The translations under genes and the position numbers were made by a program. A DNA stretch of 64,000 nucleotides. Source: Anolis carolinensis. Taxonomy: Eukaryota. Within the stretch, counting starts at the first letter, position 1, and every line of letters starts with the position of its first letter. Shown piece by piece: positions 1 through 64,000 of the stretch. A model generated the notes under the pieces. It had not been told where the DNA came from, made no database searches, and saw only the letters and a program-made list of their open reading frames with translations. The stretch covers positions 157,183,036 to 157,247,035 of the forward strand of contig NC_085842.1 of NCBI RefSeq assembly GCF_035594765.1, in the 5' to 3' direction.

Positions 1-57
1 AGAAGCAACTTGCAGTTTCTTAAGTTGCTCCTGACATGGAAAAAAATCAGTAATAAT

Positions 58-310
58 CATAGAATCATAGAATCATAGAGCTGGAAGAGACCTAAGACCC
101 AAGAGACTTTCTTCAAGAATACACAATCAAAGCACTCCCAACAGATGGCCATCCAGCCTCTGTTTAAAACCCCCCCAGAGAAGGAGGTTCCACCACCCTC
201 TGAGGCAGCATATTCCACTGCTGAACACCTCTTACCATCAGGAAGTTCTCCCAAAGTTTGGGTGGAATCTCTTTTCCTACAATTTGAAACCATTGCTCTG
301 TGTCCTAATA
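58..310 (-). mobile_element. CR1 LINE 3' end fragment
   Basis: (ATTCTATG)n-type tail on the minus strand at ~58-78; degenerate CR1 ORF2 C-terminus (RFxxNxRKNxLTVR..QWNMLP..LDGHL-like). Confidence 0.75.
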
Positions 311-941
311 TCCAGACCAGCAGAAAATGCTCAAAAATTGAAATACTTGAAAGCCTTTTATCCAAGATGTTTGCCAGAGCAGAAAATGGCAGCGGTATCA
401 TTAGGGGAATGCAGGGGAACAAACACCACCGGGTGATACCATCAGAGGGGGTAACACCAAAAGGACTGTCTATAATAGTTTTATGCTGTGTTTCAGCAGA
501 CATTTATGAGTTTTTAAAATTAAAATATCCCTGTAGTTAAAACTATAATTGCAAAAACATTACTGAATGCCCCCATTGATGTGTGCTGTCTCAATATTCC
601 TGCCAGGCTAACACTCTAGGCTAATGTATGACTTAAACCTTCTAATGCACATATGCTATAATCAGAGCTGCCATTATTACCCAATTATAATGATGCTTTG
701 AATTATATATTGCAAGTACATGCTTTGTGTTCTTAGAAGCTTTTTTTAACAGTCGCTGATTTTTTCATTACACTCAATGATATATGGGAAATATGAATTA
801 CAAGTAATACTAGTACAAAAAATATGTTAATGGCCTAGCATGAAGGCCATACTCAGTGTCACAACTGAGAAAGGGCCAAAATTACATTACACCGGGCATG
901 GGGAGCCTCAGGTCTTGAGACCAAATAGTGACTTTGACTAA

Positions 942-1088
942 GGCCCCTTCACATAGCTGAATAAAATCCCACATTTTCTGCTTTGAATTTGAAATATATG
1001 GCAGTGTGGACTCAGATAACCCAGTTCAAAGCATATTGTGGGATTTTCTGCCTTGATATTCTGGATCATATGGCTGTGCGGAAAGGCC
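942..1088. mobile_element. ~150-bp non-autonomous DNA transposon (Harbinger-like MITE)
   Basis: GGCCC(C)TTC...GAA(A)GGCC inverted ends; same body as copies at 1266/10185, 27618, 40402, 57621. Confidence 0.7.
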
Positions 1089-1350
1089 TAGATTTACTCT
1101 CTATATATCTTGTTTTGCATACATTACAAGGCAATAACCACGATCCCCCTTCTAGAGCATGAAGTCAATGAAGTACTGAAGCATGTTTTTTTTTTCTTTT
1201 GGGAAAGTCTTTACCCATTTGTTGATTCTTCATTTTGGGGAGAGGCAGTTAATGGCCACCTTTGAGGCCCGTTCCACACAGCTGTATAAAATCCCACATT
1301 CTCTGCTTTGAACTGTGTTAAATGGTAGTGTGGACTCAGATAACCCAGTT

Positions 1351-2068
1351 TGTTCCGTCCCCCAGGACGATGGTTTGCCTTACTTATTGGTCGTTTGTTT
1401 GTTTTCCCTCCTTTGCATTTTGTTTCAGCCTCTGGCTGCAAAAGCCCAGGAAAGGTGGCTTGAAGTCTGCAAGAGCTGGCTGCAGTTTTCTTTGCAATGA
1501 TTGGTCAAAGAGTACAACATCTTAGGACCGCCCTTTTTACCAGGGTCTAGTCTCCATTTTAGAGTTTCATTCTGGCTATAGTCTTCCAACGTGCTGGAGC
1601 TGTGCAAGGCTAACTGGGACAAATCATCCTCAAAACCAGGCCAATCTAAGCCTATCCAAATTAGATAAGTATTGAATTATACTGATCTGGAATAGGAAAT
1701 CTAGTTAGAGGAGCAGGGTTATTCCATCGCTTCTAGAACTAATCTTTGCTGTAAAGATAGGGAAGGAAAGAGTTTCTCCTTCTAATATAGACAGCGTGAT
1801 TAGGGTATAGTGGTTTTATAATCACCTTTGCCTTCTGGAACCAGGGATAATTCTGCAACTAAAACCTATGGAAATTTGTTTCATTTTCTGCAACTTTAAG
1901 ATCTGTGCCAGGTTTACAACCTTGTATGAATAAACATCCTTTTTTGAAGTTCTCCAGACTCAGTCGTTCAATATTTTAGGACAGCTTATAGGGATTTGCA
2001 GTTCGCCCGGATAAAGGACGGCACGTTTCAGCTTTATAGTTTTTTTTTATTGTCTGGCGGACGGCACA
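1351..2068 (+). repeat. 5' LTR (718 bp)
   Basis: Matches 9399-10116 with no difference seen; imperfect terminal inverted repeat TGTTCCGTCCCCCAG / CTGGCGGACGGCACA; AATAAA at 1929-1934. Confidence 0.97.
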
Positions 2069-2082
2069 GTTTTGAGGACGAT
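2069..2082 (+). promoter_or_regulatory. Non-canonical primer-binding site complementary to LTR 1623-1636
   Basis: GTTTTGAGGACGAT directly follows the LTR, lacks TGG, and pairs 13/14 with ATCATCCTCAAAAC. Confidence 0.6.
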
Positions 2083-2421
2083 CAGCGGTTTTCCGCTTGA
2101 GCTAGCCTGCACGGCCATAGAGACTTTGATTTTGTTGGTCTGTTGCAGTGAAGCTTGCTGCCATTCCTTCAGCCTCTGCAGTATCCTGCTCTTCAGCTGC
2201 GGCTGTTTCTGCAATTGCACGGCTGTGCAAAACCCAGCAATCTACCCCGAGCTCCTTCGGCGGCAGGTATCGAGCCGCGGAGCTCCAGCAGCAGTCTTTG
2301 GGCTCACACAGAGGTGGTGAGTCCAGAAGCACCAGGCCGGGACCCAGATAAGCCTGGCAACTCCAAAAGAAAGTTCTGGCTGAGTCTTCACAGTGGCTAG
2401 GATCTCGGCCGGGACAGTCGC

Positions 2422-2593
2422 CCGGCGGTGGTGACCTGCCTCATGGTCCGGCGGTGGTGACCTGCCTCATCATCCTGCGGTGGTGACCTGCCTCATTGAC
2501 CTGCGGCGGTGACCTGTCTCATCATCCTGCGGTGGTGACCTGCCTCATTGACCTGCGGTGGTGACCTGTCTCATCGTCCTGCGGTGGTGACCT
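2422..2593 (+). repeat. 26-bp tandem array (~6.6 copies) in the BEL 5' leader
   Basis: Units start at 2422, 2448, 2474, 2500, 2526, 2552, 2578; core CCKGCGGYGGTGACCTGYCTCAT. Confidence 0.95.
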
Positions 2594-2973
2594 CCCTTCA
2601 CAGCGGGGAGGAGGCGTCTCTTCTCTCCTCCTCTCCAAAGCCAGCCTCGGTGCTCCTTCGGCGGCAGGCCTCGAGCCGCGGAGCACAAGGTGCTTGAAAA
2701 TTTGGCGAAGTCACCATTTTGGCAGTTTACGTCACTCGGGCAAGGGAGGTATCAAGTGGCAAGTTGCTGTCAGTTGGCATTTTGCAGCTTGCCTACCAAA
2801 GTTTGGCGCCAAAGGTCACAATCTTTGTAAAGTATAGTTACTTAGTGATATATATTGCTATGGTTAAGTGCTGTGAATTGTATTATATATTGAATTTGCT
2901 TTTATTGTAAATTTACTTGCAGGTATATTGCATTTGCCTTTGTTGTAAATTTACTTGCTATTAAGAATACATA

Positions 2974-5900
2974 ATGTCTATGCAATTTCAAGATGATGCA
3001 GATGGTATACCTCCTTCTGAGGCTGAAAGTAGGAATGAAAGGCCCCAAAGGATAAAGCACCCTTCAGCCAAGATGCTAGCCCATCTAATAGATGAAAAGG
3101 AGCTCCTCCATGTGAGGTTAGGTTCGGCATGGGAGCGAATTGTAACATTAATGGACAGAATTGAGAGCTTGGGTATTACAAGGGTGCCATCCATATTACA
3201 GACAGACCTTGAAGAGACCTTCGGTATTTGGAGGGGTTTGGTGTCTAAGATAGTCCAGGTCCTCGAGCGCATTAACGCCAAGGATTCAGAGTTAGAAATA
3301 GTGAGTGTCTTAGCTGACACTAATGAGAAAGAAAATAAGGTGAGGGCAATTCTAGATGCCTTGGAATTTAGTTCTCCATCTGTTAATCTAAGGTCTGAGC
3401 CAAAAGGAAATCAGTCTTCCTTATGCAGCCATGAGACCAATCTTTTAAAATCACCTGCTGTGGCACTTAGTCTTAAGTCCAACCGCTCTAGCCAGGTATC
3501 TAAACTAAGGGAGTGTGCATCATCTAAACATAGCCACTCTAGCAAGTCTTCTGCTGCTGGGAGTGCCATCTCTTCCCTAGCTGCCTTGCACATTAAGGAG
3601 GCTGCACGTCTAGAGCTAAAGAGCAAGGTAGCGGGGGCGGAGGCTGATGCTAAGGCAGCTGATCTCACCCTTCCCTTTAAAGAAGAAGAGCAACGACTGC
3701 AAATAGAACAGGCCCGTAGACAAAGCGAAATGCAAATGGAACAGGCCCAAAGGCAAGGTGAAATAGAAATGCTTAGAATAAGGATGGATGCTACTGCCAA
3801 AAAGGTAAGGGCTGAGACTTTGGCCAAGGCCCTAATTGAGCCACTCACAGAAGAAAATGTAAGTCAGTTGCCGAAGCAGGACCCTTCTTCCAAGGTGCTT
3901 GTGCATCTTAATAGCTTAAACAGCCAGTTTTCGGATGAGGAACAGGAAGACTTCTCTCCTTACCCAGAGCAGGGCCCCAAAGTCACTTTTGAGTTTCCTG
4001 CAGAGCAGAGCGTCATAGCGGGGAGCTCACCCTTGCCCGAGCTATCTGTGCCTCCTGCTAAATCCCTAGGTCAGTCAATCAGGGCCTCAAGGCCAAGTGC
4101 TAGTTGGCCCTTACAGACAGCTGCACAGGGAGCCACCGATTCGTCAGTGGTCGATGTCATCCCTCCAAGAGGCCAAAGGTTGACGCAAGGTGCACGGTGG
4201 GAGTCCACTCCACAACAGCAAACTCCTCAATTGTTCCCTTCGACGCCAGAGTCCCAGCTTGTCTCCATCATCAGAAGCCCCAGAAGAGATCTTAAGGACA
4301 AGGGTGTCGAAAAGTTTTCGGACAAGCCTGAGGAATTTCTTCTCTGGAAGGCCACCTTCCAGAGAGCAATCAGAGACTTAAAGTTATTGCCTGAGGAAGA
4401 ACTGACTCTTCTGGCTGCATGGTTGGGCCCAGCCTCATCCTCACAAGTTAAGAAGATCTACGCAGCCCACGTAGCCGATCCCGACAAAGCCCTGGAAAAG
4501 GCCTGGGCCAGGTTGCAGCAGAGGTATGGGGCCAGCACAGAGATTGAAGCATCTCTTATGGACAAGCTCCAAAGGTTCCCAGCTTTGAAACTCAAAGACT
4601 TCAAACTCTTGTGGGACCTCAGCGATCTCCTTACGGAATTAGAGTCGGCCAAGGAGAATCCAGAACTGCCCGGTTTGAAGTGCCTCGATCAGCACCTGTC
4701 CCAGAGGCAGATCTTGACCAAGCTGCCCTTCACTTTGCAAGAACGCTGGGGACAGGAGGTCTTCAACTACAAGGAGGCCCACTCCCAGGCATACCCTCCA
4801 TTTTCTCATTTGGTCCAGTTCATCACCAGGGCGGCCAGAGAAAGGAATGATCCGCAGACGGGCCTCCCCACCTTATACCAAGGGACCCAGCCAGAGAAGG
4901 CACCTAAAGTGGAGAAAAAACCATCCAGAGAGGCCAAAAGACCGGTTAGTGTTAAGGCTGTTGAAACTCAGCACAGGGCCAACGAATCCAAGTCAGAGGT
5001 GAAGGAGGTGCTCTGCCCCATTCACCAAAAGCCTCACAGTTTGGCCAACTGCCGGGAATTTGGCAAGAAGCCTTATAAAGAAAGACAACAGATTGTTCAG
5101 AAGCTGGGCATATGTTTTAGGTGCTGTGGAGCTACTCCTCACTTTGCATCCAACTGCAAAGAGGACGTCAAATGCGCAAGGTGTAACAGCCTTAAGCATT
5201 GCACCGCGATGCACAACTCTGACGCTGTCTCCCACGCCAAAGGGGACACGTTTTCTAAAAAAGGGTCATCTACTGAAGCCACCAACACGCAGGCCGCGTC
5301 ACGGATGCAGGAGGATGCTCCATCGGTCGCCTGCACTAAACTATGCTCTGACGCGCACCAGCTTAGAGTCTGCCATCCCATCTGCCTAGCAGATGTATAT
5401 CCAGCCAGAAGACCTTGGCTTAAAAAGAGACTTTACGTGGCTTTGGATTCACAAAGCGACGCCTCCCTGGCGACTCCAGAGTTTTTCCAACTGTTTGACA
5501 TAAAAACCCAGACGGTCGACTACACCATGTCCACCTGTGTAGGGAAGAAGAAGTTGCAGGGTCGCATAGCATCCGGCTTTGTTGTCTCCTCTTGTGACCA
5601 GAAGAGACTGTTCGAGTTACCAGACCTCATTGAGTGTTCCTCTATTCCCCGGAACAAAAGGCAGATTGTCACCAGAGAAGTCGTGGAAGCCCATCCTCAC
5701 TTGCGAAAGCTGAAGAACGCCTTACCTGCTTTCCGTCCAGATGTGGACATTGCCCTTCTGCTTGGTGCGGACTGTCCGAACTTGTTCTATGTGAACGACC
5801 AAGTTAAGGGACCTCCAGGGGCGCCCATTGCTCAGCTGCTACCACTAGGCTGGACAGTTACAGGCCCGGTGTGCATAAATAGGATGCACCCTCCATCGTC

Positions 5901-8900
5901 GGTGGGCACTCGTCAAGCGCACGTGCTTCAAGGCAGTCGCCCCACACTAATGCATAGCTGTTTGAGTCATATCTCGGTCTATTGTCAGGGGATAACACCA
6001 GAGTATTCTTCCATCTTTGAAGTCTCCGAAAGGGATGAAACTACAGCGCTTTCCAAAGATGAACAGAGGTTTTTAGAGATCATGAACTCTCAAGTTTCCC
6101 GGAGTCCCGAGGGAAATTGGATAGCCCCTCTGCCTTTTAAAGCAGAAAAACCCACTTTGCCAAACAACAGGCATGTGGCAGAAAATAGACTCTGGTCACT
6201 GAAGAAGAAGATGCAGAAAGACCCCAAGGTAAAGGAGCAAATCGTTGGCTTTATGGAAGACATGTTCCAAAGTAACTACGCCGAGGTCTCTGATCAAAGT
6301 GAGGTCAATGAAGAAAACTGGTTCCTGCCTTTCCATAAAGTCACGCATCCCCAAAAGCCTAACAAGGTCCGAATTGTATTCGATGCCAGTGCCGCATGCC
6401 AAGGCATTTCTCTTAATAATGTTTTGCTAAAGGGACCAGATCTTTTAAACAGTTTGCTCGGAGTCATCTTGAGATTTAGAGAGAAAGAGTTTGCTGTTAT
6501 TGCAGACATCCACAAGATGTTTTACGCCTTTTTAGTTCGTCCTGATCATCGCAGGTACCTCAAGTTTTTGTGGTACGCGGACACTCAAAATTTGTGTGAC
6601 GTTCGGGTTTTTCAGATGCGCGTACATGTCTTTGGAAATACCCCGTCTCCAGCCGTTGCAAACTACTGCCTCAAAAGAACCGCAGATGAGTTTGGGCACC
6701 AGTTCAGTCCAGAAGTCGCCAGCATAGTTAACCACAACTTCTACGTGGATGATCTTCTGGTTTCGTTTGACTCCGTTCATCAAGCCATCCAAATAGTGCA
6801 TGAGCTGCAGGCTTTGTTAAAAGGTGCCAACATTCGCCTGCACAAACTATTATCCAACAGCAGACAAATCTTGCAAGCCTTTCCCTCCGAAGACTTAGCG
6901 GAAAGCAATGTTCATGAGTTATTCAAAGGGTTAAGCTCCCAGTCTAGTTTAGGACTTCTCTGGGATGTAAAATCGGACCATCTTTCGTTAAGAGCATCTA
7001 AATTTCAGTTTGTGAACACTAAGAGACAGATGCTTTCCGCCATCAATGGGATATTTGATCCCTTAGGCATAGCTGCTCCTGTCCTGATCACTGCTAAACT
7101 TCTGTTCAGACAGGTGATCCAAGAAAAAATAGGATGGGATCAAGAGCTGTCTCAATCAATAAAAACGGCTTGGTCAAACTGGACTGCCCAAGCTGAAGGC
7201 CTGGAAACCATCGCAGTTCCCAGACAATTTGCGCCCTGTAAGGTAATGATAGAACCCACCACAGAACTTCACATCTTCTGTGACGCATCTGAGCGAGCTA
7301 TAGCAGCTGTGGCATACATGCGACAAAAGGACAGAGATTTTTGTCACGCAGGATTCATCATGGCAAAGGCTAAAATAGCTCCTATGGGAACTTCAATACC
7401 CCGGCTGGAATTGTGTGCAGCAGTTCTTGCTGTCCAGCTCTGGCGCATCATCCAGCAAGAGATAGGAGACTTGTTTCAAGATGTCCATTTCCACACGGAC
7501 AGTACAGTTGTGCTTGGTTACATCAACAACACAACCAAAAGATTCAAGGTGTATGTGGCTAATAGAATCAACAACATTCTATCCAGTTCTACGCCTAGCC
7601 AGTGGCACCACGTCGCCACCAGCAACAACCCAGCTGACATCGCTTCCAGAGGAGCTTCAACTCAACGAGTGTTAAGTTCAAGTTGGCTGACAGGCCCCAG
7701 ATGCTTGACCGAAGTCAATTTTCCATCAGCCTTTTCTCCCACCGATATTACAGAATTGCCCGAGTCCGTTCCAGAGGTGAAAGTTTGCAAGATGACCACA
7801 GAAATCAAGATGGGCCAAAGATCTTGCCTGGAACCACACCGTTTTGAATGTTTTTCGGAGTGGCACAGTCTTCTTAGAGCAGTTGCTAGGCTTATACATC
7901 GTTTAGCTTGCAAAGATAGTGAGCCTTTACAGGTCCAGGATATGATAAAGGCTAAGAGCGTCATATTCAAGTCAGTACAGAGATCTGCTTTCAAGCAGGA
8001 AATAGCTAGGCTAGAGCAAGGGCTCAACATCCCTAATCAAAGTCTTCTAAATGAGTTAAACCCATTTCTAGACAAGGAGGGTATTTTGAGAGTTGGAGGA
8101 AGGTTAGCCAAAGCTAAACTCAAGGCGTGCATAAAAAACCCCATCATCATACCCCCTAATAGTCACACTGCATTGCTGCTCGTTCGGCATCACCATGAAA
8201 GGATCCATCATCAGGGTAGAACTCTAACTGAGACAGCCCTTAGAAATGAAGGTCTGTGGGTAGTTAATGCCAAAAGGTTGGTCAACAGTTGTATTTTCAA
8301 ATGTGTTAAATGCAGGCGCCTTAGGCGAAACTGTCAAAGTCAGTTGATGGCAGAACTACCTCAGGATAGGACTTTGACAGACCCACCCTTTTCCCATGTG
8401 GGAATCGATGTGTTTGGTCCTTGGGAGGTTGTCACTAGGAAAACCAGGGGTGGTGTTGTAAATAACAAGAGGTGGGCAGTTTTGTTTACTTGTTTAGTAA
8501 TACGAGCTGTCCATATAGAAGTCATAGAAGGGATGGACACTTCATCATTTTTAAACGCATTAAAAAGGTTCATAGCCCTCAGAGGGCCAATTAAGTCAAT
8601 TCGGTCGGACTGTGGCACCAATTTTGTAGGTGCGACCAAAGAACTCAATTGTGTGTCTAGGTTTGGGAGAGACCCAAAGGTTCAGAACTTTACGAATACT
8701 GAACAAATTATGTGGACTTTCAATGTTCCTCACGCCTCCCACATGGGTGGTGTTTGGGAGAGGATGATTGGTATTAGTCGCAAAATCCTTAATGCCATGC
8801 TTTTGAGTCATAGGTCATTGACGCATGATGTTTTGGTGACACTTATGGCGGAAGTTACCGCAATTATCAACAACCGGCCGCTGGTTCCCCTTACCAGTGA

Positions 8901-9309
8901 CCCTGAGAACTTACAACCACTGACTCCTGCACTTATTTTGACACAAAAGGTGCCAGGATGGAAGGACATCATGTTGCCAGTTCCGGACGGAACTCACCGT
9001 GCCCTGTGGAAACAGGTGCAGTCCTTGGCCAACCACTTTTGGAAAAGGTGGAAAGCTGAGTACTTAAGCCAGCTTCAAGCTAGAAGAATCTGGCAAAGCC
9101 CACAGGACAACATTGAGGTTAACAACGTTGTGTTGTTAAAGGACAAAGACTTGCCCCGCCATGCATGGCCCATGGGCATTGTATTAAAGACCTTTCCTTG
9201 CCCGGATGGTAAGGTCAGGAAAGTTCAATTAAAGACTTGCAACAGAGACAAAGTGTCCATTTTGGACAGACCAATTAGTGACCTCGTGTTGCTTATTGGA
9301 GATGTTTAA
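2974..9309 (+). CDS. BEL/Pao Gag-Pol polyprotein (2111 aa)
   Basis: Three Cys/His knuckles (CPIHQKPHSLANC, CFRCCGATPHFASNC, CARCNSLKHCTAMH); aspartic protease LDSQS; RT VFDAS/GPDLLN/YVDD; Pao RNase H FCDAS/TDS/NPADIASRG; integrase HHCC plus IDVFGP/SDCGTNF/WERMI; no stops or frameshifts. Confidence 0.97.
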   Translation: MSMQFQDDADGIPPSEAESRNERPQRIKHPSAKMLAHLIDEKELLHVRLGSAWERIVTLMDRIESLGITRVPSILQTDLEETFGIWRGLVSKIVQVLERINAKDSELEIVSVLADTNEKENKVRAILDALEFSSPSVNLRSEPKGNQSSLCSHETNLLKSPAVALSLKSNRSSQVSKLRECASSKHSHSSKSSAAGSAISSLAALHIKEAARLELKSKVAGAEADAKAADLTLPFKEEEQRLQIEQARRQSEMQMEQAQRQGEIEMLRIRMDATAKKVRAETLAKALIEPLTEENVSQLPKQDPSSKVLVHLNSLNSQFSDEEQEDFSPYPEQGPKVTFEFPAEQSVIAGSSPLPELSVPPAKSLGQSIRASRPSASWPLQTAAQGATDSSVVDVIPPRGQRLTQGARWESTPQQQTPQLFPSTPESQLVSIIRSPRRDLKDKGVEKFSDKPEEFLLWKATFQRAIRDLKLLPEEELTLLAAWLGPASSSQVKKIYAAHVADPDKALEKAWARLQQRYGASTEIEASLMDKLQRFPALKLKDFKLLWDLSDLLTELESAKENPELPGLKCLDQHLSQRQILTKLPFTLQERWGQEVFNYKEAHSQAYPPFSHLVQFITRAARERNDPQTGLPTLYQGTQPEKAPKVEKKPSREAKRPVSVKAVETQHRANESKSEVKEVLCPIHQKPHSLANCREFGKKPYKERQQIVQKLGICFRCCGATPHFASNCKEDVKCARCNSLKHCTAMHNSDAVSHAKGDTFSKKGSSTEATNTQAASRMQEDAPSVACTKLCSDAHQLRVCHPICLADVYPARRPWLKKRLYVALDSQSDASLATPEFFQLFDIKTQTVDYTMSTCVGKKKLQGRIASGFVVSSCDQKRLFELPDLIECSSIPRNKRQIVTREVVEAHPHLRKLKNALPAFRPDVDIALLLGADCPNLFYVNDQVKGPPGAPIAQLLPLGWTVTGPVCINRMHPPSSVGTRQAHVLQGSRPTLMHSCLSHISVYCQGITPEYSSIFEVSERDETTALSKDEQRFLEIMNSQVSRSPEGNWIAPLPFKAEKPTLPNNRHVAENRLWSLKKKMQKDPKVKEQIVGFMEDMFQSNYAEVSDQSEVNEENWFLPFHKVTHPQKPNKVRIVFDASAACQGISLNNVLLKGPDLLNSLLGVILRFREKEFAVIADIHKMFYAFLVRPDHRRYLKFLWYADTQNLCDVRVFQMRVHVFGNTPSPAVANYCLKRTADEFGHQFSPEVASIVNHNFYVDDLLVSFDSVHQAIQIVHELQALLKGANIRLHKLLSNSRQILQAFPSEDLAESNVHELFKGLSSQSSLGLLWDVKSDHLSLRASKFQFVNTKRQMLSAINGIFDPLGIAAPVLITAKLLFRQVIQEKIGWDQELSQSIKTAWSNWTAQAEGLETIAVPRQFAPCKVMIEPTTELHIFCDASERAIAAVAYMRQKDRDFCHAGFIMAKAKIAPMGTSIPRLELCAAVLAVQLWRIIQQEIGDLFQDVHFHTDSTVVLGYINNTTKRFKVYVANRINNILSSSTPSQWHHVATSNNPADIASRGASTQRVLSSSWLTGPRCLTEVNFPSAFSPTDITELPESVPEVKVCKMTTEIKMGQRSCLEPHRFECFSEWHSLLRAVARLIHRLACKDSEPLQVQDMIKAKSVIFKSVQRSAFKQEIARLEQGLNIPNQSLLNELNPFLDKEGILRVGGRLAKAKLKACIKNPIIIPPNSHTALLLVRHHHERIHHQGRTLTETALRNEGLWVVNAKRLVNSCIFKCVKCRRLRRNCQSQLMAELPQDRTLTDPPFSHVGIDVFGPWEVVTRKTRGGVVNNKRWAVLFTCLVIRAVHIEVIEGMDTSSFLNALKRFIALRGPIKSIRSDCGTNFVGATKELNCVSRFGRDPKVQNFTNTEQIMWTFNVPHASHMGGVWERMIGISRKILNAMLLSHRSLTHDVLVTLMAEVTAIINNRPLVPLTSDPENLQPLTPALILTQKVPGWKDIMLPVPDGTHRALWKQVQSLANHFWKRWKAEYLSQLQARRIWQSPQDNIEVNNVVLLKDKDLPRHAWPMGIVLKTFPCPDGKVRKVQLKTCNRDKVSILDRPISDLVLLIGDV

Positions 9310-9388
9310 AGTTCTAGTGTTTGTATTGTCATATGTGCAAAGGTGTTTGTATGTTTTTGAGTGGTAAATTCCCACATCCTGGGAATTT

Positions 9389-9398
9389 AAGCGGGGAG
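9389..9398 (+). promoter_or_regulatory. Polypurine tract
   Basis: AAGCGGGGAG immediately before the TG of the 3' LTR. Confidence 0.8.
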
Positions 9399-10116
9399 TG
9401 TTCCGTCCCCCAGGACGATGGTTTGCCTTACTTATTGGTCGTTTGTTTGTTTTCCCTCCTTTGCATTTTGTTTCAGCCTCTGGCTGCAAAAGCCCAGGAA
9501 AGGTGGCTTGAAGTCTGCAAGAGCTGGCTGCAGTTTTCTTTGCAATGATTGGTCAAAGAGTACAACATCTTAGGACCGCCCTTTTTACCAGGGTCTAGTC
9601 TCCATTTTAGAGTTTCATTCTGGCTATAGTCTTCCAACGTGCTGGAGCTGTGCAAGGCTAACTGGGACAAATCATCCTCAAAACCAGGCCAATCTAAGCC
9701 TATCCAAATTAGATAAGTATTGAATTATACTGATCTGGAATAGGAAATCTAGTTAGAGGAGCAGGGTTATTCCATCGCTTCTAGAACTAATCTTTGCTGT
9801 AAAGATAGGGAAGGAAAGAGTTTCTCCTTCTAATATAGACAGCGTGATTAGGGTATAGTGGTTTTATAATCACCTTTGCCTTCTGGAACCAGGGATAATT
9901 CTGCAACTAAAACCTATGGAAATTTGTTTCATTTTCTGCAACTTTAAGATCTGTGCCAGGTTTACAACCTTGTATGAATAAACATCCTTTTTTGAAGTTC
10001 TCCAGACTCAGTCGTTCAATATTTTAGGACAGCTTATAGGGATTTGCAGTTCGCCCGGATAAAGGACGGCACGTTTCAGCTTTATAGTTTTTTTTTATTG
10101 TCTGGCGGACGGCACA
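9399..10116 (+). repeat. 3' LTR (718 bp)
   Basis: Direct repeat of 1351-2068, followed by TSD CAGTT. Confidence 0.97.
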
Positions 10117-10896
10117 CAGTTCAAAGCAGATCTTGTGGATTATCTGCCTTGATATTCTGGGTTATATGGCTGTGTGGAAGGGCCCTGAGAATCTGATGAA
10201 AGCTATGAAAAAAGAAGCATCTGAACAGATTTTATATATAATTTTATTGTATTTGAATTTGGTTTCTTTCACATACAGGCAGTTCTTGAGTTACAAACAT
10301 TTACAATTCACATACAGGCAGTTCTTGAGTTACAAATACTCGACTTACAAAGTTAAGAACAGGGGTGAGACTACAGGAAGTGAAAGAAATCTACCCCTCA
10401 GAAGAGAAATTCACTCGTGGAAGAGTTATCATGGGGAAAAGGTGTCTCCACTGAAGCTTTACCAGCAATCCTTGTTTCCACAACAAGCCATTTTTTTCAA
10501 AATCCAATTCTCACAGGGACAGAAAATGAGGTGGAATCTTCTGAGAAGATACACAGACCACAAAAGAAACTCCGCAACACACTTAAAAGATGGCCCTGTT
10601 CTTGTGCAAACACAACCAACAGTATACGTCAATCCTGCTGAAAAGAAAATTTCAGTTTAAAAGCTGCTGCTATTTAGTTTGAATAAGAAATTGATATTGT
10701 GGCATTCACATGCATCCTATCAATGTCATTTGACTTTTCATTTGGGTGGCACAATGCTTCGAATTGTGACTCACAAAGTTATAGAGGAGCAAACCCAGAG
10801 CTCTTGATTTTCCAAAGGAAATAAACTTTGTGTCTAGGAGCCTCCAAATTCCTCCATCTCCTTGAGTTAAATTCGTTTTGCATCATTTCCTTTGTC

Positions 10897-11008
10897 GGTT
10901 GCTGTGAGTTTTCCGGGCTGTATGGCATAATGTTTCTGGAACATGGCCATGCAGCCTGGAAAACTCACAGTAACCAAGTGATTCCAGCTATGAAAGCCTT
11001 CGACAACA
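10897..11008. mobile_element. Short Penelope-like insertion with inverted terminal segment
   Basis: Same pLTR end as 15758-15984 and 38230-38303; 12-bp duplication CATTTCCTTTGT at 10884-10895 and 11009-11020. Confidence 0.7.
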
Positions 11009-11347
11009 CATTTCCTTTGTGCTTATTTCAAATAGACTATAAGTGACTGATAATGTAAGCAGGATTGGGCATTTCCAGGCTATCTGAAAGATGGTGTCTC
11101 CCCTGATGGGCCTACCCAAGCTGTAAGATCTTTAGGAGAGGCACTTCTCACTGCCTTCACAAGCACGTTTCATGGCAATGCAGGTCTTTCCTGTGGCTGC
11201 TCCCAGACTTTAAAACTCCTTCCTTAGGGAGGTTAAGGTATCTCCTTCTTTGCTGTTTTTGTGGCAACAGGTGAAAACATTTCTATTCCTTTGGGAATTG
11301 ATTATTAACAAGAAAATAGCTTTTGTGGTGTTGTACTGTTTTTAATA

Positions 11348-11667
11348 GAGCCCCCTGATGGTGCAGTAGGTTAAACAGCTGAGATGTTGAACTTGCTGAC
11401 TGAAAAGTTGGTGGTTCGAATACGGAGAGCAGGGTGAGCTCCCACTATGAGCCCCAGCTTCTGCCAACCTAGCAGTTCGAAAACATGCAAATGTGAGTAG
11501 ATAAATAGGTACTGCTCTGGTGGGAAGGTAACGGCACTCCATGCAGTCATGACCTTGGAGACGTCTACGGACAACGCTGGGTCTTCGGCTCAGAAATGGA
11601 GATGAGCAGCAACCCCCAGACTTGGACACAACTAGACTTGATGTCAGGGTAAAATCTTTACCTTTAC
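11348..11667 (+). mobile_element. Sauria SINE
   Basis: tRNA-like A/B boxes (TGGTGCAGTAGG, GGTTCGAAT), family body, (ACCTTT) tail. Confidence 0.85.
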
Positions 11668-12613
11668 TATTGTTTTTAATCTTTGTTTAAAAGTACAGTA
11701 CAACTCCCATATCTATGGAACTTATATCCATCCAAATTTGACATGTTTTCTCTAGGCATTTTCCACTCCTCCCAGTTTGATTCCAAGTTATTATTGGGCC
11801 GGAAGTTCCATATTTCAATAAGGTTTATTATTATCCATGATTTTGTGTATCCACATGATGTTCAATAATGTATTCCCTGAAGTTTTAAAAGTTTTAATTC
11901 CATGGTTAATTTAATACTAATTTAATTTCAACTTTTGGTGCTTTTAAAAAACTACATATGTATTATTGTCCAAAAAAGATATATATATTTATTGTAATTT
12001 TCTTTCTTTTGTAGACTGCCTTAAGTCTCCGTCAGGGGAAAAAAAGAGTATAAAAGGAATAGATGGGTGCTACCCTATACTTCTTTGGAGAGAATGAATA
12101 CCTTTGTAATATACTTTCAAATATTTTCCTCCATCTTCAGAATAAAAAGAAGTAAATCTTATATGTATGCATACACTCACATAAATAAATAAGAAAGATC
12201 TAAAAACCTGGCTCTTCCAGTGTGCCTTCAATAATTGATTATAACCACAATTTCACAGTATTGACAATTTATTGTACTAATGTACTGCTTCCTGTCTATA
12301 TCAGGCATAAATCTTTCTTCTTGCCCACCCCCAAATTCTCCTTTTTAGCTATAATGCAACACTTTATTATAGATCTCCTCAGACTTCTAACCATGTACAC
12401 CACGCACTTTGCCCAGTCTTTTATTATCTTACTCTGTTTTGTTCCATATGGCGGTTTGCTGTTATTTTAATACTTTTAAACTGTTTACATTTTTACTGCT
12501 GATGATGTTACTGTTTTGATTGTACATTATTTGTTTTGTGATTGTTCAGGCTCGGCCCCATGTAAACCATCCCGGGTCCCTGTGGGGAGATGGTGGTGGG
12601 ATATAAAAATAAA

Positions 12614-12614
<1 letters not shown>

Positions 12615-12673
<59 letters not shown>
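12615..12673. repeat. (TTA)n microsatellite
   Basis: Directly visible. Confidence 0.95.
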
Positions 12674-13193
12674 GACACAACGGCATAGCAAACACAGCAA
12701 ACAAGATAGATACGCAGGATTTCGTATCACAAAATCACAAGTCGAACACTTCCCAAGTGTCTAGGACTGTGTGATGTATTTTCGGATGATGCGTGCAGAT
12801 CCCAGCAGTGTGGCCTTTTGCAGTTGGCAGATCGTAATTTTGTCAATGTCTATTGTTTCTAAATGCCGGCTGAGATCTTTTGGCACGGCACCCAGTGTGC
12901 CCATCACCACCGGGACCACCTGCACTGGTTTCTGCCAGAGTCTTTAAAGTTCAATCTTGAGGTCCTGATAGCGACTGAGTTTTTCCTGTTGTTTTTCGTC
13001 AATGCGACTGTCACCTGGGATGGCAACATCAATTATCCAAACCTTGTTCTTTCCCACAACTGTGATGTCTGGTGTGTTGTGTTCCAGAACTTTGTCAGTC
13101 TGGATTCGGAAGTCCCACAGTATCTTTGCGTGTTCATTTTCCACGATCTTTGCTGGTTTGTGATCCCACCAGTTCTTTGCTGCTGGCAGGTGG
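12674..13193 (-). mobile_element. 5'-truncated R4/Dong-clade LINE (restriction-like endonuclease region)
   Basis: KILWDFRIQTDKVLEHNTPDITVV..IIDVAIP..EKLSRYQDL motif; 3' end abuts (TAA)n. Confidence 0.85.
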
Positions 13194-13206
13194 TATTATT
13201 ATTATT

Positions 13207-13384
13207 GACACAATGGCATAGTATGACACAGCAAACAAGATAGATATGCAGGATTTCGTATCACAAAATCACAAGTCGAACACTTCCCAAGTGTCTAGGA
13301 CTGTGTGATGTATTTTCAGATGATGCGCGCAGATCCCAGTAGGGTGGCCTTTTGCAGTTGACAGATTGTGACTTTGTCAATGTC

Positions 13385-13388
<4 letters not shown>
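13207..13388 (-). mobile_element. Second, shorter R4/Dong 3' fragment
   Basis: Near-identical to 12674-12853; flanked by (TTA)n, including 13385-13437. Confidence 0.85.
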
Positions 13389-13438
<50 letters not shown>

Positions 13439-14719
13439 ACACACACAACTCATTGTTTTAGTATCTTGCTCACAGATGCACACAGGCAACATCAAGAACT
13501 TCTATTCTACAAGATCAGATTCATGTTTCTACAGCTCCACACAAACATGGTCTTTTTTGCACTTACGCATGTAGCTCAGAGAGCTACTCCTTTTCCAGAA
13601 AACCTAGGAAGGCGTAGTTTTTGAGCATTCAATCAAAACTACACCTCTCCTTTGTTTTGGAAAAGGGGTGGGGAGGGGGAGACTACCCAGGATAAAGGTT
13701 GGTTAGGTCTAGGCATCAGTTCATTATCCCTGATAGGGATTTCTAGGGTCCTTTTCTTAACTCACTTCCAATATGACCATGTTGCCAGGTCTTCCATCAT
13801 TAATGCCATATGCAGAAACTAACCAGGGCAGCTTATTCCAATGACAGGTAGATGAATCTGATCGGCTGATAACCCTTGGGCATCATGCAACTGTCAATAC
13901 AACATCTACTGGGTTACTTTTAAAGAGGACAATTTTCATGTCTGCAGCAGCACACACATCCCACCTTTTCTTTTGCTGCATCCCAAATATGTCATACAAC
14001 TACTGCCCTGCCCTGTTTACAATGTGGGATAGATATGGCCAAGGGCAAAGCGGCCGGTGCTTAACTTGCTGGAAGAGGCAAAGAAAAGAGATCCCTGTTG
14101 CAGGGCGGGTGGATGGGTGGTAGGCAGGCAGGCTGGCTGGCCGGGTGCCCCCGGTGACAGGAGAGGCACGCCAGCTATTTCCCCTGCTGGGCTGCTGCCC
14201 CATTGTCATTCCAGGCCCTGGCTGCCCCCCTCTGCACCGACATACCAGCCCTGGTTGCTGTGATGAGGCGAAGACGGACTGGCGGCTTCTAATGGGATTA
14301 TGGGCGCTTCCCCCTCCCCAGCTCAGAGACAATGCAAGATGGATGAGCCCACAACTGGTGAGAAACAAGAGGCAGGCTCCAGGCCAGGCCAGGGGGGTGG
14401 GATGTGGTGGGAAGCCAGGATGGTGGGGGGACGGACGGGGGACTCTGACTCTCCCGTTGATGCTGCCTTCTTCCTCCTCTTCTCTTCCCAGTGCCTCCTC
14501 TTGAGAGGAAATAGGATTGGGTCTTCTATAGGAGCTCTCTGTAGCAAGGACTCTCAATGATCACTTGCCAGCAAACACAGGAACTGGCTCTTGACTCTGG
14601 TCAAGGGCTGGGAATCAGTTGGCTCTCCAGATATTACTGGATTCCAACTCCTAGCAGGATGTGCAGTCTATCCATATCGGGAAGGCTGGATGATTGCTGT
14701 CCCACACCAGTGATTCTCA

Positions 14720-14867
14720 GGCCTCTCCTACACTGTCACATAAAATCCAGAGCATCTGCTTTGAACTGGATTATATGGCACTGTAGACTCATATAATCTA
14801 ATCCTAAGCAGATAATGTGGATTTTCTGATTTTATAATTTGGACTATATGGCAGTATAGAAGGGGCC
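14720..14867. mobile_element. Harbinger-like MITE (related subfamily)
   Basis: GGCC...GGCC inverted ends, TCA on both sides, body similar to the other copies. Confidence 0.65.
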
Positions 14868-14927
14868 TCAGTCTACCTAATGTAGGGACCACCAATTGCT
14901 TTCCCCCGAGCATAATAGGGAATTATA

Positions 14928-15261
14928 GGGGGGCCCAGTGGCACAGTGTGTTAAAGCGCTGAGCTGCTGAACTTGTGGATCAAAAGGTCTCAGGTTTGAA
15001 GCTGGGGAGCAGAAGTGGGGAGTACCCACTGTTAGCCCCAGCTTCTGCCAACCTAGCAGTTCATAAACATGCTAATGTGAGTTGATCAATAGGTACCGCT
15101 CTGGCGGGAAGGTAATGGTGCTCCATGCAGTCATGCCGGCCACATGACCTTGGAGGTGTCTATGGGCAACACCGGCTCTTCGGCTTAGAAATGGAGATGA
15201 GCACCAACCCCCAGAGTAGAACATGACTGGACTTAACATCAGGGGAAACCTTTACCTTTAC
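14928..15261 (+). mobile_element. Sauria SINE
   Basis: Same body and ACCTTT tail as 11348-11667. Confidence 0.85.
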
Positions 15262-15362
15262 TTAACAAGGAATTATATTTGTACCCATTGCCCACAACGA
15301 TTTCTTGCTTTTTTGGATATTTGATGAAAACTGGCAGCTAGTGTCTCAGTTTCCAGTACCAG

Positions 15363-15365
<3 letters not shown>

Positions 15366-15411
<46 letters not shown>
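15366..15411. repeat. (CAT)n microsatellite
   Basis: Directly visible. Confidence 0.95.
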
Positions 15412-15412
<1 letters not shown>

Positions 15413-15757
15413 TTCTGTTGTTTGGCTGGCGTGGGATGGTTCATGAGGTTATGAAGAGTTGGAAGTGACTGAACAAATAAACAACAAATAGAAAAATATT
15501 TTGGGAGCTGCAACTACCAAAATGCCCTAGACAGCATACAACTGCCCAGTGAGAAACACAAATTTTCTATACAGGTTGAGCATTCCTTATTCAGACAGCT
15601 GAAATACAAAAGGCTCAAAAATTTAAAATTGTCTACATGGATGTCTGAAATTGTGACGCCTTCATTTTTTGATGGTTCAGTGTACACAAACTTTGTTTGT
15701 ACAAAATTTCCTTCAGGATTATATGTTTAAAATGCAAATAGAATAGAACATAACAGA

Positions 15758-15984
15758 ACAGGGTTGTTGTATGTCTTTCGGGCTGTGTGGCCATGTTCCA
15801 GAAGCATTCTCTCCTGACGTTTCGCCCACATCTATGGCAGGCATCCTCAGAGGTTGTGACAACCTCTGAGGATGCCTGCCATAGATGTGGGCGAAACGTC
15901 AGGAGAGAATGCTTCTGGAACATGGCCACACAGCCCGAAAGACATACAACAACCCTGTGATCCCGGCCATGAAAGCCTTCGACG
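15758..15984. mobile_element. Penelope-like pLTR insertion forming a perfect 201-bp palindrome
   Basis: Arms 15758-15857 and 15859-15958; 14-bp duplication ACATAACAGAACAG at 15748-15761 and 15985-15998. Confidence 0.85.
15863..15903 (+). ncRNA. Minimal hammerhead ribozyme motif (mirror copy on the minus strand at 15813-15853)
   Basis: CCT-CTGAGGA-stem II (GCCTGC/GTGGGC)-GAAAC-GTC-AGG, the minimal hammerhead layout known from Penelope pLTRs. Confidence 0.7.
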
Positions 15985-16089
15985 ACATAACAGAACAGTT
16001 TTATTTGTCGTTATGCTCTTGCACAACGAAGTTACAGTGCATGCCTTCCCCCCCACACACTATAAAACAACACATCCATCCTTCCACAC

Positions 16090-16230
16090 CTCTAGCTTGC
16101 GGGGACATTAGAGAAGCCTTCCAGCAGGATGGTAACACATTCCTGGGCAACGTCTGTGTAGATGGCCAATTCTCTCACAACAGAAGCGACTCGCAGTATG
16201 TTCTCAAGTAGCTTCTAATGCGATAAAAAA
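16090..16230 (+). mobile_element. ACASINE2-like SINE 3' part (also 1-46)
   Basis: Shares GGCCAATTCTCTCACA..AGAAGCGACT body and A tail with 61905-62150 and 63372-63630. Confidence 0.65.
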
Positions 16231-18501
16231 ATAAAATAATCAGAGACTGAACCTGAGTTAGGACCTTCAAGACCTCTTTCTTCCCAGAAAAGGGGATGGT
16301 GGCAAAATATTGGCCAATTCATTCCCTTCTTGTTTCCTTGAACTTCAAAACCATCGATGAACTGATCCTTATATTTTCCCAGCAGGAGGCAGCAAACCCC
16401 AGGATTTGTTTAGCTTTACTGAAGAGAGACACCTACTTGAATCCATTGGGATGTTAAACAGCGCTTGCTTGGCTGTGACTCACCTAATATATGCCTGCGT
16501 GCTTGTATAAACTTTTATTCATGGCAAGTGTGCTGCTTGTGTCCTCCCTCACACACAGTCACGTACAGGCTAGGGCAGATATTGATTTGACAATGTTCCA
16601 ATTAGGCCTAGATCTGGCACTTTATCGTACTGAATTTCTTATTCTCACTAACCACTAATATTTTTGGGAGTTTCTTTAGAATAAGAAACTGCTCTAGGAT
16701 ACATAAAGCGCTTTGAGTCCCCTTTGGGGTGATAAAGCAGGCAATAATGATGATGATGTCCATAGAAGGCCTCTCCTGTCCCAAATCCAGGGGGACTGGC
16801 CAGGGCAACATGTAGTTACAGCACTTTGTGCTCCTAGATCAGGGGCTGGAGCATTGAGGCCATCAAAATATTGTTGAACTGTATCTCCCATCAGATCTAG
16901 CCAATGGTGAGGAAGGCCCCATGATCCCATGCTTTACTAGGCTAAGGAGAAAAATATTACCTTGTATCTGATTTGAGGATATAATATTTCAAATGTTTCA
17001 AAGCCATGGCCAAAATAACACAAGGCAGCATTTAAAAAATATTATTTCTGTGTTTCACTCTAGTTTCATTGAGAACAGTCACCTGTACACCAGCAAAAAA
17101 AAAGTACAGGGATAAAACAACTGACAGATTCTCATGGCATTTGTGTTTGCTGGTTTATAGGCATGGATATAAATTTGTCTGTTTGCATATACTAGCAAAT
17201 AGGCATGAATCCACAAGCTGGTATGGTGTAATAGTTCTGAGTGTTATATGAAGACTCCCGGAGACCAAGGTTGGGATCCCTGCTCAGCCCTGGGAACCCT
17301 CATGGGAAGTCTCATTATCAAAGGAAAGCAATGGAAAGCTCACTCTGAACAGTCTTGCAAATATCCTATGATAAGGCTACTAAATGTTGGGGATAAAGAC
17401 ATTCCAAATACAAATGTTGAGGTAAACAGCATTATTTACATAGAAATATAATCCTAGTATGGAGGACTGTGGGCATGTCTTTGACCTGAGGCTCAAATAC
17501 TATATGTTCATGGGCAACTTCAAGGCCTCTCTCTGCTTTTCCAAGGCTATGCAAACCTTCAAACTAAAGATAACATCAAATATCTGTCCATCCTAGTAAT
17601 TTTGTAATAGAACATTTGGTTCTTGTTGGCCTTGATAGCTCCTGCTTACCAATTCCAACAGAGAAGGTGACTGGAGATGCTAGGCAGGTTGCCTCAGGTG
17701 AGCGATGCTGGCAGCCAGCGGCAGGGCATTGGAGAGCAGTGTGCCAAGCCATCTATCCCACCATCCCCAAAAAATCACCTGCTAGCTTCAGACGTGGTGG
17801 AAAGTGCTCCCCTCACAAGGGTTGATACTGCAGTCAGCTTTCATGCACAGAATGGAAATAGGCTCGATTTCATTCACCGGCCAAATGTCTTGAGTTCGGT
17901 TCTGGCGGTGGGGGAACAATATTGTAAAAATGCTTTCACCCATTCTCTTGCTGACTCACCACATCCACACCAGCCACAAGGGGAAAATGATCCTGCATAG
18001 AAGTAGAGTGCCAAGTGCCAAACCCACTAAACACATGCTAATAGCTAGAGTCTTAAAGAGGGTCATCATATTATCAGCAATAGCAAACCCAGTTCTTTGG
18101 ACACCTGACCTATTATAATCATCCATACACAAGAGGGGATTGTTAGCATGTTAGCAATATTCATGGGAGAACTTCATGGTTGGCAGAAGTATAGAAAGTC
18201 TTTAAATCCTAAATTGGGCCAGGGAGGAGGGATCCTAACATAGCAAGCTTAGTGAACACAAATTAAGGGATGTCAGCACGAAGTGACATTCTAGAAAAAG
18301 AGCATGACTTGATTATTGAAATATGATTACTTCACTCTGCTGTTTTTGTAAGAAGTCCAATTTATTACATTTATATCCCATCTTTCTCCTGTGGAACTCT
18401 TGAGTAACACACACAGTTCTCGGGGAGCCTCCACTCCCAAATACTGGCCAGATCCAGACACTAAGTTTCATCAAGCTTGCTGCAATCATGTGCCTCTAAG
18501 A

Positions 18502-18571
<70 letters not shown>
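18502..18571. repeat. (ATCT)n microsatellite
   Basis: Directly visible. Confidence 0.95.
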
Positions 18572-18572
<1 letters not shown>

Positions 18573-21500
18573 CCTGGGACTGAGAAAAACTAATATACAG
18601 TTTATACAGTCACTCTTTTTAAGACTAGGCAAATTATTAGGATTTTAAGATGCTTTGCAACAAGGAGTGGGCTTCTTTCGTGATGACGCTATGACAACTA
18701 TTCTTAGGCATTTGATGAATTTTGAAGGGGTCCATCCATGCAAGGAGAGTTTTAAGTGTGACAGCCAGGAAAGGAGAACTTTTAGGCAAGGGATCTAAAA
18801 GCTTTAAAAAAGTACAGCAAAGGCAATTTTCTTTTTAAAAGACTGGGATAGGAAACTTTGGACTCTCCAAATGTTTTAGGATACAACCACACCTTGTAAC
18901 TATTTGATCTTCTGGCTGTAGCCTCTAGAAATGAAGAGTCAAAACATCGGGAGAGCAAAAGATTCCCCACTTTTTGTAGCTTTGAAGACATGTGTCCTAT
19001 GGTACAAGCACAAGCTCAAAGAAAGGATGTTCTTGAACAGAGGACTTGTGGAGTCTACTTCCCAATTATTCCTGGTCTCAAGGCTCCTAACAGGAAAAGA
19101 ACAGAAGCAATCTAACACAAATATATGGCAATAGGGTTCAGTTGGAAATTGAGAAATTTAAGGTTTGCATTTAGTTTTCCTTATGAAACTTTAAGCTACT
19201 TTACAACACAAATGTGAATCATACATAGGCTATAATGGTTATTAACATTACAAATGCCTCTTTTTCTGCATGAACAGAGCAATGAAGGGGGCTTCAAAGT
19301 AAATACCGATGATGTTTTGTTTTTGGATCCAAAAACAGAAGTAATCAAAACTTCTATACAGGACGACAAAGGTTCATGCTCTCATGAATCCTCTTATAAG
19401 TTAAAACAATGGCTATAGTGTGTGGCAATGGATGGGATTAGCAAAGGCTTGAGAGGATCATAGAAAAGGAAAAGGCAATGGCAAACTTCTCCATTTCCTC
19501 ATGTTGTCTCTAATGGTTTCACTCCAAACCATGAATCAGGTTGCCAAAAAAAACAAACAAAACCTGATTGTTTTATACTTCAGTAATTCTCAGGCTGGTC
19601 TCCCTAAATGGCAAAAATCTACCAAAATAACTTATCATTACAAATATCTTTGCTGTAATGTGCCAACAGTAGGAAGTATGTTGTGTGAATTCAAAAGGAC
19701 TCCCAATATCATGCTTTTCTATGAGAAGGTGGAGTCTCCTTTTCTGAGTTTTTCTAGCTGAAATCCTGTATTGAGCAGGGGATTGGACTGTGATGCTCCT
19801 TCCAACTCTATGATCCTGTGAGACTGAGTGACAAACCACATAGAGTGCTCACATGTGCTCCAGAATTCCCTGCAATGCATAAGGCTGCTTCAGCAGACAC
19901 CTCACATAGCTGCTGTAGCATACCATGTTTTACACACAAAAGTTTACAAATTTGATCCGTTATAGTAGAGCAATGGAAAAGAGCTCTTTCTCACCAAGAC
20001 CATGGAAAACCACTGCTTAGCTAAAACAGACAAGAGTAGGCTAAATGGACAGGCAGTTTGAACTGGCATATAGCAGATTCCTGTGAAAGTTGGCCATGGT
20101 ACCCGAAGGGCCTGGCAACCTTTTCCCATGCTTGTGCTACAGTCGCTGGGCGGGGCAGGAAGGGTACCTAAAAGCATAGCCTTGTACAACTACAGACTGA
20201 ATAGAAAAGCCACCTTCCCTTTTCAGTCACTCTCAATAAACGTCTTCTCTCACAAGTATCAAAAAAGTGAGACAAGGCACTTATGTGAACAAGGGGTTTT
20301 GGGGGTGTGGGAAGCATTTTTTAGGCCCTGGTGCCTTCTCTTCTTATTTCAGAGCATGGAGCGGAACGGAAAGCCCAATCCAATGTCATCAGGGTGGGCA
20401 GGACCCCTTTCTTGGATTAGCAACTAATGGGATTTAGCTGCTCATCCAATATCTTCCCTTCAATACAGGAAGGGAGGGGGCTAAATGCCACTTTGGATCA
20501 AAGACGCCCCCTCCTCAGAGAGAAGTGCAGCTCAGTTAAGCTGTTTCTAATTAAAGTCAGTGCCTACATGTCCATCACCAGTCCTGGGCTAGCAAGAGCA
20601 ACCTGAACCAAGAGAAAGGCCATGTATGTTAAGGGGAAACTGGCAAGGGGTGGAGGCGCAAACGGAGACATTGAGGAGGGAAAGTCTTTTTGTAAAGAAA
20701 TGAGTTATCAGTAAACACAGAGACACTATTCAGGAGGTGGAAGAAAAAGCACAAAATCTCTTTCTTTGGTAAGGTGTTGAAATGCAGAATCTCACTCCCA
20801 GACCCTGAATGCAGCCTAAACCCTCGCGAGCAATCAAAAATCCCTTTTCAACCTCGGTTCAGCACTGGGGAGATATATAGACGCAATTTTAAAGGGCTAT
20901 TTGGTTCTCCTGAATTACTGTGTATATGTGAGTGCACAATGTTCCTTCACACAGTAATTCTTGAACCCTGTGTCCTGATGACAGGAATGAATGAAACAGT
21001 CTTGAGAGACACTTAACACGTAGCATATTTCTCAACGTCCGCAAAACACGAGACTGGAGCCAGCATCTACATAAAACAAGTTTAATATCCAATGGGGGTG
21101 CACAGAAGTCATGGTGCATCCAACTGTTCAGGGGGGCCAAGAAAAAACACATATAGGGAGCCATGGCCCAGAGAATGAACAAAACCAGAAAGAAAGGGGA
21201 AAGGTAAATCACTTTACACCAAGCAAAGGGAGTTGAAGATTAATTTAGAGGGTGGGAGAGGGAAAGGGGAGGCAGGAAGAGAGAGAGAGAAGTCAATACA
21301 TATTTGCCAGAATAGGGAGAGGGGAACACACAGTACCAACACTGTCCAAAGGCAGGGAGTGTCCAGAAAGTTACATGCATTGAACTGGGTCTGATCCTAA
21401 TACAATCATTACCCCCCCCCCCCAAATAATGAAAAGGGGGGAGGAAAAAGACACCTCCACTTTCCCCAACATGGAAAATAAACCTTAAAGAGCCAGGGTT

Positions 21501-22810
21501 TTATCTCAGGGCAGGGGAAGAAGGGGGAGAGTCACCTGTCTTAAGGGATAACACCACATATATAGGCAGCAATGAAATTCTGCCCTTGGGAAGCTTCCAG
21601 AAGGAAGGCAAAGCAGGTTGGTGGAACTATTTAGCAGCCAGGGTGCTGCCATGTCCATCTTGTGACAGGAAAGAATAAGGAAGGAGTTTTGTACAATAGC
21701 TGTTCACAGCATTGGTCCCAAACCTTCTCAGCAGCTCATGCCAATGCCCAATAAATGCTGGTCCAATTCTATGGGGGAATGGAAAGAGCCCAGGAGGCTG
21801 AGGAGAGGCAAACTACGGAGGGCCGCAGGTGCCATATGGTCAAAAAGGTTGGAATGCAAGAGTTTCGGTTTATTGGCAGCATCAAGAGTTGCTATCCACA
21901 TGCGTCACTAATGAAATTGTTAACAGGCAATGGATGGGGAAGCAGGAAGTTTCGATAAAGAATGCTCCATACTGCTGCAATGTCAGCGGCAATACCAGCA
22001 GGGGGCACTGCTGAACACAAACCCAAGGCAAGAAAGAAATGTGCAATATTTTATTGGGGAGGGAGGTTGTAATTAGCTGGAACTCACTGCATCCCTCCTA
22101 CTCCAACATGCTACCATCAAGAAGTAATGGGCCTTTTCCCCATCTGCAGCAGCTCGATTTCTGAGACCCTCCCTTCTTGCATTAACCATCTCTGCCTCCA
22201 CAGCATATGACCCCCAGCTTTGCCTTTATTAACCCTGGATTCCTCCCTCCTTTCCACTCTGCACTAACAGCACAAGAAAGAAAGCAAGAAAAGCAGCTGC
22301 CACTGAATTCTGGTCCCCTCCAGTTAAAGAGCGTGCCAAGTTTCACATACCACCAAGAAAATACAAACTGACCAACAAAAATATAGAAAGGAAAGGGAAA
22401 TAAGGGGAAAAGAAAACAAGGGGGGAAAAAGAAAGGCCACAGAATCGGCGTCCAACCCCCACTTGCCCCAACCCCTCCCACCACACCCATATATTTTATT
22501 ATCTCTATATATATATTTATCACACACGCACGCGCACACACAGAGACCGTGCAAAAAAATTCCTGGCAGAGCCAGGGCATGAGAAAATAAGAGAAAAAAC
22601 AAGAGAGGTTGAGAGAGAAAAAGGAAACCAAAATTTCACCCCACCCCACCCGTCCCCACCCCCACAGCAACCGGTGCCGCCAGAGAGGAAAAGCAAACCC
22701 AACAGGGAAAGGAGAGGGAGGGGAGGGCTGGGGGGGAGCGTAGGAAGGAGAGGGGAGACCAACCCAAACTGGAACCCACAGCCAGGAGCTGAGCCCCACC
22801 TCTCCTGCAC

Positions 22811-22972
22811 TCATTTCTTGTTCTTCAGCTGGTTGGCCAGCCAATCCAAGCCCTCGTAGAGGCCGTCCCCACTCGTGGCGCAGGTGGCCTGGATGTACCA
22901 GTTGCGGTGGCGCAGTGAGTGTAGACCCAGCTTGTCTGTGATTTCTGCAGCATTCATGGCATTAGGGAGGTC
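22811..22972 (-). CDS. ARF3: ADP-ribosylation factor 3, last coding exon
   Basis: [53 protein letters not shown]; acceptor TTTTCCAG; C-terminus diagnostic for ARF3 rather than ARF1. Confidence 0.97.
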
Positions 22973-25274
22973 CTGGAAAAGAGATGAGAAAACAAGAAGG
23001 AATGAGAAGGAGGACAGGGTTGCACAATGGTCAGGAAATGGGGGACTGCACTGGCTAGCTATGGGACCCTCGAGGTTCATCCTGCTCCATACCCAATTTT
23101 GAAATCTGTAATCTTTTCTAAAAAGTAGAATGTTTTGCCCAAAAGGTTCCACATACCTCTGGAGAGTGAAAATATTGCCTCTTTTTTGACAGCCCGCAGT
23201 TTAGACTTTTTGAAAAACCTCCTGCTCACTTTTTTAAGTTCTGAGGGTTAAAATATGACTCAGGGGACATACTTGCCTTATCCCAAGACTTACTGCTATT
23301 TCAAGGTATTCAAAAATAAATGAAAAAAGAGAAAGCGCTCTTTATTAAAAACAAGCGCACTTTCAGTAATTGCTTCTTCCTTTGCAGTCACTGAAGCATT
23401 TGTAGATGATACTATACGCATGGCCATGCTGGCCAAAGCTTAGAGAAATTTTGTTCTGGGTTACAGCTCTCATTATTGCCCATGTTTCCAGTTTATTGAT
23501 TTCCTTTACAAAAAAGGTAACCTTTCGAAGGCCTGATCCTGCCAGACTCATCATGTCCACGAGGCACCTTTGGCAGAAAGAAGTCTAGTTTTTGCTGATG
23601 ATGTTGGATCAGTTTGTTGCTAGTTTATTTGGTCATTCAAGAAAGAATATCTCTCCTGACCCATCTCAGCCTCTTTGTCAGGTCTTTCCATAGTAGTCAA
23701 TGCCTACAATAGAATGGGCTTTATATATTTTGGGTAAATAAATGTAATTTGTACTCCAAGGAAGCTTGAGGGTATTTTCTGATTTAAATCATTTGTTTTG
23801 CTCCTTCTATTTATAGGAAAACACAGTACATAGAAATCATACTAACTGAAGGCCACATGATACTCCACTACCACCACACTTTGATTGTATAAATACTATC
23901 AAATATTAACAGTTAAATAATAATTATTACATTTATAAATGCACTATTACATTCATATCCTACTTTCCTCCAATGAGCTCAATATCTATTTATTCAAATA
24001 GCTCACTACTACCTCCCAGTCTTATCTTTGAAACAAGCTGATGAGGTAGACATGGGAAACTGAGTGAAATAGATCCAAGGTCATCCAGCAGGTTTAAATA
24101 GCTCAGTGGACGCTTGGACCTGGATCTTTCATATCCTAGCTCCTAGACTGTAGGAACTACACCACATTGGCTTCCATCCAATCTGAGATTTCATGTCAGG
24201 ATTCTCCATACACTACTACATTGACAAGGAAGCACTACTTGCCAAAGCAATTGTGACAAAACACCTACAATACGGATTAGTTGACCAATTAGTTACATAG
24301 TGCAGTTTACTGAATAATGCAATTATCTAATTATAATAATAACAACAACTTTATTTATAGACTGCCCTCTCTCCCCGAGGGGACTCAGTGGTTTACAAGG
24401 CAAACATTCAATGCCATAGTCAACAAAAATGCACAAATCAGAACAATACAAAATAGCATCAATAAACTTATATTAACAAGAGAAAATAGAAATAAAATGA
24501 TCTACCTACTCCTGTCACATTTTGCCACTGTTGATACAACAGTAGTTATTATTATTGCCATATTTATTTATATCTAAGTTTCCTCCAAATTCAAAATGCA
24601 AAGTAGCTTATGAGAGTTAAAATATAAATACCTGCAACCATCACCTAAAGGATAAGATGACACGGAGGTCACTTATGATGCCCTCCTGTTTAGAACTTGC
24701 TTCCCTGACAAACTTGCCTGGCACTTATAAGTGAAATATTTGCAGTATAGAGCAAATACTGTTTTATCCTCCCCAGTTTTTAAAGAACTTTAAAATTACA
24801 CCTGATTTTTAAAAGGTTGTGCTATTCATCATATTATCAATATAATTCTGCCCTTAAGTTGCTATGAAAACTGTAGCTGGGAGGGTAGTATAGAAATGCT
24901 TCAAGAAAATACTATTTTAACAATTCGTTTAGAAATTGTTCCCATGTTCTAAAATTTAATTTGTTTCCGCTAGTCCAGTGGGGGCAATAAGACACAGACA
25001 GAATACTCATATCTGGCTTGTGATTTTTTATATTTATCCTTTTATTGAACTACACAGATCATTACAATAATTAATTTTTACTCAGTTCTCCACCCAGTAC
25101 CAATCTATGTGTTAAATAGAACATCCAGAGCCCTGAATACAAAATTCTGGAATACAAAAGTCTGTTCACCTTATACATTGTTGTTGTTATTATTATTGCT
25201 GCCCCACTTTATCTCCCCAAAGGGGACTCAAAGCGGCATGACAAAAAACCATTGGTATCCAATTTAAAATATAA

Positions 25275-26006
25275 CTAGCTGTACCTTGCCACGCATTGCT
25301 GTGGCCCAGTCTGGTTCAATAAAAAAACTCAGAAATTCAGAAAAGAGTTCTTTCTCCCACCCTGAATCTTCCACAGATTTATAAAGAGAAGCCTCCCAGA
25401 GGATGGTAAAACATGTGGGTGTCCCCTGGGTAACATTCTTGCTGACAGCCAGTTCTCTCAGATCAGAAGTGGCAGGGCTATTTGATGCTAACACCTCCCA
25501 ACAAAGGATTCCCCCAGGCAGGAAGTAGCCAGGGTTTGAAGCAGCAAAGCTATGTAATGCTAATCAAGTTGGCCAATTGGAACACTCACATTTGCCTGTA
25601 GGAGAAAAGAGTTCTTTCTCCCACCCTGGACCTTTCACAGATATATAAAGAGAAGCCTCCCACAGAATGGTAAAACATCCTGGTGTCCCCTGAGTAACAT
25701 CCTTGCTGACTTCCAATTGTCTCACACTAGAACCGGCTTGCAGTTTCTGAAGTCGCTCCTGACACCCTTTCCATAGTTAGGCCTCAGAGCCTTGGACTTG
25801 CGTAATTCCTCGTGAATGGTGAGGAGGCGGACCTAGCCTTCCCTTGCAGCCTCACCCACACCAGTTGCTTGCAGTTTTTGAGAGTAGGCTTAAAACGCAC
25901 GGCAGTTCAAATGCTATATTGTATCCAAATTTCATAGCATTCAGTGGAGTTATTTGGGAGATATGAGGTCCCTCACTGATGGACATTACATTTTTATTTA
26001 TATAGA
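25275..26006 (-). mobile_element. Non-autonomous Helitron in ARF3 intron 4
   Basis: Minus strand 5' TC (26006) and 3' CTAG (25275), subterminal hairpin GCCACGCATTGCTGTGGC (25288-25305), inserted at A|T. Confidence 0.75.
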
Positions 26007-27617
26007 TTAAAACAGAATTAAACAGCATTAAATTTTTCAGTTAAAAACCATCAGAACATATTCAAAGTGAAAAACCATAGTATCCCCTGACTAGATCTTA
26101 AACACCTTCATTTTTAAATGCCTGTTTGAATAAAAAGATTTTAACCTGCTGCCGGAAGGACAGTAGGGAGGGGGCTGTTATGACTTCCCTGAGCAGTTAG
26201 TTCCAGGGTTAGAAAGCTCGCTCTCTTGTTCCCACCAACTACACTTGAGGTGGGGGTGGGACCAAGAGAAGGACCTCTCCTGAAGATCTAAGTGTCCAGG
26301 CAAGTTTGTACAAGGGAATGCGGTCAGTCAAATAGCCTGAACCTGAACTGAATCTAGGTTCTGTTTTTGAGGAGCAGTAGTCAGTATAGCTAGGGAAGGA
26401 AGCAGAAGCATGTTTACCTTTCAGCTAGCCTACCAGTCTTATGTCTGTTTCATATCTACTACACCCTCAATCTTATTGCATGAATAGGAAAAAAGGTCTT
26501 TTCTGAGGAGGAGGAATTCAGGTCCCAAATTCAGTATCAATTACAACATGCACACAATTATATCTCAGTATTAACTACCAAACTTCTACATCGAGTGGGA
26601 AGTCAGGAATATTAGAACACCAAAAACAATCACCCTGTTCTCTGTACTCATGTTCATATTTTTTATCGTTATCACAACACTAGGTTACTTATTTCTGCCA
26701 CTGGAATTAAAAAGACATCATTTTCAAAATTCTGATCACCATTGGGCAGATCCCAGTACACACTCCAGGGCTTTGTGAATGTTAAGATACCTCATGAGCA
26801 TGGAGGTATGTGGCGATTATTTCATATTGATAATCACAATACATAAAGATGTTCACCTATATACAGTATCTGATGTCAATTAATTAACCTTTAACATGTA
26901 GGCTATTCCATCTCCTTCAATATCACCTATTTAGTGAAATAGATAGCCCAGTTATGAGAAAAAAATCAGACATTGTTTACCAAGCCCACAGAGATGATGT
27001 GGTAATACTGGCCCATGCCCAAGTGTCTCTAGAATGTGTGCATATCTCACATACCCCTAGAATACAATGTTCACCATCCACTATCATGTGCTATGCTGGC
27101 GAGGGCTGATGTGAACTGGAATCCAATAACTTCTGGGAAACTACATATTTTCCATCCATTCCCTATGAGGGATTGAAGAACTGTAGTAAGGCCGAGGGCA
27201 ATTTTTGGTGCCGGTAGAAGTCCTGAGGACCATCCTTCTTTTGGTTTAATTGTATTTTTAAAAAATTATTTTTAAAAATGTTTAAAAAACAGTTGCAGAT
27301 TGGTATAGTGTACTGTGAGACCTGTGCCTGAGGATGGCGCTGTGGCAGAGCTTGTTCCCACCTTTCATTGGGGCTAGGAACCACATGCAGTTTGTAGTCC
27401 AAATTCTACATTTTCCTTGTCCCTGCGCTAGAGGACAAGGCAATAAATAGCACTAGTATCATAAACCCAGAATAGGAAAATTTTCTCCAAAGCTCCATGC
27501 CAGAAAGACCTCCCCTTCCTAACAAGAAAAGAAAATTAGACTGGATGGAATTCTTGAGAAGTCAAGATCAGCACAAAAAATATGCCCAGCACCCACCTCT
27601 TAAGTTTCCAAGGTTGA

Positions 27618-27983
<366 letters not shown>

Positions 27984-30067
27984 TCAAAAAGCGGCTTTTT
28001 GCTAACAAGGCATAAAGAAAAAAGAGGGTGGAACTCGGATTTGTCTACACCAGAACCATAAAAGAATGGGGCTGCAGGAGCTCTGGGGCTTATAGTGGAC
28101 AGAAGCATTTAAAAGTTCTAGCAATCAGGAAGTGCACAAATGCAAACCAATCTACAATCTCTTGTTTATCCACTGGAAATAGGAAGATATGTTTTCTCCC
28201 AGGAACATGAAGGAATGAACATCTCTTCTACTAAAGAAGAGAAATGTATTAAATAGGGGAAAAAAACAAATTCCTCAACTAAGTAACTGTGTTAGCATTC
28301 TTTTCCTGCCTTTTTCAGCAATTAATATTATTGGACTGTCAATGACTATATTTCCCTACAAAATATAAATATCTGTATTATCCTGGTTTTAAAATTTTAG
28401 GTCTAGGATTATGGCCTGAATGGAAACAGAAGTTTAAAAGTCCATGAATATTATCAGATTACAGACTGTCCCCAATAACATTTATTTTATTTACTGTATT
28501 TTTACCCCGATCTATCTCAACCATGAAGGTGACTCAAAGAGGCTTCCAAACTGGCAATAATTCAATGTCGCATTAAAACATAAAAACAAATAAAATACAA
28601 AATACACAGTGGATTAAAATCAAAACAGTAACATATAAATACATTTAAAATAAACAGTTAAAAACATAGCACATGGTCCCGGGCCTGAAATCATAGTCCA
28701 AAGCTGATCCAATCATATTACATTAACCTTGTAGCTACATATTGCACTGTAACTACTCTAAAAACACTTGATTCCATAGGCAAGTTTTAACTTTCTTTCT
28801 GAAGGACAGGTAGGAGCATCTGACCTACATCCAACTCCTGGTTACAAATATGGCAGTGGCACAAGATGGGCCCCAGCAGCGGACACACCAACCAGTAGCT
28901 AACGTTGGGCCTTTTGCAGTAGTTTAAGTATTTACATACACAGATAAAAATAAATAAAATGTTAAGACAAACACCTGTCCGGAGTTACACTTAAAAATTT
29001 GCCTGTTCCACCTTACATATAAATTCAGCTTAAGATTAAACCTACCCAACATATCTTGTCTGTAACATGGGGACTGCCTGTATAAGTTAAACAACACTTA
29101 TAAAATGTGAATTAAACCAAAGCTTTTGGATCACAGGCTGAATGTCTTTAACAAGAATGGAAGTAGAGTAAACCTAAGAAACAGAAGACTCATTGATGTT
29201 TTCTGGATCTATGCAATGTTAAGTAAACCACAGATGTCTTAACATGCAGAGCTGGAAATGATCCCATGGAGCATATTGTCCAGCCTTGCTTTCAACTCAA
29301 TCTGAAGCAAGTCATCTTATACCGATCTTGAATAGTTCAAAGATAGTCCCAATTTCTTTTAATAATGTGTATTTACTACATTTTCGACAGAGTAGGAACA
29401 ACTGGAGTGAATTCTTAATTCACTACAGAGGAGTTGATTATTTAAAAGGTTTGTCCTAATCTGCAGAATTACATCTACTAGACATCTAATCTACCCTGAA
29501 GCATTCAACAAGAACTTTCCAGTTTCTTTAGCGCTTTTACTTACCAAGGACACCTGAATTTTAACCTTAATCTAACTCTCATGTAGTTTCTGCCAGCTCC
29601 ATAATTTGAGCCTCAGCCATGTCTAAGATCATCACAATAAAAGAAATTCCAGATTTTTAAAATACATTTCTACTGATTTTTCTCACTGCAAACATATCAT
29701 TAAATTTTAATTTTGGACAGAGGATGGGAAATGTGTGGCTCTCCACATGTTGTTGGACTACATCTCCAAGCAGCCCCAGTTAGCTGAACCAATGGCAAGC
29801 AATTCTGGGAGTTGCAATCAAACAATATCTGGACAGTTGTACCTAGCTGACTTCTGATTTAAACGACTGCTTCTCCTTGGATGAAAAGAGGCAAAGGTTA
29901 ACCATGTACTCTGTTGATATACCTCTGAAAAAACATCAAGACTGGTTCAAGTGAGTTCACAGGCTGTTGATTTCAAAATGAAAATAAACCCCAAGACCCG
30001 TTAGCATAAAAGGAGGGTAGTGTGAAGGGAATAAAGGCATAAAGGAAGACACTTTGGATATAAATTA

Positions 30068-30208
<141 letters not shown>

Positions 30209-31291
30209 TCATTAGTAAGTTCCACACAGCAGGGAACTCAGCTATCCTGGGAGTCTAAAGGGAGTCAAAAATTATTGATCATACAAAGGTACCAAAGGGG
30301 AGGAATCAACAATAGATCTCACATAGATTGTAGCCAATTTGAGTCATTTCAGCATATAAATAGGGGTGCTCTAGGTTCAAAGATTTGATGGGCAGATCTT
30401 TTTTTGCCTTTTTGCCAGTTTCTAGCATGATATTGAAAGGCGAGGTTCTTCAGCTGACAACTGCAATTTTTAAAAAGTTCTGTAATTTCAGCATTCACCA
30501 GTAAAAAAAGCCACTATCAAGCTCCTTCTATGGGTGGTGCTGAAGAACATATTGAAAAAATATATCACTTCTGAAGTTTGAGTCTCAGCTAAGGATCACC
30601 AGTGAAGTTTAAGTAACCATGGGATCTAGTGTTGTTCGTACTCTCCATAATAAACCCCCATATCCAATATAACTCCACAGAAGTAGGATATGCAGTTCAT
30701 GAAATACTACAGCTATGCAATCTGCCCTCTTCCAAAAGGTCCTGGGATGATCCTTGTCAAAGCACAAGACTCGAACAGCAAAAATGTGCATTTAAATGTG
30801 CTTGCAAATATCACTAGTTTTCCCTTTTTTCTATATTTAAAGCCATTGGAAATTAGGACAATGCTGTGCTTTCAAAGTTCTCTTTGCACCTGTAAAATTG
30901 GCTTGTTTTCTTCCCACTCCCCCAGGCAAAATCCACTTGACAATCTTGTTGTAATGCAGATAATACAATGATATGTAGAGTAAATACCCATAATGGCTGA
31001 AATTGAGTCTCAAATTTGAGATGCAATATTTCTTTAAATAAGAACTGCTTGAGGGACAAGAACAACAAAAACAGGGGACTAGCCTCCATCTCTTTACTTG
31101 TGTTACTCCAGGAAGAAACTGGATGGACATGGATGCAAGCAGGAATCCAGACTAGATGCCCATGGGGTTATTCTCATGTCCTTTAGGATAACTGACAGAA
31201 TATGCCTGGAGGGCTGGATTAACAATCATGTTGGTTTACTGTTTGCATACAATTCCACTCTTAACTCAGAGCAGAACTTAACCACTTAGAT

Positions 31292-31420
31292 CAGTGGTTT
31301 TCAATCTGGGGTCCCCAGGTGTTTTTGGCCTTCAACTCCCAGAAATCCCAACAACTGGTAAACTGGCTGGGATTTCTTGGAGTTGTAGGCCAAAAACATC
31401 TGGGAACCCCAGGTTGAGAA
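31292..31420. mobile_element. hAT-like MITE (also 54912-54985 and 61600-61724)
   Basis: CAGTGGTTYTCAAYCTGGGGTCCCC... inverted ends and palindromic body shared between copies. Confidence 0.65.
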
Positions 31421-31903
31421 CTTAGGTGAACACCAAGCTGAAATCAGTAAATATTCCTTTCTTGTTTTTTTTAACTACAACTCCCAGAATCCCCCAGCTG
31501 GAATTTTAGGAGCTGCAGTACAAGAAGTATTTCTCCCAGCTGTAGACTCTGCTCCAAACATAGCCCCTTCCAAAGCTGGAAATGAAACTTGGGAGCCCAA
31601 TAATAAATCAAGTCTGGACAAGTTACTAACTGCAGGCAGGATTGTGTGGGTATATGTGTGCACTTAAGTTTCACTTCTGATCTAGCTGCTCCCAGTTCTG
31701 TGAGTCATACTCACTGAGCCTGCTGTGTCCTTCCCATTAGGACAGGAAAAGACTAGTACAATGACAGAGAAACTGTTTTAATGTATTAGACCACCTCTAT
31801 CTACCAGTTTTCTAACAACTGGGACTTAATGACAGGTACAGTTAAGGTAAGTAGGATGTCAAATGTCTCTGAAAACAGGGTGCTTGCTTACATTGCTGAC
31901 CTA

Positions 31904-32191
<288 letters not shown>

Positions 32192-35100
32192 TCAAAGGAC
32201 AAGTCCTGTTAAGACAGAAATAGTCATTAAATGGAGAAAGAATGCTTCCTCCTAGCACGCCTCAGGAGAACAGATTTTGAGACTATCCAGCCAAGTATTC
32301 ACAGGGCTATCACTGGAACTAGTAGCTCTTCGGGTGCTAATAACTATGCTCAGAATCCTGTTGGTGTCTGTCAGTGTAGGTGGTATCAGAAGAAAAAAAG
32401 ACAGCATGTGTAGTATTTAAGAAACAAAGCACTGAATAAATAAGTACCCCAGAAAAAGGGCAAGCCCTAGCTCAGTGCATCAAGAAGGTTCATTCTCTCC
32501 TTCCCATCATTCATAACTATGGGTTATTCTGGCTGGAGATGATGAAAGGTGGAAGTCCAAAAACATCTGGAAGGCCATAGTTCCCCTACATTAGCAGTTT
32601 CTACTTGCTCACAGGTACCTCATCAAAATATGCTGAATTACCCATCTTTCAATCATATCTACAAATTTAAACCTTTTTAGTGGCTCAGGTTGAAGCACAA
32701 GACATCAAATGACACACTCAGCAGCTATATCACCAAGTGTGCAGTAAACAGACTCTACTTGAAAAGTTTTGATACAAGGAGATATGAAGGTTATTTCCAT
32801 AGGCAGGGCATCTGTCATAGTTCATTCACACATGCATATTGTTACATTTAATATGGAGCTAGGAACCTCTTGGAAAACCAATAAAATTATGTTTCTAGCG
32901 AGACAGTTAAAAAAAAAAGCCCTGAAAGCTACACTTTCTGCACATTAAGCCAGCCTTGAAAATAAAAAACTCAGAGGTTAATAGCCTGAAATATTTTCAC
33001 AGTATCTTGTCCACCTACACAATTTTGTTATTCATCCACTGCACCTGCAACAGCCAGAAAGATACACACTCTTTTTCGAGTCATGGAGCCTTCCCAGGCA
33101 GTCACTGGGAGGCTGTTCTAATCAACCATAGGAAAGAAGGTAAATGGATCCTTAGAATCCTTGCTGTTTCTCTGATTTCCCCTGCATGGTCACAGAAAAC
33201 TATTCCCAATTAAAGGTTCATCACTGAGGCTGCATCTCAACTTTTATATCTCCAGTGACACTACCTGTAGCACAGCCAGTATGTTAAGGATGCTAGTTGT
33301 TATAGTCCATTTATATGGAGGGCCATAATTTCCCTGCTCATGCCTTAAAAGGGCTCTTCGTTTAATAGTGAAATCTGCCACAAATACAGACACTGAAAAA
33401 TGGCATATGGGAAATTTGCATTTCTAAAAATGTGTTTAAATGAATTAGCCACATACTAAATCAACACTATAGTAGCCAGTCTGGTAGTTTTTGTTCTGTT
33501 TCTCCCCCAAGCAATGGATCATGCACGTATCTCTTATTTGTGAATGAGGAAGGCAGGTTTCAACTACAGTGAGCTGAGTACTTTACCCCAGCCCCAGCAC
33601 TTTTTGCACAAGCCCATGGCCAGACCTCTACAATTTCTGATTTTGCCCACCTTGTCCCCTTGGTTGAGTTATCTGATGTTTGTTTTGATTCATTTTAGTG
33701 GTTGTTTTTATATTCTGCTGTTTTTAATTGTTTTAACCAGATTGTTATATGCATATTGTGTTTTAAATGTGTTTTTAGTTCGTATACTTTGTTTTACTGG
33801 GCTTAGTCTTGCTTGTAAACCACCCCCAGTCCCTTCAGGGAGATGACGGCAGGATATAAAAATAACGTTGTTGTTATGGTTGTTGTTGTTATTATTATTA
33901 TTAAACTGGAAGTAAGCAATTTGGTCTAATTTAAGTGGAAGTGGGAACTGTGGATCTCCCCAAATATTACTAAACTGGAACTCTTGCCCACCCTAGCCAT
34001 TGCAGGCAGCCTAGCACTTCTGGAGGGCGCCATGATTTCCATCCTTGGTTTCCAGTATCAAAAGTTTCCCCAGCTGAAAACACAGGAAGCATTTCCAGAA
34101 AACACAAGCAGTCTGTAATGCCATAGATAACATCCAAGAACTAACATTACTGAACCAGGTAAACAGAAGCTGCTTATGGACAATTATATCTCCTATGAAG
34201 ATTTATCATATTATGCTAACTTAACATTTTTGAAGATTCAAAGAAAAATGAATGTATCAAAGATTAGTTTTCTGTTCATTTTTAATCCTTCTAGTTTTGC
34301 TATCTTTTTCAAGAAATGTCTTCATTAAGAGTATTAGGACCAAAGACAGCTGAGAAGGGGAGGGGGGGGGGACCTGTGCAAGTTGGTTATAAATGGGGAT
34401 TAGTAACTGAGCGTCTTTAGACCAACACCAGAATTATAGGTGCCAGCTCAAAAGCTTAAGACACCAAATAAAGGGGGTAATGGCTGTGACATTGGGACAG
34501 GCTATCAGGCCATACCAGGGGAAGCATCTAGAAAAGCTAGTTATAATAAAACTCTCCAGAATCTTCCAATTAATATGGACACTGGGTGTTGTACTCCATG
34601 AAAAAGCCAAGTCTTCCAAACATTGGCGACAATGTTCTCAGTAGCTATTTTATGAGCTAAACACTGATGACTGTCCAGCAAAACTATTTGCTCACTTGAT
34701 ATCTGGAAATTAGAGTACAGAGAGATCATGCACTAAGGTGTTATTCACAACCTCCGGCTCATCAACATGCATAATGCAAGTTGAGGCCCAGATTCCTCTT
34801 CCTCCACACCAGAGTGGCTGGCTATAGAACTGAGCCAGAGGTGGCGTGGAAGCGATTATTTGGTTTCAATTTAAAAAATAGTTCTTATGAGAACAAATCC
34901 TCCCTAATTAAAAATCAACAACATATTGTATATGCATATATAATCTGTCCCAAGTGCCTTTCCTTTCATTGTATACTTCATGGCAGCAGAACTCAACTAA
35001 ACCTTGTATACATGCAGTTCATTCGACAATCTGTACGGCACAAATGGGTAACTATAAAAAGAGCATAGGTCAATCCCCCCCCCCCGCCCCCCAAAATGGG

Positions 35101-36985
35101 TTGCCGTTTGTCCTTTAAGAGCACCGGAAGTACTATCACATCACTCCAAGTTTCCACCTTGGGCACATTTTTGTTTGATATACTGGGAGGGGGAGAATAT
35201 ATCTGTCATATATGTGGCTAGTTTTGAACTGTACTAGTTTGTTTTCAACCGAAATGTTGTCTGATAAACCGCTTATTAAAACATTAAGGGTTGAACAACT
35301 TCTGAAGGTTAAAGGGGAGCTTCAGGGGGCATAAAAGTGGTCCTCAGGGACTGCATGTGAGCTGTTAGCAACACTTTCCCCATTCCTGCTGTAAGAACAG
35401 AGACTGAAAACAGAGGTACTCATGCCCCTAATTTTCTTCCCTCCACTAAGTCCTCTTGTGTTTGGAAAAAGAGATCAAGGAGGGCAAACCGTGGTGGAAA
35501 TGTTAGTTAGCCCACTCTATACAATTACAAACAAAAATCAACAGTGAAGATAACTAAAAATGCATCCCCTAACTTTCTGGTAGTTAGTGGAACAGGTTGA
35601 GATCAAAATGTTTAGAAACTATTTATATAATAAGTACAGAGTCTTTTTGCTGGCCAGAGAGAATAACTGAATAAACTGACAACTGGTATAATTCAGTATG
35701 ACTTTTAGTGTCATTAGTTTAAGAATGGGGACAATTCCCAGTATGCCACTGCAAGAGAGGGCATGCGTTTCTGAAAGATGGGGAGTAAAATATTTGAATT
35801 TAAGATGAAGTATGCATGTTTCCATAAGGATGCACCTGACTTGAAGGATGTTTCCTTTCTAAATACTTTTGGAACCATGCAACTTGCGTATCCTGTTCTC
35901 ATTCAGGGTTAACCTGAATTCCAAGGTGCCATGAATAAGAGAAGGCGCCTAGATGAGACCTATGTTTGCACAGTGAACAGGATTCAAATCCAGGGAGAGT
36001 GCTTGGGGCTAGGCTAAGTTTGACATTACACATCACAGCCCAGGCATATAAGGGATCTTTTCTCCTGCATAACAATATAGAAAGGCAGAATGGGCCAAAG
36101 GAGACACAAACACACACACGTGCCAGGCACTGCCCATCACACAAAGAATGCCAGGCAAGCCCCATACTGGCAGCAGCAGTCCTCATTATCCCCTCCCCCA
36201 AACGGGTGGCTTCCAGCTGTGCCGGGAGACGTCACTGATGTTCCCATAACTTTAATTTTGAATGTGTTTTAATGGTTTTTAACTGGGAATTTTTAATACT
36301 GATTATATTTATTACTGTTTTAATGCTCGCATATTTGTATATTTTTAAATTGTTATGCTGTTGCTTTTATGTCATGCCTCTTTGAGCCTCCTTCGGGAGA
36401 GATAAAGCAGGGTATAAAGAAATATAATAATAATGTCCCTCAGCTGGTTATGCTCTACATGGGAACTGCAGTCCATCCTAAGACAGAACTATATACCTTC
36501 AGAGGTGGCATGGACACATCCTAGGATCTCCCCCTCTTTGGGTGTTGCTGGTTAGCACTGGAGCCCTTTCCTCTCTCTTAAAAAAGAGTCTCGAAGTGGT
36601 GAATGATGATAAAAACAATATTGTATGCCACATAAAATCTAAACCCGTAGAGACTAAGGAGGCTTCAGTATTGCAGCTTTTTCCGACGTGGTGGCTTCCA
36701 GCCATGGTGGGAAACGTTGCTGCGATTCTCTACTCCACATGGAAACTGCGGTCCATATAACCCAGGCATGGGCAAACTTTAGCCCTCCAGGTGTTTTGGA
36801 CTTCAATTCCCACAATTCCTAACAGCTTACTGGCTTCAAACATGCCACATCCCCTGTCAGGGGCTGCTGTGGTTTTTAGTTTTGAATATATTTCTGTGGG
36901 TATTAACTGATTTTTAAAATACCAATGATATTTAATCCTGTTTTAATGTTTGTATATTTGTAGATTTTTAAATCATATTGAAATA

Positions 36986-38303
36986 GGTGTCTGTGAGTAT
37001 TCCGGGCTGTATGGCCATGTTCCAGAAGCATTCTCTCCTGACGTTTCACCCAAATCTATGGCAGGCATCCTCAGAGGTTGTGAGGTTTGTCGGAAACTAA
37101 TAAAGTGGGGTTTATATATCTGTGGAATGTCCAAGGTAGGAGAAAGAACTCTTGTCTGTTTGAGGCAAGTGTGAATGTTGCAATTGGCCACCTTGTTTAA
37201 CATTGAATGGCCTTTCAGCTTCAAAGCCTGGCTGCTTCCTGACTGGGGGAATCCTTTTGTTGGGAGGTGTTATCTGGCCCTGATTGTTTCCTGTGTGGAA
37301 TTCCACTGTGTTGCTCTTTATTTACTGTCCTGATTTTAGAGTTTTAAAATATTTTGTAGCCAGATTTTGTTCATTTTCATGGTTTCTTCCTTGCTGTTGA
37401 AATTGTCTACATGCTTGTGGATTCCAATGGCTTCTCTGTGTAGTCTGGCATGGTAGTAGTCGTCCCGCATTTCTGTGTTTTCAAATAATATGCTGTGTCC
37501 AGGATGGTTCATCAAGTGCTCTGTTATGGCTGACTTCTCTGGTTGAGTTAGTCTGCAGTGCCTTTCATGTTCCTTGATTCATGTTTGGGCACTGCGTTTG
37601 GGGGTCCCTATGTAGTCAGCCATAGTAAAACACTTGATGAACCAACCTGGACACAGCATATTATTTGAGAACACAGAACTGCTGGACCACTTTAACAAAC
37701 ACCATGTCAGTCCACCAGAGAAGCCATCGAAATCCAGAAGTATGAAGACAATTTCAACAGAAAGGAGGAAACCATGAAAATGAACAAAACCTGGCTATCA
37801 GTATTAAAAAACTCTAATGTCAGGACAGTAAATAAAGAAAACCACTTAGAAAACAGAGGAATTCTAGACAAGAAACAATCAGGACCAGCTAATCACCTCC
37901 CAAGAATGGATTCCTCTAGCCAGGAAGCAGCCAAGCTTTGATGCTGAAAGGCCATTCATTAAGGTTAAATTGGTTAAAATGTACCTGATGCATTTTGGGG
38001 GAGGTGGGAACCCTTAACCCCCCCTCCCTCTGGCTACAGCCCTGTATTCAATTCTAATCAAGGTGGCCAACTGGAACATTCACACTTGCCTCAAACGGAC
38101 AAGAGTTCTTTCTCCCACCCTGAACATTCCACAGATATATAAACCCCACTTGCCTTGTTTCCAGCATACCTAATTGACTCTGAGGATGCCTGCCATAGAT
38201 GTGGGTGCAACATCAAGAGAGAATGCTTCTGGAACACATGGTCATACAGCCCGGAAAACTCACAGCAACTCAGTGATTCCGACCATGAAAGCCTTTGACA
38301 ATG
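36986..38303. mobile_element. Penelope-like element, two truncated copies in inverted arrangement (switch at ~37614)
   Basis: GIY-YIG C-terminal remnant (HLMNQPGHSILFENT..REAIEI..NFNRKEE) on both strands; pLTR at both ends; TATTGAAAT duplication at 36976-36984 and 38304-38312. Confidence 0.85.
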
Positions 38304-38373
38304 TATTGAAATGCTTTTAATGCAAGCCACTTTGAGTCTCCTAGTGGAGGGAAAAAGTGGGGTGTAAATAAAC

Positions 38374-38411
<38 letters not shown>

Positions 38412-38733
38412 CACCACCACCACCACCATCATCATAATACCCCTTTTTGATGAGAGGGCACTGAGCTTTCGTGGTGGCATGGCCTAAACCTGTTGTTGAT
38501 GTTGGTTGATGCATTCTTATGAAGTTTTTACTCTGCTGGTTGTAATTGATATTTTATATGTTACTATGTGTTATATATTGTTTTAGTGTTGTTGTTTTAT
38601 TTTGTCTTATGTTGTTATGCATTTTAATGTATTACATTTTAAACTATGTCGTTCGCACTTGGCCCCATGTAAGCCACCCCGAGTCCCTTCAGGGAGATGG
38701 AGGCAGGGTACAAAAATCAAGGTATTATTATTA

Positions 38734-39077
38734 CAGTAGAGTCTCGCTTATCCAACCTTTGCTTATCCAACGTTCTGTATTATCCAACGCAGTCTACCTT
38801 TTAGTAGTCAATGTTTTTGTAGTCAATGTTTTCAATACATTATGATGATTTGTTGCTAAATTCGTAAATACAGTAATTACTACATAATGTTACCATGCAT
38901 TGAACTGCTTTTTCTGTCAATTTGTTGTAAAACATGATGTTTTGGTGCTTAATTTGTAAAATCATAACATAATTTGACATTTAATAGGCTTTTCCTTAAT
39001 CCCTCCTGATTATCCACCATTTTCGCTTATCCAATGTTCTGCCGGCCTGTTTATGTTGGATAAGAGAGACTCTACTG
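38734..39077. mobile_element. Tc1/mariner-pogo type MITE
   Basis: TIR CAGTAGAGTCTCGCTTATCCAAC, TA TSD; second copy at 62859-63197. Confidence 0.85.
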
Positions 39078-39299
39078 TATTATTTTTTAAAAATATGTTT
39101 TAGCTTGTAATCTTTGTTTCTGCTGGGCTTGGTCCCCATGTAATCCACCCCCAGTCCCTTCGGGAGAGATGGTGGCGTGATGTAAAAATAAAGTTATTAT
39201 TATTATCATCACCATCATATCCCCTTTTGATGAAAGGGCACTGAGCTTCTGTGGTGGAATGGCATCCCCCTGTTCTAGAAGGAAGCACAGAGCTGGCCC

Positions 39300-40390
39300 T
39301 GGCCATTCCCAGCATCCCGCTTGTGCGTGGGGCGCCTCTCCTAGGCTTGCTAGGCCTGCCTTCCTTCCCTCCGCCCTCCACACCTTGGCCAGGTAAGGGG
39401 GCTCGCGGGGAGCTGGGTGTCCTCAACCCAGAGAAGGATTGGATGGAGAGCGCGCTCCTGCTCCTTCACCTCGCCCCCTCCCCTCGCGGGCAGCAGCTCT
39501 TTCTCTTCCTCCGCACAGAAGGATGACGAGGAGCAGCCATGACTCCCTCCCTCCCTCCCCACTCACTCACTTGGTCACTGCACAAGCCGCACACAGCAGG
39601 GCCTCCCCGCCTCGCCTCCATCACTGCCGCAACGCCCGCCCTTTGGCCCCCCATTGGTCTCAAAGCCGGCCTCCCCCTCCCCCACCCGCGCGCCCTTCAA
39701 CCGCCATTTGCCTTTCCTCCCCCCCCTCCCCCCTTCTATCTCTCTCTCACTCTTTCCCACCGTCGAACCTACCCCCCTAACGGTTGGTTTCCTTGGTCAC
39801 TGGCGGCGGCTGTTCCTCCTATTGCCGCCACCCCCGCTGGGTGAGCCGGGCCCGGGCAACCCACCTGCTTCCTGCGCGCGCGCCTCCTCTCTTCCTCCTC
39901 CTCCTCCTGCCGCCCAGCTGACTCTGCACTCTCGGAACAAGAGCAGCAGCAGCAGCGAACTCGCGCGCGCGCTCTTCTCCCTCTCTCGCGCGCGCCACCC
40001 CTCCCCTCCTTCTTCTCCTCGCACCCGGAAGCAAGCAAGCAAGCAAGCAACAGCAGCGGCGTTGAGATCCACCAGGCCCGTGAACTCGACGCTCTCGCGA
40101 GACCTCGCCGCTGCCGCCCCCTCGCGAGATTTCCCCGCTGTCCTTCGTCTCCATGGTAGCAGGAGCTGCAGCCGCTGCTAGAGCTGCTGCTGCAGGGCGC
40201 GGAGGAGGGAGGGAGTCCTTGAAGGCATCGTGTGGTGTTGTTGTTGATAAATAGCCGGGAAGGAAGGGGGAGACGGTGTTCCTTCACAGGAGAGGAAGAG
40301 CTCGGGCGAAGGGGATGCCAAGCGGGGCGGGGGCAACGACGACGAAAGACCAAGCGCTCAATGTAATATGTAGACGTGTGCGCGAGAGTG
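39300..40390 (-). promoter_or_regulatory. ARF3: CpG island / ARF3 promoter with probable non-coding exon 1 ending at 39571
   Basis: The dominant CpG-dense block outside the BEL leader; minus-strand GTGAGT donor at 39570-39565; CCAAT at ~39653-39657; GC boxes. Confidence 0.75.
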
Positions 40391-40401
40391 GCAACACTGA
40401 A

Positions 40402-40533
40402 GGCCCTTCCACCCAGAATATATAACCCAGAATATCAAGGCAGAAAACCCCACAGTATCTTCTTTGAACTGGGTTATCTGCCCAGTTAAAAGCAGATAAC
40501 GTGGAATTTTATTCAGCTGTGTGGAAGGGGCCC
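40402..40533. mobile_element. Harbinger-like MITE (internally deleted)
   Basis: Same termini and body as 27618-27767. Confidence 0.7.
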
Positions 40534-40800
40534 GTGGCTGGAGTTCACAGGGAAAACAATGCCTGTCAAATTCACAACACCCTGTCACGCTGTACTGTCA
40601 AAGCGCTATGATTCCACTTCAACTGCCATGGCAGCTTGCAGTGGGTGTTGCCATGGCAACCAGAGTGGAATCAGTGCTGTATCTCTCAAGACCCAAATAC
40701 AGCGATGCTTAACTTCCGGCCAGCCAGGTGTTAAGGAATGGCAACTGAGAACAATGTCACAGGGCATTATTATTATTATTAGCACTGTTATTCCACTTTA

Positions 40801-40950
40801 GGAGCTCCTGGTGGTGCAGCGGTTTAAACGCTGAGCTGCTGAACTTACTAAGCGAACGGTCAGTGGTTCGAATGTGGGGAGTGGGGTGACCTCCCACAGT
40901 TAGCCCCAACTTCTGCCAAACTAGCAGTTCGAAAACATGCAAATGTGAGC
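40801..40950 (+). mobile_element. Sauria SINE 5' part
   Basis: A/B boxes and family body. Confidence 0.75.
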
Positions 40951-40974
40951 AGAGAAATTGTTCATTGCTGCCAA

Positions 40975-41320
40975 CATTGCATCTGCAAAGAACCATCCAG
41001 CTGAGCTGTTTCGAGTGGTCAGAGAGCTGTTACATACTGGTTTTCAAGGAGAAATCCTTGACCATTCATCAGCCCCTTAAGATGAATTTGCACTGCACTT
41101 TGTAGATAAGTAGCTCAGATCCTTTCTGATTTGGATACTGTTGTCGATACATGGATCCTACTTGTCCAGATCCTTGCCCTTCCTTACGGATCAAACAGGC
41201 CAGAGAGGGCTGGCAGAGTGGGTGAAGGTGGTGGTCAATGCCTCCTTGGGACAAAGCAGAGTTCCAGCTTGCCTAAAGAATGTACTTATGAGGCCTACAC
41301 TAAAAAAGCCATCCCTCAGC
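40975..41320 (+). mobile_element. L2/CR1-clade LINE ORF2 fragment
   Basis: Degenerate ELFRVVRELL, DEFA..F.DK, DPCPS, VVNASL..VPACLK..LKKPSL motifs. Confidence 0.65.
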
Positions 41321-41334
41321 CGTCCTATAATGGA

Positions 41335-41600
41335 CATCTATCGGCCAGTACAAGTGGTCCCAGTGGTAATCGGCACACTGGGTGCCATACCAAAAGATCT
41401 CAGCCAGCATTTGGAAAAAATAAACATTGACAAAATTACGATCTGTCAACTGCAAAAGGCCACCTTATTGGGATCTGCATGCATCATCCGAAAATACATC
41501 ACACAGTCCTAAACACTTGGAAAGTGCTCGACTTGTGATTTTGAGATACATTTGCTGTGTCATACTATGTCTTTGTGTCAATAATAATAATAATAATAAT
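41335..41600 (+). mobile_element. R4/Dong 3' fragment with (TAA)n tail
   Basis: Reverse-complement match to 12674-12930; PVVIGTLGA..LQKATLLGSA motif. Confidence 0.8.
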
Positions 41601-44079
41601 GGTACTATAACCATGTAGTGCAGAGCTTTCCAAACATTTCACTTTTTAGACATGCAACATATTATGATATAACCATTCAGTTTTACTAGCAAACTGGAGG
41701 TTAAACCAACCCCTTATAAGAGATAGGGATGCATATATAAATTGTAATAATAAAGCGTATGGGAACACAACACATATCATGAAAACTTTGATGGCATGCA
41801 GATATATATAGCCAGCTCCAGAAACATGGATGAGATTTTAGCCTGGCCCAGCAAAGCAGTTCTCCCCATTGAAAACTATGCATCTTGATCAGCCCTTTTT
41901 TGTAATGGTTCTCAAGATGATTGCCATGATGGAGATAAGAAACACGGGTTATTATAAAGAAGGTCATCCCAGAATGTATGTATACTGTCAAAGAGAAGAG
42001 ACTATTTTTTCTTGACAGAGAAGCTTAGGAAGATAAACATTATATACAGACAGGAGAAATTGGAAGGACTATCTTTTTATTTCAATATCAGAAGACTCTG
42101 GACAACAACATCTCAACAAATGAAAGAATTCTACAATAATCTGAAACATGATCTGGAAGAAAAGGAACTGGAAGAAATTGGATGAATTGATCTGTTCCCT
42201 TAAAGATAAATCAACACAATACATACTTTAAAAAAACTGGAATCCTTGTGTGGAATAGATGAGTATGATATTTAAAGATTTGCCTGTAACATTGTTTAGT
42301 GCTTTAAAATATTGATGGAAAGAAGAACAATGTTAAGGCAAATGTTAGACAACAAAATTATTATTTGTTTACCTCCTTCTTTCTTATGATAAGAAAGAAG
42401 AGTGTTGGTAATATAATGTGTGATATTATCTTGGGGTAAGGTCGGGTGTTTTCTCCAAAATATGTTAGAAAACTACATTCTATGTAGGAGGCAGTATCTG
42501 AAGGTCTGAAGATCATTGTAATTTAGTGGTAATGGATATTATACAGATGCAGGTTTTATTTATTTATTTCTATCATTTCTACCCCCGCCCTTCTCACCTG
42601 AGGGGACTCAGGGCGGCTTTTGGTAGTTTTACATATATTTGTGTGTTCTATTTTGTCTTTTTCTTGAAAATAATTTATATTTTAAATAAAAACCACAATA
42701 TTTTTGCTCCCTAGTTATACCCTTGTTTTTGTCTAATGCACTATCTATTATAAAGTGACCATTCATTTATAGATCTGACTTGGTTTAGTGAAGTGATTGT
42801 CTAGTCCAGCTGCCTCTTATTAAACTTGTGCTGCTTGAACCTCTCAAATCATTGACTTTCCCCTGTGTTTGCAATAACTCCTAAATGCTTTCACAGTCTC
42901 TGCTAGGATTCTGCAGCTCATCCATTTCCACCCCAGTGTTCTATCTCAACTGGAAAATGTTTCTGATTTTTCCAACTGCATGTTTTATGCACATCTGGAC
43001 ATTGAGGTGAGAAACCCAAAAGTTTAATATTGGAACCTTTAGTGATAGCCTGACATAAAAGTAAGAGGATGAAATAGATGTGGAAATGAATTGATGGAGA
43101 AAAGGATCCAGCTGTAGGTGAACAACCAGTGTGATTCAATATGGAGAAGCCTTATTAAACGGGAGGGATTGGGAGAATATAATAGACGTGAGAGGGAAAA
43201 ACATAGACTTCAGATACTATACAAGGCAAGTGGGCCACCAGATCATATCCTGCTTTTTTTAATATCAAAGATAAGCTCTTTCAATGCATCCCTCTTATGG
43301 AATGAAAGTTAAAGCAGTGGGCAAACTAGTCTTTTTCAAGAGTCATCCTATTGCAGATATATTTAACAGTGGGATAGGACAACCCAAAAAATGTTGAATA
43401 TTACCACCTACATCTAGCAAATTTTCTGAACGATGCTGAACTGCCTCTGGCTTTTTGACAAGGGCTGCAAAACTGTACCCACGCACCTGGAAATAGGTCC
43501 CACTCAATTCATTAGTTCACATTTATTCACAGACTTGGAGAGGATTATACATTCAATGAAGTAAGAGGGAGTATGAAGGAGAGGAGCAAAGAGTGACATC
43601 TTCCTTCTGGTTATGGCAAACAGTTTCATTTAGCAGCACATTGAACAGAAACTGCATGAAACAGACTGCTAAAGGAATCTCTCCCATTCATCTCATCATA
43701 GGAATTCCCACTGCTTTGTGTTATCTCAATCTGGACATACATGAGCCGCAGAAACCACAAGTTTGGACCATGGCATTGACCTAAAATGCAAACACACAAT
43801 AGCCAGTTGCATTGCATTTACTAGTCAGGCTGATTGTGGTTTGAATTAACCCTGATGGTGGAAGGATCTGATTAATTTCCTCCTACTCCTGAGGCCATGT
43901 CTCCTGTTTGCTTCATCTAGAGATGGTTCAAAACAAGTCTGTGCAATGATGTGGAAGTAATTTGCTGAAATGTGAACAAAACCTTTGATTTTTCATGTGC
44001 CTTTAAGTAAAGTACTGCTAGTTTGCCAGTTGAAGAGGCACCTCTTATTTGATACACACCAGGATATGTTCATGTTCAG

Positions 44080-44305
44080 GCCCGGGCTGTGGTGCAGGCT
44101 GGAGAGCAAGCCAGCTGCAACCAGCTGCAATGAATCACTCTGACCAGGAGGTCATGAGTTCGAGGCCCACTCGGAGCCTATGTTTGTCTTGTCTTTGTCT
44201 TGTCTTTGTCTTGTCATGTTAAAAGGCATTGAATGTTTGCCTATATGTGTAATGTGATCCGCCCTGAGTCCCTTTCGGGGTGAGAAGGGCGTATAAATAA
44301 ATAAA
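44080..44305 (+). mobile_element. tRNA-derived SINE with L2-like tail (related copy 58280-58755)
   Basis: A box TGGTGCAGGCTGG, B box GAGTTCGAGGC, tail GATCCGCCCTGAGTCCC...(AAAT)n. Confidence 0.6.
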
Positions 44306-47300
44306 TGTGGATTAATTCATTTTTGCCCCATTATATGGACTGATTTTTTACTATGCTTGCTTACAGCGTTTGCTCTTGGCAGACAATCTTCTAAATGAAA
44401 ATATCTCAGCCAACCTTTTAATTATAAATGAACATACAAACAAAATACAGTGGTCTGCAATCCAGGTCTTGTGGCATGTACAGGTGACTTATGGAACAGA
44501 GTCTATGTACAAACTGATTTGTGGAAAGCACTGCTAGAAAACACATTAGAAATATGCAGGAATAGCAAAGGGATTCAATAGGGCAAATCCCATTTATAAT
44601 GAACATTTTTAACTGATTCATTTGATCCCTGGCATCCTGAAAAGGAATAAATGAGTACTGAGCAGCTGTTAATGACTAATAGCACAGATCCCAGCATATC
44701 TATTCACAAGCAAGTCCTATTTGTTGTATGCAGGATTACAGCTTCATGCCTTGTCTAAGCAATCTATGGAATCAATGCATTTTAGTTTTTCATAATGATA
44801 ATACATGACTTCCACTAAAGAATACCGGGAACTGAAGTTTGGAAAGATGTTATATATATTTACAGGGTTCCCTGTTTCTATCCCGTCCCTTTCCCACAGA
44901 CTACTTTCAAGTCTCTAGGGAAGAGGGAATGACTTTAAGCCAATTTAAATTCACAGAATGTCTATGTATTGACTTTATTGTACCATATGTTATCATAGGC
45001 TAGAGTTTGTTTGGCTGTTGCAAAAAGTGGTCTTGAAGGATAGGTAGGGACAAAAGGTGTTGTGTCCTGCAAATATTTGGGTGATTTTCAGAGAAATGAA
45101 AGTAAGTTTGAAAGAGGAATTGTTGCTCACTTCTTAGACAACATACCATTTTCATCTGTGTTAAAATGATTTTGCAAATTTTTGAATGCAAAAACCTGCA
45201 AAAAATATTCAGTGAATGCTGACACTATGATAAAATGAATGTATGTGCAAACCAAGGGAAGCAATAACTCTCCCAGAACTACTTTTTCACATTTCTCAGA
45301 ATCTGGTGATAAATTTAAATTGGTTTAAAATCATTCCCTTTTTGTTGGAGCCTTAAGAAAAGTAGTCTGTGAGAAAGAGGCAGGATAATAACAGGGAACC
45401 ATGTCAATATTTTTAATCATTTTCCAAACTTCCGTTCCCAATGTTCTTTGGTTGAAGTCAGACTCATGTGTCCAGCCTGAGTTGCCCTATCTCCAAAGAT
45501 GATTGAAGAATGCAGGTCTAGAAGTAAGGACAGTGTAAGTTTCATGCACTTACTATATAGAAGAGGCTACTTTTAACTTCCCAGTGTTCAAGAAAACCCA
45601 AGCTGTACTGCAGCAAGAGCATCACACATATTCATTCATGGCCAGTGGCCACCACCAAATCTACTTATGCTGTCGATGTATGATTGAGGATGGGAATTAT
45701 GCATCTCCCATATGTTGTAGGATCGCAAATCCCATCACTCTGATGGAGAATGCTGAGAGTGGCAGTCCAGGAATATCTGGAAGCCTGCATGTTAAAGGTA
45801 CACAACTGCTGTGCCACAACAGAGATGGATGGAAATTGGCACACTGTCCTCCTCCCTCTCCAGCCCTACATTGAGATGGTTGTTGGAGTAATGTCACACA
45901 CACTGATACACCTCTTTTCCCTACTGCACTCACCCGCTGTCTTCACATGCACAGTTGACTGATTTCTCCAAACAAAACCACTCCCTGATGAAGTGCACAG
46001 AGACACTCATGAAATGAAGTCATGGCTGCGGGTGGAGACCAAGTTGAGTTCACCAAGGAGATCTGGTCCAGCCTGACTCAGAGCTCGGAGGGTCCCTTTT
46101 GGGTTGGGACCAGAATGAGGACACTGGCAAATGGCTGAGGACCACTGCCTTTGCATCACAGAAAGGCCGTCTCAAAGGAACTCGGTCTCTATGGTCTTTC
46201 AGGTCACAGTGCATGGGGAGGACAATAAATATCCCATAGTATCACTTACAAATTTCATCAGCATCTAATTTTCTCAAATGAGAAAGAAAACTAGATGCTG
46301 ATGAAAAAGCGACACAGCATGAGCCCCCTTCCCGCAAGATAAAATGGTCTTCCATTCAAATCAGTTTTGTCACATTTTTATACTACTTCGAGCATAAAAT
46401 GCTTGCCTCATTCTGACACATTTTCAATAGGGAGCATGCTGGAAATGCGTGGACATTTTCCACCTGGAACTCACAATACCTTCAAACGTACAAGTGTGTA
46501 TCATTTCCTACAGAAAACTGCATGATGTGGTACAGTCCAAACTACATCCTATTATCTGTTCCCATTTCCTTCCTCTCCTATGTATATATACTAGCAGTGG
46601 CTGATGATTTCTATGTCAGTGGGGCAGTGAAATAGGTCTGAATGCTTGCCCATGGCCAAACATTACTGGTGCTAGCCAAGGTCCTGAACCGAATGGTGAT
46701 TCAGTATCATAAACAGATCCTTTAAAGTTCAGACTGGAACCTAGAATGCATTTAGTTTCCTGTCATTATAAAAGCCGTCATTGGTATGTGCATGTATTTA
46801 CACACAGGCACACATAAAGGCTTTTATGAGATCAGTTGGTGCAAATATCATGCTGTCCCCTTTCCACATTACTTCACTTCTTCTTCCTCTTTATAGTTTG
46901 ATTATCATAAAAGCAGTTCGGTTAATTTTATGTACACATTCATTCACTTAGATAGTTTATGTTGATTAGCTATTTATAAAATGCACCTTTTTAAATGGGC
47001 AAAGCTAATGATTCTCACAGCACATCAAAGAAGTGGAATGGGAGGAATATTTAAGTCAAGTTTGATTCTCAGACATTGCCTTTTTAACATCACAGAAGGA
47101 TCTCAGAACATGAGTAAAGAGATGTCTTTGAGTACAGATGAAGTGACTTTCCTTCCTCACTGAGTCATTTCAGTGACAATAATATATATAAGTGCAAACA
47201 AACTTTCCGGAAGTGGCTCTACAGTCACAGTATGAAAACCACAACTCCTAGCATCATTGATAATTGCTATATTGGCAGGAGCTGATAACTGTTGTAGTCC

Positions 47301-50300
47301 AAAATATGTAGCGAGTGCTGGGTGGAGGAATGATGTCTTCAAGCAGTCTTGCCCAAAATCTCCTTTCCCAGCCTTAAAGTGAGTAAGGTTACATGCAAAC
47401 ATAGTTGTTGCCCGAGGGCTAAATCGACTCACACACAGTCCTATTGTCAGGGGTCTTTCCCCCCCTGGTGGAATGAATAATTGTCACTTGAATGGAGAGT
47501 GTTTCCGCTCCCACTTCCCACACACACATTTTAATCCAAAGACCTCCTTGTGTAGGGGCATGTTTTCATTCAGAGGCATTGGAAAGACCTCTGAGCATTG
47601 GTTCCATCTGGAAGTACGCATCATCCCAGGACTGACTCAAACTGCAACCTTGCAGTGGCCACATAGTAAATCACCCTATAGAGCTGGCTGCAGCAAGCGC
47701 CTTTCCCTGCGATCAGAGCCAGGGCCTGACAGAAGGCAGCAGGAATTTCTAGAGGCTGCGGTCTGGGTTGGAAAGATATGTTCTGGCACTGAGACATATG
47801 ACTTTTTTGCACACACATGCTGATCCCATACACACAATCACATGCATTTCCCACATTTACTGAACACTCACAGGCATGTGCTGGAAAATCCTGAGATGAT
47901 CCATTTGGTTGCACAGTTGTAGCCAAACTGAAACATATACCCTTGGCTTATGGCATACACATGATCCTGTTGATATCAGGCATCTCACATACATAGAGCT
48001 TTTCTAGACATTTCTGTGTCATTTATCTGTAGTAGAAACTTGACAACTGTCCTTGTGTTACTCCTGAAATAGGCTGGTGAATGCATGTATGTACAAACAT
48101 TTCTCTCCCACACCTACCCACACATACTAGTTTTTGCTAATCTTGGGCATGTTATCTTTTAGACTGGTTTCAAGAATCTCCTGAGCAGCATCATATGTGG
48201 GTAATTCTGGGAATTGTAGTGCCCGAAAACTGAGTCAAGACAAATCTTAATGCAATAGCAGCAGGATAGTGCAATCTTGTGCACACTCATGCAGATACAC
48301 ACCTCTTCTCATGCTCTTGAATAAAAACAAAGGCACCAACACAGCTAGTGGTCTTGCCTGTGTTGCGCATTTTAATCAAAGATTGCATCACCATCTATCA
48401 GGATTATTTTACCAGTAGGTATATTGAGGGCAGGTTAAGATCACCTTTGGTGTTCCTCCCTACTGTACAGTTGAAATTTATTTTATACATGTGAATGAAA
48501 ATGAGCAAACACACATATATCTAGGTAATTCATTCAAATAGGGAATTTGCTCCCTCTCTAACATCTGTGAGACAATTGAACTTGTCAGTGTCCCTGCATG
48601 CAGCTTGGAAGGTGTCAATTATAATGTATAATTATACATTGTACAGGAGTGTGGTAGTGGATATTAGTGTAATGATTCCTTTTCCTTATACCATTAAGGA
48701 TAGCACAACTGAACAGGCATCTGCTTGAGCTGCTTATATTTCAGAGACTCCAAGGGAAAACAATCCCTTAATAATGAAAACAAGTCTCCTTCTCCAGTCC
48801 TGGGTCTTGGGAAAATAAGAAGAATTGAACTATTGGATTAATTCTGCTTCACCCAAATCCCTTCTCCCCTGAAAAGTTTCCAGGTTCACTCCCCTTTTGT
48901 TCACTTTGTATCTATGAATGGAGTTGTATGGAAAAGGGGAAAATATATTTCTCTCCTGCCCTGGCTTCTTTTATTTCAAGATTTATTTGCAGTAGGATTT
49001 TCCTTTTTCTCCAGTTTCTTGTTTAAGAAGACAGAAAAGAAGCAGTGGGAAATAGACATTTTGAGCATGGCTATTTAGAGAAAGGCTATCCTATGGCCCT
49101 GCGAGATGAACTGGTGGCCACCTTAGCAGAACAGGCTTTAAAAGGGGAAAGTTTCATCTAGGAATAGTCAGCGAGCAAAGTAGTCTGTCTTCACTGATAT
49201 ATGTATGAAGGTCATTTCCCTTTCTATACCATTCCTGTCAAATATGATGGCAAATGTATTTTTTCTGACCCCAGCCATTCTAGAAACTGTTTTGTATATT
49301 GCGCTCTTGTCTTCCTGTAACGGCACTCCATGCAGTCATGCAAGCCACATGACCTTGGAGGTGTCTATGGACAATGCCGGCTCTTTGGCTTAGAAATGAA
49401 GATAACCACCAACCCCCAGACTCAGACACAACTAGACTTAATGTCAGGGGGAAACCTTTATCTCCTGTACAATAGAACCCCGACTTAAATGTTAATCAGC
49501 TCTCTTGTGAGGTAAAGATGCCCATCTCTCTTAGCTGACATCTTGTGTGTTTTTTGGTTTAGTCCCTTTGGCTTTTCACAAGTCCCGCCTCTTACAATTT
49601 ACAATCTTTTTATTTTGCTTTTGTTTTACCAAATGAATGGGCTGATGGTGCAAGATTCGGTGGTTGGTGCATTTTTTTTTGCACAAGGTCTGCCATCCTG
49701 GTAAATATACATAAGAAATTATACTTTTCTTCACTGGGCAATCTTAAACAGCAGTTGTATGATTTTGGGTCTGCTGTAAAAGTTGCAATGGAAGAAGGCT
49801 GGACTCAAGTCCATGATTCTAACCATGTTGTCACACTGTGGCTTTAATGCATGCAGCTCCATTCTTCTGGTGCTTGCAGAATTATGGGGAATGTAGTTTA
49901 GAGTGGGGCATTTTGAAAACTCAGCTAGAGAGGTGCTTGCCTTCGCAAACTACATATCCCAGGATTCTGCAGACATCAGAAGAATGGGGCCGCCCACTTT
50001 AAAGCCCCAGTGTGATAAGTGTAGGTTCACCCAGGACAGCATTATAGCTTGAACCTAATTGCCTGCCTATCCTGCATATACCTAGGCATGTGAAAGTGGC
50101 CATAAACCTGGCTATCCTGAACTGAGTTTATTTCCCGCACTTTAAAAGACTTTACAGATATAATTCAAGAAAGAAGAATGGAGGCCATGTAGGAGTAGAT
50201 TCCAGTGCCCTTTTGTTGGCATTGCTGTTATCGATTAGCTGTTTTTGTTGTTCTGAACAACTACACACCCAACAACATTTTGCAGATGAAAACTAGGGCA

Positions 50301-50640
50301 CATGTGGCCAAGCAAGATCAGAGTGTGACTAAGATGGCAAAAGGCTTGAGGAAGGACACACAAGCCAGGAGAGACACAAGCTAGGAAAGCCAACTGGAAA
50401 GGACAACATTTCTGTCCTCCTCTACTAAATTGAGAGCAAACTGCTTTAGCAGTTTGAACTAATTTTGAGGCAATTAATATAAGGTGGGGGGAAAGGGAAA
50501 GTGGGAGGAGAAAAGAGAAACTGGGACATTTAAAAAGCTATTGGAAAAATGTACTGACGGAGAATTAATAAGGACTCTCCTTGCCAAATAAAGGCAGTTG
50601 GAGGGTATGCAACTGCAGTATTTGCAAAGAATGGTGTGTT

Positions 50641-50742
50641 TGGGTTGCTGTGAGTTTTCCAGGCTGTATGGTCATGTTCCAGAAGCATTCTCTCCTGACA
50701 TTTCACCCACATCTATGGCAGGCATCCTCAAAGAGTGTGAGG
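50641..50742 (-). mobile_element. Penelope-like pLTR fragment
   Basis: Matches 15761-15858; hammerhead core mutated (CTGA to TTGA). Confidence 0.7.
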
Positions 50743-51420
50743 TAACGGTGTGTTTCCCCCCGCCTAATCAATGCATATGTAAACACATGCTCACACGCTG
50801 ACTGGTCAAAGGTTTCATGCTGGGCATCCTTCTTCACTGGCTATATTGTGTCTCTGGAACCAATAGTCTGGCTTTAACAAGTCCACAGTCTCCCACACTC
50901 TCCTGAGTCCTGGAGAAACCCAGCCTAGGATCTTTGCCACTTGTTTTAGCTTTTCTGCTGGTCCATTCAACAACAGATATTTTAAAAGGAAAGCAATGGG
51001 ACTTCCATGTTCTACACTGTATCCCTACCTCCCCCTTAATTTTGGATGGTCTTTTGCTGCAAAAAAAGTCAGACAAATTGCACCACCACAGAAAAACAGA
51101 ACTTCGGCAAGCTTTTATAGAATCTTCCATGCAGAATGGAGAATTCCCATCTCTAAGTGCCATTTGTTTGCAGACAGACTCTCATTCTGGACTAAGAGAG
51201 GCCAAGATACCCAGCATCTTCAACGACCTTATAGGAGAACAGTATCAGTCACTGGGGAATGTTGCCTTCTGAGGTGTGGCTCTATCCAAAAGCTCCATGT
51301 CTGCTTATGCAGACTGATGCTGGCAGCTGTATATTTGATGTTCATCCTGCCAGGAACATGATCCTTTGTGGGACTCCATATCCCATGTAGCAGCACAGTC
51401 ATTGGGGAACTGCCCCCCAT

Positions 51421-51879
51421 TCACTTGCAGACACTGATCCATTCCGTGGCAGGACACTCCTCACATTGCACATGACAGCACCAGTGGAAGCGGCAATGGC
51501 AACGCTGGGTTCGCATTTCCTGCAGCACATTGTGGCCACGGCCACAGCACAGGCTGCCACAGCCATCCGACCTCATGCTTCCCTTGATGCACAAGCGGCC
51601 ACGGGTGCCTGATGAACCCAGACTCTGGTCAGGCTCACAGAAATCAGGCGAGGGTTCATAGAAAATGAGGTGCTTGGCCAGGCGGGAACTGTGGAGTCGT
51701 GGCCGGAAAGCTCCAGAGTTGCCATTGTGGGGCCGCAAGAATATGGCCTGGTCCATTTGTTCCCTTAGGTCAGAACCCACATGCTGGAAGTCAGGAGGTG
51801 CCAACCAGCACGTCTGGAAGTGGCAGCTCCCTGAGGGACCATGGCATTTGCATCTTCGCTGTCTCAGCTCTGATACAAC
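51421..51879 (-). CDS. WNT10B: Wnt-10b, last coding exon (459 nt)
   Basis: [25 protein letters not shown]...[12 protein letters not shown]...SPDFCE...CCGRGHN...CHCRFHWCC...VCK*; AG acceptor; adjacent to ARF3 in the same orientation as in mammals. Confidence 0.93.
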
Positions 51880-53292
51880 CTGTCAGAGGAAGAAAGAAAG
51901 ATTTAGAAGTCAGAAAACATATGGTTACCCTCTGCTGCATGGAACTGCTCTTTCTATTTTGTCCCCCTGTTGAAGATGACTAAAAAACCAGTGACTTTAA
52001 TCAAGTGAAGCATGTGCCAGCTTTGGGAATGACTATGAGAAGTATGGAATTGAATCTATACTGCCACCACCCTGAGATAAGTTACTGTATCTTTGACAAT
52101 GCATAGTTACAACTAATTCTCTTTCCAAGAAGTTATGGCCTTTGCAACAAGCAAACCACTTGAACAGCTCAAGAACTGCACAGAGTGGCACCTTCATTTT
52201 GGAGTGAAGTATCCTCTCTTATACTCTGTACACAAGAGTATACATCAGCCAGTTTTTAAGAGACTCGGTGCTTTGCCTAGAAGGACCCACTGTCTCACTA
52301 CATTAGCCATTTCGGGTGATTGGAAGTAAATTAGCATTGATCCTGGTTGTTCTTGCAACTTATCGGGGAATATTTTCTTGATTTTGTGTGTGTGATGGGA
52401 GCCTCCCAGAATATAATATTTAGCCACTTTAAAGTTTAGGATGTCTCAGCTGAACAACATAGTATTTTTTTAAAAAAAAAATTAGGGTGGTGTGACAGCC
52501 TTTGGAATTGGTAGGGCCTGTAGGGCTTGCACTGTCAATCTCCTAAAAAGCCAAATGCAGCAGATACCCCACATAATTCTGTTAAACCATTTCTAAAAGC
52601 ACTGATTTCTGTTGTTGCATTAACTATCATTAAGCTTTTGTATGTGGGATAATTAGAAAAGGAAGAGGGCAATGTCTAAGACTTGTGAGTGGGCTGAGAC
52701 TCACAATTGACTTGTTTTTGCTGTACAAAAGCTTAAATTACAACAGATATTTTGTGTCAAAGACAGAGAAGACACTACTGTGAAATATTACTGGATAACT
52801 TTAGACCAATCACTTTTTCTCAGCCTATTCTATCAGAAAGGATTTTGTGAGGGGAGGAATCCTGTACTCCAAAGATGGGCTACATGTGATCCTTAGAACT
52901 GTTGGACTGCAGCTCCCATGATCCTTTGCCAATAGCTCTTCTATTAAGAGCTGCCATCCAACAACATCTGGATAGACCCAAATCCTCAGTCCTAATGCAT
53001 ACCACCCTGGAGTCCCTTGATGGGAAGACAGAATATAAAAATGCAGTAATGATCTAATAATTCAGAAAAGTAAAGGTGATTTTACTGCTCTTATATAGCC
53101 ACAAATCTACCATGGGAGTTGTCATTATTTTCTAAATAGACTAAGATTCTATATTAGAAAGAAACCACAGCAGTATGCAGAGAAAAAGGAAAATTCATAG
53201 GGCTCCACATCAGGAAGAAGTGGGCAGAAACAACAAACAATTAACTTGGGTTTGGTTTGTAGTGACTTTATTGTTTACATTGCTTTGCTATA

Positions 53293-53587
53293 GTAAAAGG
53301 TAAAGGTTTCCCCTGACGTTAAGTCCAGTCGGGACCAACTCTGGGGGTTGGTGCTCATCTCCATTTCTAAGCCAAAGAGCCAGCGTTGTCCGTAGACACC
53401 TCCAAGGTCATGTGGCCGGCATGACTGCATTGAGCGCCGTTACCTTCCTGCCTGAGCGGTACCTATTGATCTACTCACATTTGCATGTTTTCGAACTGCT
53501 AGGTTGGCAGGAGCTCATTCCGCTCCCGGGATTTGAACCTGGGACCTTTTGGTCCGCAAGTTCAGCAGCTCAGTGCTTTAACACACT
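53293..53587 (-). mobile_element. Sauria SINE
   Basis: Reverse complement of the family body with AAAGGT tail. Confidence 0.85.
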
Positions 53588-53827
53588 ATAACTACACATG
53601 TATTATTCCAGAACTTTCTAAACTCTGTGTTGCAGCATATTAGTGTGTCAGCAACAGTGTGCCAGTGTGTCAGGCCAACATAACAAGAAATGACTAAATA
53701 TCTTGAAAATGTACGTTATTATCTTACAAATCATATATATATTTAAAAATATAAATGAAAGATGTGTTGTGTCTCCATACATTTCATCATTACAATGTAT
53801 ATATGTGTTTGTATCTCTTATAAGGGA

Positions 53828-54320
53828 CTAGCTGTGCATGGCCACGCATTGCTGTGGTGAAGTATGATGGTATGGGAAATAAAGTATTGAGGAATTGGTG
53901 GTAGTTAAGGTAAAGGGTAAAGGTTTTCCCCTGAGATTAAGTCCAGTCGTGTCTGACTCTGGGGGGTTGGTGCTCATCTTTAGTCTACACTGCCATATAA
54001 TCCAGTTGAAATCAGATAATCTGTAATCTGATTGAAGTGGCCCTGGGCTGAGTGGGTTGCTAGGAGACCAAGTGGGTGGAGCTTAGCCTTCTAACTGACA
54101 GCAGACCAAGTGGGTGGAGCTTAGCCATCTAACTGGCAGCAATGGGATAAAAACAATTATTCCACTCCCTCTAATTAGGACTTTATATTTCATTTCTTTT
54201 TGTTGTATGAACGTAGAGGCATGGATGAGGGGTTGTGCTGCCAAGTTTAGTGTTTCTGGGATATGTAGTTTTGTTGTTTTGTCCTAGGCCGAAATTTCAT
54301 TACCCTTTTATATATATAGA
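53828..54320 (-). mobile_element. Non-autonomous Helitron nested in a hAT-like MITE (~53610-54421)
   Basis: Same termini as 25275-26006 (TC...hairpin...CTAG); A|T insertion with no TSD; uninterrupted paralogous site at ~41699-41725. Confidence 0.8.
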
Positions 54321-55499
54321 TTGGTTTAACCTTCTGTTCGCTAGTAAAACTGAATTACTGTGTTCCAAAATGATGCATGTCTAAAAAATGTGTCGCCAAC
54401 ATGAAACGTTAGGAAAGTTCCAACAATTATTCCATTGTTGCATCCATTTCCCTTAAGATAACACTTTGGTTGTGGATATTCCCTTTCCCTAGGTATTCAA
54501 ATAAGGTCTCCACACAGAAAACTGAAGAGGGCTCCTGAGGGGTTGGGTGGCAAAAGAGAATTTTGGCAGGTGTGGCTTGTTACCTGTCTGCATAAGAAGC
54601 ACCCCTTGGAACAGGTGCTATCTGTAGTTTGAATCTTGCAACCCTAAAAAAGCAAATTTCCTAAATGGGAAAACATATTATTTTTTTCTAGGAAGAAAAC
54701 CCTTGCCTCTGCTATTGTGCAAACTTTCCCCTCATTTAGCTCTACAGTTAGCCCTCCACATATGTGGGTTCGACTTTTGTGGGTTTGATTAAAATGTTCT
54801 CTCTAGGGATCACTCAGTCCTCAGTAATATTTTTTCCAGACATTGGCCATAGAATCACTATGGAAGACCTAGAGGTTCCTACAGAGAACATATCTTTGGG
54901 AATCTGTAGATCAGTAGTTCTCAACCTTGGGTCCCCAGATGTTTTGGCCTTCGACTCTCAGAAATCCTAACAGCTGGTAAACTGCCACCACAAACTCACG
55001 TTCCCAAGGTCTGTAGAACCCCAGTACTTATTGGCACTTCTGTTATTGAATTGAACTTGCTGCTGTTCTCACAGTTATTGCCAACCACCTATGACTTTTG
55101 TCCATAAGGAAGGAAAAGAGCAGGGGTGGAGAACTTCTGGCTTTCCAGATATTTTGGGCTTCCAGCCAGTCCAGCCAATGATAAAAGATTATGGGAACAT
55201 AGTCTAAAGCTGTTTAGCGGGCCAAATATTCCCCACCCTTGGAATAGAGGGATGCCTACACCCAGAATGAGCCATCACTGGTGATGATGTTCAAGATATT
55301 ACCAGAATTTGAAGCTCGCGCTGTGGCTCATTTTAGTCTTTACGTCTGTACTAAGCCTGTGCACATTACAGCCCTCTAGTGTCTATGAAGAATCTGCAGA
55401 AAATCTAGAATGAATTTGGGAGAAAAGGGGAAAGCAAATTCTTCTAACTGAACTTGGATTTAAATATGAACAAGGACAACTGGGTTTCTGATCTCTCTG

Positions 55500-55829
55500 T
55501 AAAGGTAAAGGTTTTCCCCTGGCATAAAGTCTAGTCGTGTCTGACTCTGGGGGTTAGTTCTCATCTCAATTTCTAAGCCGAAGAGCCAGCATTGTCCATA
55601 GACACCTCCAAGGTCATGTGGCCGGCATGACTGCATGGAGCGCTGTTACCTTCCTGCTGGAGAGGTACTTATTGACTTACTCACATTTGGATGTTTGTGA
55701 ACTTCTAGGTTGGCAGAAACTGGGGCTAACAGCGGGAGCTCCCCCCGCTGCCCCGATTCGAACTGCCGACCTTTCAGTCAGCAAGTCCAGCAGCTCAGCA
55801 GTTTAATCCACTGCACCACCGAGGGCTCC
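55500..55829 (-). mobile_element. Full-length Sauria SINE
   Basis: 11-bp TSD TGATCTCTCTG (55489-55499, 55830-55840). Confidence 0.9.
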
Positions 55830-57000
55830 TGATCTCTCTGCACATTGATTAATTTTAAGGGTGTTAAGAGGACAATCAGTTTGTAGGCTGGTTCCCCACA
55901 TTTCTGATCCCTATGCCATATATTTGAACTAGAACCCCAGGGTTGCTGTATTTTTATATGCAAAAAGGCTGTGGTTTGTGGTACCTAAGCATGGCATACG
56001 TGTTCAAATGCCAGTCTCTTGCATTTCTGCCTGGGCTGCCCTTCTAAATTGGTTTTCTGATTGGAAGGAGGCACACCTAAAACATTTCCTATAGAGATGC
56101 ACTGCGCCAATTCTTTGAGGACAAAGAACATTGCAAATAATTGAATTCCTTTATCTGAAAGATAGGCAGAATTATCTACCAAACAATTTGAGTAGAAGGA
56201 GGTACACTCCGCTCTAGTCCAAATGGAAGAAACTGAACTATCTCAAGGTTCGACCTGGAATCTCAGGCACTATCCCCTCATCTCCATTTCTTTGTGCAAA
56301 ATTCTCAAAGCAAGAGCACTGTCTTGAGAGGTCTTTGTTTATTGTGTTTATTTATGATTTGAATGGCATACTTTGAAAAACTGAGATGGAGACTGAGGGT
56401 CCATTCTGTGACATGAGGGGAGCATTTTGCTCAACTCTGCCTAAGTTAGGTCTGACATTGCAAGCCTATATTGCAAGCTTCTTAAAGAAGAGCCAGCATG
56501 ATATAGTGGTTTGAGTCTTGGATTATGACTCTGAATCCATTGAAACCCACTGAGTGAACTTGAACAAGAGACATTCTCTCGGCCTCAGATGGAGACAAGG
56601 CCAAACCCTCTCTGGACATTTTTTCCAAGAAAGCCCAGCAATTGGTTCATTTTAGGAACCTCATAAGTCAGAAATGACTTGAAGGTACACAACAGTGATC
56701 CCTTAAAGTAATGATTCTCAAAATGTGGTCCCTGGAGCCATTGGGGCTTTGCGAAGCATACTGGGGGGCTCCATGCTTTCCTCCTCTTCCCCCTCCAAGC
56801 TTTTCCTCCTTTTTTCTGCTCCTCCCCCTCCCCACATCTCCTTCGCCACCAAAAGCCCTTTTCCCTATCTCCCTTACCACCCAGATCCTTTCCCCCTCAC
56901 CTTGCTTGCTTTCAGAACCCTATTTCTCTCCCATCACTTTGATTGTGCTTTTCCTGCATGGCAGAAGGGAGTTGAACTGGATGGCCCCTGGGTTTTCTGC

Positions 57001-57014
57001 TATTGTTGTTGTTG

Positions 57015-57064
<50 letters not shown>

Positions 57065-57165
57065 GACACAAAAACGTAGTATGACACAGCAAATGAGATA
57101 TATATGCTGGATTTCATGTCACAAAATCATTATTATTGTTATTGTTGTTGTTGTTGTTATTAAGG
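57001..57165. repeat. (TTG)n/(TTA)n microsatellite containing a very short R4/Dong 3' end (57065-57129)
   Basis: GACACAA..ATGACACAGCAAA..GGATTTC..TCACAAAATCA matches 13207-13271. Confidence 0.75.
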
Positions 57166-57620
57166 CTGAATGGCCATCTGTTGAGGGTACTTTGATTGTG
57201 CTTTTTCTTCATGACAGAAGGGGATTGGACTGGATGGCCCCTGAGACCTTCCACTGAAATACTGTTAAGTTTATGTTAGTTAAAATGGTTCTTCATTTTA
57301 AATATTTTATTATTCTTGCTGTCTTTATTTCTTTTTTGTACTACAAATGAGATATGTGCAGTGTGAATAGGAATTTGTTCATTTTTTCCCAATTAGTTCA
57401 CACAAACATTTTTCATCCATTTGCCACTGGCCTAGTCCGTCTGTCCAATTTTAAAACAATTTTTTTTCAAAACGTTTGTCCATTCCTGATATAGATACAT
57501 TGTATATAATATAATATACCATAACATTTCTTGGGGCTTCATGAGAAACTGGCTGAAAAGGTTTAAGAACCCTTGCCTTAAAGGCAGCACCTTGGACAGC
57601 TCCTTTAAGGTTCAGACAGT

Positions 57621-57768
57621 GGGTCCTGCCACACAGCCATATAACCCAGAATATCAAGGCAGAAAATCCCAGTGTCTGTTTTAAACTAGGTTATCTGAGT
57701 CCACACTGCCATATATTCCAATTCAATGCAGAAAATCAGGGATTTTATTCAGCTGTGTGGAAGGGGGC
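57621..57768. mobile_element. Harbinger-like MITE
   Basis: Body matches 27618-27767. Confidence 0.75.
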
Positions 57769-59329
57769 TAAAATACCAGAATTGATGCATGAATCCACCA
57801 GTTGAGAGCAGTCAAGAGGCCAGATTTCCACCCATTCCTATCCACTAAATTCAAGAAGATGCAAAAATCCCAAATTTTGCCTTTAACAGGGTTTTTTAAT
57901 TACAAAAAAATCCCAGGCACAACATGTGCCTTCATGTTTAGGAATGGTTTATCATTTCCAAGGTGCTTCTGGCAGCATTAATAGTCTTCTAAATCAATGT
58001 ATGGATATTACATAGTCCTATGTGACAATGTTTCACAGTAAGAATGAAAACTGGACAAAAGCACTGAATGTCACCTGTGGGCTGCCTGCTACTCATTCCT
58101 ATAGTACCTTGGAGAAGCAAAAAAATTCCTCCTCCTACAAATAAATCCATATTTCTCCCCAAACACCCTCTAGGGGCATTTTTGCTAAGTTGTTTGCCCC
58201 TCCTGGCCATTTTAGGCCCAAGAGAGGACTTTTTTAACAACAGGAAGAGATGCATATATCACTTCTGATTAACTTCCCATATTGGCGCAGCTGGTTAAGT
58301 AGCTCTGACCAAGAGGTCGTGAGTTTGAGGCCAGCCCGTGTCAGAGTGAGCACTCAATAATTAAAATAAAAAATAGCCCCTGCTCGTTGTTGACCTAAGC
58401 AACCGAAAGATAGTTGCATCTATCAAGTAGGAATTTAGGTACCGCTTTGCAGGGAGGCAAATTTAACTAATTTACAACACCATAAAAATCATCCAGTTCC
58501 CATTTGGAATGAGGAAGTATCCATCAAGATGCCACAGTGGATGATGAAGCAGATGCTCCCCCTGTGGCCGGAATCGAGCATCTCCCCAGGAAGCTGGAAG
58601 CTGGAGAATGTTAAATCGCCTCTGCGTCTCTGTCTCTGTCTCTATGTTTATATTGCATTGAATGTTTTCCATTATATGTGCACATTGTGATCTGCCATAA
58701 GTCCCCTTCGGGGTGAGAAGGGCGGAATATAAATACTGTAAATAGATAAATAAATAATAGAAATGTCATTTAAGTATTCAAAAGGGTATTTGAGGGTATT
58801 TGGTGGGAAATAAAATGGCTAGATGCCACATTTTGACCACTTCTGACCACTATCTGAAAGCTGAAGATATGCACTGAAAGGGCCCATAGTTCTCAGATAG
58901 TCATTTTATTTTTTACTATTGTAGAAAATGTAGGGGTCAGAAATCCTTCCTGATTGACTGGTAATCAACCAAAGGTCTGCTGCTACATCCCAATCTACAT
59001 TCTGCCCACTCCTCCACCACAATACCCTAACATATCATTTAGAAATACTCAAATAAAGTATCAGATAGGAGTCTGCTTTGCTTAATCATTTTACATCACC
59101 TCACATTTTTCTCTAAAAAATCTTGCAATTCTGAGGATGTGAAATATGACACCAGACATCATAGCATGCCTGTATTACAGGCCACATGGGATGTCCACAG
59201 CAATGCTTGGTCCTGACCACTGTCTCCCAGATGCTCCCAGCCCTGCCCTTTAGCTATGGCAGTTATTATCACTTGCACTACCAACCCCAAGTTCCTAAAT
59301 CCTGTCCTTTGCTCTGGAGAATCTCCTAC

Positions 59330-59682
59330 CTTCCTGCCTATGCGGTGGCTGTGCAGCTGCATCCGTGCATGAGCATCGCGTGGTTTTCCCCGAGGGTCCA
59401 AGAAGTGCCGGGCAAATCTCTGGGCGTAGTCAAAGTCTGTGCTGCAGCCCCCCCACTCCCAGGTGTCTTGGGGGCCAGGTTCCCCCCACCAGGAGGACAG
59501 CACGGGGGGTAGGCTCTTGCCCTTGCTGAGAGTTTGCAGTTGGCTGAGCTTCAGCTTCTGGTTCTCGGTGCTTTGCCTGGCACAGCCACAGCCATGAAGC
59601 TCCCCAAGGCTACAAGCGGTGGCCACAGCGTGAGTCACCCCGGCCGCCAGCAACGAGAAGGCAAAGGCACTTTCGCGGAAGC
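59330..59682 (-). CDS. WNT10B: Wnt-10b, penultimate coding exon (353 nt)
   Basis: [27 protein letters not shown]...LQTLSKGKS...[12 protein letters not shown]...[10 protein letters not shown]; AG/GT boundaries in phase with the last exon; upstream exons not seen in window. Confidence 0.93.
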
Positions 59683-61904
59683 CTATGGAGAAAAGGCACA
59701 TGGGAGGGAAAAGGAGGTTGGACGGTGCACCTGGAGACAGTTAAATAACCAAACCCAGAAGGAGGAGGAGGAGGAGGAAGAAACAGGTATCCCAACATTG
59801 GGTCTAGGTCTGAACATGTAGGAGAAATATGCCCAATAGACAGAATCAACCTCTTCGGACCCACTGTGATCTTTGGAGATCCCTTAGGATGATGAGAGTA
59901 ATCCCATTGTCCCTTGCTTTGCAGTTGGAGGTAAAGTCCAACACCATTACATTAAGCATTTTAATGAAAACAAGGTAAATTGTGAAGTGTTTTGCATTAA
60001 CAAGTTTGTATATTTGAGGATAATTTGGAGGAAGGTCGGAGGTTATTTCTGATGTTTATAAACACTGTTTTTTATTTTTAAAAGTGATTTAAAAGTAGCA
60101 TGTTAATAAGACGCATTGGCCAAAAAATTGCTTCATAGATATCGATATATTTTCCAGTAACACTCTCTGTACTTGTACTCTGTACTACACATGCTCTGTA
60201 CTGTGACCCCTGCTCAGGGCTGAAATGTTCCCCATTTAGTTATCAAAGAAAGCAAAATTATCCAACTACTTGCTCAAGCCAAATCAAGGATTTGTGCACA
60301 GAGTTGCTGATCTCTCACCCTTTCCTCTGCATCTCTTATTTGGAGGAAGAAACCGAAAGCAACAGCTATTCAGGGTGCTTTTCCTTCCCTTTCTTAACCA
60401 TTGGAATAACCTTCCAAACCTTCTTGTCTGATTGTTGCCATATTGTCCACATAGTTTTCTCCAACCTAACATGCTGTTTCAAACAACGAACCATCACCAT
60501 CCCATCCTAAAAGCAGAGGGACTTTTTTCTTCCATGCTCTGCTCCTGTTGCTTGTGCAGTGATGTCATTGTATATATGGAGCCATGCTGAAGATCAGCTG
60601 AGAACATCCTCTTAGTAATACCACTACTATGCCAAGTTAGAGCATCCGCAGCTGCACTGTAATGAACGTGTGCCCTTCCCTGTGTCCAGTGCCAAAGTCC
60701 TTGAGTATTTTTGGACTGTCATAAAGGGTTTCTCATCAGGATGGACTAAGATTAAATATGTTGAGGGAATGCAGGATTGTGCTTTTTAGCAATGTGTGCG
60801 CTGATTATCATTGTTTAGATCAGATCCTAGAAGATTGGTTTTTAAATGTTTTGCAGGGTCTGTTTCTTGGTTTTTTTTTTTTTAATGCACCAGCCATTAC
60901 TTACTACTTTACAAATAACACACGACTAACATATTATTCCTTTTTGTTGTTGTTTTGTTCCTTCAAGTTGTTTCTGAATTATGGTAGCCAAAAAGTGATC
61001 CTATCTTGGGATTTCATGGGGGGTGAAAGTGTGTGACCCACAGTCATCCAGCAAGTTTCCATGTTCAACAGAATCTAATGTTCAAACCAATGCTGGCTCT
61101 AATTTTTAAAATTCTAATCTTTACAATATATCCACTTTCATAATGCACATGACCTCACCAAAAGACCCAAATTCCCTAAATGTATTCATAATTAACTATT
61201 TTTACAAATAATGAGCAAATATGACTTATATCGTAGTCTCCTGATTTTCTTAATTATTGCAACATGATGCTGGCACTTATGTTCTTATTGACCCAGAAAA
61301 CACTTTTTTGAAAAACATTATCTCTATGCTCTATTTCATATCAAAGAATAATGAAATCATTGTGACTATTCACGCACCTTTGGAGTCGAGAGGAATACAT
61401 TTTAGGATTTCAATGGTTAGCAAGCTGTTACATAACTATTGTTGCTTTCCCAAAGGAAAGCAAGAATTTGTGAGGGGGGGGGGGGTGTTAAAAAAATCAA
61501 TTAGAAGTTTCCTGCCTGCACAAAACTACAATTCCAAAAGCTCCCTAGAGAACACATGAAGCTGCCTTATATTGAAGCAGACCTTGGCTTCATCTAGCAC
61601 TGTGGTTCTCAGCCTGGGGTCCCCAGATGTTTTGGGCCTACAACTCCCAGAAATCCCAGCCAGTTTACCAGCTGTTAGGATTTCTGGCCAAAAACATCTG
61701 GGAATCCCAGGTTGAGAACCACTGATAGCGTAATATTGTCAGTTCTAGTTGGCAATAGTAGTTCTCTAAGGATTCAAGGCAGCATATATCTACTGTCCAA
61801 ATATCAACTAAGCTTGACTTCTTAGAATTTGAAATCAGATAAAAGCAGATGCATTCAGGTGATGTGGTGGTACTATGAAACCAGCATACCTGTGGCTCGC
61901 TTTT

Positions 61905-62150
61905 CTTTTGTGTCAGGAGCAACTTGAGAAACTGCAAGTTGCTTCTGGTGTGAGAGAATTGGCCATCTGCAAGGGCGTTGTCCAGGGGACACTTGAAAGT
62001 TTTATGTTTTACCATCCTTGCAGGAGGCTTGTCTCATGTCCCTGTATGGAGATCTGGAGCTGACAGATGGAGCTCATCTGCTCTCCCCCTATTCTAACCA
62101 CCAACCTGTGGGTCAGCAGTCCTGCTGGCACAAGAGTTTAACCCATTGCT
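61905..62150 (-). mobile_element. ACASINE2-like SINE
   Basis: tRNA-like head and GGCCAATTCTCTCACACCAGAAGC body on the minus strand. Confidence 0.7.
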
Positions 62151-62858
62151 CTACAATGCAAACATAAACATGTCAACTTAGAGATAGGGTTAGCTGGTTT
62201 CAATTGTGCTCATAAATCCTCCCAGGATTGCCATTTCAGATCCCAATCTGTGTTACAGGAATCTCTCTCAATCAGTATGCATTTGTTTGGGAATGTTGGT
62301 AAGTCCTCTGCCTCAACATGATACTTATCTTGATATGCATCATTCCTAGAACACAACTAATCCCCATCAGCTCTATTACACCTGGGATTCTCCAAAGCCA
62401 AAAAGATAATCAGACCAAAGATCAGGTATATAACTCTTTGGGAAGATAAGGCACACATTTTGAGTTATCTGGTAAGTAGGAATAATAGTTTTGAAAGTGG
62501 ACAATTATTTTTAAGCCCTAGAGGTCCCTAAATACCACAGAACCTGCACTTTTCAATGATGATTTTAAGGCTTGAAGGTTCATTTAATTGTTCTAGAGGT
62601 CCTCTTAAAAGAGAGAGCCCCTTACTCCAAATGTGCCTGTTCTTGTCAGTCAGTTATGACTGAAAGTTTAAAATGCACACTACGGCCGACTCCCTTATCC
62701 ATGGATTTGATATTCACAGCAGCATTTACCCACATCCAGAACATATTCTCTTCAGAGTTGTTTGTGGGCCTATCTAGGTGCTCCAGTACTATTCTATGGT
62801 ATGTTTCTAGTGGAAATAAAGACAAAATTTAGGATTCATTATTATACAGTTTTAGGTA

Positions 62859-63197
62859 CAGTAGTCTCACTTATCCAACCTTCACTTATCCAACATCCTA
62901 TATTATCCAACACAGTCTGCCTTTTAGTAGTCAGTGTTTTTGTACTCAATGTTTTCAATACATTGCGATGTTTTGGTGCTAAATTCGTAAATACAGGAAT
63001 TACTACATAACTTTACTGTGTATTGAACTGCTTTTTCTGTCAATTTGTTGTAAAACATGTTTTGGTGCTTAATTTGTAAAATCATAACGTAATTTGATGA
63101 TTAATAGGCTTTTCCTTAATCCCTCCTTATTATCCAACATTTTTGCTTATCCAACATTCTGCCGGCCCATTTATGTTGGATAAGCAAGACTCTACTG
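62859..63197. mobile_element. Tc1/mariner-pogo type MITE
   Basis: Copy of 38734-39077; TA TSD. Confidence 0.85.
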
Positions 63198-63371
63198 TAT
63201 GTGTGGTGGGTTTTGAAATATATCACCCATGGATATGGGGGTTATACTGTACTTCTCTACTGCCTATAATAGAAAGACATATATTTTTATACATTACTCC
63301 AATTTAAACAATTTAAGGCAGATCCAATAATTTTAGTACATCTTTCTTCCAGATCCTATCAATTTTTTATC

Positions 63372-63630
63372 ATGTCAGAAGCGACTTGAGAACATACTGC
63401 AAGTTGCTTCTGTTTGAGAGAATTGGCTGTTTATAGAGACACTACCCAGGGGACACTCGGATGTGTTACCATCCTGCTGGGAGGCTTCTCTCATGTCCCC
63501 ATAAGCTAGAGTTGACAGACGGGAGCTCACCCCATCTCGCGGATTCGAACCAGCAACCTTCAGGACAGCAACCCAACCTTCAAGTCAGCAGTCTAGCGGC
63601 ATAAGAGTTTAACTCATTTCACCACCACCA
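63372..63630 (-). mobile_element. ACASINE2-like SINE
   Basis: B box GGTTCGAATCC and family body on the minus strand. Confidence 0.7.
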
Positions 63631-64000
63631 AGACACAAGTGTGTGCTTTCCACCTCCGTAACTGTAAAGCCAACAGGAAAGTAAAAGTTACTTGGGAAGG
63701 CCAAGAGCTCCAACACTGTTTCCATCCTAAATATCTTGGTGTCAGCTAAGATCAAACACTAACATATAGGAAACACTGCATGAACACCAAGCACAAAGTA
63801 GCTGCATGCAACAACATCCTGCGGAAACTGACTGGCAGCGCATGGGGTGCAGACCCACAAGTAATAAGAACATCAGCCCTGGCCTTGTCTTTCTCAACTG
63901 CTGAGTACGCCTGTCCTGTCTGGCAAAAGTCTGTCCATGTGAAGCAGGTGGACATAGCACTGAATGAAACCTGCAGAATAATCACAGGATGCCTTAACTG
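63631..64000 (+). mobile_element. Vingi/Ingi-like LINE RT C-terminal fragment (runs off the window)
   Basis: KTQVCAFHLRN..PKYLGV, then (after a frame disruption) NNILRKLTGSAWGADPQVIRTSALAL..AEYACPVW..LNETCRIITGCL. Confidence 0.75.

Follow-up and report, generated by a model that had tools for sequence, protein, structure and literature searches.

LTR complementarity at the primer binding site suggests self-priming in a BEL/Pao retrotransposon of Anolis carolinensis and its relatives

Self-priming of reverse transcription has been described for the Tf1/sushi group of Ty3/gypsy chromoviruses, to which Tf1 and Tf2 of Schizosaccharomyces pombe belong, and has been predicted for the plant Tcn1 and TAR lineages (PMC6317226). 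The Tf1-type mechanism is summarised in PMC5341516 and PMC6317226, and a computational criterion for it has been put forward, namely a complement to the LTR of at least 10 bp that starts 0-5 bp after the LTR (PMC6317226). In Tf2, the choice of start site decides whether a transcript can be reverse transcribed (PMC5341516). Priming in BEL/Pao elements has hardly been studied. The ICTV profile of the Belpaoviridae describes priming by a host tRNA, with an 18-nt primer binding site (PBS) complementary to tRNA-Arg or tRNA-Gly at the 3' terminus (PMC8742986), and priming is not discussed in the BEL/Pao survey or in the Sinbad paper. Our search, which covered literature outside subscription journals (an earlier description may exist in the latter), found no report linking self-priming to BEL/Pao.

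We examined a BEL/Pao element of Anolis carolinensis and related elements from other animals. Our analysis makes it rather likely that the Anolis element, like Tf1 and Tf2, primes its minus-strand DNA with part of its own genomic RNA. Judging from sequence comparison, the branch of BEL/Pao that includes elements of ticks, frogs, fish and molluscs probably primes with a piece of its own RNA as well, since the same pairing between LTR and PBS, with compensating changes, is found in the related elements.

The Anolis element and its primer binding site

By LTR comparison, ORF content and Pfam domains, positions 1351-10116 of the window (the whole 64,000-nucleotide stretch of Anolis carolinensis DNA that was analysed) hold a complete BEL/Pao LTR retrotransposon (Table 1). 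The element has the TG..CA LTR ends, a target site duplication (TSD) within the 4-6 bp range and the polypurine tract that are used to recognise BEL/Pao. Its single polyprotein comprises reverse transcriptase, the Pao-type protease/RNase H region, integrase and a C-terminal DUF5641, which is likewise the BEL/Pao arrangement; the Pfam matches were strongest for Peptidase_A17 (1.1e-43) and DUF5641 (1.7e-25) and weaker for RVT_1, rve and DUF1759. Near-identical proteins are annotated in Anolis carolinensis, and the closest homologues outside Anolis are BEL polyproteins of fish, frogs, ticks and oyster, at 45-48% identity. We found no gene-product record for the window ORF itself. With identical LTRs and an intact ORF, the element appears to be young and intact, and it looks active.

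The flanks of the element (960-1350 and 10117-10190) contain a short host repeat that has inverted symmetry within it. One copy of this repeat was interrupted by the insertion, and the empty target site can be seen in an uninterrupted paralogue a few hundred bases upstream, at about 960-1090 (the part around 1003-1088). An Rfam search of positions 1300-3000 returned only a sub-threshold snoRNA-like match, and a search of viral contigs returned one partial match, which was irrelevant.

Table 1. Positions in the window of the features of the Anolis BEL/Pao element
Feature	Positions	Strand	Remarks
TSD, 5' copy (CAGTT)	1346..1350	+	same 5-mer at 10117-10121
5' LTR (TGT...ACA)	1351..2068	+	718 bp; 100% identical to 9399-10116
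Candidate start region	1620..1627	+	candidate +1 at A1626 (after C1625) or A1621 (after C1620), placed by analogy only
Putative self-primer segment	1623..1636	+	core 1627/1628-1636 complementary to the PBS; no variation among the 8 LTRs of 4 Anolis copies; pair probability about 1 in the model RNA
Vestigial homologue of the start/primer motif of relatives	1907..1917	+	CAG plus T-rich hexamer ending in AC; aligns with 10 relatives
Polyadenylation signal AATAAA	1929..1934	+	read directly; relative position as in relatives
Predicted U5 stem-loop	2001..2062	+	just upstream of the PBS; MFE pairs 2001-2014/2050-2062; possible U5-IR analogue
PBS without TGG	2069..2082	+	bases 1-9 invariant in the Anolis family
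Small hairpin 3' of the PBS	2084..2097	+	pair probability 0.5-1.0; kept in 4 Anolis copies, loop of 4 or 5 T
26-nt tandem repeat in the leader	2418..2597	+	6.9 copies; units with 7-8-mers resembling the 5' part of the primer segment
Intact gag-pol ORF	2974..9309	+	2111 aa; DUF1759, RVT_1, Peptidase_A17, rve, DUF5641
Polypurine tract ending in GGGGAG	9390..9398	+	adjoins the 3' LTR; motif common to all relatives
3' LTR	9399..10116	+	718 bp; second copy of the primer segment at 9671-9684
TSD, 3' copy (CAGTT)	10117..10121	+	5 bp; pairs with 1346-1350

The TSD and the identical LTR pair confirm that the 5' LTR ends at 2068, the boundary on which the original prediction depended. The sequence that follows behaves much as had been predicted: the first 14 nt after the LTR pair at 13 of 14 positions with the putative self-primer segment (10 contiguous pairs, an A-C mismatch between 1626 and 2079, and 3 more pairs), the pairing stops exactly at the LTR edge with C1636 opposite the first base after the LTR, and no TGG occurs in the first 60 nt after the LTR. 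In model RNA folds, the PBS-LTR helix was part of the minimum free energy structure, with a probability of 0.7-0.99, for Anolis and seven relatives. The hairpin that had been proposed to follow the PBS was borne out by the fold as a predicted structure, with a pair probability of about 1. A second helix that had been proposed between 1637-1645 and 2049-2056 fared differently, with a pair probability of 0 in the fold, which predicts instead the U5 hairpin listed in Table 1 and three pairs between 1640-1642 and 2063-2065. The sequence motifs cited around the primer segment (ATTGG, CCGCCC, TATAG and AATAAA) are all present; the promoter motifs among them have no counterpart in the relatives.

The pairing of the PBS with the primer segment is the top inverted repeat in the LTR plus leader. 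Other inverted repeats of 10-14 nt are present within the same 1.6 kb, so that the significance of this one rests on its position. For a run of at least 10 nt from the first base after the LTR, the analytic expectation is about 7e-4 for 718 nt; among 843 control 16-mers from the same element, 0.24% (n = 2) reached a 10-nt run and none reached 13/14. We put the probability that an LTR-internal complement falls at the PBS position by chance at about 1e-3 at most. The 3' half of the PBS is also able to pair with the tandem repeat in the leader (e.g. 2075-2085 with 2570-2580), which may be a competing structure or chance; alternate units of this repeat carry 7-8-mers that are identical to the 5' part of the primer segment, in both CG and CA forms.

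Four Anolis copies were compared: the window copy, L002 (99% identity) and L010 and L011 (about 95%). The LTR primer segment showed zero variation across all eight LTRs. The PBS is likewise invariant over bases 1-9 and constant again over bases 12-14, with differences in all of the copies at bases 10-11, and we therefore take the conserved Anolis helix to be 9-10 bp. When the copies were measured against the published computational criterion (PMC6317226), the complement started at offset 0, with 10 contiguous pairs (13/14 overall) in the window copy, 14/14 in L002 and only 9 contiguous pairs (12/14 overall) in L010 and L011. PBS positions 11-12 read CG in two Anolis copies and TG in L002, and the perfect match of L002 may reflect CpG-to-TpG decay rather than the ancestral state.

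PBS positions 10-11 (2078-2079 in the window, with the equivalent bases of L002, L010 and L011) form a mutational hot spot at the would-be primer 5' end, which could have arisen through copying of the primer end into DNA or through CpG decay. Among family contigs from four public runs, none of the variant sites listed (17 further sites were unlisted) falls into either of two LTR blocks, 1566-1681 and 1871-1951, and the LTR sequence flanking these blocks carries a variant every 10-30 nt. The first block contains the primer segment and the second the ancestral motif with AATAAA.

PBS and LTR complements in related elements

The related lineages examined (n = 20) comprised eight genome loci with LTR ends verified by 5- or 6-bp TSDs (from Danio, Xenopus, Hyperolius, Eleutherodactylus, Acipenser, Ixodes, Dermacentor and Saccostrea) and 12 metagenome contigs. 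TGG after the LTR was absent in all 20 of these lineages, and likewise in all ten genome loci whose LTR ends were fixed independently by TSDs. The LTRs end in CA or TA, and in every element the PBS opens immediately behind these bases with GT; in most this is followed by a short A-rich stretch, after which the sequences diverge.

In 18 of the 20 lineages, the element's own LTR holds an exact complement of 6-13 nt that starts from the first PBS base. It is 13 nt long in Ixodes, 11 nt in Dermacentor (13/14 overall), 9 nt in Saccostrea and 6-7 nt in frogs, fish and several metagenome contigs; across the metagenome relatives, exact runs are 5-8 nt, with 8 nt in four lineages. One metagenome lineage (L089) has a 13-bp helix made up of 12 Watson-Crick pairs and one G-U pair. 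The fit between PBS and LTR is poor in L019 and L021, and in 11 of 19 relatives the helix consists of just 5-7 A/U-rich pairs, with a duplex dG of -1.6 to -8 kcal/mol and a pair probability below 0.3.

These pairs covary. At PBS position 3, 15 lineages have A-T and four have G-C; at position 6, 17 have A-T and one has T-A; position 7 shows four Watson-Crick pair types (G-C, A-T, C-G and T-A); the longer helices differ entirely in sequence between lineages. We also carried out a permutation analysis in which every PBS was given its best site in each lineage's 180-nt window and the assignments were then shuffled. The true PBS-LTR pairs scored 147, compared to 111.9 +/- 5.2 for shuffled pairs, and none of 50,000 permutations reached 147, a result to be read with the caveat that the lineages are related and that about eight of them supply most of the signal. 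Complementarity between PBS and LTR in related BEL elements, which the original prediction had named as a check, is thus found there, with different sequences and compensatory changes.

The complements of the relatives share a sequence context. They sit 65-150 nt upstream of the LTR end and usually begin 2 nt after a pyrimidine-A step, in the motif YAG: the complement starts right after YAG in 12 of 19 lineages (L019 being unanchored) and includes the G of YAG in three more, all from frogs. A polyadenylation signal (AATAAA, ATTAAA or a variant) follows 3-61 nt downstream of the complement, except in Acipenser, where none was found. A short R region would be expected to start in this way, with a T-rich tract, a pyrimidine-A-G step and a poly(A) signal close by. 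By analogy with known initiator elements, we infer that the YAG motif of the relatives is an initiator, i.e. the site at which the RNA would start. The sharp boundary of the complement at YAG is what would be expected if the bases upstream of it are not in the RNA. The T-rich tract and YAG, within the 12 nt before the primer segments in L004-L009 and L012-L032, also resemble a splice acceptor.

A more distant BEL clade, at 38-40% identity, also lacks TGG (L036 998-1015, L038 108-125 and L039 1113-1130). A TTCGAA palindrome in the PBS region of this clade is found a second time in U5, some 70 nt further upstream, and an exact LTR complement was not found at offsets -2 to +2. The Xenopus tropicalis relative (L003) lies inside a tandem tRNA gene cluster (4000-9000 and 17000-25600) with 28 tRNA calls (Ala, Phe, Met, Leu, Gly and Glu), and its LTR end contains a 37-nt internal duplication of the terminal motif.

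Candidate start site and alternative explanations

In a quick tree, the Anolis element fell on a long branch as sister to the 18 remaining in-clade rows (SH-aLRT 93), and it departs from them in where its pairing segment lies. The Anolis LTR retains a vestigial homologue of the relatives' start/primer motif, followed by AATAAA and the shared U5 motif, and this homologue has no complementarity to the element's own PBS. The actual pairing segment is located 280 nt upstream of the ancestral-type motif and 432 nt from the LTR end, without the T-rich YAG context seen in relatives. Two unpaired bases followed by pairing, as in the relatives, can loosely be fitted at C1625-A1626 or at C1620-A1621, by analogy. 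A start at 1626 would imply an unusually long R of about 320 nt, with the poly(A) signal 300 nt from the cap. Contig depth in public runs falls at the LTR end rather than at the poly(A) site, a pattern expected of DNA that includes solo LTRs, and is uninformative on the start.

We propose the following series of events. Genomic RNA would start at about A1626 (or A1621), and its first 11-16 nt would fold back onto the PBS. The element's RNase H would then cut after C1636, leaving a 3' end from which the last LTR base would be copied, followed by U5 and R, where R would begin at the cut and end at the poly(A) site after 1934. If the primer were copied into plus-strand DNA, as in Tf1, the PBS could track the primer, which would explain how a new pair of primer and PBS arose 280 nt upstream of the ancestral one. 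A Tf1-like mechanism of this kind was the central proposal of the original prediction; the comparative evidence strengthens it for the BEL/Pao lineage, and two parts of it, the precise start site and the second helix, went unsupported. We consider the chances evenly balanced for the more specific proposal that the whole branch (lizard, frogs, fish, ticks, oyster and marine metagenome contigs) is primed by its own capped RNA 5' end (about 8-16 nt, pairing from +3) and that in Anolis the primer and the PBS were replaced jointly, the start shifting 280 nt upstream.

The pairing could instead be selected with transcription starting near 1908, at the ancestral site, and with the segment inside U3. 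In that case the PBS would pair with the 3' U3 copy of the segment, on the same or a co-packaged RNA, and that copy would either supply a primer from the 3' end or make a long-range contact for circularisation, dimerisation or packaging, with some other primer in use. Retention of the ancestral YAG motif and AATAAA at 1907-1934 is in keeping with this arrangement, as are the variant-free block 1871-1951 among family contigs, which suggests constraint there too, and the absence of the clade's start context at the 1623 site. However, in every relative the complement is found at the start-like motif itself and not upstream of it, cleavage within the 3' U3 would separate R from the template, and the RNA 5' end would be left without a PBS complement, so that another primer would still be needed. 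We regard this arrangement, the main rival, as unlikely.

Somewhat less probable in our estimation is that the PBS is the target of some host RNA other than those compared (half of a tRNA, a fragment from within one, a mitochondrial tRNA or a different small RNA, for instance), with the LTR match coincidental or secondary. Half-tRNA priming does exist in copia-type elements (PMC6317226), and T-rich anticodon loops resemble the PBS complements of some relatives over 7 nt. The tRNA-Glu(UUC) gene of the Xenopus cluster (L003 5863-5934) is such a case, its anticodon loop holding a 7-nt complement to the PBS start of the relatives that begin with GTGAAAA; this is probably a chance match in a T-rich loop, and it is the sole host-RNA lead that we saw. 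A shared host RNA is difficult to reconcile with the PBSs of the clade, which diverge after 6-7 nt and follow their own LTRs, or with an LTR match whose chance probability is about 1e-3. The comparison with host tRNAs that the original prediction had called for gave no match of at least 10/12 for any of seven vertebrate tRNA species, taken from the Xenopus cluster in L003, and the PBS has no TGG; tRNA genes were absent from the window and from the Anolis loci. That the complementarity is a functionless accident seems to us very improbable: although the same 1.6 kb holds further inverted repeats of 10-14 nt and a run of 10 nt was reached by two control 16-mers, the match lies flush with the LTR edge, is conserved across two Anolis subfamilies that are about 95% identical, and recurs as an arrangement in the sister clade.

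Priming by the element's own RNA, if true, would change the textbook account of BEL/Pao and would be of clear interest to retroelement specialists. Annotation pipelines that seek tRNA-type PBSs would be expected to miss or mis-score such elements. Self-priming would then be present in all three superfamilies of LTR retrotransposons, and would be either ancient or repeatedly evolved across them, and the Anolis element would illustrate how a PBS comes to follow its primer through the copying of that primer into DNA. The young, active-looking Anolis family would also offer a vertebrate system in which the choice of start site could govern reverse transcription, as it does in Tf2 (PMC5341516).

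Comparison with known priming systems

The Anolis element resembles canonical BEL/Pao elements in gene content, TGT...ACA LTRs, 5-bp TSD and polypurine tract. It differs from them, together with the 20 relatives, in that the 18-nt tRNA-type PBS of the family profile (PMC8742986) is absent.

In its priming region, the closer likeness is to the Tf1/sushi group. Tf1 and Tf2 likewise have no tRNA PBS, and the sequence directly after their 5' LTR complements a segment inside the LTR that is thought to be the RNA 5' end. The helix of 9-14 bp in the Anolis element is close to the 11 nt of Tf1, and a stem-loop next to the PBS is a Tf1-type feature that in the Anolis element is predicted only. The differences are also considerable. 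The Anolis element belongs to another superfamily, with a Pao-type protease and DUF5641 and no chromodomain; the RNAs of the BEL clade appear to leave their first two bases (AG) unpaired, and many members have only 6-8 pairs. Cleavage and start site are proposals for the BEL elements, unlike in Tf1, and the distance between segment and LTR end in Anolis sets it further apart.

The plant Tcn1 and TAR lineages, which belong to other superfamilies, were assigned to self-priming by the same computational criterion; in contrast to the BEL case, that prediction cites no covariation or start-motif analysis (PMC6317226). Copia-type half-tRNA priming shares with the elements described here a PBS without TGG and a primer 3' end that would be made by cleavage. 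There, a host tRNA half is common to the whole family, whereas in the BEL elements the PBS follows the element's own LTR.
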